64,000 bases of DNA, from the NCBI GenBank assembly GCA_965225945.1, contig CBDDBZ010000038.1, positions 416,001 through 480,000 on the forward strand, given 5' to 3'. A program made the position numbers and the translations under genes. Source of the stretch: Alphaproteobacteria bacterium. Its GTDB lineage: Bacteria > Pseudomonadota > Alphaproteobacteria > GCA-2731375. The notes below the pieces were generated by a model. It was not told the DNA's origin. It was given only the letters and a program-made list of their open reading frames with translations, and did no database searches. This document shows positions 1 to 64,000 of the stretch, piece by piece (the first letter of the stretch is position 1; each line of letters begins with the position of its first letter).

Positions 1-276
1 GCCAAATGGGCCGCCCACGAGATTCGCCTGAGCGCCCGGGCCGAGGCGGCGGTACTGGAAATCGACATCGACGACGACGGCCCCGGGCTCGAGGCCCACG
101 CGATGGAGCAGGTCATGGCGCGGGGCGAACGGCTCGACGAATCGGTCTCCGGCTCCGGCCTGGGCCTTGCCATCGTCCGCGACCTGGCGGAGCTCTACGG
201 CGGCGCCATCCGGTTGGAGCGTTCGGCGCTCGGCGGCCTCGGCGCGCGCCTTAGGCTGCCGGCGGTCGAGAACTGA
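1..276 (+). CDS. Sensor histidine kinase, C-terminal HATPase domain (5'-truncated by window edge; not in ORF track)
   Basis: Frame 1 reads AKWA...IDIDDDGPG...RGERLDE..GSGLGLAIVRDLAELYGG...RLRLPAVEN*, with the G1 (DDGPG) and G2 (GSGLGL) boxes. Confidence 0.9.
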   Translation, partial: AKWAAHEIRLSARAEAAVLEIDIDDDGPGLEAHAMEQVMARGERLDESVSGSGLGLAIVRDLAELYGGAIRLERSALGGLGARLRLPAVEN

Positions 277-304
277 CGCTCGTTCGGCTATTCTGCGCCA
301 CGAC

Positions 305-1057
305 ATGAGGGACGGCGAAAACCACGCGCGGGACACGGTCTCGTTCGGCTTCGCCGAGGTCGCGGCCTCGGAGAAGACCGGCTTGGTGCGCGGCGTCTTC
401 GATTCCGTCGCCGCGCGTTACGATCTTATGAACGACGCGATGTCGCTCGGCGCCCACAGAATTTGGAAGCGGGCCCTGATCGACTGGCTGCGGCCCCGGA
501 GCGAGACTCGGCTGCTCGATCTCGCCGGCGGTACCGGCGACGTGGCCAGACGGTTCCTCGCGGCCGGCGGCGGCGAGGTCGTGGTGGCGGATATCAACGA
601 AGCGATGCTCGCTGCCGGGCGAAAGCGAGGCCGAGGTGCCGGCGACCGGCTTCGCCGGGTCGCGAGCGACGCCGAGCGTCTGCCCTTCGCGGATCATGCC
701 TTCGATGCCGTGACCATCGCCTTCGGCATCCGCAACTGCACGGATATCTCCACCGTGCTCGAGGAGGCCCGCCGAGTGCTCCGCCCGGGAGGGCGCTTTC
801 TCTGCCTGGAGTTCTCCCGCGTGGCGCTGCCGGGGTTGGAGCGGCTCTACGACGCTTACTCGTTCCGCGTCGTTCCCCGGATGGGCGCGCTGCTGACCGG
901 GGACCCTGAGGCCTATGTCTATCTCGTCGAGAGTATCCGCCGCTTCCCCGACCAGCGCCGCTTCGTCGCCATGATCGAGGATGCGGGCCTCGCCCGCGTC
1001 GAATACCGCGACCTTTCGGGCGGCATCGTCGCCATGCATTCCGCCTGGAAAATCTGA
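305..1057 (+). CDS. ubiE: Ubiquinone/menaquinone biosynthesis C-methyltransferase
   Basis: FGF..V...EK...V..VFDSVA.RYDLMND.MSLG.HR.WK, LDLAGGTGD, YL.ESIRRFP motifs; ATG at 305. Confidence 0.93.
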   Translation: MRDGENHARDTVSFGFAEVAASEKTGLVRGVFDSVAARYDLMNDAMSLGAHRIWKRALIDWLRPRSETRLLDLAGGTGDVARRFLAAGGGEVVVADINEAMLAAGRKRGRGAGDRLRRVASDAERLPFADHAFDAVTIAFGIRNCTDISTVLEEARRVLRPGGRFLCLEFSRVALPGLERLYDAYSFRVVPRMGALLTGDPEAYVYLVESIRRFPDQRRFVAMIEDAGLARVEYRDLSGGIVAMHSAWKI

Positions 1058-1118
1058 CAGCGCGAACGCTGCCCGTTTCGACTAAACTCCGCCCTCGAAA
1101 CAGAGGCGGGAGGACGCG

Positions 1119-1466
1119 GTGAAAATCTATCGTGGCAAGCGCGACGGCGACGGGACCGAGGTCACGGTCGACGGCGAACCCCTGAATTCGCGCCGCGACC
1201 TCAGGGACCTTCACGCCGAGAGCTTCGAATGGGGCTACCAGGGCAGCGGGCCACAACAACTCGCCTTCGCCATCCTGGTCGAACACATGGGCCCGGAGGG
1301 CGCGTTGGAGAACTATCGCCGCTTCACCGCCGACGTCATCGCCGAGATCGGGGGCGCCGAATGGCGCTTGACCGAGCAGGAAATCGCCGATCGATTGAGC
1401 CACGAAATCGTCAACGTGCCGATGGACCTGGAGACGCTGATGAAGAAAGTCCGGGGCGAGATCTGA
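1119..1466 (+). CDS. DUF6166-like protein
   Basis: VTVDGEPL...FEWGYQGSGPQQLAFAIL motif; GGAGG RBS before the GTG start. Confidence 0.7.
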   Translation: MKIYRGKRDGDGTEVTVDGEPLNSRRDLRDLHAESFEWGYQGSGPQQLAFAILVEHMGPEGALENYRRFTADVIAEIGGAEWRLTEQEIADRLSHEIVNVPMDLETLMKKVRGEI

Positions 1467-1482
1467 GAGGGGCGAGAGCGAC

Positions 1483-3117
1483 GTGGCGCCGAGCACGTTC
1501 GGCGGCCTGATCGCCGCCCAGGCCGCCACCCGGGGGGCTGCGGTGGCGGTGCACTACGAGGGCCGCACCATCAGCTTCGCCGAGCTCGACGACATGGCGC
1601 GCCGGGCGGCGGCGGCGCTCCGCGCTTTCAGCATCGGCGAGGGCGACCGGGTGGCGCTCTGGCTGCCGAATTCGCCGGCCTATCTCGCGCTCTGGATCGG
1701 AATAGCCCGGCTCGGCGCCATCACCGTGGCGATCAACACGCGCTTTCGCGGCGTCGAGGTGGCGGACATTCTGGAACGCTCCGGCGCACGGGTCCTCGCC
1801 ATGTGGCCTGCCTTCCGGGCGATCGACTTTCTCTCGATCCTGGGCGAGATCGACCCGGCGGCGCTCGACCGGCTGGAGCGGTTGATCATTTACGACGAAG
1901 GCGAGACCGCGCCCGAGGTGCCGCGCGCCCTCGCCGCGCTGCCGCGCCATGGCTTCGCCGAGTTGATGCGGAGCGCGCCGCTGATGGTCGACGAGGCGCG
2001 ACCGGAGATGGGCGTCAACATCTTCACCACCTCCGGCACCACGGCCGAGCCCAAGCTGGTGCTGCACGACCACCGGGGCCTGACCCGCCACGCCATCGAA
2101 GTCGCGCGCGGCTTCGGCTACGCGGGCGCCGAGGGCGCGATGCTGGCGGTGATGCCGCTTTGTGGCGTCTTCGGCTTCAACATGGCGACGGCCAGCCTCG
2201 CCGCCGGGATTCCGATGGTGTTATTGAACGCCTTCGACGCGGAGCGGGCGGTGGATCTGATGCGCCGCCACGACGTCCGCCACATGCATGGCACCGACGA
2301 TATGATCGACGCCATCCTGCGGGCCTGTCCGCACGACGGCCTGCTGGAACGAATCGAAGGCGTCGGCTTCGCCATATTCAACGCCGAGCTGGCGGACATC
2401 GTCGAGCGCTCGGAGGCGCGCGGCCTGCGGCTGGTCGGGCTTTATGGCATGAGCGAGGTGCAGGCGCTGTTCGCGCGCCAGGATCCGGCGGCGCCGATGC
2501 CGGAACGCCGGCTCGGCGGTGGCTACCTGACCTCGCCCGAGGCGCGCGCCCGGGCCCGCGATCCCGCCAGCGGCGAAGTGTTGCCGCATGGCCGACAAGG
2601 CGAGCTGGAGCTGGCGGGGCCGAGCCTGATGGCGGGCTACTTCGCCGATTGCGAGGCGACGGCCCGGGCGGTGACCGAGGACGGCTTCATGCGCACCGGC
2701 GATCTTGGCTACACCACCGCCGACAATCATTTCGTCTACGTTTCGCGAATCGGCGACGTGCTGCGGCTCGGCGGCTTCCTGGTGTCGCCGGCGGAGATCG
2801 AGAGCCATCTACGGAGCCATCATAGCGTCGCGGGCGCGCAGGTCGTGGGCGCCGACACCGGGCGCGGCATCCGCCCGGTCGGCTTCGTCATGGTCGAGCC
2901 CGGCGCGGGGTTCGACGAGGCGGCGCTGATCGAACATTGCCGGGCCGCTCTGGCGCGCTTCAAGGTGCCGATCCGGATCGCGGCTCTCGAGGCGTTCCCG
3001 ACCACCAAGAGCGCCAACGGCTTCAAGATCCAACGGGTCCGGCTGCGTGACATGGCAGGCGAGCTGGTGGCCGAGGGGGCGCGGGCGCCGAGTGGCCCCT
3101 CGAGGCGGTTGGTATGA
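1483..3117 (+). CDS. AMP-binding acyl-CoA synthetase
   Basis: FTTSGTTAEPK, YGMSE, TGDLG and FKVP adenylation motifs. Confidence 0.9.
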   Translation: MAPSTFGGLIAAQAATRGAAVAVHYEGRTISFAELDDMARRAAAALRAFSIGEGDRVALWLPNSPAYLALWIGIARLGAITVAINTRFRGVEVADILERSGARVLAMWPAFRAIDFLSILGEIDPAALDRLERLIIYDEGETAPEVPRALAALPRHGFAELMRSAPLMVDEARPEMGVNIFTTSGTTAEPKLVLHDHRGLTRHAIEVARGFGYAGAEGAMLAVMPLCGVFGFNMATASLAAGIPMVLLNAFDAERAVDLMRRHDVRHMHGTDDMIDAILRACPHDGLLERIEGVGFAIFNAELADIVERSEARGLRLVGLYGMSEVQALFARQDPAAPMPERRLGGGYLTSPEARARARDPASGEVLPHGRQGELELAGPSLMAGYFADCEATARAVTEDGFMRTGDLGYTTADNHFVYVSRIGDVLRLGGFLVSPAEIESHLRSHHSVAGAQVVGADTGRGIRPVGFVMVEPGAGFDEAALIEHCRAALARFKVPIRIAALEAFPTTKSANGFKIQRVRLRDMAGELVAEGARAPSGPSRRLV

Positions 3118-3151
3118 TACCGATCGTGCCGGCGGACACCGGGGCGGAGGC

Positions 3152-3895
3152 ATGACGTTGCCGCGGCGACGCGCCGTCCTCGTCGGCGCGCTCGGGGCCG
3201 GGGTGGCGCTGATCGGGGCGCGCGAGCCGCTGGCTCGGCTCGGCCGTGCCCGGCCGTTGAACGACGCCGATCTCCTGCGTTTCGTCGAACTGATGGCGCT
3301 GAGCCGCGAGGGCGGTAACGGTGTCCGCCGCCCGGGCTGGGTCCGGCGCTGGACCCGAGGGATCGAGGTCGGTCTCGCGGGCGAGGGCTGGAAGGCGCAT
3401 CTCGACGAGCTCGACGGCATGCTCGCGACGCTCGGACGCTGGACCGGGCTTCCCGTCGCCCGCCGATCGCCGGATGGCCGGCGGCGCGGATACCTGACCA
3501 TCCGCCTCCTTGCGCATGGCGAGGTGGCGGCCCACCACGGTGCCGGCGGAGCGGTCTGTTCCACTTGGACCTTCGGCGACGGCGGTCGCCTGCACACCGC
3601 GCACATGGACGTCAGCGACCGCTTCACCGACTGTTTGGCGCACGAGTTCATGCACGTGCTCGGGATCGACAACCATTGGAGCGGGCCCGATGCCTCGACC
3701 GATATTCCCAGCGTACTGGCGCCGCGCGGCGGCCGCGGGCGCACGATCCAGTTCTCCGACTGGGACGAGATGGCGATCCGCCTGCTCTACCACCCCGACA
3801 TCCGGCCGGGCATGAGCCGGGACCAGGCGCTATCGGCCATGAAGCGTTTACTTGTGGCGAACGCCGTCGCCCGGCCGTTGGGCCGGCCCACCTGA
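3152..3895 (+). CDS. DUF2927-like exported zincin metallopeptidase
   Basis: RRRAVL twin-arginine-like signal, VRRW, HEFMHVLG (HExxH), D..AIRLLYHPDIRPGM; GGAGG RBS. Confidence 0.7.
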   Translation: MTLPRRRAVLVGALGAGVALIGAREPLARLGRARPLNDADLLRFVELMALSREGGNGVRRPGWVRRWTRGIEVGLAGEGWKAHLDELDGMLATLGRWTGLPVARRSPDGRRRGYLTIRLLAHGEVAAHHGAGGAVCSTWTFGDGGRLHTAHMDVSDRFTDCLAHEFMHVLGIDNHWSGPDASTDIPSVLAPRGGRGRTIQFSDWDEMAIRLLYHPDIRPGMSRDQALSAMKRLLVANAVARPLGRPT

Positions 3896-3931
3896 GGGTG
3901 GTCGGCGCCGAATACGACCGTCCGCGTGCGG

Positions 3932-4854
3932 TCAGGCGCGAATGGCGTGGATGCGATAGAAGCCGAGGTCGCCGGCCTCGAGCGCCGCCAGGCGGCGGGC
4001 CCAGAACTCGATCTCGCGCATCACCCAGGCGCGAAGCTCGGGCGACACCTCCCGTTCCTCGGCGCCGTCCAGGAAGTCGCGCAGCGCGCGGCGCGCCAGT
4101 CCGGCGTAGTCTTCGACCTTGTCTTCGGCGATGCGGACGTCGAGATTCAACCCCTCGAGTCGCGCGATCAGGTCCTCGAGGGTGCCCGGCGCCTCGGCCG
4201 TCGCCTCGCGGGCGACCCAGGCCTCGATCTCCGGCCCGGCCGCGCCCTCCGCCGTCAGCGCGAAGTCGGTCAGCACCATCTCGCCCGTCGGCTTCAGCAC
4301 CCGGTCCATTCGCGCCAACACTTCGCCCTTGTCCGGGAAGCCCTGCAGTCCGCTGAACGAGAGCACCACGTCGCACGACTGGTCGCGAACCCCGACGTCC
4401 CCGAGATCGCCGGCCCTGACCGCCGCCTTCTTGGCGAGACCGGCCTTCGTGGAGTGCTCGGCGGCGGCGGCGGCCAGCACCGGGTCGGGCTCCACCGCCT
4501 GGACCCAGGCGCCGGTGATCCGCGCGACGGCGCGAGCCGAGGCGCCGATGCCGGCGGGGAATTCCAGCACGCTCATCTTATCGTTCATGCCGAGAGGACG
4601 GATCATTTCGTCGATGAAATCGATGCCGATCGGATCGATCTGGCCATCACCGAAGATCAGCTCGGCGGCATGGAGCCGTTCCGGTGCCCAGCTGTGATCT
4701 CGGGGGGCGGGCGCGCGTCGGTGGTCGGGGGCGCCGCGACGGCGTCTCGATCGACCGGGCTTTTGGCGATCTCATAGCCGTCCCACCAAGCCCGGAAGCG
4801 CGTGCGCAGCAGTGGCTTGGTGGGTGCGGCGGTCTTGGTCTTGGCCAGGGCCAT
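3932..4854 (-). pseudogene. SAM-dependent methyltransferase split by a frameshift near 4702-4707 (possibly a sequencing error)
   Basis: Upstream ORF (RFRAWWDGYE) joins a frame reading WAPERLHAAELIFGDG...VLEFPAGIG...RVLKPTGEMVLTDF if one base is added in the 6-nt homopolymer. Confidence 0.7.
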
Positions 4855-4974
4855 GGTATCTTTCCGGATGGCGGGTAGCCTATGATCCTCACCAGGATGC
4901 GCCCAAAAGCCTTAATCTCTAGTAAAGCACGACGCGCCATCCCACTGACCAGCCCCTTCGACGGAGCCGCGTGA

Positions 4975-5546
4975 ATGACCCCCAAATTCGTCGTCCTCGC
5001 CGCCGTCCTCGCCACGGCGCTCGGACTTCTCCAGCCGGCGCCCGGGCGGCCGAGCAGGAAGAGCAGACCTTCGACCAGAACGAGATCCTGAGGGAAGCCG
5101 GAAACGTCCTCGGCGGCACTACCAAGGCTCTGGCCGACATTGTCGAGAAGGTCTTCGCCGAGCACGGCCGGCCCAACGCCTATATCGCCGGCGAGGAGAT
5201 CAGCGGCGCCATCGGCGTCGGCCTGCGCTATGGCAACGGGCGGCTCAGGCGCAAGGGCGGCGGCTCCCGCAAGGTCTATTGGCAGGGACCCTCGATCGGC
5301 TTCGATTTCGGCGCCAACGCCTCCAAGGTCTTCACCCTGATTTATCACCTCGGGAGCGATTCGGCGCTGTTCCAGCGCTATCCGGGCGTCGAGGGCAGCT
5401 TCTATTTCGTCGCCGGTCTCGGCCTCAACTACCAGCAGAGCGGCGAGGTGATTCTGGCGCCGATCCGCACCGGGGTGGGCCTGCGCGCCGGCGCCAACGT
5501 CGGCTACTTGCACTACGGCCGCAAGCACTCCTGGCTGCCGTTCTGA
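4975..5546 (+). CDS. eipA: Envelope integrity protein EipA (DUF1134), with an apparent frameshift after the signal peptide
   Basis: G.PNAYI.GEE.SGA...GLRYG.G, VYWQGPSIGFDFG, PIRTGVGLRAGANVGYL motifs. Signal peptide MTPKFVVLAAVLATALGLL lies in another frame from ATG 4975. Confidence 0.8.
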
Positions 5547-5555
5547 AGCGGACCC

Positions 5556-7055
5556 TCAAGCCGGGCGCGTCTTCGGCATCCGCACCAAGAGCAGCAGCGG
5601 GAGCGCCGCGAAGCCGGTGAAGGCGATCAGGTAGAAGGCGTTGATGTAGCCAATCATCGTCGCTTGGCGCGCCGTCTCGCCGCTGATCGCAGCCAGCCCT
5701 TCGACGCTGGTGATATCCCAGGCGCCGACCACCCAGGAATAGCGCAAGCTTTCCTTGAAGGGGCTCAACTGCTCGACCAGGGTCGCGTAGTTGGCCTGCG
5801 ACGAGCGGATCACCAGGGCGACGCAGATCGAGATGTAGATGCTGGCGCCGATGTTCCGCAAAAGGTGGAAGATCGCCGTGCCCTCCGGCAAATAGCGCGG
5901 GTTCAAGGTCGCGAAGGTGATCACCGTCAGCGGCACCCAGGTCATGCCGACGCCGAAGCCCTGCAAGGTGCTGGTCCAGGCGACGTCGAAGATGGTGAGG
6001 TTGATGTCGAGTTGCGCCACCGCCAGGCTGGAGAGGCCTTGCGCGCCGAAGCCGACGGCGAGCGCCAGTCTGGGATCGAAGCGGGTCAGATAGACGGCGA
6101 GGAAGAAGCTCAACAAGTTGCCCATGCCGCGCGTCGCCAGCAGCCAGCCGATCACCGAGTCGGGAAAGCCCCTGAGGTCCTGCAACAACACCGGAAACAG
6201 CACCATCGGCGTGAAGTTGAGCATCCCGAAGACGAAGACCATCGCCATGCCGATGGCGAAGTTGCGATCGAGCAGGAGGCGGGGATTGAGGAACGGCTTG
6301 TCGGATGACAGGCTGTGCAGGGCGAAGAGGTAGAAGGCGATCACCGCGATCGCGCCCTCGAGCAGGATTTCGGCCGATTCGAACCAGTCCAGCCGCCCGC
6401 CGCGATCGAGCATCATCTGAAACGCGGTGATCGCGACGGCGAGAGTGAGGAAGCCGGTCCAATCGAGGCGGCTCACCCGGTCGTTCTTGCTCTCCCGGAT
6501 CGTCAGCACGGCGCCGATATAGGCCAGCGCGCCGACCGGGCCGAGCATGTAGAAGACCCAACGCCAGCTCGACGCCTCGGCGACATAGCCACCGACCGTC
6601 GGCCCGATGATCGGCCCGATGACGACGCCGACGCCCCAGAGCGCGGTTACCAAGGCGTGCTGTCGGCGGGGAAAGGTGTCGAGGATGATCGCCTGACTCA
6701 AGGGCACCAGCGGCGCGCCGAACAGGCCCTGCGCCACCCGATAGACCACCAGGACCTCCAGGTTGGGCGCCGTGCCGCAGGCGATCGAGGCGAGGGTGAA
6801 GCCGAGGATCGACCCGAGCATCAGGCGTCGACGGCCGAAGCGGCCGGTGAGCCAGCCGGTCATCGGCGTCGCCACCGCCGTCGCCACCAGGTTGAAGGTG
6901 ACCACCCAGGCGATCTGATCCTGCGTCGCCGAGAGCGAGCCCTGCATCTGCGGCAGCACGACGTTGGCGATCGTCACCGTCGTGGCATAGAGCATGGTGG
7001 CGCCCGATGCCGTGATCAGGATCGCGATGCGGCGAAAGGCGCTGCTCTCTTCCAC
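5556..7055 (-). CDS. DHA2 (EmrB/QacA) family MFS efflux permease
   Basis: TIANVVLPQMQGSLSATQDQIAWVVT, GRFGRRRL, GPTVGG..WRWVFY; many TM segments. Confidence 0.9.
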   Translation of the reverse strand: MEESSAFRRIAILITASGATMLYATTVTIANVVLPQMQGSLSATQDQIAWVVTFNLVATAVATPMTGWLTGRFGRRRLMLGSILGFTLASIACGTAPNLEVLVVYRVAQGLFGAPLVPLSQAIILDTFPRRQHALVTALWGVGVVIGPIIGPTVGGYVAEASSWRWVFYMLGPVGALAYIGAVLTIRESKNDRVSRLDWTGFLTLAVAITAFQMMLDRGGRLDWFESAEILLEGAIAVIAFYLFALHSLSSDKPFLNPRLLLDRNFAIGMAMVFVFGMLNFTPMVLFPVLLQDLRGFPDSVIGWLLATRGMGNLLSFFLAVYLTRFDPRLALAVGFGAQGLSSLAVAQLDINLTIFDVAWTSTLQGFGVGMTWVPLTVITFATLNPRYLPEGTAIFHLLRNIGASIYISICVALVIRSSQANYATLVEQLSPFKESLRYSWVVGAWDITSVEGLAAISGETARQATMIGYINAFYLIAFTGFAALPLLLLVRMPKTRPA

Positions 7056-7260
7056 GCTGGCGACTGGCTCCCACCGGGCGATCCCGGGCGCCCGGAAGGG
7101 CCAATCTAGCCGCTTCCCACCGCGCTGTATCGCCTTGCCGCCCCCGGGGCCGCCGCCTTGCCGCCGCCGGGCGATTCCGTGGATGGGGATAATGCGTTAG
7201 GATTTCGGCGGCGGGAGACGGCTATCCTCGGGGCGGCGCGGAAAGTATGGCCGAATTGGC

Positions 7261-10002
7261 ATGACCGAATTGGTTGACTTCACAGCCCCGCCACGCCGTT
7301 CCGCCGTCTTCGTCATCGGCGCTTCCGTTCTCTTGATCTCGATCCTCGCCATCGTCGGCTTCCGGGGCGCGGTCAGATCGGTCGGCAACACCGAGATCGT
7401 GACGCTCGAGGTCGTCGGCCGCGACGGCGCGGCCCCGCCCGCCGCGCAACTGTCGATCGCGCCGGCGGTAAACATGGCGCGGGTGGATCGGGCGAGCGCC
7501 ACGGGTAGATGGCGGCTCGAGGCGATCCCCGTCGGCGGTCTCGTGCTGCATCTGACGGAGGGCTGGCGCGAGAGCCTGGACCATGTGCGGATCGCCGTCG
7601 GCGACGTCTCGCGGCGCTACGACGCGGCGGCCGTGGCGCGCGAGTGGCCCCGTGTCGAGCCGTCGAGTGTCGAGAGGTCGGGCGAAGCCGGGCTCGAGGC
7701 GCGAGCACCCCCGCCCGACGATTTCCCGACCAAGGTGCTGCCGGGCTTCGGCGTCGAGGCGCTCAATTGGGCCGGGACCGGCCCGATGCTCGCCAGGGCC
7801 TTCACCCCGGCGCTCGTGGTGGCGCTGCTCCTTGCCTGGCTCGCCGTCAGGACCCTGGGCGCGGACCGGGCGACGAGAGGAATTGGCGCCTGGCTGATCG
7901 CGGCACGCCCCCCGGCCCCCGCCCAGGGTCCGGCGGCGCCAGCCACCTCCTGGCTCGCCCTCGGACTCGGCGTCGTGGTCTCCGGCTTCGCGTTGCTGGA
8001 GATGGCGGAGCCCTACTATTTCGTCGAGGACGACAACTTCACTCAGTTTCTGGGGCCCATCCTGCACGGCTGCCGGGTGCTCGACGAAGGTGGCTGGCCC
8101 GACTACAACCCCTATCAGCTCATGGGCGTGCCGCTCGCCAACGTCGGCATCTACGGGCTCACCTATCCCGCGATGTGGCTCGCCTGCGCCGTGGCCGGCG
8201 ACGGTCTCGGCCTGCCGACCGCGACCCTGGAGGTCTATGCGGCCATGCATCTGGCGGCGGGCTATCTCGCCTGCTTCGTTCTCGGCCGTCGCCTCGGACT
8301 GGTGGCGCCGCTGGCCATGGCGTTCGGCGTCTCCTTCGCGCTCTCGGGCTATTTCCTGATCGCCGGACGGTCCTGGTACTACATGCTGCCGGTGGCGACT
8401 TGGTTGCCGCTCCTGGTGCTCTCGGCGGTCGTGCTCCGGAGCAGCCCGCGACCGGGCCGTTGGGCCTTCTGGAGCGGCCTCGCGATCGGTCTGTTCTTTC
8501 ACGCCGGCAATGCCCAGATGTGGTGCTATGGCGTGATCGCCTGGGGCGCGGTGCTGGGAATCGACTGGTTCGGCGGCCGGCTGAACTGGCGCCGCCTGCT
8601 CTGGGCCGCCGCCGCGCTCGCCTTCGGCCTCGCCGTCGCGGCCCCGCTGCTGGTGCCGCAGCTCATGTTCCTCTCCGGTATCGATCGTTATGCGGCCGAG
8701 GGCAACGGCATCTGGAACATGCTGGCGGCCCTGTTCCTGCCCTATCCGCTGGTCGCGGCGGAACACCCCAACGGCTGGGGCGCGGAATTCGGCGGCCGGA
8801 TGACACAAATGGCTTATTCCGGCACGGTCCTGACGCTCGCCGGCGGCGTGGCGGTGATAGCGGTCATCACCGCCTGGCTCCGCTTCCGCCTCGATCGGGA
8901 CTGCCTGATCCGCCATCGCTGGGCGCTGCTGGCGTTGCTGGCGCTCGTGGTCGCCTTGGGCGATGCCGGCCTCGCCTGGTCGGCGCTGGCCAAGCTGCCC
9001 TTCTTCGGCTACTTCACCCACCCCTTCAAGCTGCTGCCGTACGTGGTCCTGTTCCTGAACCTGGCCGGAGCGCTGATCCTGGGCGAGCTGCTTCGCCGGC
9101 GCCCCGTCCTGCTGGCCGGCCTCTCCCTCGCGGTGGCATTGCTGATGCTCTATAACGCGGCCATCGCGCGGGCGAGTTTCCTCTCCTTTCCGGATCCGCC
9201 CTATCCGGCTCCGAGTCGCGCGATGGCCGATACGCTGGGCGCGGGCGGAAGCAAGCTCGGAGCCCGAATCGTCGTCGAGAGCTATTTTCGCGATCCCCGT
9301 GTCGCCGACGTCCTAGGCCGCAACATCGCGACCGCGCATGGCGTCATGGCGATCGGCGGCTACGGATCGATGACCGCCTTCGGCCACGAATACGCGACGC
9401 TCGAGCGCGCCGTCATCGAGCGTCCGATCGCCGCGCGCCGCGCCTATGGTGTCCGCTGGTTGGTCCGTCAAAATCCGACCCGAGCCGAGGTCGGACGCGC
9501 CGCCGGCTATTGGGGCGAATACTTCATGTGGAAGTTTACCCATCCCCTCCGGGCCGAGGTCTCGGGCGTGGCCCCGGTGGTGACAGCCAAAAGAGCGCAA
9601 GTTCTGGACCTGGGTCCGGCCGACCCGGTGGCCTTCCCGCTCGGCCGGCCGGATCGCCCCCTGGTGGCGCGACTGATTCGGGGCAAGGTCGAGGTGGAGT
9701 TGCCACCGTCGACCGCGGCCGGCGAAATCGTGTTGAATTTCTTGGCTAGGCCGCGTCTGGTCCCGCGTCTCGACGGCGAGACGCTGGAGGCACGGGCCGA
9801 CGAATGGGGCCGGATCGTCGCCCGGGTGCCGGCGGGCGGCGGCCTGTTGCGGTTGGACTACGACGCCGGCTGGATCAGAGGCGGCGTTTTGAGCCTCGTG
9901 CTGGCGATCAACGCGCTCGCCCTCGCCCTCGTCGCCTTCATGGCCGAGCTCTGGTGGAGCGGACGGTTCCGTGCCCCGGTTCCCGACGAGATGCAACCAT
10001 GA
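7261..10002 (+). CDS. Large multi-TM YfhO/GT-C-like membrane glycosyltransferase
   Basis: 913 aa, many TM helices, YFVEDDN..QF.P and W.DYNPYQLMGVPL...G..YP loop motif typical of YfhO-like proteins. Confidence 0.65.
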   Translation: MTELVDFTAPPRRSAVFVIGASVLLISILAIVGFRGAVRSVGNTEIVTLEVVGRDGAAPPAAQLSIAPAVNMARVDRASATGRWRLEAIPVGGLVLHLTEGWRESLDHVRIAVGDVSRRYDAAAVAREWPRVEPSSVERSGEAGLEARAPPPDDFPTKVLPGFGVEALNWAGTGPMLARAFTPALVVALLLAWLAVRTLGADRATRGIGAWLIAARPPAPAQGPAAPATSWLALGLGVVVSGFALLEMAEPYYFVEDDNFTQFLGPILHGCRVLDEGGWPDYNPYQLMGVPLANVGIYGLTYPAMWLACAVAGDGLGLPTATLEVYAAMHLAAGYLACFVLGRRLGLVAPLAMAFGVSFALSGYFLIAGRSWYYMLPVATWLPLLVLSAVVLRSSPRPGRWAFWSGLAIGLFFHAGNAQMWCYGVIAWGAVLGIDWFGGRLNWRRLLWAAAALAFGLAVAAPLLVPQLMFLSGIDRYAAEGNGIWNMLAALFLPYPLVAAEHPNGWGAEFGGRMTQMAYSGTVLTLAGGVAVIAVITAWLRFRLDRDCLIRHRWALLALLALVVALGDAGLAWSALAKLPFFGYFTHPFKLLPYVVLFLNLAGALILGELLRRRPVLLAGLSLAVALLMLYNAAIARASFLSFPDPPYPAPSRAMADTLGAGGSKLGARIVVESYFRDPRVADVLGRNIATAHGVMAIGGYGSMTAFGHEYATLERAVIERPIAARRAYGVRWLVRQNPTRAEVGRAAGYWGEYFMWKFTHPLRAEVSGVAPVVTAKRAQVLDLGPADPVAFPLGRPDRPLVARLIRGKVEVELPPSTAAGEIVLNFLARPRLVPRLDGETLEARADEWGRIVARVPAGGGLLRLDYDAGWIRGGVLSLVLAINALALALVAFMAELWWSGRFRAPVPDEMQP

Positions 10003-11042
10003 GCGCGCGGCCCGCCGAGCTGGCGGCGCTCGCCCAATTCTCCGCCGAGCTCGGCGCGAACGTCGACTTGGTGCAGGGCGGCGGGGGCAACAGCTCGCTC
10101 GAGGCCGACGGTCGGCTCTGGATCAAGGCGTCGGGCATGTGGCTCGCCCAGGCCAGCGAGCGGGAGATCTTCATGCCCGTCGATCTGGCGCGCCTGCGGG
10201 CCAACATCGCGGCCGACGAGGCCGAGCCGACCGACGGTGCCTATGATGCCACTGGCGGCCTCCGCCCCTCGATCGAGACCACGCTGCATGCCCTGATGTC
10301 GGCGCCGGTGGTGCTGCACACCCATTCTGTCAACGCCATCGCCTGGGCCACGCGACGGGACGGCGCCGACGCCCTGGCACCCCTGCTCGAGGGGATCGAT
10401 TGGCTCTGGGTCGAGTACGAGCGGCCCGGTCTGCCGCTGACCCGCGCCGTGCGCCAGGGCCTGGAGATGCGCCCCCGCGCCCGCGTGCTGGTGCTGCGCA
10501 ACCACGGTCTCGTGGTCTCCGGCGATACGGTCGAGGAGACCCGGCGCTTGAACGCCGAGGTCGAGCGGCGCTTGGCGATCCCTCCGCGCGCCGCGCCCCC
10601 GACCGATCTCGCCCGGCTGGATATCGAAGCCGCCCGGGACGGCTGGCGGCTTCCCGGGGACCCCCTGGTGCATGCCATCGCCTCCGAGGCCGGCGCGCTA
10701 CGAATCGCGCGCCTGGGGCCGCTCTATCCCGACCATGTGGTGTTTCTCGACGGTGCCCTCCCGGTTTTGGAGCGGACAGATGACTTGGCCGGCCTCGTCG
10801 CCCGCCATCGTCGAGACTGGGGCCGGTCCCCCGCCTATGTGGCTCTGCCGGGCGCCGGCGTCCTGGTCGCCGCCGATATCTCGCCGGGGGCGGAGGAGAT
10901 GCTCCGCTGTCTCGCGGGGGTGGTGCTCAGGATCGCGCCCGAGTGGCCGATCGAGGCCTTGTCGCCGCCGGCGGTGGCGGCTTTGGTGAATTGGGAAGCG
11001 GAGCATTTTCGCCGCGCCCTCGACAAACCCCGGGCGGACTGA
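9999..11042 (+). CDS. Class II aldolase/adducin family protein
   Basis: VQGGGGNSS, IKASG, RPSIETTLHA, HTH, LRNHGL, LYPDHVVFL; ATGA overlap with the upstream gene. Confidence 0.85.
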   Translation: MSARPAELAALAQFSAELGANVDLVQGGGGNSSLEADGRLWIKASGMWLAQASEREIFMPVDLARLRANIAADEAEPTDGAYDATGGLRPSIETTLHALMSAPVVLHTHSVNAIAWATRRDGADALAPLLEGIDWLWVEYERPGLPLTRAVRQGLEMRPRARVLVLRNHGLVVSGDTVEETRRLNAEVERRLAIPPRAAPPTDLARLDIEAARDGWRLPGDPLVHAIASEAGALRIARLGPLYPDHVVFLDGALPVLERTDDLAGLVARHRRDWGRSPAYVALPGAGVLVAADISPGAEEMLRCLAGVVLRIAPEWPIEALSPPAVAALVNWEAEHFRRALDKPRAD

Positions 11043-11067
11043 CGGGCAGGGATCGGAAACGGGGAGC

Positions 11068-12726
11068 ATGCAAATCGTCGTGCCGATGTCGGGTTACGGA
11101 GAGCGCTTCCGCCGCGCCGGATACACCCTGCCCAAGCCACTCATCGAGGTCGAAGGGAAGCCGATCATCCAGCACGTCGTCGAGCTCTTCCCCGGCGCCG
11201 AGGCCATCGTCTTCGTCTGCAATCGCGAGCATCTGGAGACGCCCGAGTTCGAGCTGGCGGCGACATTGAAGCGGATCGCGCCCGAGGGACGGATCGCGGC
11301 GATCGAGCCGCACCGTCTGGGCCCGGTACATGCGGTGTTGATGGCGCTCGACCAAATCGACTCCGACCGGCCGGTGATCGTCAACTATTGCGACTTCACC
11401 TGTTACTGGGACTTCGCCGATTTTCGCCGCTTCGCCGCCGAGACCGGGGCCGAGGGGATCATCCCCTGCTATCGGGGCTTTCACCCGCACATGGTGGGCT
11501 CCACCAACTACGCCTATGTCCGCGAAACCGACGGCTGGATCGAGGATATCCAGGAAAAGCAGCCGTTCACGGCAACGCCGATGGCCGAATACGCCTCCAG
11601 CGGGACCTACCATTTCGCCTCCGGCGCCCTGCTGCGCGAGGCTTTCGAGCGTGCCGTGAGCGAGGGACATGGGCTGGGCGGCGAATTCTACGCGAGCCTC
11701 GCCTACAAACCGCTGCTGGCCGATGGCCGCGCCATCGCGGTCTACGAGCTGCAGCACTTCATGCAGTGGGGGACGCCCCGGGATCTGGCGGAGTATCGCG
11801 CCTGGTCGGCGGCCTTCCGCCGCCTCGGGCAGCCTGAGCCCGCGCCGCCGGCGCGCCACGCCGGTGCCGTGCTGCTGCCGATGGCGGGGCTCGGGAGTCG
11901 CTTTCGAGACGCGGGGTGGGAAACGCCGAAGCCGCTGATCCCGGTCTCCGGCGCGGCCATGGCGCTCCGCGCCGCCGCCGCGCTGCCGGAGGCCGAACGC
12001 CGGGTGGTGGTCCTGCGCCAGGATCTGGTGGGGCGGGAGCAAGTTCGGGCGGCGCTCGAGGTGGCGGCGCCGACCCGTTTCGTGGTCCTGGATGGGCCCA
12101 CCGACGGGCAGGCCCGGAGCTGCGTCCTGGCGCTGGACGAGGTCGCGCCGGACGCCGCGCTCACCATCGGCGCCTGCGATACCGGCGCGCTCTATGACGG
12201 CGCAGGGCTGCAGGTCTTGCTCGACGACGAGGACATCGATCTGGTGGTCTGGGTCGCCCGCGGCCATCCGCCCGCGGTCTGCCGGCCGGAGATGTACGGC
12301 TGGGTCGAGACCGACGAGGGGGGCCGCGTGCTCGCCGTCTCGGTCAAGCGGCCACTGGGGGATCCGGCGCGCGATGCCGTCATCATCGGGACCTTCAGCT
12401 TCCGCCGCGCCGCCGACTTCGCCCGCGCGGCGGCACGCTTGTTCGAGCGCGGCGCCACCGTCAACGGGGAATACTACGTCGACAGCTGCATCGAGGACGC
12501 CATCGCCCTCGAACTCGAGGTCCGCGTTTTCGAGATCGACCACTATCTCTGTTGGGGAACGCCGAACGAGCTCGCCGCCTTCGAATACTGGCAGTCGTGC
12601 TTCCACAAGTGGCCGAGCCACCCCTACAGGCTCGAGGCCGATCCGATGATCGCGCCCGAGGCGGCGCGAGCCCTCGCCGCGCGCTACCGCGCCGCACCGC
12701 CGCCGCGCCCGGGCCGGCGACTGTGA
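11068..12726 (+). CDS. Tandem double sugar-nucleotidyltransferase (NTP transferase) domain protein
   Basis: Two repeats of the signature: [22 protein letters not shown] and [22 protein letters not shown], each followed by GEFY/GEYY and WGTP. Confidence 0.85.
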
Positions 12727-13103
12727 GCACCCTTCGCCAGGCCCGCCGCTTCCTCGTCGTCGGCACCACCACGGTCCTGGTCGACCTGGCGAGCTACAGC
12801 TTCTGTCTCTGGCTGGGCGTGGGAATCGACCCGGCGAAGGGGATCGGCTTCGTCGTCGGCACCATTTTCGCCTATGTGGCCAACCGGCTCTGGACCTTCT
12901 CGGCCCGGGGCGGGGCGGATCGGGTGTTCCGTTTCGCCGCGCTCTATCTCTCGACCCTGGTGGTGAACGTCGCCGTCAACGCCGGCATGGTCTGGCTGGG
13001 GGGAACCGCCAAGCCGGCGCTGGCCGCCGCCTTCGTGGTCGCCACCGGGCTCTCGGCCTGTCTGAATTTCCTTGGCATGAAGTTCCTCGTCTTCCGCGCC
13101 TGA
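12723..13103 (+). CDS. GtrA family polyprenyl-phosphate-sugar flippase
   Basis: 126 aa, 4 TM, RFLVVG...[17 protein letters not shown]. Confidence 0.88.
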
Positions 13104-13162
13104 AGCGGGGCGGTGCGTCGAGGTCTTCCATTTCGACGAGCGCTGTCCCGCCGGCAAAATCA

Positions 13163-13191
13163 TTGCCTTTTCCGCGTCCGCGCAGCATAGT
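13163..13191 (+). promoter_or_regulatory. Putative sigma70 promoter for hcrC-hcrA
   Basis: TTGCCT-N17-CATAGT about 40 nt upstream of the GTG start. Confidence 0.4.
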
Positions 13192-13228
13192 GCCGGAAGC
13201 ACGTGACCGCCGAAGGAGGGCCGGGTCC

Positions 13229-13699
13229 GTGAAATCCATCCTCAGCTTGACGCTCAACGGACGGTCGCGCGACGACCTGGTCGCCGACAACCTGTTGCTG
13301 GTCGACTACCTGCGCGAGGTCGCCGGCCTCACCGGCACCAAGATCGGCTGCGACGGCGGCGAGTGCGGGGCCTGCACCGTGCTGGTCGACGGCCGGCCGC
13401 GCCATTCCTGCCTGACGCTCGCGGCCCAGCTCCGGGGCCGGGCGGTGGAGACCATCGAGGCGCTGGCGAGCAACGGGCGGATGAGCGCGCTGCAACGCGG
13501 CTTCCACGAGAAGTTGGGCGCGCAGTGCGGTTTCTGCACGCCCGGCATGATCATGGCCGCCGAGGGCCTGCTGAGGCGCAATCCCGATCCGAGCGAGGCG
13601 GAGATCGAGGCCGGCCTCGCCGCCAACATTTGCCGCTGCACCGGCTACGTGAAGATCATCGAGGCGGTTCGCCAGGCGGCCGAGGAGGCGCGCGCATGA
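13229..13699 (+). CDS. hcrC: 4-hydroxybenzoyl-CoA reductase gamma subunit, 2x[2Fe-2S]
   Basis: [32 protein letters not shown]; directly precedes hcrA. Confidence 0.82.
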
Positions 13700-16035
13700 G
13701 CCTCGCCGAGAGCCGCGTGGAGACGCCGGCGATCGGCGTGCCGCAGCCCCTGATCGACGGGCCGCAGAAGGTCATGGGTCGGGCACTTTATTCCGCCGAC
13801 TTCCAGGCCGCCGGCATGGCCGTCGGCCGGGTCCTCCGCAGCCCGCATGCCCATGCCCGCATCGTCTCGCTCGACACCTCGGCGGCCGAAGCGATGGAAG
13901 GTGTCGCGGCCGTGGTCACCGGGGCCGACGTCGCCGCCAGCTATGGTGTGCTGCCGATCGCGATGAACGAATTCGCGCTGGCCCGCGACCGGGTGCGCTA
14001 CGCCGGCGAGCCGGTGGCGGCGGTGGCCGCCGTCGACGTCGCCACGGCGCAAGCGGCGCTTCGCCGGATCCGGGTCGCCTACGAGGTGCTGCCGGCCTAT
14101 ATCCGCGCCGCCGACGCAGTGGCCGACGGCGCGGCGGCGCTGCACGACGATAAGCCCGACAACGTCGAGCGGCGGGTCGATTTCGAGCTCGGCGACGTCG
14201 AGGCCGGCTTCGCCGCAGCCGAGCTCGTGCTGGAGCGGGAATATTTCAACGCCGAGGTCTGCCAGGTGCAGATGGAGCCGCACGCGACCTTCGCCGAATA
14301 CGACGGCGAGCGCGAGGATTTGACGGTCCACACCTGCACCCAGGTACCCTATTACGTGCACCTGATGCTGGCCCGCACGCTGGAAATGGAGAAATCGCGG
14401 ATCCGCGTGATCAAGCCGCACATCGGCGGCGGCTTCGGCTGCCGGACCGAGACCTTGAACGTCGAGCTGATCGCCGCCCTCCTGGCGCGCAAGGCCGGCG
14501 GCGCGGTCAAGCTGCTCTCCAGCCGGGAAGAGACCTTCATCACCCATCGCGGCCGCCCGGAGACCACGACCCGGATGAAGCTGGGGCTGGCCAAGGACGG
14601 GCGGATCACCGCCGTCGATTGCGAGACGATCCAACGCGGCGGGGCTTACAGCGGCTACGGCATCGTCACCATCCTCTATGCCGGCTCGATGCTCTACGGC
14701 CTTTACGATATCGAGGCGGTGCGCTATCTCGGCCTCCGCGTTCTGACCAACACACCGCCTTGCGGCGCCTTCCGCGGCCACGGCACGGTCAACACCCGCT
14801 TCGCCTTCGAAAGCCTGCTGGACGAAGTGGCTGACGGCCTCGGCCTCGACCCCTTCGCCGTCCGCCGGGCGAACTTGCTCAGCCCGCCCACCATGACCAC
14901 CAACGACCTGCTGGTGAACAGCTACGGGCTGCCTGAGTGCCTGGACCGGGTCGAGGCGGCGAGCGGCTGGCGGGAACGCAAGGGCGCGCTCGGGCCGGGC
15001 CGGGGGCTCGGCATGGCCTGTTCGCATTACGTCTCCGGCGCCTCCAAGCCGAAGCACTGGACGGGCGAGCCGCATGCGACGGTGAACCTGAAGCTGGACT
15101 TCGACGGCTCGGTGACGCTGCTGACCGGCGCCGCGGAAATCGGCCAAGGCTCCTCCACCGTGCTGGCGCAATGCGCGGCCGAGACGCTGGGCGTCGACAT
15201 CTCGCGGATCCGCGTCGTCGCTTGCGACAGCCAGGTGACGCCCAAGGACAACGGCTCCTATTCCTCCCGCGTCACCTACATGGTCGGCAACGCCACGATC
15301 CAAGCGGCGGAAAACCTGAAGGCGCTGCTGGTCGAGGCCGCGGCGGCCAAGCTGGAGGCCAGGCCGGAGGAGATCGAATGCTCCGGCGAGACTTTCCGCC
15401 GCGGCAGCCAGGACCAGGGCCTCGAGTTCGACGAGGTGGTGGCCGCCGCGCTCGAGGGCACGGGCACCATCACCGTCAAGGGGACCTACGAGACGCTGCC
15501 GGAATCCTGGGGCGGGCGGAAATATCGCGGCGCCGCGATCGGCGGCACCATGGCCTTCTCCTATGCGGCCCAGGTGGTCGAGGTCGCGGTCGATGCGGAG
15601 ACCGGGGAGATCGAGGTGGTCCGGGTCTGGGTCGCGCACGACTGCGGCAAGGCGTTGAACCCGCTGGCCGTCGAGGGCCAGGTCCAGGGCTCGGTCTGGA
15701 TGGGCCTCGGCCAGGCGATGACGGAGGAGACCCGCTTCCACGAGGGCCTGGCGATCACCGCCAACATGCTGGACTACCGGGTGCCGACCATCCTCGATTC
15801 GCCACCGATCGAGGTCGCCATCGTCGAGGCGGCGGACCCCCACGGCCCGTTCGGCGCCAAGGAGGCGGGGGAGGGCTCGCTCGCCGGCTTCCTGCCGGCC
15901 CTGACGGCGGCGGTGGCCGACGCCATCGGCGTCCGCGCCCCCGATTTGCCGCTGACCCCGGAACGGCTGCTGGAGCTGATCGAGAAGGCCCCCAAGCGCC
16001 GAGGTTCCGCGAGATCCGTTCGAGTGCAATCGTGA
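13696..16035 (+). CDS. hcrA: 4-hydroxybenzoyl-CoA reductase alpha (molybdopterin) subunit
   Basis: Xanthine oxidase family motifs plus HcrA-like segments [47 protein letters not shown]. Confidence 0.85.
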
Positions 16036-16090
16036 TAAACGTCGTGGTCGACGACGCATCGATTCTCGATCCGAAGGGGAAAGTGAGCGC

Positions 16091-16849
16091 ATGACCGAGC
16101 CGATCCGCGTCTTCTGGCGCCCGGGGTGAACCAGTTGCCTGCGCGCGAAAGAGTTTCTTTCGTCCCGAGGTGTCGATTACGAGAGCATGAACGTCCAGGA
16201 CGATCCGGCGGCGATGGCGGCCTTGCGCGCCCTCGGCGCCCGGAGCGTGCCGGTGGTCTCCAGAGGTGATCGCTTCGTCTTCGCCCAATTGCTGAACGAG
16301 GTCACCGAGTTCCTCGAGATCGAGGCGGCGGCGGGGCCGGAACTCTCCGCCGCGACGCTGGCCGAACGGCTGGACCTGGTGCTGGAAACGGCGGCGCGGC
16401 TGATCGGCCAGTTTCCCGAGGCGCGCTTGGGCGACAAGCTGCTGAACCGCGACCGCACTTACCGCGTGCTCTGCCATCACGTCTTCCGCATAACCGAAGC
16501 CTTCCTGGAGACCATGGCCGGCGCGCCGCTGACCCACGAGATGCTGACCGCCGAGCCCGGCCCGGAGGTCGAAGGCGTCGCCGACATCACCGGCTACGGC
16601 GCAGGCGTGCAGGCCCGGCAGCAAGCCTGGTGGGAGGCGTGCGAGGACCGCGAGGGACGCCGGCCGGTCGAGACCTATTTCGGCCGCCAGACGATGCACG
16701 AGGTGCTGGAGCGCACCACCTGGCACACGGCGCAGCACGTCCGCCAACTGGCAATGGCGCTGGAGATGATGGCGATCGAAGCCGACCGCCCGCTGGATGG
16801 CGAGGCGCTGGCGGGCCTGCCCTTGCCGGAAGCCGTCTGGGACGGCTGA
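16091..16849 (+). CDS. Probable selenoprotein: glutaredoxin (UxxC) - DinB fusion, 252 aa
   Basis: ATG 16091 reads MTEPIRVFWRPG-TGA-TSCLRAKEFL, in frame with ORF 16187..16849. RSVPVV cis-Pro motif; DinB-type His motifs LCHHV and WHTAQH. Confidence 0.8.
16136..16172 (+). promoter_or_regulatory. Bacterial SECIS-like hairpin
   Basis: GCGAAAGA-GTT-TCTTTCGT stem-loop (16145..16163) with apical G 24 nt after the UGA; lower stem GCCT/AGGT. Confidence 0.65.
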
Positions 16850-16900
16850 ACCAACGGTACAAGACGGCGCCGGTGCCCCTCACCAGCCACGCCCACCATA

Positions 16901-16940
16901 TTCGTCTTCATTCGGCCTCATTCGGCCTCATTCGTCTTCC
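16901..16940. repeat. 10-bp tandem repeat x4
   Basis: TTCGTCTTCA TTCGGCCTCA TTCGGCCTCA TTCGTCTTCC. Confidence 0.7.
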
Positions 16941-17119
16941 GAAGCCCTCGACGCCGCGTGACCCGATCTCCACGGGCTCGCCGCCTGGCCATGAGCGGGA
17001 CGGGGGCGAAGAGGTGAACGCGCTAACTGAACAATGATCATAAAATGACCACATTGTCGCCAAACCGCGGGCATGAATCGAATCGCAGAATCGTCGAAAT
17101 CGCACGAGGGGTGGACACC

Positions 17120-17587
17120 ATGAACCTAGCCAAACCCGATTTCGGATTATCGATCGCCATGATGGGCGCCCTGTCGCTGGGCATTCTGCCGTTGGCGGCG
17201 AGCCCTGGCGGCGCCCGGGCGGACAGCTTGGCGAGGGCCTCGAACACCTCGCTCGGCGGTTCCCTGCAAATCGTCGAGGGATCGTTGACCGCGCTTGGCG
17301 GCAGCGCCCAGATCGCCGGCGCCAGCGTCGTCCTGGTCGTCGATTCGGTCCAGGTCGTGGGCGAGAGCGTCATCGTCGTCCTCGAGGTAACGGCGGAGGC
17401 CAGCCGCGTGATCCTTCAGGGCACGTTCGATGTCGTGCACCTTTCCACCATGGCTGTCGGCGAGACCATTACGGCCCTGCTGACGACGGTGGGCTACGTT
17501 CTCTTCAAGGGCGGTCGTCCGATCGCCTTCGTCCCGGCCGAGAAGGGCCGACATTTGGCCCACAGCAGCGTCTTCGGGAGGCAGTGA
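17120..17587 (+). CDS. Exported hypothetical protein, partner of the DUF2145 gene
   Basis: Signal peptide ending ARA; beta-rich C-terminus ending IAFVP...HS; stop overlaps the next start. Confidence 0.65.
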   Translation: MNLAKPDFGLSIAMMGALSLGILPLAASPGGARADSLARASNTSLGGSLQIVEGSLTALGGSAQIAGASVVLVVDSVQVVGESVIVVLEVTAEASRVILQGTFDVVHLSTMAVGETITALLTTVGYVLFKGGRPIAFVPAEKGRHLAHSSVFGRQ

Positions 17588-18471
17588 TGCGAGCCGGGGC
17601 CGCGGCGCTTCTCGCCGCCACCCTCGTTGCGGGGTTTCTGACCACCGGCCAGGCGGCGCGGGCCGGCGGTAGCTGCGCCGAATATGAGATCTCCGGCGCG
17701 GAGATGGTCCGCCGGGTCGATTGGGCGGCACGGATCGCCGAGCAATTGGAGGCGCTGAACCCCGAGCTCGCCCTGATCGCGCGGATCGGCAGCGACGTCG
17801 GCGAATACGGCCTGCATTACACCCATGTCGGCTTCGTCTGGCGCGACCATCCCAAGGGCCGCTGGGGACTGGTCCACGTCTTGCGGGCCTGTGCGAAGAG
17901 GAGGTCCGAGATCTTCGATCAGGGACTCTTGAACTTCCTCCTGGACGACCCCTTCGCCCTCGACGTCCTGATCCTGGAGCCGACGCCCGAATTGCAGCGG
18001 GCGATCGCGGGCCGGCTGGCCTCGAACGACGCTCGTGACTTCCACGGCCGGCGCTACAGCACCATCGCCTATCCCTTCACCACCCGCTATCAGAACTCCA
18101 ACCAATGGCTGCTGGAGCTTCTGGCCGCGGCCCAAGGCGACCTCGCGGGCGAGCGGGTCGACGATCGGGGTCAGGCCCAAAAGATCCTCGCCCGCCATGG
18201 CTACCACGGCAGCGTGCTGCGCATTCCCCCCCTAAAACGGATGCTGGCGAGGTTCGTCCGCGCCGATATGGCCTTCGACGATCATCCCCGCGAGGCCGCC
18301 TGGAGGGGCGAATTCGAGACCATCACCGTGGCCTCCATCCGGCGCGATCTCGCCCTGAACGCGCTGCTGAGCGGCGAGACCGAACTGCGCTACCCGAGGC
18401 CGCACGATTTCGAGCGACAGCGGCCTCGGCGACGCGTGGAGGTGGCCGAGACGGAGGCCGAGCATCCTTGA
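17587..18471 (+). CDS. DUF2145 family exported protein
   Basis: ALIARIG.D...YGLHYTHVGF, YSTIAYPF..RYQNSNQWLLE, FDDHP, TITV.SI motifs. Confidence 0.75.
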   Translation: MRAGAAALLAATLVAGFLTTGQAARAGGSCAEYEISGAEMVRRVDWAARIAEQLEALNPELALIARIGSDVGEYGLHYTHVGFVWRDHPKGRWGLVHVLRACAKRRSEIFDQGLLNFLLDDPFALDVLILEPTPELQRAIAGRLASNDARDFHGRRYSTIAYPFTTRYQNSNQWLLELLAAAQGDLAGERVDDRGQAQKILARHGYHGSVLRIPPLKRMLARFVRADMAFDDHPREAAWRGEFETITVASIRRDLALNALLSGETELRYPRPHDFERQRPRRRVEVAETEAEHP

Positions 18472-18486
18472 ATTTTCCCCTTGGTG

Positions 18487-18732
18487 TCAGGAGTGATCGT
18501 GCGGCTCGTGATCCTCCGTCTCGGGGTCGATCAGGCGGTGGATGTGGACGATAAAGTAGCGGGTGTGCGCCTCGTCGATCGTCGATCGGGCCTTGCCCTG
18601 CCAGGCCGCGTGGGCCTCGGCGTAGTTCGGATAGATGCCGACGATGTCGAGGCCCCGGGTGTCGACGAATTCGTGCCCGCTCGGGTCCTCCAACTCGCCG
18701 CCGAACACCAGATGCAACAACTGCTTGGTCAT
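18487..18732 (-). CDS. DUF4170 family protein
   Basis: QLLHLVFGGEL...DIVGIYPNYA.A..AW....DEAHTRYFIVHIHRL. Confidence 0.85.
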   Translation of the reverse strand: MTKQLLHLVFGGELEDPSGHEFVDTRGLDIVGIYPNYAEAHAAWQGKARSTIDEAHTRYFIVHIHRLIDPETEDHEPHDHS

Positions 18733-18768
18733 GCCATGGCTCCTCGTCGCAGGGGGGAGACGACCACT

Positions 18769-19055
18769 CTAGTGAATAGAATCCAACATATGGTACCCCT
18801 ACGACGGTTTCCCGAGTTCGTCCGGAAAGGCGCCTGGTGCGCCGTGATGCGGGCGCATCACAAGCGCCGGGCAACGCGTCCGGCGGGCTCGGGAAGCCGC
18901 CCTTCGGGTCCCATATCCTGGCTTCTCCCAAATCCTGGCTTCTCGGGGCGTCGGGCACCCTTGACGATGTGCCGGCATCGCCGGCGGGCGCCCTCCTGGC
19001 GAGAAACCAGGATATGGGATCGTAGGGGTACCCTATGTTGGATTCTATCCACTAG
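18769..19055. mobile_element. Non-coding MITE-like structured element A (36-bp terminal inverted repeats, CTAG ends)
   Basis: 18769..18804 matches the reverse complement of 19020..19055 at 34/36; two internal long hairpins. Confidence 0.8.
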
Positions 19056-19095
19056 GCCCAAACCCGTGACCAAGGCGTCAACCGATGGCGCCCCC

Positions 19096-19851
19096 TCACC
19101 GGCCCTGGAAGCGAGGCGCGCGCTTCTCGAGGCGCGCGGCGATGCCTTCCCTGGTGTCCTCGCTCTGGTTGGTCTCCAGCACCAGGGCGTCGAGGTCGGC
19201 GTGCTGGATATCGTCGCGGAATTCCATCTCCCGGACCAGAATTCGCTTCATCGTCCGCATCGAAAGGGGCGCGTTCCTGGTCAGCCGCTCGATCAATTGG
19301 CCGGCGCGGGCCTCCAGCTCGTCCTCCGGGGCCACGGCGTGGATGATCCCCTTCTCGTGCATCCAGGCCGCCGGCACCGGGTCGCCGATCAGCAGGAATT
19401 CCCGCGTCGCCACCGGCCCCGCCACCTCCAGCAGCTTCTTCGCCAGGAACCAGTTGAGCGCCAGGCCGATCCGCGCCAGTGGCATGGCGAAGCGGGCGCT
19501 TGTCGCGGCGACGACGAAATCGCAATGCAGCGCCAGCTCGTTGCCGCCGGCGATCGCATCGCCTTGCACCACCGCGACGACGGGCAGCGGATAGGTCTCG
19601 AGCGCGCGCAGCATGGCCTCGATCGGGCTCGCCTTGCCTAGCCGCTCGCGCCGCTCGGTCAGATCGAGGCCGGAACAGAACACCGTGCCCTCGCCCCTGA
19701 GCACGCACACCCGCTCCGCCGCCGGCGGCTCGGCCGAGAAGGCCTCGCGCATGTCGTCCAGCATGCCCTGGGTGAGGGCGTTGCGCTTCTCGGGCCGCGC
19801 CATGGTCACGGTGCGGACGGGGCCCGCGCTCTCCACCTTGATCAACGACAT
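19096..19851 (-). CDS. Enoyl-CoA hydratase/isomerase family protein
   Basis: RPEKRNAL, FCSGLDL, AIAGGNELALHCDF, C-terminal EGIAARLEKRAPRFQGR. Confidence 0.9.
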   Translation of the reverse strand: MSLIKVESAGPVRTVTMARPEKRNALTQGMLDDMREAFSAEPPAAERVCVLRGEGTVFCSGLDLTERRERLGKASPIEAMLRALETYPLPVVAVVQGDAIAGGNELALHCDFVVAATSARFAMPLARIGLALNWFLAKKLLEVAGPVATREFLLIGDPVPAAWMHEKGIIHAVAPEDELEARAGQLIERLTRNAPLSMRTMKRILVREMEFRDDIQHADLDALVLETNQSEDTREGIAARLEKRAPRFQGR

Positions 19852-20056
19852 ATCCAGCCTCACTCGCCTGTTGTCTCGCCGCGCGGAGTGTAGCTTTGTG
19901 AGCCGGAGCGGGCCAAGCCGTCCGGTGAGCTGGGGAGGGGGAAATAGCTGGGCCGCCCGGCATGGATCCAGGCGGCCCCGCTTCACGCCATTGGGAGGGA
20001 GAGGTCGTGACGCTCGCTTGGTCCCGGCGCGGCGGCCGGGATGATGTTCTATCGCC

Positions 20057-20521
20057 TCAGGCGGCGGTCTTGCGCTTCGGCTTGGCCGCGTCCTGGGCCG
20101 TGTCGGTCTTGACGACCGCCTGGAACTCGGTCACGCCTTCGAGGAAGCGCGCGTTCATCAGCTCCAGCAGCTCAGCCCCGGACTTGGCCGTGAGATCGGC
20201 GATCTCGCGGGCGTGCGCGACCTGGGTCTCGACCGCCTTGCGGGTGATCTCGACTTGCGCTTGGGCGCTCTCCTCCGGCGTCGCCGCCTGCAGCACCTCG
20301 CGGGTCGCCTCGGTCACGTCCTCGAAGCCCCGGCGCAGGATCTCCGCCTGCATCGTGGCGATCGCCTGGAAGGCCTCGCCGGCCTTGCGGCCCGCGACCG
20401 CCACCGCCTCGACATTGCGCCGGTGCGCCACCTGCATGGCCTCGTGGTCGAAAGCCACCGGCTGGAAGACCTTGGCGAATTTGGCCGGATCGAACTCGGC
20501 GAAGGGAGAGTTGGTATACAT
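20057..20521 (-). CDS. phaP: Phasin (PHA granule protein)
   Basis: Ala/Glu-rich helical protein with RRNVEA...G...Q pattern; PhaR-type boxes upstream. Confidence 0.8.
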   Translation of the reverse strand: MYTNSPFAEFDPAKFAKVFQPVAFDHEAMQVAHRRNVEAVAVAGRKAGEAFQAIATMQAEILRRGFEDVTEATREVLQAATPEESAQAQVEITRKAVETQVAHAREIADLTAKSGAELLELMNARFLEGVTEFQAVVKTDTAQDAAKPKRKTAA

Positions 20522-20574
20522 CTGTTCGGCTCCTCGGCTCAGCCCCCGGTGCCGGATCGGCTCTCGCGGGCGAA

Positions 20575-20654
20575 ATGTTGCAGTGCAATAAACGCACACC
20601 TTATTTATTGCATCGCCGAAGAAAGTCAAGAGGAAAATTGTGCAGTGCACAATT
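20575..20654. promoter_or_regulatory. Two PhaR-type operator palindromes upstream of the phasin
   Basis: TTGCAGTGCAA (20578..20588) and AATTGTGCAGTGCACAATT (20636..20654), both with a TGC-N3-GCA core. Confidence 0.7.
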
Positions 20655-20668
20655 CTTTTTTCAGGCCT

Positions 20669-21355
20669 TCACTCCGCACGCCCTGACGGCGGCTCGGGCG
20701 GCGGCTCGGGCGGCGGCTCGGGCGGCGGCTCGGCCGCGCCTCGATGCCGCCCACCGGTGAGCCAGCGGGCGATGGCATCGGCCCGCCCCAGCCCCTTGTC
20801 GAGGGCCGACATGGTCTTGCCCTGATCCTCGCTGTCGTCGTCGAGCCAGGCACGCAGCGCGCCCATGTAGACCAGGCCCAGGCCCTCGACCTGGATCGCC
20901 CTGAGCGGCCCCCAACTCGGCAGCCGCGCCGCCTCCAGCATCCAGACCAGGCTGCCGCGCCGGGGGCCGCGCGCGAAACAGGTGGCGAACGCCGGATCGC
21001 GCCGCATCTCGGCGACGACCGCGGCGATTCCCTTCTTCTGCGCCGCCATGGCGTCGAAGCGGCGCATCATGACGTCGAACAGGCGATCGCGCGCCGGCTC
21101 GTCGGCGATTGCCTTGTCCGTGCCGTCCAGCACGATCTCGTCGATCCGCCTGACGTAGGCGGCGAGCACCGCGAATTTGGAGGGCGCGTGGCGTCGCGCC
21201 TGGCTGAGCGGCACGCCGGCTTCGGTGGCGATGTCGGCGAGCGTGGTGTCGCGCCAGCCTTGCACGGCGGCGAGCGAGAGGGCCGCCTCGGCGAGCCGGG
21301 TCTGGATCTCGTTCGGGTCCCGGGGCCGTGCCCGCGAGCGCTTCGCCGTCGCCAT
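20669..21355 (-). CDS. TetR-family regulator-like protein (alphaproteobacterial type)
   Basis: AALSLAAVQGW...LADIA.EAGV HTH; RDRLFDVMMRRFDA; WLDDDSED..KTMSALDK.L. Confidence 0.8.
   Translation of the reverse strand: MATAKRSRARPRDPNEIQTRLAEAALSLAAVQGWRDTTLADIATEAGVPLSQARRHAPSKFAVLAAYVRRIDEIVLDGTDKAIADEPARDRLFDVMMRRFDAMAAQKKGIAAVVAEMRRDPAFATCFARGPRRGSLVWMLEAARLPSWGPLRAIQVEGLGLVYMGALRAWLDDDSEDQGKTMSALDKGLGRADAIARWLTGGRHRGAAEPPPEPPPEPPPEPPSGRAE
20687..20733. repeat. 12-bp coding tandem repeat x4 (PEPP tail of the TetR protein)
   Basis: CGGCGGCTCGGG repeated, last copy 11/12. Confidence 0.85.
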
Positions 21356-21522
21356 GCCCTGCCTCCCTGGAGCATCCAAATCATAACGAATTCTCTCCTT
21401 TCGCGGAATGGCCCGGCCGAACAATCTGGTCTAGCGATAGAACGTCGAATTCGGCGCGACGCTGCAGGGCGCGCGAGGCGATCGGCGACGACCAAATTGT
21501 CTCGCCCACGACGCGCCTTCGC

Positions 21523-21663
21523 CTAGAGCAATATCCGAACGGATTGAACCGGTTCGGTTCAATCCGTTCGGGTAAAATTGCTCTATTCTCCAAGTTGGTA
21601 GAGCAGCTTTATCCGCCAGTTGGATCGCCGAAGGCGATTCCAACTGGACGGATGCTGCTCTAG
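21523..21663. repeat. Two-hairpin intergenic palindromic element with CTAGAGC...GCTCTAG ends (CIR/Bru-RS/RIME-like)
   Basis: Hairpin A 21524..21585 (16-bp perfect inner stem), 13-nt linker, hairpin B 21599..21662. Each is bounded by TAGAGC/GCTCTA. Confidence 0.8.
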
Positions 21664-21739
21664 CATCGAGGCGGGCGGCACGGCGTTCCGGCCCGGGCCA
21701 CGCGTGATAGGGTCCGGCGGCACGAGGGGCGCGAATGCC

Positions 21740-22974
21740 ATGCGGATCGGCATCATCGGGGGCAGTATCGGCGGCTTGGCGGCGGCGCGTGAACTGCGAC
21801 GGCTCGGCGCCGAGGTCCGCGTCTTCGAGCGCTCGCCCGGCGTGCTGCGCGACCGGGGCGCCGGCATCGGCCTCGACGCGCCGACGCTCAGCTATCTGCT
21901 GGCGAACGGCCTCCTGGACGGCATTTGGAGAAGACGCGCCACGCCTTCCTCGCCGGCGACGACCGCATCCTCTGGTCGGCGCCCGGCGCCATGGCGGCGA
22001 CCTGCTGGGACGTTCTCTACCGGGGTTTCCGGCGCGAGCTACCGGATCATTGCTACGCCGGCGGCGTCGCCTTGAGGGCGCTGGAAACCGACGACGCGGG
22101 GGCGACGGCGTTGCTGTCGGACGGCCGGCGCGAGCGCTTCGATCTGCTGGTCTGCGCCGACGGCGTGGATTCCCGCGCCCGCCAAATTCTGCACCCCGAA
22201 ATGGCGCCCGCGTTCGCCGGCTATGTCGCGGTGCGCGGCCTGATCGACGAGGCGGCGCTGCCGGGCGATGTCCGGGGCGAGATCCGGGAGCTCTACGTCG
22301 ACGCCCTGGTCCGCTATCTGGTCCCGGGCGGCCACGTCATCTTGTACATGGTTCCGGGCCCCGATCCCGCCGCCGGCGGCTTGGCCCCGGGTGGGCGGCG
22401 GCTCAACTGGGTCTGGTATGTCAACCTATCGCCGGCGGAGCTGGAGGCGGCGCTCACCGATCGGGACGGGCGCCGGCGGCGGCTCTCGGTACTGCCGGGG
22501 ATGATGGCGCCGGTTGCCTGGGCGGGTTTCCTGGCGCGGGGCCGAGAGCTCTTCACCGGCGCCTTCGCCGCGGTCATGGAGGCGACGGCAAGGCCTTTTC
22601 AGCAGGCGATCTATTCTTTCATGGCGCCGCGCCTCGTGGACCGACGGCTGGCGCTGATCGGCGATGCGGCGCATCTCTGCCGCCCGCACGTCGGCTCCGG
22701 CTCCAGCCTTGCGATCGCCGACGCGGTGGCGCTCGGCGAGGCGGTGGCGGCGCATGGCGAGGACGTGTCGGCGGCGCTCGCCGCCTTCGAGGCCGAACGT
22801 CTGGCGACGGTCGCGGCCATGGTCGAGCTCTCGGTCCGGATGGGCGAGGCGCATCAAGGCCGGGAGGTCGACTGGTCGCGCATGACGACGGCGCGGGTCG
22901 AGGCCTGGTGGGCGGCGATGATGGCGGGCGGAGGGATCTATTTCGACGCCCGCGCGGGCGAGGAGGGGCAATGA
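21740..22974 (+). pseudogene. FAD-dependent monooxygenase (2,6-dihydroxypyridine hydroxylase-like), frameshifted near 21925
   Basis: GGSIGGLAAA...VFERS...RGAGI is in one frame; DLLVCADG, YVAVRG, RRLNWVWY and LIGDAAH..RPHVG are in another. Confidence 0.8.
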
Positions 22975-23033
22975 AGCTCGATGGCATGAGCGCGACGGGC
23001 CCGTTTTGGCGGCTGGCATGGCGAACTTCCGGT

Positions 23034-23062
23034 TTGCCTTTTGTCGTCCGAGGGAATATGTC
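23034..23062 (+). promoter_or_regulatory. Putative sigma70 promoter of cspA, implying a 5'UTR of about 135 nt
   Basis: TTGCCT-N17-TATGTC; long leaders are typical of cold-shock genes. Confidence 0.4.
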
Positions 23063-23205
23063 TGCCGCATCAGCGCCTTTGAGATACGCGGCGTATCGGG
23101 CTTCGTCACGCCGACCTAGTCGTCATACTCCTCGCAACTCTGTTGGCTGAGAACCGGCGAGGCATGTCGCGCCGTCGGTCGACACCAAATTGAAGGATAT
23201 GACGT

Positions 23206-23415
23206 ATGACGAACGGGACCGTGAAGTGGTTCGATGCCTCGAGGGGCTTCGGCTTCATCACCCCAGACGAGGGCGGCAAGGACGCCTTCGTGCACATTTC
23301 GGCGCTCGAGCGCTCCGGCATCACCGGCCTCGACGAGGGCCAGAAGGTCGAGTACGAATTGCAGCCCGGCCGCGACGGCAAGTCCGCGGCGGAAAATCTG
23401 CGCCTGGTGGAGTGA
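23206..23415 (+). CDS. cspA: Cold-shock protein
   Basis: GTVKWF...RGFGFI (RNP1), AFVHIS (RNP2). Confidence 0.93.
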   Translation: MTNGTVKWFDASRGFGFITPDEGGKDAFVHISALERSGITGLDEGQKVEYELQPGRDGKSAAENLRLVE

Positions 23416-23483
23416 GCGGGCCCGGGAACGCGAGAAAGGGCCCACCTCGCGCGGGCGCTATGATCTCGGACCCTTCGAACTGA

Positions 23484-23526
23484 GCCGTGAAAGGAGGGGC
23501 CGTGAAAGGAGGGGCCGTGAAAGGAG
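23484..23526 (+). repeat. 15-bp tandem repeat x3, each copy containing a Shine-Dalgarno sequence
   Basis: GCCGTGAAAGGAGGG x2 plus GCCGTGAAAGGAG. Confidence 0.9.
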
Positions 23527-23532
23527 AACGCC

Positions 23533-23742
23533 ATCGTTACCGTATTCGTCCGTGACAACAACGTCGACCAGGCGCTCCGCGCCTTGAAGAAGAAGATGCA
23601 GCGGGAAGGATTGTTCCGCGAGATGAAGCGACGTCGACACTACGAAAAACCCTCGGAACGTCGCGCCCGCGAAACCGCAGATGCCGCCCGTCGGTTCCGC
23701 AAGCTGCAGCGCAAGCGGGCCCAGCGGGAAGGCCTGATCTGA
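23533..23742 (+). CDS. rpsU: 30S ribosomal protein bS21, probable non-canonical ATC start (not in ORF track)
   Basis: (I)[46 protein letters not shown]...EGLI*; in-frame TGA at 23518; AAGGAG 6 nt before ATC. Confidence 0.93.
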
Positions 23743-24005
23743 TACTGGCCGCGCCGGCGGCAAATTCTCTCGCCGATCCGATTCCCTAGCGCGGTTGGGG
23801 CGAGAGGCCGAGGAGTCGTGGATAGGTCCGACGGCTCGCCGATGGCCACATACCCACCAAGATCAATCGAGCCCGCGGCCCTTGCTACCGGTCGCTCCCC
23901 CGGGACGGATCGAGCCTGCGCGGACGGACCGTCCTCGCGCGTGCCCATGAGCGTTCTTTTTCCATGCTACCCTCGAGGCAAATCTCGATGGGGAGCCCCC
24001 CGATC

Positions 24006-24425
24006 ATGCGGGACGGTTGGCGCAAGGCGGCGATCGCGGGTGATCACCGTGTCATGGCGGACCTCCTCGCGGCGGGCACGTCCATCGACGCGCTCGACCG
24101 CTACGGGCAGACGGCGCTGATGCTGGCCGCGATGCATGGCCGGGACGAGGTGGTGGCGCTGCTGCTGGAGCACGGGGCCGATCCCGACGTCACGGCGAAA
24201 TATGGATTGAGCGCCCTGATGCTCGCCGTGGTGAACCATCACGATCGTATCGCCCACTGGCTCGTAGACGCCGGCGCGGACACGAGCCTCAGGGCCACCG
24301 GCGCCCCCGGCTTCGCCGGCATGACGGCCCGGGACCTCGCCGAGGATCGCGGCCTCGAGGCGCTCGTCGCCCACATCGAGCGTGCATCGAGGGAAGGGCG
24401 GACCACCGCGGACGAAATCGGCTGA
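24006..24425 (+). CDS. Ankyrin repeat protein
   Basis: DRYGQTALMLAAMHG...LLEHGADPD, YGLSALMLAV repeats. Confidence 0.88.
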   Translation: MRDGWRKAAIAGDHRVMADLLAAGTSIDALDRYGQTALMLAAMHGRDEVVALLLEHGADPDVTAKYGLSALMLAVVNHHDRIAHWLVDAGADTSLRATGAPGFAGMTARDLAEDRGLEALVAHIERASREGRTTADEIG

Positions 24426-24562
24426 CCCTCGCCCCTGGCGCCGCCGCCTCGATCGCCGGCCCGGCGGCGGGCTTTGCGCGGCGGCCCGGATCGATTAGCG
24501 TTTTGCTTCGGGCGTCATCCCGCCGGGGACGAGTCCCAGCCCCGGCGACACGAGAATGATGG

Positions 24563-26167
24563 ATGGGAGAGATGGGGAGCCAGACTTACGACTACATCGT
24601 GGTCGGGGCCGGATCGGCCGGATCCGTCCTCGCCAACCGTTTGAGCGCCAGCGGCCGCCATCGGGTTCTGCTGCTGGAGGCGGGCCGCGCGAGCCATCCT
24701 TGGTCGCGCGTGCCCATCGGCTTCGCCCGGCTGATCGACAATCCCAAGGCCAACTGGTGCTACGAATCCGAGCCGGAGGAGAACACCGGCGGGCGCCGCA
24801 TTCCGGTGCCGCGCGGCCGACTGCTCGGCGGCTCCAGCTCGATCAACGGCATGGTCTTCGTGCGCGGCCAGGCCCAGGACTTCGACACCTGGGCACAGCT
24901 CGGCAATCGCGGCTGGAGCTACCGCGACGTCCTGCCGTTCTTCAAGTCCATGGAGAGCTATACCGGCGGCGACGACGCGTTCCGGGGCCGCGACGGGCCG
25001 CTCGAGGTCTCGGACCTGGACGAGACGGGGCCGCTCTACGATTCGTTGTTGGCGGCGGCCGGCGAAATCGGCATCGAGCGCAACCCAGATTACAACGGCG
25101 CCCGCCAGGACGGCATTTCCATGACCCAGGCGACGATCCGCAACGGGCGGCGGATGAGCACGGCCTATTGCTATCTGCAGCCGGCCCGCGCGCGCTCGAA
25201 CCTGGAGATCCAGACCTGCGCGCTCACCCGCTCGCTGCTGCTTGACGGCACGCGCTGCCTCGGCGTCGCCTATTCGCTCGGCGGCGAGACGCGACAGGCT
25301 CGCGCGAGGGGCGAGGTGATCGTCAGCGCCGGCTCGATCAATTCCCCCCAATTGCTGGAGCTCTCCGGCATCGGTCAGCCGGAACGCCTGGCCGCGCTCG
25401 GGATCGAGACCTTGCACGCGCTTGGAGGCGTCGGGGAAAATCTGCGCGACCACTACGCGCCGCGCATGCTCTGGCGGATCACGGCGGCCGGCGTCACTTA
25501 TAACGACAAGGGCCGGGGGCTCGGTCTCGTCGGCCAGGCCTTGCGCTATGCCTTCACAGGCAAGGGGCTGCTGGGCCTGCCGGCCGCGCCCATCCGGGCC
25601 TACGTCCGCACCCGCGAGGGCTTGGACTCGCCCGACGTCGGCGTCTCGGTGATCCCCTTCCTCGCGACCGACGGCTACCGCCTGGCGCGCGAGCGGGGCA
25701 TCACCGTGATCTGCCACCCGCTCCGGCCGGAGAGCACGGGCAGCATCCACGTCGCAAGCGCCGATCCCGGGACGCCGCCGGCGATCCGCTTCAACTTCCT
25801 CGCCTCCGAAATCGACCGCGCGACGACGGTCGGCGGCATGCGCATTGCGCGGCGATGGATCAACGCCGCCGCCATGGACGGCCTTCGGGGCGAGGAGCTG
25901 GCGCCCGGCGCATCGTTGGAGTCCGACCAGGAGCTGATCGATTGGGTCAAGGAGAACGCGGAGACCACCTATCACCCGATCGGCACCTGCAAGATGGGCT
26001 CCGACCCGATGGCGGTGGTCGACGAGCGGCTCCGGGTGCACGGGCTCCAGGGTCTCAGGGTGGCGGATGCCTCGATCATGCCGACGCTGACCTCGGGCAA
26101 CACCAACGCGCCCTCGATCATGATCGGCGAAAAAGCCGCCAGCATGGTGCTGGAAGAGGCCGCCTGA
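24563..26167 (+). CDS. GMC oxidoreductase (choline dehydrogenase-like)
   Basis: DYIVVGAGSAG, PRGRLLGGSSSING, YHPIGTCKMG, GNTNAPSIMIGEKAA. Confidence 0.93.
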   Translation: MGEMGSQTYDYIVVGAGSAGSVLANRLSASGRHRVLLLEAGRASHPWSRVPIGFARLIDNPKANWCYESEPEENTGGRRIPVPRGRLLGGSSSINGMVFVRGQAQDFDTWAQLGNRGWSYRDVLPFFKSMESYTGGDDAFRGRDGPLEVSDLDETGPLYDSLLAAAGEIGIERNPDYNGARQDGISMTQATIRNGRRMSTAYCYLQPARARSNLEIQTCALTRSLLLDGTRCLGVAYSLGGETRQARARGEVIVSAGSINSPQLLELSGIGQPERLAALGIETLHALGGVGENLRDHYAPRMLWRITAAGVTYNDKGRGLGLVGQALRYAFTGKGLLGLPAAPIRAYVRTREGLDSPDVGVSVIPFLATDGYRLARERGITVICHPLRPESTGSIHVASADPGTPPAIRFNFLASEIDRATTVGGMRIARRWINAAAMDGLRGEELAPGASLESDQELIDWVKENAETTYHPIGTCKMGSDPMAVVDERLRVHGLQGLRVADASIMPTLTSGNTNAPSIMIGEKAASMVLEEAA

Positions 26168-26258
26168 GGCCGCCCGGCCGGCGCCGACAATACGCTGGCC
26201 GACATGGCCCTTGTTGCGATAAGCTTGGCCCGAAGCACCACTAGAGGAGGATCGAGCC

Positions 26259-26750
26259 ATGGCGAGCAAGGGCAAGGCGATCGTCGTGCAGCCGGATGCC
26301 GGCGAGAGCTATTGGCAACCGGTGCCGGCCAACGGCTATGCCGAGGTCAAGATCGGCCGTCGCGATCTCGGCGACGGGCGCTTCGCGACCGGCGTCCAGG
26401 TCATCGCGCCCGGGTCCCATATCCGCGCCCACAGCCACGAGGCCAACGAGGAGATCCTGTTCTTCTTCGAGGGCGAGGGCCGGGTCGAGGTGGACGGCGA
26501 CAGCCATCCGGTGCGGCCGGGCACCACGGTCTTCGCGGGCCACTTGGTGGAGCACAAGATCATCAACGAGAGCGAGCGGCCGCTGAAGATGATGTGGGTG
26601 TTGATGCCGGGCGGCCTGGAGGACTTCTTCCAGGCGATCGGCCGGCCGAAGGCGCCGGGCGAGGCGGCGCCGGAACCCTTCGCCAGGCCGGAGAACGTCG
26701 CCGAGATCGAGCGCGCCACCGTCTTCGCCACCGCCGACCAGGAAGCGTAG
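26259..26750 (+). CDS. Cupin domain protein
   Basis: HSH...EE...EGEG and H metal-binding motifs; GAGGA RBS. Confidence 0.85.
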   Translation: MASKGKAIVVQPDAGESYWQPVPANGYAEVKIGRRDLGDGRFATGVQVIAPGSHIRAHSHEANEEILFFFEGEGRVEVDGDSHPVRPGTTVFAGHLVEHKIINESERPLKMMWVLMPGGLEDFFQAIGRPKAPGEAAPEPFARPENVAEIERATVFATADQEA

Positions 26751-26793
26751 CGCGAAGCCAGGAAGTCTTTAGGCGGGGGAGCCTCGCGAGGAT

Positions 26794-27043
26794 TCAGGGC
26801 GCGATGACGATCTTGCCCATGACCTCGCGGTCCTCGATTCCGCGGATGCCCTCCGCCGCCTCCTCCAGCGGCAGGACGCGATCGATCTCCGGCTCCAAGT
26901 GGCCGTCGCGCACCAACTCCAGCAGCCGGGTCAGGTCTTCCCGTCGCCAGCCGTTCGAGCCCTTGATGTCCAGCTCGTAAGTCCAGATGTAGCGGATGTC
27001 GGTCTTCGGGTCGTAGCCGGCGGTGGACGACAATTGCCCGCAT
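26794..27043 (-). pseudogene. Zn-binding alcohol dehydrogenase/quinone reductase remnant with a large internal deletion
   Basis: RBS plus ATG MRAIVVH is fused out of frame to the C-terminal TAGYDPKTDIRYIWTYELDIKGSNGW...VMGKIVIAP. Confidence 0.75.
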
Positions 27044-27077
27044 GTTGCACCTCGAGTGGTGTGAAGGGAGAAGGCGA

Positions 27078-28592
27078 TCAGACGCCGTCGGGACCGACGT
27101 CGGCGACGGCGCGGGCGATGAGCGAGGCCCGATCGATCTTGTTGGTGGCGGCGAGCGGCAGGTGGTCGACCAGGAAGACGCGCCTGGGGTGTTGGTAGGC
27201 GGGACCATCGCGGAGCGCGTGGGCCTTGACGGCGGCCTCGTCGAGGCCCGCGCCCGCGCGTGGCACGACGAAGGCGACCGGCTTCTGGCCCTTGATCTCG
27301 TCCGCTACCGGCACGACGCAGGCCTGGTCGATATCCGGGTGGCGCTCCAGCAGCGCCTCGACGTCGCCCGGATAGACGTTCTCGCCGCCGCAGTTGAACA
27401 TGTCATCCGCCCGGCCGACGAAGGTGTAGAAGCCGTCGGCGTCGCGCGACATGACGTCGCCGGTGTCGTACCAGCCGTCCGCCGTCATCCGCTCCGCCGT
27501 CTTTTCGGCCAGGTTGTGATAGCCCGGCATTATCGCCGGCGTGTTCATCTGCAACACGCCCTGGTCCCTCTTCCGGCCCTGGTCGTCGACCAGGCGAATG
27601 CCGATCCCCGGCACCGGATGGCCGATGGCGATGTCGGGCCGGGCCAGGCCGTCGGGGTGCGGGCCGAAGACCCCTGCGCCCGCCTCCGTCGTGCCATAGG
27701 CGTTGGCGATCAAGGCGCCCGGGAAGATCCGCTTCACCTGGTCCATCAGCTTCTGGGTCACCGGCGAGGAGCCGGTCATGACGATTTCCACGCTCGAGAG
27801 GTCAGCCGTCTCCAGCAGCGCCCGCTCGCGCGCGACCAGCGCCAGCATGGTCGGCACCGAGGTCAGGAAGCTGCAGCCATGGTCCTCGATCGCACGGATG
27901 TAGGCGGGTGCGGTGAACGCCGGCAGCAACACCAGGCTCGCGTGGTTGGCGAAGGCGATCTTGGTCGAGATCAGCGCGTTCATGTGATAGAGGGGTGCGG
28001 CCACGAGAAACCGATGCGGGGCGCAGTCGGGGTCGACCTTGCGCCGCGTCTCGATCACCCAAAGCTGTCCGGCATGGCTCAGCGGCACGCCCTTGGGCCG
28101 ACCCGACGAGCCCGAGGTGTAGAGAAACATGGCGATCTCGCCCGTCGCCGGTTCCACCGTCTCGAAGGGGCCGGGATCGAGGAAGGCGTCGAACCCGTCA
28201 GGCCCGTCGTCGCCGAAGATAATCGTCGCCACGTCGTCGGGGCACTCGGCGCGGCGATCGGAATCGGCCAGGATCAACCGCGCCTCGCAGTCGTGCAGGA
28301 TGAATTGCACGGTCTCGGGGGCGAAGCGCCAGCTCACCGGGACGGCGACCAGGCCGGCCATCATGGCGCCGAAGTAGCTGGTGGCGAATTCGGCCCGGTT
28401 GGCGGAGAGGATCGCCACCCGCTCGCCGCGCGCGAGGCCGCGCGCCCGGAGCCCGCGCGCGACCGCGCGGGCCTCCGCCCGCACCTCGGCGTGGCTCATC
28501 CTCCGGGGCCGGGCGGGATCGAGCAGATCGATCAGCGCCGGCGCCGCCATGTCGCGCCCCGGGGGCCAAAGATCGCCGAGATTCGTGGGCAC
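27078..28592 (-). CDS. Acyl-CoA synthetase (class I adenylate-forming)
   Basis: YTSGSSGRPKG, YGTTE, WYDTGD, GGENVYP. GTG start with GGAGA RBS chosen; 28643 is an alternative. Confidence 0.9.
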   Translation of the reverse strand: MPTNLGDLWPPGRDMAAPALIDLLDPARPRRMSHAEVRAEARAVARGLRARGLARGERVAILSANRAEFATSYFGAMMAGLVAVPVSWRFAPETVQFILHDCEARLILADSDRRAECPDDVATIIFGDDGPDGFDAFLDPGPFETVEPATGEIAMFLYTSGSSGRPKGVPLSHAGQLWVIETRRKVDPDCAPHRFLVAAPLYHMNALISTKIAFANHASLVLLPAFTAPAYIRAIEDHGCSFLTSVPTMLALVARERALLETADLSSVEIVMTGSSPVTQKLMDQVKRIFPGALIANAYGTTEAGAGVFGPHPDGLARPDIAIGHPVPGIGIRLVDDQGRKRDQGVLQMNTPAIMPGYHNLAEKTAERMTADGWYDTGDVMSRDADGFYTFVGRADDMFNCGGENVYPGDVEALLERHPDIDQACVVPVADEIKGQKPVAFVVPRAGAGLDEAAVKAHALRDGPAYQHPRRVFLVDHLPLAATNKIDRASLIARAVADVGPDGV

Positions 28593-28708
28593 CGCTTCTC
28601 CCGAGTTCGTGTCCTTCCACGGGGGACCATCATGCGACGCCATGGGCGAGACCCGCAACCGGTTCCCGGGAACTCGGTTCCCGGCGCGCCGGCGGCTAGG
28701 TGCCTCCG

Positions 28709-29641
28709 ATGCGCCCGCTCGCCCGCCTGAACGAGCTAACGAACCGCTTCCTCGACAGCGACATCTGGTTCAGCTTTACCCGGTCCAAGGTGACGATGAC
28801 GGCGGCGGCGGTGACCGTTCTGCTGTTGGCCTCGGCCATCCTGGCGCCGCTGCTATCGCTGCAGAATCCCTTCGATCCGGCGAGCCTCGACCTGCTCGAC
28901 GCCTTCAGCCCGCCGATCTGGCACGAGGACGGCGTCTGGCAGTATCCGCTCGGCACCGACAATCAGGGCCGCGACATGTATTCGGCGATCCTCTACGGCA
29001 GCCGGGCCTCGCTCTTGGTCGGCTTCGCCAGCGTCGGGCTGGCGATGATCCTGGGCGTCGGCCTCGGCCTCCTCTCGGGCTATCTCGGCGGTGCCCTCGA
29101 CGCCGTGATCATGCGGGTCGCCGACGTGCAGATCAGATTCCCGGCGATCCTGATCGCCCTGCTGATCGACGGCGTGATGCGCGCCGTCCTGCCGAAGGAC
29201 CAGCACGATCAGTTGGCGCTTTACGTCCTGGTGCTGGCGATCGGGCTCTCGCAATGGGTCCAGTTCGCCCGCACCGTGCGCGGCTCCACCATGGTCGAGC
29301 GCAACAAGGAATACGTCCAGGCCGCCCGTGTGATCGGCATGCCGCCGGTGCTGATCATGCTGCGCCACGTGCTGCCGAACGTCATGGGACCGGTGTTGGT
29401 GATCGCCACCATCGGGCTCGCGGTGGCGATCTTGACCGAGGCCACGCTCTCCTTCCTGGGCGTCGGCGTGCCGCCCACGGAACCATCGCTCGGCACCTTG
29501 ATCCGGATCGGCAACGATTTTCTCTTCTCCGGCGAATGGTGGATCGTGATCTTTCCGGGGCTGACCTTGGCTACCCTGGTATTGGCGGTGAACCTGCTGG
29601 GCGACTGGCTGCGCGACGCCCTCAACCCGAAGCTTCGTTAG
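28709..29641 (+). CDS. Orphan peptide/nickel ABC transporter permease (DppC-like)
   Basis: LGTDNQGRD, EYVQAARVIG, RHVLPN, EATLSFLGVG, GDWLRDALNP. Confidence 0.9.
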   Translation: MRPLARLNELTNRFLDSDIWFSFTRSKVTMTAAAVTVLLLASAILAPLLSLQNPFDPASLDLLDAFSPPIWHEDGVWQYPLGTDNQGRDMYSAILYGSRASLLVGFASVGLAMILGVGLGLLSGYLGGALDAVIMRVADVQIRFPAILIALLIDGVMRAVLPKDQHDQLALYVLVLAIGLSQWVQFARTVRGSTMVERNKEYVQAARVIGMPPVLIMLRHVLPNVMGPVLVIATIGLAVAILTEATLSFLGVGVPPTEPSLGTLIRIGNDFLFSGEWWIVIFPGLTLATLVLAVNLLGDWLRDALNPKLR

Positions 29642-29759
29642 CCGCGCTATTGCGGGGGTAATGCCACATTTCGCGCGCCCAACCGCAACCTTGCCAAGGC
29701 TGGGTGCTTTCTCCGACAATGCGACCCGACCGCCGCCGCCGCGGAAGAGGTGACACGCC

Positions 29760-30629
29760 ATGGCGATGACCCAAGGGCACGACCAGCGCTTCGAGATCCG
29801 TCCGCTCGGCCGCACCTTCGGTGCCGAGATCCACGCCATCCAGCTCGCCCGCGACGTCGACGACGCGCTGTTCGAGGCGATCCATGCCGCCTTCCTCGAG
29901 CACCAGTTGCTGCTGTTCCGCGACCAGGATCTGCCGCCGGCCGACCAAGTCGCCTTCGCCCGGCGCTTCGGCGAGGTGCAGATCCACGTGATGAACCAGT
30001 ATCATACCGGCGACCACCCAGAACTCTACACCCTCACCAACCTGGCCGCGGACGGCAATCCCTCGGGCACCCATCCCGACAGGGGCACGCTCCATTGGCA
30101 CACCGACAATTCCTGGTCCAAGGTCACCGGCCAGGCGACGATGCTCTATGTCGAGGTGGCGCCCGAGGAAGGCGGCGGCACCGGCTGGGCCGACATGTAT
30201 TGCGCGCACGACGCCATGAGCGCGGCCGAGCGGGCCGAGTTCGCCTCGATCCGCGCGGTTCACGACCTGAATTTCTCCCGCACCCGCCGGCACCCCGAGG
30301 ATCCGATGACCGACGGGCAGCGCCGCCTGAAGCCGCCGGTCGACCATCCGATCGTCCGCACCCACGGCGAGACCGGGCGCAAATGCATCTTTCTGGGCGA
30401 TCATGCCTCGCACATTCTCGGCCGGCCGATGCCTGAGGGGCGGGAGATGGTGGCGGCGCTGAACCGCCGGATCGTCGAATTCGACAATATCTATCACCAC
30501 ACCTGGCGGGCGGGAGATTTCGCCGTCTGGGACAACCGTTGCCTGCTGCACAGGGCGGACGAATACGACGCCAAGACCCAGCGCCGGGTGATCCGCCGCT
30601 GCACGATTTTGGGCCAGGTGCCGGAATGA
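29760..30629 (+). CDS. TauD/TfdA family 2-oxoglutarate-dependent dioxygenase
   Basis: WHTD facial triad, GGGT.WAD, HPIVRTH.ETGR, WDNRCLLH. Confidence 0.92.
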   Translation: MAMTQGHDQRFEIRPLGRTFGAEIHAIQLARDVDDALFEAIHAAFLEHQLLLFRDQDLPPADQVAFARRFGEVQIHVMNQYHTGDHPELYTLTNLAADGNPSGTHPDRGTLHWHTDNSWSKVTGQATMLYVEVAPEEGGGTGWADMYCAHDAMSAAERAEFASIRAVHDLNFSRTRRHPEDPMTDGQRRLKPPVDHPIVRTHGETGRKCIFLGDHASHILGRPMPEGREMVAALNRRIVEFDNIYHHTWRAGDFAVWDNRCLLHRADEYDAKTQRRVIRRCTILGQVPE

Positions 30630-30675
30630 GCGGGGACGGCGGGCGCGGCGCCGGCTGAGACGAGGGAGGGACCCA

Positions 30676-30903
30676 ATGGCCGAGATCACGGTGGAATTCG
30701 TGGCGCTCATGGCACGGACCTGGCACGGCATCGAACTCGACGGAAACGCGGCGGACGGCATCGCCCGCATGCTGCGGCCGATGGAGGCGGCGGCCGAAAG
30801 CGCCGCGGCGGATCTGGATTTCGAATCCGAGCCGGCCGACTTCACCCGGCTGCTCGACGAACTAGCCGACGGAGGGGCGAACGAGGGGGCGGGCGAGGGA
30901 TGA
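30676..30903 (+). CDS. Small acidic protein coupled to the amidase (GatC/AtzG-like accessory subunit?)
   Basis: 75 aa, GGAGG RBS, ends LDFESEPADF; ATGA overlap with the amidase. Confidence 0.6.
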   Translation: MAEITVEFVALMARTWHGIELDGNAADGIARMLRPMEAAAESAAADLDFESEPADFTRLLDELADGGANEGAGEG

Positions 30904-32315
30904 GCGAGGCGTTTCGCGGCTGGACGCTGGTCGAGACGGCGGCGCGGGTGGCCGCCCGCGAGGTCTCGGGCGAGGAGGTGGCGCGGGCCGCGATCGCCCG
31001 GGCGGAGGCGGCACAACCGGCGCTCAACGCCTTCATCCATCTGGAGGCCGAGGCGGCACTTCGCCAGGCCCGCGCGGTCGATGCGGCGATTCGGCGGGGC
31101 GAGGCGGCGGGGCCGCTCGCCGGCGCGCCGCTGGCGCACAAGGACATGTACTACCGAGCAGGCCGGCTCTCGACCGCCGGCTCGGCGATCCGGCGCGACT
31201 TCGTGCCCTCGACCACGGCGAGCGTGCTGACACGGCTGGATCGCGCCGGCGCGCTCGACCTCGGCGGCCTCAACATGAGCGAGTTCGCGGTCGGGCCGAC
31301 CGGCCACAACCGGCATTACGGCGATTGCCACAATCCCTGGAACCTCGAGCACGCGCCGGGCGGCTCCTCCTCCGGCTCCGGCGCCAGCGTGGCGGCGGGC
31401 GTGCTGGGGGGCGCGCTCGGCTCCGACACCGGCGGCTCGATCCGCATCCCCTCCGCCATGTCCGGCGTCGTCGGCCTGAAGCCGACCCAGACCCGGGTCT
31501 CCCGGCACGGCATTCTGCCGCTCTCGTTCTCCTTCGATTGCGTCGGCCCGCTGACCCGCACCGTGCGCGACGCGGCCCGCATCCTCTCGGTGATCGCCGG
31601 GCGCGACGCCGCCGATTCCACCTCCAGCACGCGCCCCGTCCCCGATTACGAGGCAGGCCTCGACGGGCCGGTGGGCGAGCTGCGGCTGGGCGTGCCGACG
31701 AGCTACTATTACGACGGCTTGACGGCGGAAGTGGCCGGCGCGGTCGCCGCGGCTCGGGCCGTCTTCGCCGATCTCGGCGTGGCCGCGCGCGAGGTCGAGG
31801 TGCCGAGCCACGAGGAGATGAACCTGATCTGGCCGATCGCGCTCTCGGCCGAGGCGGCGACGATCCATCGCCGCTGGCTGCGCGAGCGTCCGGGCGACTA
31901 TCAGCCGCAGGTCCGCCGGCGGATCGAGGTGGGGCTCTATCAGCCGGCGACCCGATATATCGAGGTGATCACGCTCAGGCAGCGCTTCACCCGCGACTTC
32001 GTCCGCCTGGCGCTCGGCCAGGTCGACGCCCTGATCGTGCCGACCGCGCCGATGCCGTCACCCCGGCTGGCGGACGTCGGACTCGGCGACGACGAACGGA
32101 TGGTGGCGCTGGTCATGAAGATTTCCGCCATGACGCGGCCGATCAACTTCCTCGGCCTGCCGTCGCTCTCCGTCCCTTGCGGCTTCACCGAGGCCGGCCT
32201 GCCCATGGCCTTCCAGTTGATCGGCCGTCCCTTTGCCGAGGCGACCCTGTTCCGTCTCGGTCATGCCTACCAGGAAGCGACGGGCTGGTGGCGCCGGCTT
32301 CCCGAGCTGCCCTGA
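30900..32315 (+). CDS. Amidase-signature family enzyme
   Basis: AHKD, PGGSSSGS, GSDTGGSIRIP (Ser-cisSer-Lys triad). Confidence 0.93.
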   Translation: MSEAFRGWTLVETAARVAAREVSGEEVARAAIARAEAAQPALNAFIHLEAEAALRQARAVDAAIRRGEAAGPLAGAPLAHKDMYYRAGRLSTAGSAIRRDFVPSTTASVLTRLDRAGALDLGGLNMSEFAVGPTGHNRHYGDCHNPWNLEHAPGGSSSGSGASVAAGVLGGALGSDTGGSIRIPSAMSGVVGLKPTQTRVSRHGILPLSFSFDCVGPLTRTVRDAARILSVIAGRDAADSTSSTRPVPDYEAGLDGPVGELRLGVPTSYYYDGLTAEVAGAVAAARAVFADLGVAAREVEVPSHEEMNLIWPIALSAEAATIHRRWLRERPGDYQPQVRRRIEVGLYQPATRYIEVITLRQRFTRDFVRLALGQVDALIVPTAPMPSPRLADVGLGDDERMVALVMKISAMTRPINFLGLPSLSVPCGFTEAGLPMAFQLIGRPFAEATLFRLGHAYQEATGWWRRLPELP

Positions 32316-32343
32316 AACTCGAAAACAGCTGAGGATTTCGTCC

Positions 32344-33555
32344 ATGACCAACGCCGAGGGCGCCCGCCCGCTGCAGGGTATCCGTGTCGTCGATGCCGCG
32401 ACCTTCATCGCAGCACCCTTCTGCGCCACCCTGCTGGCGGAATTCGGCGCCGAGGTGATCAAGGTGGAGTTACCGGGCGTGGGCGATCCGCTGCGTCGCT
32501 TCGGCACCCGCACGGAGTGCGGCGAGACGCTGCCCTGGCTCAGTGAGTCGCGGAACAAGCGCTCCGTCACGCTCGATCTCCGCAAGCCCGAGGGCGCCGA
32601 ACTCTTCAAGCGGCTGGTCGGCGAAAGCGACGTGCTCTGCGAGAACTTCCAGACCGGCACGTTGGAGGGCTGGGGCGTCGGCTGGGAGGTGCTGAGGGAG
32701 GTCAATCCGGGCCTGGTGATGCTCAGGGTGACCGGTTACGGCCAGACGGGACCCTATGCCGGGCGGCCGGGCTTCGGGCGCATCGCCAACGCCTTCGGCG
32801 GGCTCGCCTTCCTCGCCGGCTATCCCGACCGGCCGCCGGTGACGCCCGGGAGCGCGACGCTGCCCGACTATATGTCCGGCCTCTTTGGCGCCTTCGGCGT
32901 GCTGATGGCGCTGCGTGCGCGCGATTCCTCGGGCACCGGCCAGTACATCGACATCGGGCTCTACGAATCGATCTTCCGCGTTCTCGACGAGCTGGCGCCG
33001 AGATATGATCTGACCGGTTTCGTCCGCCAGCGCATGGGGCCCGGCACGGTCAACACGGTGCCGCACAGCCACTACCCGACCAAGGACGATTCCTGGATCG
33101 CGATCGCCTGCACCAGCGACAAGATCTTCGCCCGTCTCGCCGTGCTGATGGGCCAGGGCGAGCTCGCGGGCGAGGGCCGCTTCGGCACCATCGACCGGCG
33201 CCAGGCCGAGCGGGAAGAAGTGGACGCCCTGGTGACGGCGTGGACCCGGGAGCGCAACCGCGACGAGATCCTGACGCTGTGCGAGGCGGCGCAAGTGCCA
33301 TGCGGGCCGATCTACGGCATCGACGAGATTTTCGAGGATCCGCATTTCGCCGCGCGCGGGAACATCGACTTCGTCGAGGACGAGCGGATCGGCAAGCTGG
33401 CTTTTCCGAACGTGGTGCCCCGGTTGAGCGCGACGCCCGGCGGCATCGACCGGCTGGGCCCATCGCTCGGCGAGGCGGTCGACGACGTCTATGGGCGGAT
33501 TCTGGGGCTGGCCGAGGATGAGATCGCTGCCTTGCGCGAGAAGGGCGTGATCTGA
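32344..33555 (+). CDS. CaiB/BaiF (family III) CoA-transferase
   Basis: LAEFGAEVIKVE, RNKRSVTLDL, ENF, GYGQTGPY, catalytic D in LPDY. Confidence 0.92.
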   Translation: MTNAEGARPLQGIRVVDAATFIAAPFCATLLAEFGAEVIKVELPGVGDPLRRFGTRTECGETLPWLSESRNKRSVTLDLRKPEGAELFKRLVGESDVLCENFQTGTLEGWGVGWEVLREVNPGLVMLRVTGYGQTGPYAGRPGFGRIANAFGGLAFLAGYPDRPPVTPGSATLPDYMSGLFGAFGVLMALRARDSSGTGQYIDIGLYESIFRVLDELAPRYDLTGFVRQRMGPGTVNTVPHSHYPTKDDSWIAIACTSDKIFARLAVLMGQGELAGEGRFGTIDRRQAEREEVDALVTAWTRERNRDEILTLCEAAQVPCGPIYGIDEIFEDPHFAARGNIDFVEDERIGKLAFPNVVPRLSATPGGIDRLGPSLGEAVDDVYGRILGLAEDEIAALREKGVI

Positions 33556-33667
33556 GCCGGCGGCCTCAGGGCGGGCCGGCCCCAGCAGTCGGGCGAAAGT
33601 TCACGCGGGCGTGGATTCGAGTTAGAGTGAATGGGCCGTAACGGCAACACATCGACGGGAGGCGATC

Positions 33668-34994
33668 ATGAACCAACGAGAATTCACCAGGCGGATAGTG
33701 CTGCGATACAGCGCGGCGGCGATTACGGCCGCCGCGGCAGGCGCGATACCGGGCGTTTCGGCGTCCCAGGCCAGCGGTCTCAAGCTCTGGGCGGCGGTGG
33801 TGCACAAGGTCGGCGCCAAGGACTGGAGTGCCATGGCGGCGCAGGCCGGCATCGAGATCGCCTACACGACCAAGAGCGCGCGGGCCGACGAGGCGATCCA
33901 GAAGATGGTGGTCGGCGACGGCAACAAGCTGTTCGACGCGATGACCGACAACGGCGGCGGGATGGAGGACGCGCTCGCCTCGCAGGGCGTCATCGTGCCG
34001 CTCGATACCTCGAAGATCCCCAACTGGAGCAACATCCTGCCGACCTACAAGGAGGGCGCTTCGCGGCGGACACCATCCGTTACAAGGGCAAGGTATTCGC
34101 CACGCCGATGATCTCCAACGCCGATTCCCTGGCTTACGACTTCAAGGTGCTGGGATTTCACCCCGATAGCTGGGGCGTGATGTGCCGACCTACAAGGAGG
34201 GCGGCTTCGCGGCGGACACCATCCGTTACAAGGGCAAGGTATTCGCCACGCCGATGATCTCCAACGCCGATTCCCTGGCTTACGACTTCAAGGTGCTGGG
34301 ATTTCACCCCGATAGCTGGGGCGTGATGTTCGATTCCCAATTCAAGGGTCGGGTGGCGCTGCAGAACGATTTCGGCCCCACCCTCACCAACATGGCGATC
34401 TACCTCAAGGAAAGCGGCAAGATCGAGATCAAGGACGCCTCCGACATGTTGCCGAAGGAAGTCAAGGCGGTTTGCCAGTTCCTCATCGACTACAAGAAGA
34501 AGGGACAGTTCCGCACCTTCTGGGACGGCTTTCAGAACGGCGTCGGGATCCTGACCAGTGGCGAGGTGGTGATGTCGTCGTGCTGGGAACCGGTGCAGAT
34601 CGTCGCCAACAAGAAGACCGGCGACAAGGCCGACATCCGCTACGGCACCATGAAGGAGGGGCATCAGGCCTGGAACAACGTCATCATGCTGACCAAGGGT
34701 GCTGCGTCGCGCGGCGCGGAAGACCTCTATTACAAGCTGGCCAACGTCTATCTTTCGCCCTGGTTCGGCGCGCGCACGCTGGCCGGGCTCGGCTTCGGGC
34801 CGCAGATGGTCGGCGTCAACAAATACATCGAGGACAACCCCGACGACTTCTCGGCCGCCGAGCGAGCCCGCGTGCTCGAGATCCTGAAAGCCAAGGAGGT
34901 GCGCTACGCGGTCAAGGGTAACGCCTGGCAGAACGTCTTTCCGACCCATATCCGCGATTACCAGGACTGGTGGGCCCGGTTGCAGGCCGCCTGA
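33668..34994 (+). pseudogene. PotD/PotF-like ABC substrate-binding protein interrupted by an imperfect ~146-bp tandem duplication
   Basis: TRR Tat-like signal, PLDTSKIPNW, PDSWGVMFD..FKGRVAL; 34038..34182 is repeated at 34183..34328. Confidence 0.8.
34038..34328. repeat. Tandem duplication (145 + 146 bp)
   Basis: Copies appear identical except for one G missing in copy 1 (GGAGGGCGCTTCG vs GGAGGGCGGCTTCG). Confidence 0.9.
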
Positions 34995-35000
34995 TCGGCG

Positions 35001-35942
35001 ATGGACGCGGCCACGCCCGAGACGAAGGGCACGCGCATGCAGGGAGGTCGGGGCGACCCGGCCTCCCCCGGCGCGTGGCGCCGCCTCGTCGGCGAGAACG
35101 GGCTGCAGAAGTGGGTGTTCTATCTGCCGGCCGTCTTCATGGTGGTATTCCTCGCAATTCCGACGGCGTTGACGTTCGTCTGGAGCTTCTTCGTGCGGAC
35201 GACGTTTTGGATGGAGCCGGGCTTCACGCTCTTCGCCTATGAGAACTTCTTCACCTCGGCCAGGGCCGAGAATTTCCTCTATTCGATGATGCACTCCGCC
35301 TGGGCGGTGGTCATCAGCTTCGCCATCGGCTTCCCGATCGCGGTCTTCGTGCGCCGTCGGGTGCCTCAGGCGGCGCAGCACCGGGTCGTGCTCCTGTTTA
35401 TTCTGCCCTTTATGATCTCCGAGCTGGTGCGCGTCTTCGCCATGCGGCCGGTGCTGGGCCGTTACGGCATCATCAACAACTTGCTGATGGACATCGGCCT
35501 GATTTCAGAGCCGATCTCGGTGATCCTGTTCTCGCCGTTAGGCGTCGTCATCGGCGATGTGTTGTCGTTCCTGCCCTTCATGGTGTTTTCGGGTTTTCTG
35601 GCCATGGAAGCGGTGCAACGCTACGTCTTCGAGGTCTGCGACGATCTCGGCGCCGGGACGGTGCGGACGATGCGGGACGTGATCATCCCGCTCGCCGCAC
35701 CCGGAATCTTCGCGGGCAGCGTCTTCATCTTCGTCAACGGCCTGGGTCAGGCGCTGGTTCCGATCATTCTGGGCGGCCCGGGTGCGGTCAACGCCGGCCT
35801 GATCGCCAACCAGGCGATCACTGCCTTGGACTTTCCGCTCGCCATGGCAATCAGCGCGATCATGATTCTGACCCTGATCGTGCTGCTCTACATCGGGCAC
35901 CGCTTGTTCGATCTGACCAAGATTCTGCAGCCGATAAGCTGA
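35001..35942 (+). CDS. PotB-like ABC permease
   Basis: ILPF.ISELVRVFA...G.IN, EVCDDLGA (EAA loop), IIPLAAPG. Confidence 0.88.
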   Translation: MDAATPETKGTRMQGGRGDPASPGAWRRLVGENGLQKWVFYLPAVFMVVFLAIPTALTFVWSFFVRTTFWMEPGFTLFAYENFFTSARAENFLYSMMHSAWAVVISFAIGFPIAVFVRRRVPQAAQHRVVLLFILPFMISELVRVFAMRPVLGRYGIINNLLMDIGLISEPISVILFSPLGVVIGDVLSFLPFMVFSGFLAMEAVQRYVFEVCDDLGAGTVRTMRDVIIPLAAPGIFAGSVFIFVNGLGQALVPIILGGPGAVNAGLIANQAITALDFPLAMAISAIMILTLIVLLYIGHRLFDLTKILQPIS

Positions 35943-35946
35943 CGCC

Positions 35947-36837
35947 ATGATGGACGACTACAGCAGCGCCTGGACCTATCGGCTGAAATGGGCCTATCTG
36001 CTCGCCGTGCTGGGCGCCTTGCTAATGCCCACCTTCTACATCATTTACATTTCCTTCAACGAACACGGCTTCGGCGCCCGGATCTACGAGTTCACCTTCG
36101 ATTGGTATGTCGTCGTTCTGGGCGACACCATGCTGGTGGCGTCCTTGAAGTGGACCGCGTACCTGGCCGGCGCGGCGGTCGTGATCGTGGTGCCGATGGC
36201 GTTGCTGTCGGCCAAGTTCTACAAGCGGACGCGCTTCAAGGTCGCCTTCGTGACCTTGATGCTGTTCCCGCTCTTCATCCCGGCCGACATCATGGCCTCC
36301 AACCTGCTGGTCTATTTCCGCCAGCTGAACGGGTTCTTCACGTTTCTCGGCGAAAGCCTCGGCGCCGAGTGGCTGACCCATTGGTTCGAACTCGGCTTCA
36401 CCACCGCGCTGATCGGCCAGGTGCTCTACACCGTGCCTTATGCCTTCATCATCATTCTGATCACCATGTCGCGCTACCGCGAACAGCAGACGGAGGCGGC
36501 GCGGGCCTGCGGCGCCACCGCCTGGCAGGCCTTCTGGCAGGTCGAATTTCCGCAGATCCGGGTCGGCATCTTCAGCGCCTGCGCCTTCGTCACCATCCTG
36601 TCGTTCAACGAAGCGGTTCGGACCGCGATGCTGAAGGGCGGCTTCGACACCTTTTCCAACGTGCTGGTCTCGCAGATGCTGAACGTCGGCATGTCGGAGG
36701 AATCCTACGCCATGGCCGGGACCATGAGCATGGTCTCGATGCTGGTGATCGGCTCGATCATCGTCTACACCCTGATCCGCGCCGAACGCCTGGAGCGAAT
36801 TCAGCGGGCCAAGGCCGCGCCCGTGATGTCCAGCTAG
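35947..36837 (+). CDS. PotC-like ABC permease
   Basis: ISFN...FTFDWY, EAARACGA, LSFNE. Confidence 0.88.
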   Translation: MMDDYSSAWTYRLKWAYLLAVLGALLMPTFYIIYISFNEHGFGARIYEFTFDWYVVVLGDTMLVASLKWTAYLAGAAVVIVVPMALLSAKFYKRTRFKVAFVTLMLFPLFIPADIMASNLLVYFRQLNGFFTFLGESLGAEWLTHWFELGFTTALIGQVLYTVPYAFIIILITMSRYREQQTEAARACGATAWQAFWQVEFPQIRVGIFSACAFVTILSFNEAVRTAMLKGGFDTFSNVLVSQMLNVGMSEESYAMAGTMSMVSMLVIGSIIVYTLIRAERLERIQRAKAAPVMSS

Positions 36838-36863
36838 TGTCGAGAAGCATCGGGTGGCGTCGA

Positions 36864-37961
36864 ATGAACGAGGGTCCTGATTTCGCCGTCGAGGTCGCCG
36901 GGCTCTCCAAAGCTTATGGATCGGTGGTCGCGCTCAAGTCGATCGATCTCGCCATCGAGAGCGGCCGTTATTTCGTCCTGCTGGGCCCCAGCGGCGGCGG
37001 CAAGACCACGCTTCTGCGCCTGATCGGCGGCTTCATCCGCCCGAGCGCCGGGCGGATCATGCTGCACGGCCGGGATGTCGGCAGGCTGGCCCCGAACCAT
37101 CGCCCCACCACCATGGTGTTCCAGAGCTACGCCCTCTTCCCGCACATGAACGTCGAGAAGAATGTCGGCTACGGGTTGCGCCTGCGGAAGCTGCCGAAGG
37201 CTGAAATTCGCGACACGGTCGCTAGGATGCTGGCCCTGGTGAGCCTCGAGGGCTATGGCGAGCGTATGCCGCACGAGCTCTCGGGCGGACAGCAGCAACG
37301 GGTACAGCTCGCCCGCTCGCTGGTGCTGGAAGCCGACATCCTCTTGCTGGACGAACCGCTGGCCTCGCTCGACGCCAAGCTCAGAAAGGACATGTGCCTG
37401 GAACTGAAGCGGATCCAGGAGCAGGTCGGCATCACCTTCGTCCACGTCACCCACAACCAGGAAGAGGCGATGACGATCGGCGACCGCATCGCCCTCATCG
37501 CCGACGGCGAGCTGGTCGAGGAAGGCAGCGCGCGAGACGTCTACGAGCGTCCCCGCCGCCGCTTCACCGCCGACTTCATCGGCGAGAACAACGTCCTCGA
37601 CGGCCGTGTAGCGGCGGTCGGCGACGGCGAGGTGACGCTCGACATCGGCGGCGCCACGGCGCGGGTCGCGCGGAGCGGTGCCATGGTGGCGGAGGGCGCG
37701 ACCGCCGCGTTCTCCATCCGCTCCGAGCGTTGCCGCCTGTTCCGCCCGGGCGAGACGGTGCCCGACGACTTTGAGGCGATTCCCGCGTCCTTCATCGAGG
37801 AGAGATACGTCGGATTGACGATTTCCCGTCTCGCCCGCTTGGCCGACGGAAGGGAAGTTCTGGTCCGCGAGTTCGCCACCGACGAACCCGACCGCCTGGT
37901 CTCGGGCGACGAAGTCCAGTTCTGCTGGCGGGTCGCGGACGCCCGCCTGCATCTCGACTGA
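36864..37961 (+). CDS. PotA-like ABC ATP-binding protein
   Basis: GPSGGGKTT, FQSYALFPHM, LSGGQQQR, LLLDEP. Confidence 0.92.
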   Translation: MNEGPDFAVEVAGLSKAYGSVVALKSIDLAIESGRYFVLLGPSGGGKTTLLRLIGGFIRPSAGRIMLHGRDVGRLAPNHRPTTMVFQSYALFPHMNVEKNVGYGLRLRKLPKAEIRDTVARMLALVSLEGYGERMPHELSGGQQQRVQLARSLVLEADILLLDEPLASLDAKLRKDMCLELKRIQEQVGITFVHVTHNQEEAMTIGDRIALIADGELVEEGSARDVYERPRRRFTADFIGENNVLDGRVAAVGDGEVTLDIGGATARVARSGAMVAEGATAAFSIRSERCRLFRPGETVPDDFEAIPASFIEERYVGLTISRLARLADGREVLVREFATDEPDRLVSGDEVQFCWRVADARLHLD

Positions 37962-38200
37962 ATCACCGCGCCCGGGCCACCGCGTCGAGCGCCATCAGCG
38001 CGGCGGCGAAGCTCTGTCGCAAGCCGTTGACGGAGAGATAGCCCTCGGCGCCGCACCCGCCCCCGGCTGATGTCCTCTTCCTCCTCAGGTTCGGACCTCC
38101 CGCCCGTGGAGAAAAGGTCGAAGACCCGCCGGCGCCTGCCTCGGGCGGCGCCGGGGCTGTCATTTTGACCTCTCGGGCGTCCTCTCGGGCGCGCCGATGC

Positions 38201-41824
<3,624 letters not shown>

Positions 41825-41828
<4 letters not shown>

Positions 41829-42943
41829 ACGCGAATCGGCATCAGCACGTAGAGTGCGCTGCCGTCCTCGGAATCCTGAATGATCGTCGGCGAGCCGGCG
41901 TCGGCGAGCTTGAAGCTGGCGCTTTGCCCGTCGATCTGTTCGGCGATGTCCATCAGGTATCGGAAATTGAAGCCGATCTCCATCTCTCCGCCGGCGAAGG
42001 CCACGGGCATCTCCTCAGTGGCGCTACCGGCCTCGGGACTGTTGGCGGAAAGCGTCAGCTTGTCCGGGGAGAGCGCCAGCTTCACCGCGCGCGTTTTCTC
42101 CGAGCTTATGGTGGCCACCCGGTCGACAGCGGTCACCAGCTCCCGGCTGTCGACTTCCATCACCTTGTCGTTGCCCTCGGGAATGACCCGTTCGTAGTCG
42201 GGAAAGGTGCCGTCGATCAGCTTCGAGGTCATCACCACGGACTCGATGGCGAAGCGGATCCGCGTCTCGCTGAGCGAGACGTCGACGGTGCCGTCGTTGT
42301 CTTCCAGCAGCTTCACGACCTCCAGCACCGCCTTCCTGGGCACAATGACGTCCGCCATGTCCTTGGCGCCTTCGGGCAGCGGCAGCTCGACCCGGGCGAG
42401 ACGGTGGCCGTCGGTGGCCACGGCGCGAATCACCGCGACGCCGTCGAGTTCCTTCACGTGCAGGTAGATGCCGTTCAGGTAATAGCGGGTCTCCTCGGTC
42501 GAGATGGCGAAGCGGGTCTTCTCGATCAGCCGCTTCAGATCGCCCGCCTGGATTTGGAAGCGATGCGGCAGCTCGTCCTCCGACATCGCCGGGAAATCCT
42601 CCCTGGGCAGGCAGGCCAGCGCGAAGCTGGAGCGTCCCGCCACGAGCGCCAGGCGGCCGGTCTCGCTGGAATAGTCGAGGCTCACCTGGGCGCCGTCGGG
42701 GAGCTTGCGCACGATGTCGTGGAGCATGTGCGCCGATACCGTGGTGGCGCCGGTGGCGTGGACGTCGGCCGGTGCCTCCTCGACGATGGCGATGTCCAGA
42801 TCCGTCGTGGTCAGGCGCAGGCGATCCACCTCCGCCGCCAACAGCACGTTGGAAAGAATCGGTATCGTGCTGCGGCGCTCGACCACGCTCTGGACGTGTC
42901 CGAGGGAGCGGAGGAGGGCGCCGCGTTCAATCGTCAGCTTCAT
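41825..42943 (-). CDS. dnaN: DNA polymerase III beta clamp
   Basis: VERR.TIPILSN, ETRYYLNG, ATDGHRLA, LIDGTFPDY, YVLMPIRV. Confidence 0.97.
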
Positions 42944-43138
42944 CGTTTTCCAAGCCGAAACAATTTCTCTTGATGCTGGAGCGAGCCGCTCGCCGATAGT
43001 GCGACGGCGAGGCCCGCGCCACGGCCGCGAGTCTAGCAGAAGCATGCCCGCGCCGCACCCTCCGCGAGCGCTAGTGCGCGGTGGCGGGGTGGTCGATTCA
43101 ATGCCCGCTTCGGATGTGGCGCCTGCCCGGTCCGAGAT

Positions 43139-43408
43139 TAGCCCGCATTTCTCACCGTGCCCATGGCCTCAGCGTCGCTGTCGACCCGACAGGGCAGGAG
43201 CGCCGCGCCGCGCGATGTGGGTCATCGGGCAAGCGACGCGACGCACCCTGTCGGGCCGACAGCGACGCCCAGGGGGTCGACCTGGGCCGGCCGCCCGCCG
43301 TGTCGAAGGCCTTCACCGTAGGCCCCGCTACGCTTTCAGGCCTTCTCCTTGCGGATCGACTCGGCCCAGGTCGACTGAGGCCGTGGGCACGGTGAGAAAT
43401 ACGGGCTA
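43139..43408. mobile_element. Non-coding MITE-like structured element B (34-bp terminal inverted repeats, TA ends)
   Basis: 43139..43172 matches the reverse complement of 43375..43408 at 32/34; internal hairpins 43173..43267 and 43276..43375. Confidence 0.8.
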
Positions 43409-43932
43409 GGGCGTGGGCGTCCGCCGGACGCCCGGGGGAGCACCCGGCGGAGCAGCGTCATGGTCGCTGTGTGGATCGCCGGCGCCTCGCTCGCCCGGGG
43501 GCCGGCGACGTTGAGCCGGGCAATTCCGTGGCGTGCGAGAAAACCGCGCGCCAGGCGCGTCGCGTTCGGCGCCGTCGGGTCCAGCACCAGGAGCGGGCGC
43601 CCGAGCGCCCGGGCGACGAGAACGGTCAGCCGCGTACCGCCCCGGGCGCGGCCTGCAAGTAGGATCAAGGTTCCCTCGCTGTCACGAACGTTGAGGTGGG
43701 TGCGCAGCGCCACGTGGCGTGCCGGTGCCGGGCGCAAGCGGTAGCCGGGATCGATCGGCCCGTCCTCGGCCCAGCGTCCGGCCGGGCACCAGCCGCCATG
43801 CGCCAAGCCGAGCTCGATGGCGCAATCGAGCGCGGCGCGGTCGACGCCGCTCTGGCCGCCGGAGACGATCCGCGCGGGGCCAAGGTAAGGCTGCGAGCGT
43901 CGTCGATAGCCAAGCTCGGGAGACTTCGCCAT
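43336..43932 (-). CDS. Putative molybdenum carrier / SLOG-superfamily protein (start uncertain)
   Basis: IVSGGQSGVDRAALD..GGWCPAGRWAEDG, RT.LNVRDSEGTL, GGT, LNVAGPRAS. Confidence 0.82.
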   Translation of the reverse strand: MAKSPELGYRRRSQPYLGPARIVSGGQSGVDRAALDCAIELGLAHGGWCPAGRWAEDGPIDPGYRLRPAPARHVALRTHLNVRDSEGTLILLAGRARGGTRLTVLVARALGRPLLVLDPTAPNATRLARGFLARHGIARLNVAGPRASEAPAIHTATMTLLRRVLPRASGGRPRPSPYFSPCPRPQSTWAESIRKEKA

Positions 43933-43993
43933 GACCGTCACGATCCACCACAATTCGCGCCAGACCTCGGCGCTGCTTCGCTCGGCGCGCGGA
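43931..43993 (+). pseudogene. Possible ArsC (arsenate reductase) N-terminal remnant
   Basis: GGAGA RBS then MTVTIHHN-SRQTSALLR, resembling MTVTIYHNPxCSKSRQTLALL without the PxCSK core. Confidence 0.4.
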
Positions 43994-44073
43994 GATGGTC
44001 AGGCTGACCCGGCGGCCCGAGCCTCGGCCGAGAAGGACACCATGATCGCGCCACCGCCTCGCTCCGGCCCGCT

Positions 44074-45852
44074 TCAAGCCGGACGGAAATCGCGGAACAC
44101 GTCCGAGGTGGCCTCGACGGCGGCGACGATCTCGCCGTCGAGCACGGCGGTGGCGAGGCGCGCGAGGTCCGGCGCCAAGGGGCAATCCGCCTCAACCACC
44201 GGAAAGTGGCGGCCGACGACCGCCAGCACTGCCTCCGAGACGTCGGAGAGGCGCCGCTCCTCCGGGGATAGGGGATGCCATTCCTTGATCGCCTTGGCGT
44301 CGCCCGAGCCCTCCCTCGGCGCGCGCGAGGGGATCGCCGCCATCTCCTTGCGAATCGCCGCCGCCTGGGCCGCGAAGGCGAGCTCGATCGCCAACAACTC
44401 GGCGAGTCTGGGCAGCATCTCGTAGGCACGGAGCGCCACGTTGGCGGCCATGGAGACGTGGTCCTCCTGGCCCGAGTCGGTGGACAGCGAGAACAGATGG
44501 CTCGGCATCGCCTGGCCCCAGAGCCAGTTCACCAGGCCGGCGCTGGTGTATTCGGCGAGCATCATCGAGGATTGCAGGGACTGGCGGCGCTCGATCTTGG
44601 CCCGCGCGCCCGCGTCGATGCCGGAGATCTCCTCCGGCGGCACCCGGCCGGGCCATTTCAGTTGCGGACCCAGGCCCTTGTTGCGATCGGCGTCGACGTA
44701 GCGCTGCGCCCGGGTGTTGGAGAGCCGGGCGATGATCGCCGCGGCCTGGATCAGGCCATAGACGTCGACCGCGATCGGCATGCCATGGAAGTGGCCACCG
44801 CTGACGACCTCGACGTATTTGCCGAAGAAATCGCTCTCCCGCGCGATGTGGGAGTCCTTGGTCGCCATCAGGACGACCGGATTGTCGGTGACGCTCTTGG
44901 CCTCGATTTCGATGGTCTGTTCCGAGCGCCAGACCAGTTCCAGGCAGGGCCCCAGGATCTGCACCGCGCAGCGCAGGTCGTAGGGGTCCTGGATCTCGCC
45001 GTCGATGTCGAAGGGGCGGTGCGCTTCGCGCAGGCGCGAGCCCGACATCAGCCGCAGCACCGCGCGCGCCACCTCAGCACTGCCCTTGTGCTGGCGCAGG
45101 CGGTGGAGGTCCTGGCGGAACGGCGTGTCGGCCCCCAGCATCACCTGCGCCGCCAGCGTCGTCGCGACCGTCGCGGTTTCGACCAGGCGATACATGCCGT
45201 GGGTCGCCAAGGCCGCGAGCGCGGTCGAATACTGGACGCCGTTGTTGAGGGCCAGCCCCTCCTTTATCTCGAGCTCGAGTGGTTCGAGCCCCGCGCGTGC
45301 CAGCGCCTCGGCGGCCGGCAGGCGTTCGGGCGTCGTCGCCCCCGGCTCGCCGAAGAAGGCCTCGCCCTCGCCCATCAGGCCTAGCGCGACATGGCTGAGG
45401 GGCGCCAGATCGCCGCTGGCGGAAACACTGCCGAGGCTCGGCACCAGCGGCGTCACGCCCCGGTTCAAGGCGTCGACCAACCGGCTCACCAGCACCGAGC
45501 GGACGGCGCTGTAACCCTGGGCGAGCGACTTGGCGCGGAGCAGCATGGTGGCGCGAACCACCTCGATCGGCGCCGGCGGGCCGACGCCGGCCGCGTGGCT
45601 GCGAATCAGATTTTCTTGCAGCGGTCCCAGATCCTCGCCCGCCACGCGGTCGCGCACGTTGCTGCCGAAGCCGCGGTTGAAACCGTAGGCCGGCTCCGCC
45701 GTCTCGCGGATATAGGCCTCGACGTCGGCGCGGCGGTGATCCAGGAGCTCGAGCGTCGCCGGCTCGACCTCCACCGGGGCGCCGCGCGCCGCGCGGACGA
45801 TGTCGTCGAGCGTCAGGTTGTCGCGATGGTCGATCCGGACCGGCCGCGCCAT
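44074..45852 (-). CDS. hutH: Aromatic amino acid ammonia-lyase, histidine ammonia-lyase type
   Basis: YGFNRGFG, NLIRSHAAGVG (SH typical of HAL), MIO triad ASG in SVSASGDLAPL, QDPY.LRC, QEDHVSM. Confidence 0.8.
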   Translation of the reverse strand: MARPVRIDHRDNLTLDDIVRAARGAPVEVEPATLELLDHRRADVEAYIRETAEPAYGFNRGFGSNVRDRVAGEDLGPLQENLIRSHAAGVGPPAPIEVVRATMLLRAKSLAQGYSAVRSVLVSRLVDALNRGVTPLVPSLGSVSASGDLAPLSHVALGLMGEGEAFFGEPGATTPERLPAAEALARAGLEPLELEIKEGLALNNGVQYSTALAALATHGMYRLVETATVATTLAAQVMLGADTPFRQDLHRLRQHKGSAEVARAVLRLMSGSRLREAHRPFDIDGEIQDPYDLRCAVQILGPCLELVWRSEQTIEIEAKSVTDNPVVLMATKDSHIARESDFFGKYVEVVSGGHFHGMPIAVDVYGLIQAAAIIARLSNTRAQRYVDADRNKGLGPQLKWPGRVPPEEISGIDAGARAKIERRQSLQSSMMLAEYTSAGLVNWLWGQAMPSHLFSLSTDSGQEDHVSMAANVALRAYEMLPRLAELLAIELAFAAQAAAIRKEMAAIPSRAPREGSGDAKAIKEWHPLSPEERRLSDVSEAVLAVVGRHFPVVEADCPLAPDLARLATAVLDGEIVAAVEATSDVFRDFRPA

Positions 45853-45883
45853 CGCCTGGCGCCTTGGCCGCGGGCCGTCTGCC

Positions 45884-47314
45884 TCAACCGGTCCCGCCGA
45901 CCGTCAGGCCCTCGATCAGCATGGTCGGCTGGCCGACGCCCACCGGCACGCTCTGGCCGTTCTTGCCGCAGGTGCCGATGCCCGGATCGAGCGCCATGTC
46001 GTCACCGATCGCGCGCACCCGGGTCAGCGCGTCCGGCCCGTTGCCGATCAGCGTCGCGCCCCTGACGGCGGGCCCAATTCTGCCGTCCTCGATCAGATAG
46101 GCCTCAGTGCAGGTGAAGACGAACTTGCCGCTGGTGATGTCGACTTGGCCGCCGCCGAAATTGACCGCATAGAGACCGCGCGGCACCGAGGCGATGATCT
46201 CCTCGGGCGCCCGCTCGCCGGCCAACATGTAGGTGTTGGTCATCCGGGGAAACGGCATGTGGGCGAAAGATTCCCGCCGCCCGTTGCCGGTCGGGACCAT
46301 GCCCATCAGACGGGCGTTCAGCCGGTCCTGTATGTAGCCCTTGAGGACGCCGTCCTCGATCAGCACGGTGTATTCGCTCGCCGTCCCCTCGTCGTCCACG
46401 GTAAGGCTGCCGCGGCGTCCCTCGATCGTGCCGTCATCGACCACGGTGACCCCGGGACTCGCCACCCGCTCGCCCAACAGGCCGGCGAAGGCGGAGGTCT
46501 TCTTGCGGTTGAAATCGCCCTCCAGGCCGTGGCCGATGGCCTCGTGCAGCATGATGCCGGGCCAGCCGGGGCCCAGAACCACCAGCATCTCGCCGGCGGG
46601 CGCGGCGACCGAATCGAGGTTCACCAGGGCCTGCCTCAGCGCCTCGTCGACGCTCGCGCGCCAGTTTTCGGTTTTGATGTAGGGCGCATAGTCGAGGCGA
46701 CCGCCGGTGCCGTGGCTGCCGGATTCCTGGCGCTCGCCCTCGCCGACCACGACCTGGACGTTGAGGCGCACCAGCGGCCGCGCGTCGGCGACGCGGCGGC
46801 CGTCTCCGCACAAGATTTCGACCCGCTGCAGTTCGCCATAGAGCCCGACGCTCACCTGACGCACCCGCGAATCGCTGGCCCGGGCGTAGGCGTCGATTTC
46901 CGACATGAGCGCGACCTTGTCCTCGAAACGACCTTCCTCGACGGGATCGGCGGCGCCGTAGAGCCTCTTGTTCGTGCCGGCGGGTCCCACCGAGGTTACC
47001 CCATCATGGCCGTGCTTGACCGCCGCCACGGTCTCGCCGGCGCGGCGGATCGCCGCCTCGCTCAGCTCCGCCGCGTGGGCGTAGCCGGTTTTTTCGCCGG
47101 CCACGCAGCGGAGCCCGAAGCCTTGCATCGTATTGAAGTTGGCGTTCTTCAGCCGGCCGTCATCGAACACCAGGCTCTCGCTCTCCCGATGTTCCACGAA
47201 CAGCTCGCCGTCGTCGGCGCCGGCCAACGTCTCCGCCAGCATTGTCTCGATTCGTCCCCGATCGAGGTCGGCCGCCTCGATCAACCGGGTATCTTGCGAT
47301 CCGGCCTCGCTCAT
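45884..47314 (-). CDS. tldD: Metalloprotease TldD
   Basis: GPGWPGIMLHEAIGHGLEGDFNRK, TGNGRR, PRMTNT, CGKNGQSVPVGVGQP. Confidence 0.96.
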   Translation of the reverse strand: MSEAGSQDTRLIEAADLDRGRIETMLAETLAGADDGELFVEHRESESLVFDDGRLKNANFNTMQGFGLRCVAGEKTGYAHAAELSEAAIRRAGETVAAVKHGHDGVTSVGPAGTNKRLYGAADPVEEGRFEDKVALMSEIDAYARASDSRVRQVSVGLYGELQRVEILCGDGRRVADARPLVRLNVQVVVGEGERQESGSHGTGGRLDYAPYIKTENWRASVDEALRQALVNLDSVAAPAGEMLVVLGPGWPGIMLHEAIGHGLEGDFNRKKTSAFAGLLGERVASPGVTVVDDGTIEGRRGSLTVDDEGTASEYTVLIEDGVLKGYIQDRLNARLMGMVPTGNGRRESFAHMPFPRMTNTYMLAGERAPEEIIASVPRGLYAVNFGGGQVDITSGKFVFTCTEAYLIEDGRIGPAVRGATLIGNGPDALTRVRAIGDDMALDPGIGTCGKNGQSVPVGVGQPTMLIEGLTVGGTG

Positions 47315-47452
47315 GCCCCGTCTCCTCGCGACCGGCGCCCGCGTGGCGCCATGGAAAACAATATGGCGCGCGCCGTGCCCCGCGTCACCCCCCGCTGACG
47401 CCGGGCGTGGGAATTGGCGCTCTTACGCCGCCTCGCCGAAGCGCGCCGGAAC

Positions 47453-47473
47453 TCTGCGACATTCGGTCGCAGA
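47453..47473. promoter_or_regulatory. RegA/RegR/PrrA-type binding palindrome in the tldD-coxB intergenic region
   Basis: TCTGCGAC-ATTCG-GTCGCAGA (GCGAC-N5-GTCGC core). Confidence 0.6.
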
Positions 47474-47800
47474 ACGGGGCGAGTGCCGGGGAGAGGGCGG
47501 CTGTTCGTGTTTAATCGCTTGATTTCATGGGAGGAATCGACCCCCGGAAACGGCCTGGCAAACGCCGCGCGGAATGCCTTGCCCAGCGGCCGCGCCGCCG
47601 CTCGCCGGCGCCCTTGTCTCTTCTCGCGCCGCTCTAGTAGAAAAAGCCGATCGAATTCGGCTACATCTGGGGGGGGCCGGCCGGAAAGCGCCACGCCGCG
47701 TCCATCGGACGTCGGCGCCTGCGAGCGGCCGCGTCGGCTGGCGAGAGGTCATGGCGTGGCGGTGCCGCGCCGGATCGCGCGGCTCCGAGGGAGAGCGAGC

Positions 47801-48648
47801 ATGACGGCGACACGGATCATCACGGCCCTCGCGGCCATCGGCGTCGCGCTGTCGAGCGGGGTGGCGGCCCGGGCGGGCGAGGGTCTGGCGGATGCCTGGC
47901 AACTCGGCTATCAGAAAGCCGCCTCGCCGGTGATGGAGGACATCACCGGGCTCCACGATTTGCTGCTGGTGATCACCACCTTGAGCACCATCGTCGTCTT
48001 GGGCCTGCTGCTCAACTGCATCGTCAGGTTCAACGAGAAGGCCAATCCGGAGCCGACCAAGACCACCCACAACACCTTCCTGGAAATTGCCTGGACGGCG
48101 CTGCCGGTGCTAATTCTGGTGGTGATCGCGGTGCCCTCCTTCAAGCTGCTCTACTTCGGCGACCGCACGCCCGAGGCGGAGATGACGCTGAAGGCGATCG
48201 GCAACCAGTGGTACTGGGCCTACGAATATCCGGATCACGACGCGCTGAGCTTCGCGGCAGTGATGCTGGAGGATAACGAGCGCAAGCCCGGCCAACCGCG
48301 CCTGCTGGCAACCGACGAGGCCATCGTGCTGCCGGTCGAAACCAACATCCGCCTGCTCACCACCTCCGAGGATGTCATCCACGCCTGGGCCATTCCCGCC
48401 TTCGGCGTCAAACTCGACGCGGTGCCGGGGCGGCTCAACGAAACCTGGTTCCGCATCGACCGGCCGGGTACCTACTACGGCCAATGCTCCGAGCTCTGCG
48501 GGATCCGCCATGGCTTCATGCCGATCATGGTCAAGGCGGTGTCCAAGGACGCGTTCAAGGCCTGGGTCGAGGAGGCCAAGAAGAAATTCGCCGAGGCCGA
48601 CCGCGCGCCGTTGCGCGTCGCGGCCAGCCTCGACGTCGACGGCGCGCG

Positions 48649-48652
<4 letters not shown>
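47801..48652 (+). CDS. coxB: Cytochrome c oxidase subunit II
   Basis: QWYWAYEY, DVIHAW, CuA motif CSELCGIRHGFM. Confidence 0.96.
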
Positions 48653-50299
<1,647 letters not shown>

Positions 50300-50328
50300 G
50301 GCGACCCGGGTGCGAGAGGAAACCGGCC

Positions 50329-51264
50329 ATGAACTTCGAGGCCACGACGAGGCGAAGGAGCGCGGTGGACGCCGCGATCGACGCCGGCGGCGGCGCCGGG
50401 GCGGCCGACTTCGTGCGCCTGCTGAAGCCCCGCGTGATGAGCCTGGTGCTGTTCACCGCCTTCGTCGGTCTGATGCTGGCGCCGGGCCCGATTCACCCCG
50501 TCATCGCCGTCACCGCGCTGCTTTGCATCGCCGTCGGCGCCGGCGCCTCGGGTGCCATCAACATGTGGTACGACGCGGACATCGACGCGCTGATGGCCCG
50601 GACCCGCGCGCGGCCGATCCCGGCCGGCCGGATCGCGCCGGGCGAGGCGCTGGGATACGGCGTCACGCTCGCCGTCGGCGCGGTACTGGTGATGGGGCTC
50701 CTGGTCGATCCGGTGGCCGCTCTGCTGCTGGCCTTCACCATCGTCTTCTACGTCTTCGTCTACACCATGTGGCTGAAGCGGCGAACGCCCTGGAACATCG
50801 TCATCGGCGGCGCCGCCGGCGCCTTTCCGCCGATGGTCGGTTGGGCCGCCGTCGGCGGCGAGATCGGGCTCGGCGCGCTTGTCCTCTTCGCCATCATCTT
50901 CATGTGGACACCGCCGCATTTCTGGGCCCTCTCGCTCTACCGGGCGGGCGACTACGCCGAGGCCGGGGTGCCGATGCTGCCGGTGGTGGCCGGCACCGAG
51001 GAGACGCGGCGACAGATCTGGATCTATTCGCTGTTGCTGGTGCCGCTGACCCTGGCGCCGGTGGCGATCGGCATCGCGTCGTGGATCTATGCCCTGGGCG
51101 CGCTCGGCCTGGGCGGCTTGTTCCTGGCGTTGGCTTGGCGGGTACGGCGCGCCGGCGACGCCGACGCGCGCGCGCCCCGACGGCTCTTCGCCTACTCCAT
51201 CCTCTATCTTTTCCTGATCTTCGCCCTGTTGCTGGGTGAGCGATTGGCGGGGCTTTCGGCGTGA
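50329..51264 (+). CDS. ctaB: Protoheme IX farnesyltransferase (heme O synthase)
   Basis: [36 protein letters not shown]. Confidence 0.95.
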
Positions 51265-51265
51265 T

Positions 51266-51388
51266 ATGCCCCTCAGCGAACAGCATCGCCGCAAGCGCGG
51301 CCGCAACTTCGCCCTGGCGGGGTTCCTGGTGGTTCTCATCGTGCTGTTCTTCGCGGTCTCGATCGTGAAGATGAAGGGGGGCGGATGA
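51266..51388 (+). CDS. Small single-TM cox-operon protein (CoxF-like), 40 aa, not in ORF track
   Basis: MPLSEQHRRKRGRNFALAGFLVVLIVLFFAVSIVKMKGGG; ATGA overlap with ctaG. Confidence 0.8.
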   Translation: MPLSEQHRRKRGRNFALAGFLVVLIVLFFAVSIVKMKGGG

Positions 51389-51972
51389 GCCGGGAACTCG
51401 AGCGGCGGAAGAAATTGACGGCGCTGACGGCGGCGGGCGCGGTGGTCGCCATGACCGGGCTCGCCTTCGCCGCCGTGCCGCTCTACCGCGTGTTCTGCCA
51501 GGCGACCGGTTTTGCCGGCACGCCGGCGCTCGCCGAGGTGGCGCCGAGGGAGATCGCCGAGCGCCGCATCACCGTCCGCTTCGATGCCAACACGAGCAAG
51601 GAATTGCCGTGGCGCTTCCGGCCGGTGGCACGGCTGATGACGGTCCGGGTCGGCGAGCAGGGCTTCGCTCACTACGTTGCCCGCAGTCTGGCCGACGTGG
51701 CGACGACGGGACGGGCGGCCTTCAACGTGACCCCGCTGAAGGCCGGGCGCTATTTCACCAAGCTGGATTGCTTTTGCTTCCAAGAGCAGCGGCTGGCTCC
51801 CGGCGAGGAAGTGGAGATGTGGGTCGCGTTCTTCATCGATCCGTCGATCCTGGAGAACGCGAACCTCGACGACGTCGATACGATCACCTTGTCCTATAGT
51901 TTTTTCCGCGCGCGCCGGAAGGCCACGGTCCGGGTCTTCGGCGACGCGGAGGACGCGGAAGGCGTGAACTGA
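51385..51972 (+). CDS. ctaG: Cytochrome c oxidase assembly copper chaperone Cox11/CtaG
   Basis: VPLYRVFCQATG, CFCF motif. Confidence 0.95.
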   Translation: MSRELERRKKLTALTAAGAVVAMTGLAFAAVPLYRVFCQATGFAGTPALAEVAPREIAERRITVRFDANTSKELPWRFRPVARLMTVRVGEQGFAHYVARSLADVATTGRAAFNVTPLKAGRYFTKLDCFCFQEQRLAPGEEVEMWVAFFIDPSILENANLDDVDTITLSYSFFRARRKATVRVFGDAEDAEGVN

Positions 51973-52023
51973 GCGAGTGAACGACGCGTGCCCTGGGCGC
52001 GCCGAGAGGGAGCTTGAAAGACG

Positions 52024-52836
52024 ATGACGGATTCCCACGCCCCAGGTCACGACTATCATCTGGTCGACCCGAGCCCCTGGCCCGCGATCGGGGCGCTCAG
52101 TGTGTTCGTGCTGGCCGGCGGCCTGATCTGGTTCATGCACGAGGGCCCGCCCTGGATCCTGATCATCGGCATCCTCGGCGTGCTCTACACCATGTTCGGT
52201 TGGTGGCAGGAGGTCATCAAGGAAGCGACCTTCGAGGGCCATCACACGCCGATCGTGCAACTCGGCATGCGCTACGGCATGAGCCTCTTCATCGCCTCCG
52301 AGGTGATGTTCTTCGTCGCCTGGTTCTGGGCCTACTACAACGCCTCGCTCTTTCCGACGGAGCAGATGGGCGGCGTCTGGCCGCCGGAAGGGGTCTATAG
52401 CTTCAATCCCTGGCACCTGCCGCTGCTGAACACGCTGATCCTGCTGACCTCCTCGACCACGGTGACCTGGGCGCATCACGCCGTGCTCCACGGCGACCAG
52501 CGGGGCGCCACCCAGGGCCTGCTGGTGACCGTCGTCCTGGGCCTGTTCTTCACCCTGATTCAGGGCATCGAATACGCCCACGCGCCCTTCACCTTCACCG
52601 GCGGGATCTACGGCTCGACCTTCTTCATGGCGACCGGATTTCACGGCGCACACGTGATCATCGGCACCACCTTCCTCTTCGTCTGCCTGTTCCGCACCAT
52701 GAAGGGGCACTTCAAGCCGACCCACCACTTCGGCCTGGAGGCGGCGGCCTGGTACTGGCATTTCGTCGACGTGGTCTGGCTGTTCCTGTTCAGCGGGATT
52801 TACATCTGGGGTGCCGGACAGATTGCCCCCGGTTGA
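52024..52836 (+). CDS. ctaE: Cytochrome c oxidase subunit III
   Basis: YHLVDPSPWP, FIASEVMFF, TGFHGAHV, WYWHFVDVVW. Confidence 0.96.
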   Translation: MTDSHAPGHDYHLVDPSPWPAIGALSVFVLAGGLIWFMHEGPPWILIIGILGVLYTMFGWWQEVIKEATFEGHHTPIVQLGMRYGMSLFIASEVMFFVAWFWAYYNASLFPTEQMGGVWPPEGVYSFNPWHLPLLNTLILLTSSTTVTWAHHAVLHGDQRGATQGLLVTVVLGLFFTLIQGIEYAHAPFTFTGGIYGSTFFMATGFHGAHVIIGTTFLFVCLFRTMKGHFKPTHHFGLEAAAWYWHFVDVVWLFLFSGIYIWGAGQIAPG

Positions 52837-52842
52837 TCGCGC

Positions 52843-53205
52843 ATGACCGGCTTTTCCCGCATCTCGCCGTTCGGCGCGGGGTTACGCTGCCGCTGTCCGC
52901 GCTGTGGCCGGGGGCGGCTCTACCAGGGGCTCTTGAACGTCCGGCCGGCTTGCGAGGAATGTGATCTCGATCTTTCGGCCGAGGATTCGGGCGACGGACC
53001 GGCAGTATTCGTGATCTTAGTGATCGGCGCTATCGCCGTCCTGGCGGCCTTGCTGGTGGAAATCGTGTTCTCGCCGCCCAGTTGGGTGCATCTGATCTAC
53101 CAGGTGCCCCTGGTGCTGGGCGGCTCGGTGGGGTTGCTGCGCCCCTTCAAGGCGACGCTGATCGCGCTCCAGTACCGCCACCGCGGCCACGACTTCGAGA
53201 CGTGA
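52843..53205 (+). CDS. DUF983 family protein
   Basis: CPRCGRGRL...CEEC, DSGDGPA, LRPFKATLIALQY. Confidence 0.88.
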   Translation: MTGFSRISPFGAGLRCRCPRCGRGRLYQGLLNVRPACEECDLDLSAEDSGDGPAVFVILVIGAIAVLAALLVEIVFSPPSWVHLIYQVPLVLGGSVGLLRPFKATLIALQYRHRGHDFET

Positions 53206-53912
53206 GCACAGGCCCGCCCTGGCGCTCGCGACGGCTGGCGACGGCGGCCGTGGCGGCGGCGACCCTGGTCCTCCTCGGCCTCGGCACCTGGCAGGCGCAA
53301 CGGCTGTATTGGAAGCGAGCCTTGATCGAGGCGCGGACCACCGCCTTGGCGCTGCCGCCGCTGGCGCTGCCCGGCGACGCGGCCGCGATTCGTGGAATCG
53401 CGTCCTATCGTCGGGTCGAGGTCCGCGGTCGCTACCTGCACGTTTCCGCGCTCCGCTTCCCCGCCCGCATCCGGGCGGGTCGCGTCGGCGTCGAACTGGT
53501 GGTGCCGCTCCGGCGCGCCGGCGGGGCTGTGGTGCTGGTCAACCGAGGCTGGCTCCCCGACGGCGCGCCGCCGGCGAGGGAGGTCGAGACCGGCGAGGTG
53601 GTGGTCGTCGGCCTGCTGCGGCGGCGCGGGGCCCAGGGCTGGTTCACCCCCGACAACCAGCCCGAGAGCAACGAGTGGTACTGGTACGACGTTTCCGCGA
53701 TGGCGGCGCAATTCGGCCTCGATGCGCCCCCGGTGGTGATCGAGGCGGGCGTGGACGGCGATTCCCCGCGGCTCCCGCGTGGCCGCGCCTTCGCGGTGGC
53801 GATAGCCAACAATCACCTGCAATACGCGATCACCTGGTACGCGCTCGCGGTGGCTCTCCTCGCCATGACCTGGATTGCGCGGCGTCGCCAGCGCGCCGAC
53901 GGCGGCGCCTGA
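53202..53912 (+). CDS. surf1: SURF1 family cytochrome oxidase assembly protein
   Basis: LGTWQAQRL.WK, LVNRGW, NNHLQYAITWY. Confidence 0.93.
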   Translation: MSTGPPWRSRRLATAAVAAATLVLLGLGTWQAQRLYWKRALIEARTTALALPPLALPGDAAAIRGIASYRRVEVRGRYLHVSALRFPARIRAGRVGVELVVPLRRAGGAVVLVNRGWLPDGAPPAREVETGEVVVVGLLRRRGAQGWFTPDNQPESNEWYWYDVSAMAAQFGLDAPPVVIEAGVDGDSPRLPRGRAFAVAIANNHLQYAITWYALAVALLAMTWIARRRQRADGGA

Positions 53913-54015
53913 CCGCGCCGACCGGCGCCAGCACGTCGGCCGCGGGCATCCCGCGCGATCGCCGGACCTGGCAGGCCCCTTTCTCGCGCGCGCCCGGCGT
54001 GGCAGTTTGGCCGCC

Positions 54016-54036
54016 CTAGTGGATAGAATCCACTAG
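54016..54036. repeat. 21-bp palindrome matching the ends of element A
   Basis: CTAGTGGATAGAATCCACTAG, directly before the tmk RBS. Confidence 0.8.
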
Positions 54037-54053
54037 GGGAGGCGGAGGTGGCG

Positions 54054-54948
54054 ATGATCGTGGCGATCGAGGGAATCGACGGCGCCGGCAAGGGCACGCT
54101 CGGCCGGGCGCTCGAGGCCCGAGCCGAGGCGGCCGGCCTCCGGGTCGCCCGGCTCTCCTTCCCGCGCTATGAAGAGACCCGCTTCGCCGTGCTGATCGGG
54201 CAATACCTGAACGGGCGCCTAGGCGGGCTCGACGACGTGTCGCCCCGTTTCGCGGCGCTGCTCTATGCCGGCGACCGGATGGAATCGCGCGATCTTCTGC
54301 TCCGGCTAGGGGAGGCGGAGGGGCGCGCGAAACGGGCGCTCGAGGCCTGAGCCGAGGCGGCCGGCCTCCGGGTCGCCCGGCTCTCCTTCCCGCGCTATGA
54401 AGAGACCCGCTTCGCCTGCTGATCGGGCAATACCTGAACGGGCGCCTAGGCGGGCTCGACGACGTGTCGCCCCGTTTCGCGGCGCTGCTCTATGCCGGCG
54501 ACCGGATGGAATCGCGCCTCTGCTCCGGCTGGGCGCGCGAAACGACGCCTCGCGCTACGTCGCCTCCAACCTCGCCTACAACGCCGCCAAGCTGGCCCCG
54601 GGCGAACGGGACGGCTTCGTCGATTGGCTGGCCGAGGTGGAATTCGAGATCTTCGAGCTGCCCAGGCCCGATCTCACCTGCCTGCTCGCCACCCCGCCCG
54701 AAATCGCCGATTCGCTGGTCGCCCAGAAACCCGCGCGGAGCTACACGGAGATGACCCGCGACCTGCACGAGGCGGACCGGGGCTACATGGCCCGCGTGGC
54801 GGAGGTCTACGAGCGCCTGGCGCGGGAAGAGCGCGACTCCCCCTGGTTTCGCTGTGCCTCGGTAAAGGCCGAGGGCGGGCTGCGTCCGCCCGGGGAGATC
54901 GCCGACGAGGTCTGGCATCGCCTCGCCCCGCTGCTGGAGGGATCGTGA
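54054..54948 (+). pseudogene. tmk: Thymidylate kinase, disrupted by an imperfect ~200-bp duplication and indels (probable assembly artefact)
   Basis: AIEGIDGAGK, SFPRY, LLYAGDR, RYVASN.AY, PRPDL, DLHE; about 54105..54307 is repeated at about 54333..54530. Confidence 0.8.
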
Positions 54949-55008
54949 TGAACTCGGCTCGGTTTCGGGGTATGCCGGGACGCGCGAATGGCGTAAGAAA
55001 CAGCTGTC

Positions 55009-55695
55009 ATGTTTCGCGCGCGTGAAGCCAATCGCATCAAGAAGCTCGACGGGCCGCGTCGGTCGCCGACCTCGGGCGGCCCGGCCCGCCAGCTCGTCGT
55101 GCTGCTGCACGGCTACGGCGCGAACGGGGAGGACCTGATCGGCCTCGCCCCCTACATGGCGCGTCTGGTGCCCGATGCCGCCTTCGTCTCGCCCCACGCG
55201 CCGGAGCGCTGCGCCAAGCAGCCGATGGGCTATCAGTGGTGGGGCATCGAGAGCTTCAGCCCGGAGGAACGGCTGGAGGGCGCCATGCGCGCGGCGCCGG
55301 TTCTCGACGCCTTTATCGATGGCGAGTTGGAGAAGCTCGGCCTGGACGAGAGCAGCCTGGCCCTCGTCGGCTTCAGCCAGGGCACGATGATGGCGCTCCA
55401 CTGTGGCCTCAGACGCGAGCGGCAGGTGGCGGCCATCATCGGCTATTCCGGCGCCCTGGTGGCGCCCGACCTCTTACCCGATGAAATTCGCACCAAGCCG
55501 CCGGTGCTGCTGGTTCACGGCGATCGCGACGAGCTGTTGCCGGCGGACTCGACCCTGGAGGCGGTGCAAGGGCTCTCCAACGTCGGCGTCGCGGTGGAGT
55601 GGCACTTCAGCGCCGGCGCCGGCCATTCGATCGCCCAGGACGGTCTCGATCTCGGAACCTCTTTCCTCGCCCGCGCCCTCGTCGGCAAGCTCTGA
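55009..55695 (+). CDS. Phospholipase/carboxylesterase (alpha/beta hydrolase)
   Basis: LLHGYGANG, GFSQG nucleophile, VHGDRD, GHSI. Confidence 0.9.
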   Translation: MFRAREANRIKKLDGPRRSPTSGGPARQLVVLLHGYGANGEDLIGLAPYMARLVPDAAFVSPHAPERCAKQPMGYQWWGIESFSPEERLEGAMRAAPVLDAFIDGELEKLGLDESSLALVGFSQGTMMALHCGLRRERQVAAIIGYSGALVAPDLLPDEIRTKPPVLLVHGDRDELLPADSTLEAVQGLSNVGVAVEWHFSAGAGHSIAQDGLDLGTSFLARALVGKL

Positions 55696-55701
55696 GCCGG
55701 A

Positions 55702-57282
55702 ATGACGACAAAGCCGGAAAGCCGGACGGCGCCGGATCTCTTGGCCGAAATGGCGCGCCGCCACCCCGAGGCCGAGGCCGTCGTCGACGGCGGGCTTCGC
55801 TGGAGTTATGCGACGCTCCACGCCGAGGCCAGGGCGGCGGCCAAGGGACTTTCGGCGCTCGGCGTGACGCGGGGCGACCGGGTGGCGATCCTGATGGGCA
55901 ATCGGGCCGAGTGGCTCAGCGTCGAATTTGGCACGATGATGCTGGGGGCGATCGCGGTAGCGCTCAACACCTGGGCGAGCGGCGCCGAGCTCGCCCATCA
56001 GCTCGCCGATTCGGGGACCCGCGTCATCGTGCTGGAGACCAGGCATCGCAACACCGACCTATTGCAGCGGGTGCGCGAGGCGCGGGCGACGACCGAGCTT
56101 CCGGCACTGGAGCATGTGGTCGTGGTCGATCCGGAGGAAGCCTTCGCCGACGTCGTCGACCATGACGAGATGCTGCTCGCCGGCACGGCGATCGAGGAGG
56201 CCGACATCGCCGAGGCCGAGGCCAGGGTCCGGCCCGAGGATCCAGCCTGCCTGCTCTATACCTCCGGCTCGACGGCGCTGCCGAAGGGAGTGCCGCTGCA
56301 TCACCGGGGCCTGATCGACAACATGTGGGAGATCGGCGAGCGCCAGCACCTCGGCCCCCACGATCGGTTGTGGCTCGCCGTCTCGCTCTTCTGGTCCTTC
56401 GGTGGCGTCAACGCGGTCTTCGCGCTGCTGACCCACGGCGGCGCGATCGTGCTGCAGCCGCATTTTGACGCGGGGCGCGCGCTGCGGCTGATCGAGCGGG
56501 AGCGCTGCAGCGTGTTCTACGGCACCCCGAACATGGCGCTCGCCATGCACGAGCACCCGGAGCGGGCGTCGCGCGATCTCTCCTCGCTTCGGACCGGCGT
56601 CACCATCGGCACGCCGGAACAGGTCATGCGCGTCGTCGAGCTCGGCGTCGCTGAAATCTGCAACGCCTACGGTCTGACGGAGGCCTTCGGCAACTCCGCG
56701 GTCACCGATTGCCGAATGGCGCTCGAGCGCCGCATCGCCTGTTCCGGCCCGCCGCTCGGCGGCGTCGAGCTTCGGATCGTCGATCCCGAGAGCGAGGTGC
56801 CGCGCGCCGTGGGCGAGGTCGGCGAGATCCGGGTGAGGGGCAATCTCATGGCCGGTTACTGGAACGATCCGGCCCGAACGGCCGAGGCCTTCGACGGCGA
56901 GGGCTTTCACAAGACCGGCGACCTCGGAGTGCTGGACGAGGCCGGCAACCTGGTGTTTCGCGGCCGCCTGAAGGAGATGGTGAAGACCGGCGGCATCAAC
57001 GTGGCGCCGGCCGAGGTGGAGGATGCGCTCCGCCGCCACGAAGACGTCGAGCTGGCCTTCGTCACCGGCCTGCCCGACGACCGGCTCGACGAGGCGCTGG
57101 CCGCCGTGATCGTGCCGAGGGGCGACGCGCCACCCGACGAGAATGCGTTGAAGGCGCATTGCCGCGAGCGCCTCGCCGCCTACAAGGTGCCGCGCCACTT
57201 TCGTTTCGTCGAGGCGAGCGCGTTGCCGCTGACCAGCACCGGCAAGTTGGAAAAGCGGCGTCTGCCGGAGCTCTTCGGCTGA
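55702..57282 (+). CDS. AMP-binding acyl-CoA synthetase
   Basis: YTSGSTALPKG, YGLTE, TGDLG, GRLKEM, YKVP. Confidence 0.92.
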   Translation: MTTKPESRTAPDLLAEMARRHPEAEAVVDGGLRWSYATLHAEARAAAKGLSALGVTRGDRVAILMGNRAEWLSVEFGTMMLGAIAVALNTWASGAELAHQLADSGTRVIVLETRHRNTDLLQRVREARATTELPALEHVVVVDPEEAFADVVDHDEMLLAGTAIEEADIAEAEARVRPEDPACLLYTSGSTALPKGVPLHHRGLIDNMWEIGERQHLGPHDRLWLAVSLFWSFGGVNAVFALLTHGGAIVLQPHFDAGRALRLIERERCSVFYGTPNMALAMHEHPERASRDLSSLRTGVTIGTPEQVMRVVELGVAEICNAYGLTEAFGNSAVTDCRMALERRIACSGPPLGGVELRIVDPESEVPRAVGEVGEIRVRGNLMAGYWNDPARTAEAFDGEGFHKTGDLGVLDEAGNLVFRGRLKEMVKTGGINVAPAEVEDALRRHEDVELAFVTGLPDDRLDEALAAVIVPRGDAPPDENALKAHCRERLAAYKVPRHFRFVEASALPLTSTGKLEKRRLPELFG

Positions 57283-57408
57283 GGGTGGATACCAACCGCC
57301 ATAAGCGAAGCGAAGGACTTTTTAACAGGGGCGCGTTATCGGCTCGCGCGGACCTGGGTCACCCGTTCCCGGCGGGGTCGGAGGGAGACAGTCGGCCCGA
57401 AGCGTGCC

Positions 57409-58185
57409 TCAACGGGCCGTCCAGCCGCCGTCGACCAGCAGGCTCGTCCCGGTGATCATGCCGGCGGCTGGCGAGGCGAGGAAGACCACGGCGGCGGCGA
57501 TGTCCTCGATCCGGGCCAGATGCCCCATCGGGATCGAATCGATGATGCCCTTGCGGAAATCCGGATCCGCCAGCGCCGGACGGGTCATCGGCGTGTCGAC
57601 CCAGGTCGGCGCCACCGCGTTCACCCGGATATTGGCCTCCGCCAGCTCGATCGCCATCGCCTTGGTCAAACCCTCGAGGGCGTGCTTGGTCAGCGTATAG
57701 ACGCTGCGGTCCTTCAGCGCGACGTGACCGAGTTGGGAGGTGATGTTGATCACGGCGCCGCCCCGCGCCGGCCGGTCCTCGTCGGCGAGCATCCGCCGCA
57801 CCGCCGCCTGGGCGACCCGAAAGGCGGCGCGGACGTTCAAGCCCAACATGGTATCGAGCGCCGCCTCGCTCACCTCCACGAAAGGTTGGGGAATGTTGGT
57901 GCCGGCGTTGTTGACCAGAATATCCAGCCGCTCCAACGCGCCGAAGGCCCGGTCCACGCGAGCGCCGTCGGTGATGTCGAGCGGCAGGACCCGGCAAGTG
58001 CCGCCCACCGCGCGAATGCCGTCGGCCACGCCCTCGAGCTCGCTTTGCGTCCGGCTGACCAGCACCACCTCGGCGCCAGCCACCGCCAGCGCCTCGGCCA
58101 TGCCGACGCCGAGCCCCCGGCCCGCGCCGCTGACCAGCGCCACCCGCCCGTCGAGCCGAAACGTCGCGTCCTCGCCCGGTGTCAT
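57409..58185 (-). CDS. Short-chain dehydrogenase/reductase
   Basis: GAGRGLG, NNAG, YTLTK (YxxxK), TGTSLLVDGG. Confidence 0.93.
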   Translation of the reverse strand: MTPGEDATFRLDGRVALVSGAGRGLGVGMAEALAVAGAEVVLVSRTQSELEGVADGIRAVGGTCRVLPLDITDGARVDRAFGALERLDILVNNAGTNIPQPFVEVSEAALDTMLGLNVRAAFRVAQAAVRRMLADEDRPARGGAVINITSQLGHVALKDRSVYTLTKHALEGLTKAMAIELAEANIRVNAVAPTWVDTPMTRPALADPDFRKGIIDSIPMGHLARIEDIAAAVVFLASPAAGMITGTSLLVDGGWTAR

Positions 58186-58355
58186 GGCCCTCTCCGATCA
58201 TCGTACCCCATCGCGAATGATAGACGATGTTCGGCCGAGGCCGCATCGCCCGGGCGGCTCCGCTCGACTATGGTAGCGAAGCCGGGACGCGCGCGAAAGG
58301 AGATATGGTGGCGGTGGCGGAAGGCAACCGAGGTGACGTCATGGGCCAAAGGCAA

Positions 58356-58383
58356 TTGGACATTTGGCCGCGATTGATATAAT
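58356..58383 (+). promoter_or_regulatory. Putative sigma70 promoter overlapping the IS target site
   Basis: TTGGAC-N16-TATAAT; the -10 box (58378..58383) overlaps the left target duplication. Confidence 0.45.
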
Positions 58384-58387
58384 TTTT

Positions 58388-59412
58388 GGCTCAATTCGTG
58401 AATTGTATGCATTAGTGATAGAGTGCCTGGAACGTCAGGAGGTTGGGTTATGGACGGCAAGGGTTTCCAGGTGTGGCTTTCGGCGGCGCGCGGGCTGACG
58501 CGCGCGCAGCGGCGCGAGGCGCTCGCGGTGCTGTCGGGCCGGAGCGAGGGCGAGGCATCGAAGGCCGCGATCGAGCTTGGTGTGGACGAGGCCCGGCGCT
58601 GTCCGCACTGCGCGAGCGAAGGGGCGGTTTCGCGCGGTATGGCGCGGGGTCTGCGGCGCTACCAGTGCAAGGGCTGCGGCAGGACCTTCAACGCGCTGAG
58701 CGGTACGCCGCTGTCGGGCTTGCACCACAAGGAACGCTGGCTGTCGTTCGGGGCGTCGCTGGCGAAGGGGGAGACGGTGAAGGCGTCGGCGGCGCGCTGC
58801 GACGTGGCGGTGAGCACGGCGTTCCGCTGGCGTCACCGGTTTCTGGCGGCGGCGCGGAGCGATTCGGAGGTGCTCAAGGGGATCGTGGAAGCGGACGAGA
58901 CCTACGTCCTGGAGAGCCGGAAGGGCGCGCGCGGGCTGGGGCGCAAGGCACGGCGGCGGGGCGGCAAGGCGAAGAAGCGCGGCCTCTCGCGCGAGCAGGT
59001 ACCGGTTCTCATGGCGGCGGACCAGAGCGGAACGACGGTCAGCGCGGTGCTGCCCAGGGTCGATGCGGCGGCGCTCACGGCTGCCCTCGACCCGGTGGTC
59101 GCGAAGGACGCCCTGCTGGTCTCCGACGGCGGCGCGAGCTACCCACCGTGCGCCGCCGCGCTCGGGGTGAGCCACGAAGCACTCAACCGCTCGATGGGGG
59201 AACGGGTTCGGGGCGATCTGCATGTGCAGACGGTGAACAGCCGCCACAGCCGGTTGAAGGACTTCCTGCGTCCCCGCCGCGGCATCGCCACCCGCTATCT
59301 GGACAACTACCTGAGCTGGTTCCACCTCGTCGGCCTCGCCCCCGGCGCCAATGACCGAGCCTGCCTCGCCGCCGCCGTAACAAGGTGACGCATACAATTC
59401 ACGAATTGAGCC
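58388..59412 (+). mobile_element. Complete IS1595-family insertion sequence (1025 bp)
   Basis: Perfect 23-bp TIRs GGCTCAATTCGTGAATTGTATGC (58388..58410, 59390..59412); 8-bp TSD TAATTTTT (58380..58387, 59413..59420). Confidence 0.96.
58450..59388 (+). CDS. IS1595-family transposase
   Basis: Zn ribbon CPHC...CKGC, HTH with TAFRWRHRF, VEADETY, SDG, HVQTVN, GIATRYL.NY. Confidence 0.95.
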   Translation: MDGKGFQVWLSAARGLTRAQRREALAVLSGRSEGEASKAAIELGVDEARRCPHCASEGAVSRGMARGLRRYQCKGCGRTFNALSGTPLSGLHHKERWLSFGASLAKGETVKASAARCDVAVSTAFRWRHRFLAAARSDSEVLKGIVEADETYVLESRKGARGLGRKARRRGGKAKKRGLSREQVPVLMAADQSGTTVSAVLPRVDAAALTAALDPVVAKDALLVSDGGASYPPCAAALGVSHEALNRSMGERVRGDLHVQTVNSRHSRLKDFLRPRRGIATRYLDNYLSWFHLVGLAPGANDRACLAAAVTR

Positions 59413-59647
59413 TAATTTTTTAGTCGAGGGCGCGATCATCTCGCCGTGCCTGCTTGGGATGTGCCGGGAAACACATCTCGATGGCGGGTCGGTTGAGTTC
59501 GGCGGGAATGATAATTGGGAGATTCCCATGAGCCGTGGCACGAACGGCGGTGGCGGTCGGATTGTGGATCGCGTCCGCGCCGGCGGCAAAATTCTCACGA
59601 TGAACGGTAGGCTCGGCGATGCGCCTCTCGCGACATATGTGCTGATC

Positions 59648-59842
59648 GTGGCGTCCACGACGCAATTGCGTCGTTTCCTGCGTGACGATTCGGGCGCGGC
59701 GGGGATCGAGTACGGCCTTATCGTCACCGGTATCGCGATCGCCATCCTGTCGACGATCTTCGCCATCGGTTCCGAGGTGCGCGAAATGTTTGAATACTTC
59801 GACGGCAAGATCGAGCAGCGTATGGGCGCTTTCGGCAGCTGA
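59648..59842 (+). CDS. Flp family type IVb pilin (start uncertain; 59528 is an alternative)
   Basis: RRFLRDDSG^AAGIEYGLI prepilin site (G-X4-EY) followed by a hydrophobic helix. Confidence 0.85.
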   Translation: MASTTQLRRFLRDDSGAAGIEYGLIVTGIAIAILSTIFAIGSEVREMFEYFDGKIEQRMGAFGS

Positions 59843-60042
59843 CGTCGGTTGCCCGCGCTTGCTTTTCGTCTCATCTGGCATCCCAAAGGGCCGTGATCGA
59901 GCCCGTGATCTCGGGCCGCTCCGTCATGCCTGCGATTCGGCCGGAAATTCGGACTCCGCATCGATGTTGCTTCGCGCCCTCGCCAGCCAGCGCCTGCCGC
60001 GACCCGGCGAATCGCTTCGAATCCGAAGCGTTCTCACCGCGT

Positions 60043-61419
60043 TCAGGAGGGGAGATCGCCTTCCGCGCGCAGCATCTCGATGGCGGCGCGAAGTGCGGCC
60101 GCCGCGTGCTCGATGTCGGCCTCGTCGTGGGCGGCGGAGACCGTGCCGCCCGGCTTGCCGTTGAGGTCGATGCCGTTCACCAGGAGCGCGAGCCGGAGCT
60201 TGGTCAGAAGTGGGCTCTTGGCCTTGAAGATCTCGGCGCCGTGGGCCGAGGCGTCGAATTCACCCGGCTCGACCGCCAGGCCTTGCGGGTTCAGGAACAG
60301 ATAGAAGCTCGAAAAGCTCCCGTGACAGGCCCAGGGGAGGCCCGCCTCGGCGATCACCTCGTTCCACCGCCGGCGCAACAGGTCGCCATGGCGGTTGGCG
60401 CGCTCGCAAGCATCGCCGTCGCGGATGATCGGTAGCGCCACCACCCCCGCCGCGGCCGAGAGCGGATTGGCGTTGTAGGTCCCCTGGTGGCCGATCTTCT
60501 CGAAGCCCTTGGCCTCGGCCACGTCGAAATCCAACAGCTCCAGAATCTCGGCGCGGCCGGAGATCGCGCCCCCCGGCAGCCCGCCGGACAGAATTTTCGC
60601 CAGGCTGGTGAGATCGGGAGTGACGCCGTAGTGGCCCTGGGCACCGCCGGGCGAGACGCGGAACCCCGTCACCACCTCGTCGAAAATCAGAACCACGCCA
60701 AATTCCGCGCTCGCCTCGCGGAGCCCGCGCAGGAACTCGCCGTCCACGGGGATCTGGCCGGAACTGGCGCCGGTCGGCTCCAAGATCACGGCGGCGATGT
60801 CGTCCTCCGCCTCGAACAGCGCGCGCACCGCCTCGATATCGCCCGCCGGCAGCAGCACCGTGCTGGCCGCAATTTCCGCCAGCACGCCCGGCGTCGGGCT
60901 GCCGTCGAAATGATCGCCGACACCGAAGGCGACATGATCGTTCCAGCCGTGGAAGTGGCCCAGAAAGCGCAGGATCTTGCGCCGTCCCGTGAAGGCCCGG
61001 GCCAGCCGAAACGCCATCAGGTTGGCTTCCGTGCCGGAGGCGGTGAAGCGAACGGTCTCGGCGCTCGCCACCATCTGCTTGACCAGGCCGCCCCAGCGCA
61101 CCTCCAGATCGTGGCAGGCGCCGAAGTGGGTGCCGCGCTCCATCTGCGCCTGCACGGCGGCCACCACCTCCGGCCGGCCGTGGCCCAGCAGCAGCGCGCC
61201 GTGGCCACCGAAGAAATCGACGTATTCGTTGCCGTCAACATCCCACTTGCGCGCGCCCTTGGCCCGCTCGACGTAGATGCCGTAGGGCAGCAGGCGGCGG
61301 GAATCGTGGGTGATGCCGCTCGGGAAGGTGTCCCGGGCTTGGGCGGCCAGCGCTTCGGAGGCGGGCGTCCGTTCGCGGTAGGCGGCAAGGATGCGGGAAT
61401 TCGACGACGTGGTCATCAT
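60043..61419 (-). CDS. Class III aminotransferase, glutamate-1-semialdehyde aminomutase-like
   Basis: WDVDGNEYVDF, SGTEA, HFHGW.D, LIFDEVVTGFR, LAKILSGGLP. Confidence 0.88.
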   Translation of the reverse strand: MMTTSSNSRILAAYRERTPASEALAAQARDTFPSGITHDSRRLLPYGIYVERAKGARKWDVDGNEYVDFFGGHGALLLGHGRPEVVAAVQAQMERGTHFGACHDLEVRWGGLVKQMVASAETVRFTASGTEANLMAFRLARAFTGRRKILRFLGHFHGWNDHVAFGVGDHFDGSPTPGVLAEIAASTVLLPAGDIEAVRALFEAEDDIAAVILEPTGASSGQIPVDGEFLRGLREASAEFGVVLIFDEVVTGFRVSPGGAQGHYGVTPDLTSLAKILSGGLPGGAISGRAEILELLDFDVAEAKGFEKIGHQGTYNANPLSAAAGVVALPIIRDGDACERANRHGDLLRRRWNEVIAEAGLPWACHGSFSSFYLFLNPQGLAVEPGEFDASAHGAEIFKAKSPLLTKLRLALLVNGIDLNGKPGGTVSAAHDEADIEHAAAALRAAIEMLRAEGDLPS

Positions 61420-61421
61420 GT

Positions 61422-63545
61422 TCAATTCTCCTCGGTGCCCCGAGACGGGGCGGCTCTCCCCTCGATGCGGGACATGACGATGTTGTTCCACCCATCGAGC
61501 CGCGCCGTCCAGCCCGGACGGACGACGGTGGTGCTGTCGTATTCCTCGACGATAAACGGCCCGGCCCGCGCCACCTCAGCCAGACCGCCGCGACCGACGA
61601 CAGGAGTCTCCAACCAGCCGTGCTCGGGGCCGTGATAGGCGCGGCGACTTCCCGTGGCGGGCGCCACCTCGGCGTCGAGGGTGATTTTCGCCGGCAGGCG
61701 GGGCCTTGCCGCGAGGCCCCGTCCGACGACCTTGAGCGAGACGAACTGTATGCCTTCCTCGTCCGAACGGTAACCGAAAGTCGCCTCGTGGGCCCGGGCG
61801 AAGGCTTCGGCGAGGGCGTCGAGATCCTCCGCCCCCAGCGGCGGCTCGGGGAGCGGCAGGGACAACGCGGCATTCTGCGAAACGTATTTGATCTCGGCCG
61901 AGCCGGCGAGCTCGCGCGCTTCTGGCGGATAGCCGTCGGCGGCGAGCAAGCCTTCCGCCTCGGCCCGAAGCGTCAGGATCTCGGCCTCGAGCGGATCGAG
62001 CTCGAGCTCGTCGAAGGTCCGATAGAAGGCGCGGATGCATTGATGCTCGGTGTCGGCGAAGAGCAGGCCGAGGGCGCTGAAGAGGCCCGCTGCCGGCGGC
62101 ACCAGCACATGCTCGGTGCCCAGCGCCTCCGCCAGGCCGGCGACGTGCACACCGCCGTTGCCGCCGAAGGCGAAGAGGGGAAACCGCGACGGGTCCAAGC
62201 CACGTTCGGAGGAAACGGCGCCGAGCGCGCGCATCATTCGGGAGTTGGCGATCAGGTGGATGCCGTGCGCCGCCTCGATGAACGGCCGCCCGATCGCCCG
62301 GGCGATCTCGTCGACCGCGCGCTCGCCGGCTTCGCGATCGAGCACCAGGTCGCCGCCGACCAGCGCGTCGGGGTTGAGGTAGCCGAGAGCCAAGTTGGCG
62401 TCGGTCACCGTCGCCGCCGTGCCGCCCTGGCCATAGCAGGCCGGACCCGGCGCGGCGCCGGCGCTTCTCGGTCCCACCTGTAGGCCGCCGCCGGGATCGA
62501 TCCAAGCGATCGAACCGCCGCCCGCGCCGACCTCGGCGATATCGATGGTCGGCGCCTGCACCACATAGCCGCCGCCTCTCACCATCCGGTGGCCGAGCGA
62601 CGCCTCGCCGCCGACCTCGGTCTCGGGTGCGAGCGCGAATTCGCCGCCCTCGATGATCGCCGCCTTGGCCGTGGTGCCGCCCATGTCGAAGACGATGCAA
62701 TCGGCCATGCCCAGCCGTTCCGCCAGCCGCCGTGCGCCGACGACTCCGGCGGCGGGTCCGGATTCGATGACGAAGATGGGCTTCCGGGCGGCCATCGGGG
62801 CCGGCAGCACGCCGCCGTTCGACTGCATGATGTTGAGCGGCACGGTGATCCCGATATCGCACAAGCGGGTCTCCAGGCGCCGCGCATAGCCTTCGATCAC
62901 CGGCCGGATATAGGCGTTGACCACCGTCGTGCTGGTACGTTCGTACTCCTGAATCTGCGGCACCAACTCGCTGGAGACGGTGACGGGCAGGTCCGGCAGG
63001 TATTCGCGGAGGAGGCTCGCCGCCCGCTCCTCATGGCGAGGGTCGACATAGGCGTTCAGGAAACAGACCGCCACCGCGTCGACGCCCGCCTCGGCTATGC
63101 GGCGCGCGACGTCGCGCACGCCCGCCTCGTCCAGCGGACGAACCACCTCGCCGGCGGCGGAAATCCGCTCTCCCACCTCGAAGCGGAGCCGTCGCTCGAC
63201 CAGCGGCTCGGGCTTGCGGAAACCGACGTCGTAGAGCCGGGGCGAGCGGAAGCGGGCGATTTCCAGGACGTCGCGAAAGCCCTCGGTGGTCACCAGCGCG
63301 ACCCGGACGCCCTGGCGTTCGATGATCGCGTTGGTGGCGATCGTGGTGCCGTGCACGACTTCGCCGATCTCGCTCGCGCCGATCCCGGCCTCCGCCAGCA
63401 GGGCGCGGACGCCCTCCTCGATCGCCCGGCTGTAGTCGTCGGGGGTGGAGAGGATTTTTTTCGTGCAGAGCCGCCCGTCGCCACCCAGGATCGTAATGTC
63501 GGTGAAGGTGCCGCCGATATCGATGCCGAGCCGATAGTCGCTCAT
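61422..63545 (-). CDS. Hydantoinase A/oxoprolinase family ATP-binding subunit
   Basis: GIDIGGTFTD, HGTTIATNA, SGPAAG, DMGGTT, GAGGGS, GPACYG.GG, E.DSTT. Confidence 0.93.
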   Translation of the reverse strand: MSDYRLGIDIGGTFTDITILGGDGRLCTKKILSTPDDYSRAIEEGVRALLAEAGIGASEIGEVVHGTTIATNAIIERQGVRVALVTTEGFRDVLEIARFRSPRLYDVGFRKPEPLVERRLRFEVGERISAAGEVVRPLDEAGVRDVARRIAEAGVDAVAVCFLNAYVDPRHEERAASLLREYLPDLPVTVSSELVPQIQEYERTSTTVVNAYIRPVIEGYARRLETRLCDIGITVPLNIMQSNGGVLPAPMAARKPIFVIESGPAAGVVGARRLAERLGMADCIVFDMGGTTAKAAIIEGGEFALAPETEVGGEASLGHRMVRGGGYVVQAPTIDIAEVGAGGGSIAWIDPGGGLQVGPRSAGAAPGPACYGQGGTAATVTDANLALGYLNPDALVGGDLVLDREAGERAVDEIARAIGRPFIEAAHGIHLIANSRMMRALGAVSSERGLDPSRFPLFAFGGNGGVHVAGLAEALGTEHVLVPPAAGLFSALGLLFADTEHQCIRAFYRTFDELELDPLEAEILTLRAEAEGLLAADGYPPEARELAGSAEIKYVSQNAALSLPLPEPPLGAEDLDALAEAFARAHEATFGYRSDEEGIQFVSLKVVGRGLAARPRLPAKITLDAEVAPATGSRRAYHGPEHGWLETPVVGRGGLAEVARAGPFIVEEYDSTTVVRPGWTARLDGWNNIVMSRIEGRAAPSRGTEEN

Positions 63546-64000
63546 GCGTCCCGGGCCTCGGCGAGGCGCCGCCTGAGCGCCACCGTCTCGTCGGGGCGCA
63601 GCGTTCCGGCCTCGACGACGACGCCGTATTCGGCTCTTGCGTGGGTGGGCGTGATCTTCTCCTGGCGGATGTCCTCCGCCACGGCGTTCGCGTCCCGCTC
63701 CAGGGGATCGCCGTAACCGCCGGAGCCGGCCATCTCGCTGCGGAACACCTCGCCCCGGCGCATGTGGCGCACGAACTTCGCGGGCGCTTCCTCCCGTTTG
63801 CCGTCGCGGATGAAGTAGGAGCGGGAGAGCGCGCCCGGCTTGCCGCCGAAAATCCCCCAGCAGGGATGCACGTGGCGATCGGCGCGCTGCTGCACGATCG
63901 CCTCGTCGTTCAGCATGCGGTATTGCCGCGTCATGCCGAGGGCGCCGCGATACTTGCCGGGCCCGCCGGTGTCGGGAAGGAAGCCGTATTCCTCGATCAG
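63542..64000 (-). CDS. Hydantoinase B/oxoprolinase subunit, C-terminal part (truncated by window edge)
   Basis: DTGGPGKYRG, WGIFGGKPG, GSGGYGDPLERD, AEYGVV. Confidence 0.9.
   Translation of the reverse strand: MIEEYGFLPDTGGPGKYRGALGMTRQYRMLNDEAIVQQRADRHVHPCWGIFGGKPGALSRSYFIRDGKREEAPAKFVRHMRRGEVFRSEMAGSGGYGDPLERDANAVAEDIRQEKITPTHARAEYGVVVEAGTLRPDETVALRRRLAEARDA

Follow-up and report, generated by a model that had tools for sequence, protein, structure and literature searches.

Positions 16091 to 16849 of the window, i.e., of the whole stretch of 64,000 nucleotides of alphaproteobacterial DNA analysed in this work, very probably contain a single selenocysteine (Sec)-encoding gene for a protein in which a glutaredoxin-like domain is fused to a DinB domain. 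In our opinion, the probability of this reading, which concerns the identity of the gene and not the chemistry of its product, is about 0.85. The glutaredoxin–DinB proteins are a genuine and widespread selenoprotein family, whose members are truncated by annotation pipelines.

The gene begins with ATG at 16091–16093, contains an in-frame TGA as codon 13 and ends with another TGA, the stop codon at 16847–16849. When the internal TGA is read as Sec, a product of 252 residues is obtained in a single frame, and the sequence around codon 13 becomes MTEPIRVFWRPG-U-TSC-LRAKEFLSSRGVDY, which shares its frame with the 220-aa ORF. In a preliminary description of this locus, made from the letters of the sequence, the start codon, the position of the TGA, the continuation of the frame into the 220-aa ORF and the length of 252 aa had been proposed, and all these coordinates were confirmed. 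The same description had placed the TGA at the first Cys position of a glutaredoxin CxxC motif. The motif is U-T-S-C here, and the Pfam Glutaredoxin match indeed crosses the TGA. Every prediction that could be tested here at the sequence level held. The initial observation is confirmed and its interpretation, as far as sequence comparison goes, is supported. The features of the locus are collected in Table 1.

Table 1. Features of the glutaredoxin–DinB locus (positions in the window).
Feature	Position	Strand	Basis
Complete selenoprotein coding sequence (very probable)	16091..16849	+	Pfam Glutaredoxin match spans the TGA; same architecture in 25/25 orthologues
TGA as selenocysteine U13, first residue of the U-T-S-C redox motif (very probable)	16127..16129	+	Codon and homologue comparison
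SECIS-like hairpin of class H1 (stem GCGAAAGA, loop GUU, stem UCUUUCGU)	16145..16163	+	Conservation
Possible extended SECIS with an outer 4-bp stem GCCU/AGGU around the hairpin	16137..16171	+	Prediction only: RNAfold minimum-free-energy and centroid structures
Glutaredoxin-like (NrdH/YruB-type) thioredoxin-fold domain, residues 6–63	16106..16279	+	Pfam PF00462, E 4.5e-13
DinB/YfiT-type four-helix-bundle domain, approximately residues 85–252 (predicted)	16343..16846	+	Foldseek; sub-cut-off Pfam DinB_2
Codon of His130, putative metal ligand	16478..16480	+	Invariant in 26/26 sequences of the alignment
Codons of His212 to His216 (W-H-x-x-Q-H), putative metal ligands	16724..16738	+	H212, Q215 and H216 invariant in the 26-sequence alignment
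220-aa ORF of ordinary gene calling, truncated, with its start inside the glutaredoxin fold	16187..16849	+	ORF list

The N-terminal part of the 252-aa protein belongs to the Pfam family Glutaredoxin (49.6 bits at a cut-off of 22.9). The match to DinB_2 (PF12867) covers residues 129–220 and, with 20.7 bits, lies below the cut-off of 24.8; a precomputed PF12867 assignment is carried by many of the homologues found in a search of 5.8 billion proteins. No NCBIfam model reached its cut-off for the 252-aa protein, the best being YruB (47.3 vs. 88.55) and NrdH (42.2 vs. 85.75), and the NCBIfam selenoprotein models Uxx_star (39.1 vs. 66) and HUGP_GUXX-star (27.5 vs. 325) also stayed below theirs. The fold was modelled with AlphaFold2 using an alignment of 26 sequences, i.e., the query and 25 of the 114 listed full-length proteins, and the model obtained is characterized by pLDDT 93.4 and pTM 0.90. 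Its N-terminal part is predicted to form a βαβαββα thioredoxin fold, with U13 situated directly before helix 14–25, and is followed by a helical bundle.

Using Foldseek, the N-terminal part was matched with BC3987, NrdH and cGrx1 (TM-target 0.78–0.89), and the bundle with DR0053 (6iz2; TM-target 0.80–0.82, E 4.6e-4) and also with 2p1a, 1rxq, 2f22 and 3gor. A sequence profile search with residues 3–84 gave 7c10 (E 3e-11) and NrdH (E 2.2e-7). The best matches of these residues in both sequence and fold are the NrdH/YruB redoxins (1h75, 3zij, 7c10), which differ from the query in being stand-alone proteins of ~75–85 aa with Cys and below whose NCBIfam cut-offs the query remains. The predicted four-helix bundle is shared with the DinB/YfiT proteins DR0053 (6iz2), YfiT (1rxq) and BH3987 DinB (2f22), and the query has an invariant His together with an H-x3-H pair. 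Unlike the query, none of these solved relatives, which are 12–17% identical to it, carries a fused redoxin domain, and no solved chain covering both domains was found by Foldseek or by the profile search. The residues C/U13, C16, P54, H130, W180, W181, E207, R208, H212, Q215 and H216 are invariant in the 26-sequence alignment. H130, H212 and H216 are putative metal ligands, which would be equivalent to those of YfiT. The assignment of a DinB domain in the preliminary description agrees with the DinB/YfiT fold of the C-terminal half in the model and with the three invariant His residues, which may form a metal site.

The conservation of the internal TGA was studied by searching with the read-through protein in 41 genomes, namely, the window's own genome and 40 relatives. 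Full-length matches, 25 in number, were found at 43–100% identity, each with exactly one internal TGA, and the remaining ten matches were short, glutaredoxin-only ones. In all 25 orthologues the TGA is located within X-U-x-x-C behind the leader M..IRVFWQPG/H, and TSCLR.KE is also kept downstream of it. The start codon lies 12 codons before the TGA in 21 of them, and in the remaining four it is located at −17 or −21. Among the GTDB contigs, taken as one genome per species, 298 stretches encode a relative of the glutaredoxin–DinB protein, and the codon in the Sec column was TGA in 29, TGC in 48 and TGT in 3 of the best 80 of these 298. The TGA is more than a chance event because the same codon stands in 25/25 orthologues and in 29/80 further loci of the family.

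When the 25 orthologues and 80 GTDB loci were pooled, the resulting 105 genes consisted of 54 with TGA vs. 51 with TGC or TGT. Cys is found at the Sec column in 25 of the 25 aligned full-length database homologues, in the motif C-T/S-S-C. The pairs of Cys and Sec expected earlier at this column were thus found. Further members were obtained from a word-indexed search of the 5.8 billion proteins (1978 matches at E ≤ 1e-5, the distant ones being 249–405 aa long and containing PF00462) and from a HMMER scan of 1.84 billion representatives of 50% identity clusters, which gave 1125 matches at E ≤ 0.001 and 118 at E ≤ 1e-30. With 298 GTDB relatives and these 118 clusters, the family is not small. 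At least 62 of the 150 best HMMER matches carry C-x-x-C, and many others of these 150 align with the query only from 17–53 residues after its start, as expected of truncated Sec forms. On the family tree, most of the TGA forms come from Alphaproteobacteria and some from Burkholderiales, the Cys forms belong mostly to one large Burkholderiales clade, and the Sec/Cys state changes only twice.

Bacterial SECIS elements of the fdhF type, as described by the bSECISearch model, are stem-loops situated within the coding sequence shortly 3′ of the UGA and having G or U in the apical loop. The hairpin downstream of the TGA in the window (H1) consists of an 8-bp stem formed by GCGAAAGA (16145–16152) and TCTTTCGT (16156–16163) and of the loop GTT (16153–16155), whose first base is the 24th nucleotide after the TGA, exactly as previously noted for a stem of 8 bp with a loop starting with G. 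The 64-nt RNA region around it folds no better than shuffled sequences (z = 0.06; 102 of 200 shuffles fold as well), so the folding energy lends it no support, and the case for H1 comes from conservation rather than from stability. H1 is fully paired (8/8) in 16 of the 54 TGA genes, including those of the window and both congeners, and in none of the 51 Cys genes. Its 19 nucleotides are identical in these 16 carriers except for the first base, G or A, both of which pair with U, despite the fact that the proteins of the carriers are only ~50–58% identical. Moreover, H1 is composed of the codons AAA, TTT and CTT, which are rare here: the GC3 of the gene is 0.874, and a neighbouring gene uses 2 AAA vs. 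19 AAG, 1 TTT vs. 20 TTC and 4 CTT among 77 Leu codons.

H1 was also considered as a structure general to the family and rejected in this capacity: the share of paired cells in the 25 orthologues is 71.7%, a value reached by 120 of 500 shuffles, and only some lineages keep the hairpin. Another hairpin (H2) is located 15 nt further 3′ than H1, at columns 34–39 and 45–50 counted from the U of UGA, and has the form UCGGYC-cgugN-GRUCGA. In the same 25 orthologues 93.5% of its cells are paired and three of its six pairs change on both sides in a compensatory manner; its covariation score was reached by none of 500 shuffles, and slid controls gave no more than 56.5%. H2 is fully paired (6/6) in 37 of the 54 TGA genes and in 0/51 Cys genes, in which a mean of 2.65 of the 6 pairs was found and neither hairpin is complete. 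The one TGA gene without a complete H1 or H2 has 5/6 pairs of H2. This perfect association of the hairpins with TGA reflects few independent events because of the only two changes between Sec and Cys on the tree.

The earlier suggestion that the hairpin of the window is a SECIS element is supported with a qualification: it is preserved base for base in its carriers and absent from the 51 Cys genes, but most of the TGA members use H2. H1 and H2, which share 4 nt and are mutually exclusive, appear to be two alternative SECIS-like designs within the glutaredoxin–DinB family, judging from the alignments. They resemble bacterial SECIS elements in their position in the coding sequence shortly 3′ of the UGA and in their loops, GUU in H1 and C-GUG-N in H2. 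The presence of two mutually exclusive hairpins, 15 nt apart, within one family distinguishes them from the typical bacterial elements. The chances are about even that glutaredoxin(Sec)–DinB is an uncatalogued, widespread selenoenzyme class, i.e., one family with two interchangeable SECIS designs.

Some members of the DinB/YfiT superfamily are metal-dependent thiol S-transferases, and for the 252-aa protein such a role is predicted from the fold. In the mechanism that may be proposed for the 252-aa protein, the NrdH/YruB-like glutaredoxin fold with the redox pair Sec13-x-x-Cys16 would pack against the DinB/YfiT bundle with its His130/His212/His216 site. As in the thiol S-transferases of the DinB superfamily, this site would bind a metal and an electrophilic or oxidised substrate and position the latter, the selenolate of Sec13 would act as a built-in nucleophile or reductant and be resolved by Cys16, and the Sec13–Cys16 selenenyl-sulfide would be re-reduced by cellular thiol systems (thioredoxin reductase or GSH). 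The protein would then represent a one-chain analogue of glutathione S-transferases (GSTs) or of the hybrid peroxiredoxin–glutaredoxin. The metal binding, the substrate and the chemistry are what we infer, and the combination of a DinB metal/substrate site with a catalytic redox role of Sec13 is put forward tentatively, at somewhat less than even odds.

The hybrid peroxiredoxin–glutaredoxin of H. influenzae (HI0572, 1nm3) and canonical GSTs are similar to the query in the covalent combination of a thiol module having the thioredoxin fold with a domain for catalysis or for the substrate, and this similarity is an analogy only. Both 1nm3 and many GSTs appear as weak matches in the Foldseek and profile searches, with TM 0.26–0.36 and rmsd 10–17 Å for the GSTs. 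The partner domain in the query is DinB, unlike the peroxiredoxin domain of the former and the C-terminal domain of the latter.

With the same gene and the same decoding, another chemistry may be imagined, in which Sec13, either by itself or together with Cys16, coordinates the DinB metal or belongs to its second sphere, or serves as a sensor or binder of a soft metal or metalloid, and is not a redox nucleophile recycled by thiols. The invariance of the three His residues and the pTM of 0.90, suggesting a fixed arrangement of the two domains, are compatible with this idea, as is the fact that several of the selenoprotein families in Table 1 of PMC13188914 are metal-binding. However, U-x-x-C at the N-terminus of helix 1 of the thioredoxin fold, combined with the conservation of Pro54, corresponds to the classical arrangement of redox proteins, and the neighbours of the gene in other genera are redox and detoxification enzymes, such as Old Yellow Enzyme, GST and SDR proteins. 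We consider a metal-partner role of Sec13 unlikely and prefer its participation in redox catalysis.

For decoding, the UGA at codon 13 would be read as Sec by means of tRNA-Sec, selenophosphate provided by SelD, SelA, and SelB bound to the mRNA hairpin, with H1 acting as the SECIS element; we infer that selenium is inserted in this strain. The genome from which the window originates (G000) has a size of 6.27 Mb in 39 contigs, being 96.55% complete and 5.58% contaminated, vs. 7.4 and 8.0 Mb in the two congeners. A gene of tRNA-Sec was found in it at C30:103783-103873 (71.3 bits at a gathering score of 47) and was also recognized by ARAGORN as tRNA-SeC with the anticodon TCA. Adjoining it is the gene of SelD (290.1 bits, cut-off 125), a fusion protein of 738 aa, in which a pyridine-nucleotide-disulphide oxidoreductase domain is joined with SelD. 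The same Ndh-SelD arrangement is known from the GOS paper (PMC2398784).

Neither selA nor selB was found in this genome with the profiles TIGR00474, PF03841, TIGR00475 and PF09107. No match to TIGR00474, TIGR00475 or PF09107 exceeded its cut-off; PF03841 gave only a paralogue of the SelA family (37.9 bits), and TIGR00475 only EF-Tu and other GTPases. When SelA and SelB of the congener G001 were used in tblastn, only EF-Tu-like and weak matches were obtained. The flanks of the selAB operon of G001 map to the interior of two different contigs of the window's genome, i.e., synteny is broken, and there is no obvious contig-end gap since these flanks lie inside contigs. Of the components sought after the preliminary description, selC and selD proved to be present, and selA and selB were missing from the 39-contig assembly.

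In both congeners selA and selB are located side by side. Among the 24 other carriers of the gene, selA or selB occurs in 23 and both in 22, the exception being a genome of 77% completeness; 12 of the 16 non-carriers are devoid of both. Eight other TGA-interrupted genes of the window's genome match selenoprotein families on read-through, and four of them do so above the curated cut-off. The UGSC family accounts for five of the eight (136 and 141 bits at a cut-off of 125, followed by 115, 98.5 and 46) and AhpD_rel_CFYUT for two (447 and 458 bits, cut-off 175), and the remaining one is PrdB/GrdB-like (102 bits, below the cut-off). This list is a minimum and not a census, as the candidates were picked by eye from a list of motifs and then confirmed with NCBIfam. 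A genome-wide codon-usage scan for TGA-interrupted genes was abandoned; it was too noisy, with antisense ORFs in its training set, and missed the query gene.

In principle, the gene might be a recent relic in a strain that has lost selA and selB, so that the UGA terminates translation and the protein is not made here, being still made by the relatives. The failure of four family searches and of tblastn with the congener's proteins is in line with such a loss, as are the broken synteny with flanks inside contigs and the richness of the genome in IS copies (>60 copies of a 1-kb element). Against it, nine selenoprotein-type genes interrupted by TGA, the query gene included, have intact frames, tRNA-Sec and SelD are retained, and the leader, TGA and hairpin are of the same design as in the two congeners, which possess selAB. 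Also against a loss are the features of the assembly itself, i.e., its 39 contigs, its completeness of 96.55% and a size smaller than that of the congeners. In addition, contigs of four public runs holding the window (X1, X2, X3 and X10) also cover selA/selB of the congener at ~83–88% identity, the shared flanks of its selAB locus being 80–82% identical; these runs are complex (403–1850 contigs matched in each), and the cover is only a hint that is not assignable to an organism. In our judgement, an assembly gap is far more likely than loss as the cause of the absence of selA and selB, and the relic is quite improbable.

Even less probable is that the strain is truly without SelA and SelB and that its Sec-tRNA is made or delivered by a non-canonical route, with tRNA-Sec, Ndh-SelD and at least nine UGA genes being kept. 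The preferred reading remains a functional Sec gene in a genome whose assembly lacks selA and selB.

The preliminary description had expected standard annotation to truncate such a protein, and this is what public predictions demonstrate. The six closest database proteins in the 5.8-billion-protein search (79–96% identity) are all 220 aa long, and one 220-aa relative is named "hypothetical protein" in its public source. These 6/6 gene calls, as well as the use of TGA as the true terminal stop of the gene, might be explained by the internal TGA being an ordinary stop, the true gene being the DinB-only ORF of 220 aa from ATG 16187 and the 12 upstream codons being a chance or small leader ORF, but this can practically be dismissed: the Glutaredoxin profile match (residues 6–63) crosses the TGA and Met33 lies inside that fold in the model, the leader peptide is kept in 25/25 orthologues down to 43% identity, and homologues carry Cys at this column with no break in frame. 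Public annotation systematically shortens the Sec forms, so that the glutaredoxin–DinB family is undercounted in surveys of proteomes and metagenomes.

Sec-glutaredoxin (Grx, PF00462, UxxC) is a prokaryotic selenoprotein family listed as verified by experiment (PMC13188914, Table 1; PMC9312934). The protein encoded in the window is similar to it in the PF00462 domain, in Sec replacing the first Cys of CxxC, in having Cys homologues and in the SECIS-like hairpin just 3′ of the UGA. In contrast to Sec-Grx, described as small single-domain oxidoreductases, it consists of 252 aa, is fused to DinB and has a glutaredoxin domain that resembles the NrdH/YruB type most closely. Among the 119 selenoprotein families listed in Table 1 of the 2026 review, there is Grx (PF00462) but no DinB fusion (PMC13188914). 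The word "DinB" has 0 occurrences in PMC13188914 and PMC9312934 and likewise 0 in the main text of the GOS paper (PMC2398784), whose supplements (e.g., Figure S1, on fusion proteins) may bear on novelty. In the literature searched, no paper on a Sec-containing or glutaredoxin-fused DinB protein was found. We file the protein as a member of an already known kind, Sec-glutaredoxin, and its DinB fusion as a new architecture or subfamily, absent from the main texts of the catalogues covered.

In this way, a two-domain architecture of Sec-glutaredoxin and DinB is added to the prokaryotic selenoproteome. The proteins of the DinB superfamily are poorly understood, and the presence of a selenol/thiol module in the same chain speaks for a thiol-dependent chemistry. 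For enzymology, the Sec and Cys forms of the family constitute a natural pair. The two mutually exclusive hairpins that would serve the same UGA in different lineages suggest a turnover of SECIS elements, and a family of this type should help to train SECIS predictors and to follow the co-evolution of coding sequence and RNA signals.

The gene is situated 55 nt downstream of that of the large subunit of a Mo-hydroxylase of the xanthine dehydrogenase family. The neighbours in the window, i.e., the C-terminal part of the Mo-hydroxylase large subunit, the ORFs at 17045 (+) and 17038 (−) and DUF2145, are absent beside the 24 other orthologues, and the upstream operon of the xanthine dehydrogenase type is probably incidental because this neighbourhood is not conserved. 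No promoter-like or terminator-like sites were found in 15800–17200. In the genus g5, all five loci examined have a flavoreductase of the Old Yellow Enzyme type immediately before the gene and in the same orientation; elsewhere, a GST, SDRs and further oxidoreductases are among the neighbours. These data come from 38 of the 90 neighbour ORFs. The RNA runs X17 and X18 contain 45% and 27%, respectively, of the sampled words of the window at 15000–18000, these being word matches only.

Outside the window, the genome assembly to which it belongs (G000) contains further genes interrupted by an in-frame TGA and matched to selenoprotein families after read-through. Two of these encode the AhpD-related C-x-x-U selenoprotein (NF041238), scoring 447 and 458 bits with the TGA read through, at a cut-off of 175 bits. 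The UGSC (seleno)protein family is represented by five such genes, two of which exceed the NF041046 cut-off; two of the five, at 553 and 583 aa, are long forms that carry an additional C-terminal domain and resemble the 'UGSC/Unknown_1 fusion' described in the GOS paper (PMC2398784). Another gene, with the motif U-P-N-C, is on the window's own contig, where it precedes the window by about 106 kb, and its likeness to PrdB/GrdB selenoprotein B (TIGR04483, 102.5 bits) is below the cut-off.

SelD of G000 is a 738-aa fusion with an NADH-dehydrogenase-like domain; its gene and that of tRNA-Sec lie about 240 nt apart. Neither selA nor selB was found near this locus or elsewhere in the G000 assembly. 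In the congener G001, selA-selB is directly preceded by a molybdopterin-oxidoreductase-like ORF of 908 aa that adjoins selA, and no counterpart of this ORF was found in the G000 assembly.

The entire glutaredoxin-DinB unit was also found as residues 468-717 of a 721-aa representative protein (P0165), where it follows an N-terminal extension of about 465 aa. In five loci of one genus of orthologue carriers, g5 (L035, L036, L038, L044 and L046), an Old-Yellow-Enzyme NADH:flavin oxidoreductase is located directly upstream of the orthologue on the same strand, and the orthologue is flanked on its other side by a luciferase-like monooxygenase in three of them (L035, L036, L044); a functional link of this neighbourhood to the orthologue is possible.

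Locations of the features considered in G000 and G001
Feature	Location	Remark
AhpD-related C-x-x-U gene	G000:C27:74475-75602	NF041238
AhpD-related C-x-x-U gene	G000:C39:31687-32898	NF041238
PrdB/GrdB-like TGA-interrupted gene	G000:C38:308702-309919	TIGR04483, below cut-off
UGSC-family TGA gene	G000:C14:15407-15931	
UGSC-family TGA gene	G000:C20:72453-74111	
UGSC-family TGA gene	G000:C23:790-1308	
UGSC-family TGA gene	G000:C39:163826-164356	
UGSC-family TGA gene	G000:C5:21784-23532	
NADH-dehydrogenase-like/SelD fusion and tRNA-Sec	G000:C30:101300-103873 (L021 9321-11875)	
Molybdopterin-oxidoreductase-like ORF, 908 aa	L061 5709-8435 (congener G001)	directly upstream of selA-selB
Repeated element, ~1 kb	window 58386-59420 (G000:C38:474386-475420)	
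Tandem array, 10-nt units	window 16897-16940	

The ~1-kb repeated element is presumably an IS; it has more than 60 further copies in G000, spread across most contigs, and is 96-98% identical to one copy in the congener G002. Just 3' of the Sec-glutaredoxin-DinB gene, the short tandem array consists of the 10-nt units cattcgtctt and cattcggcct.
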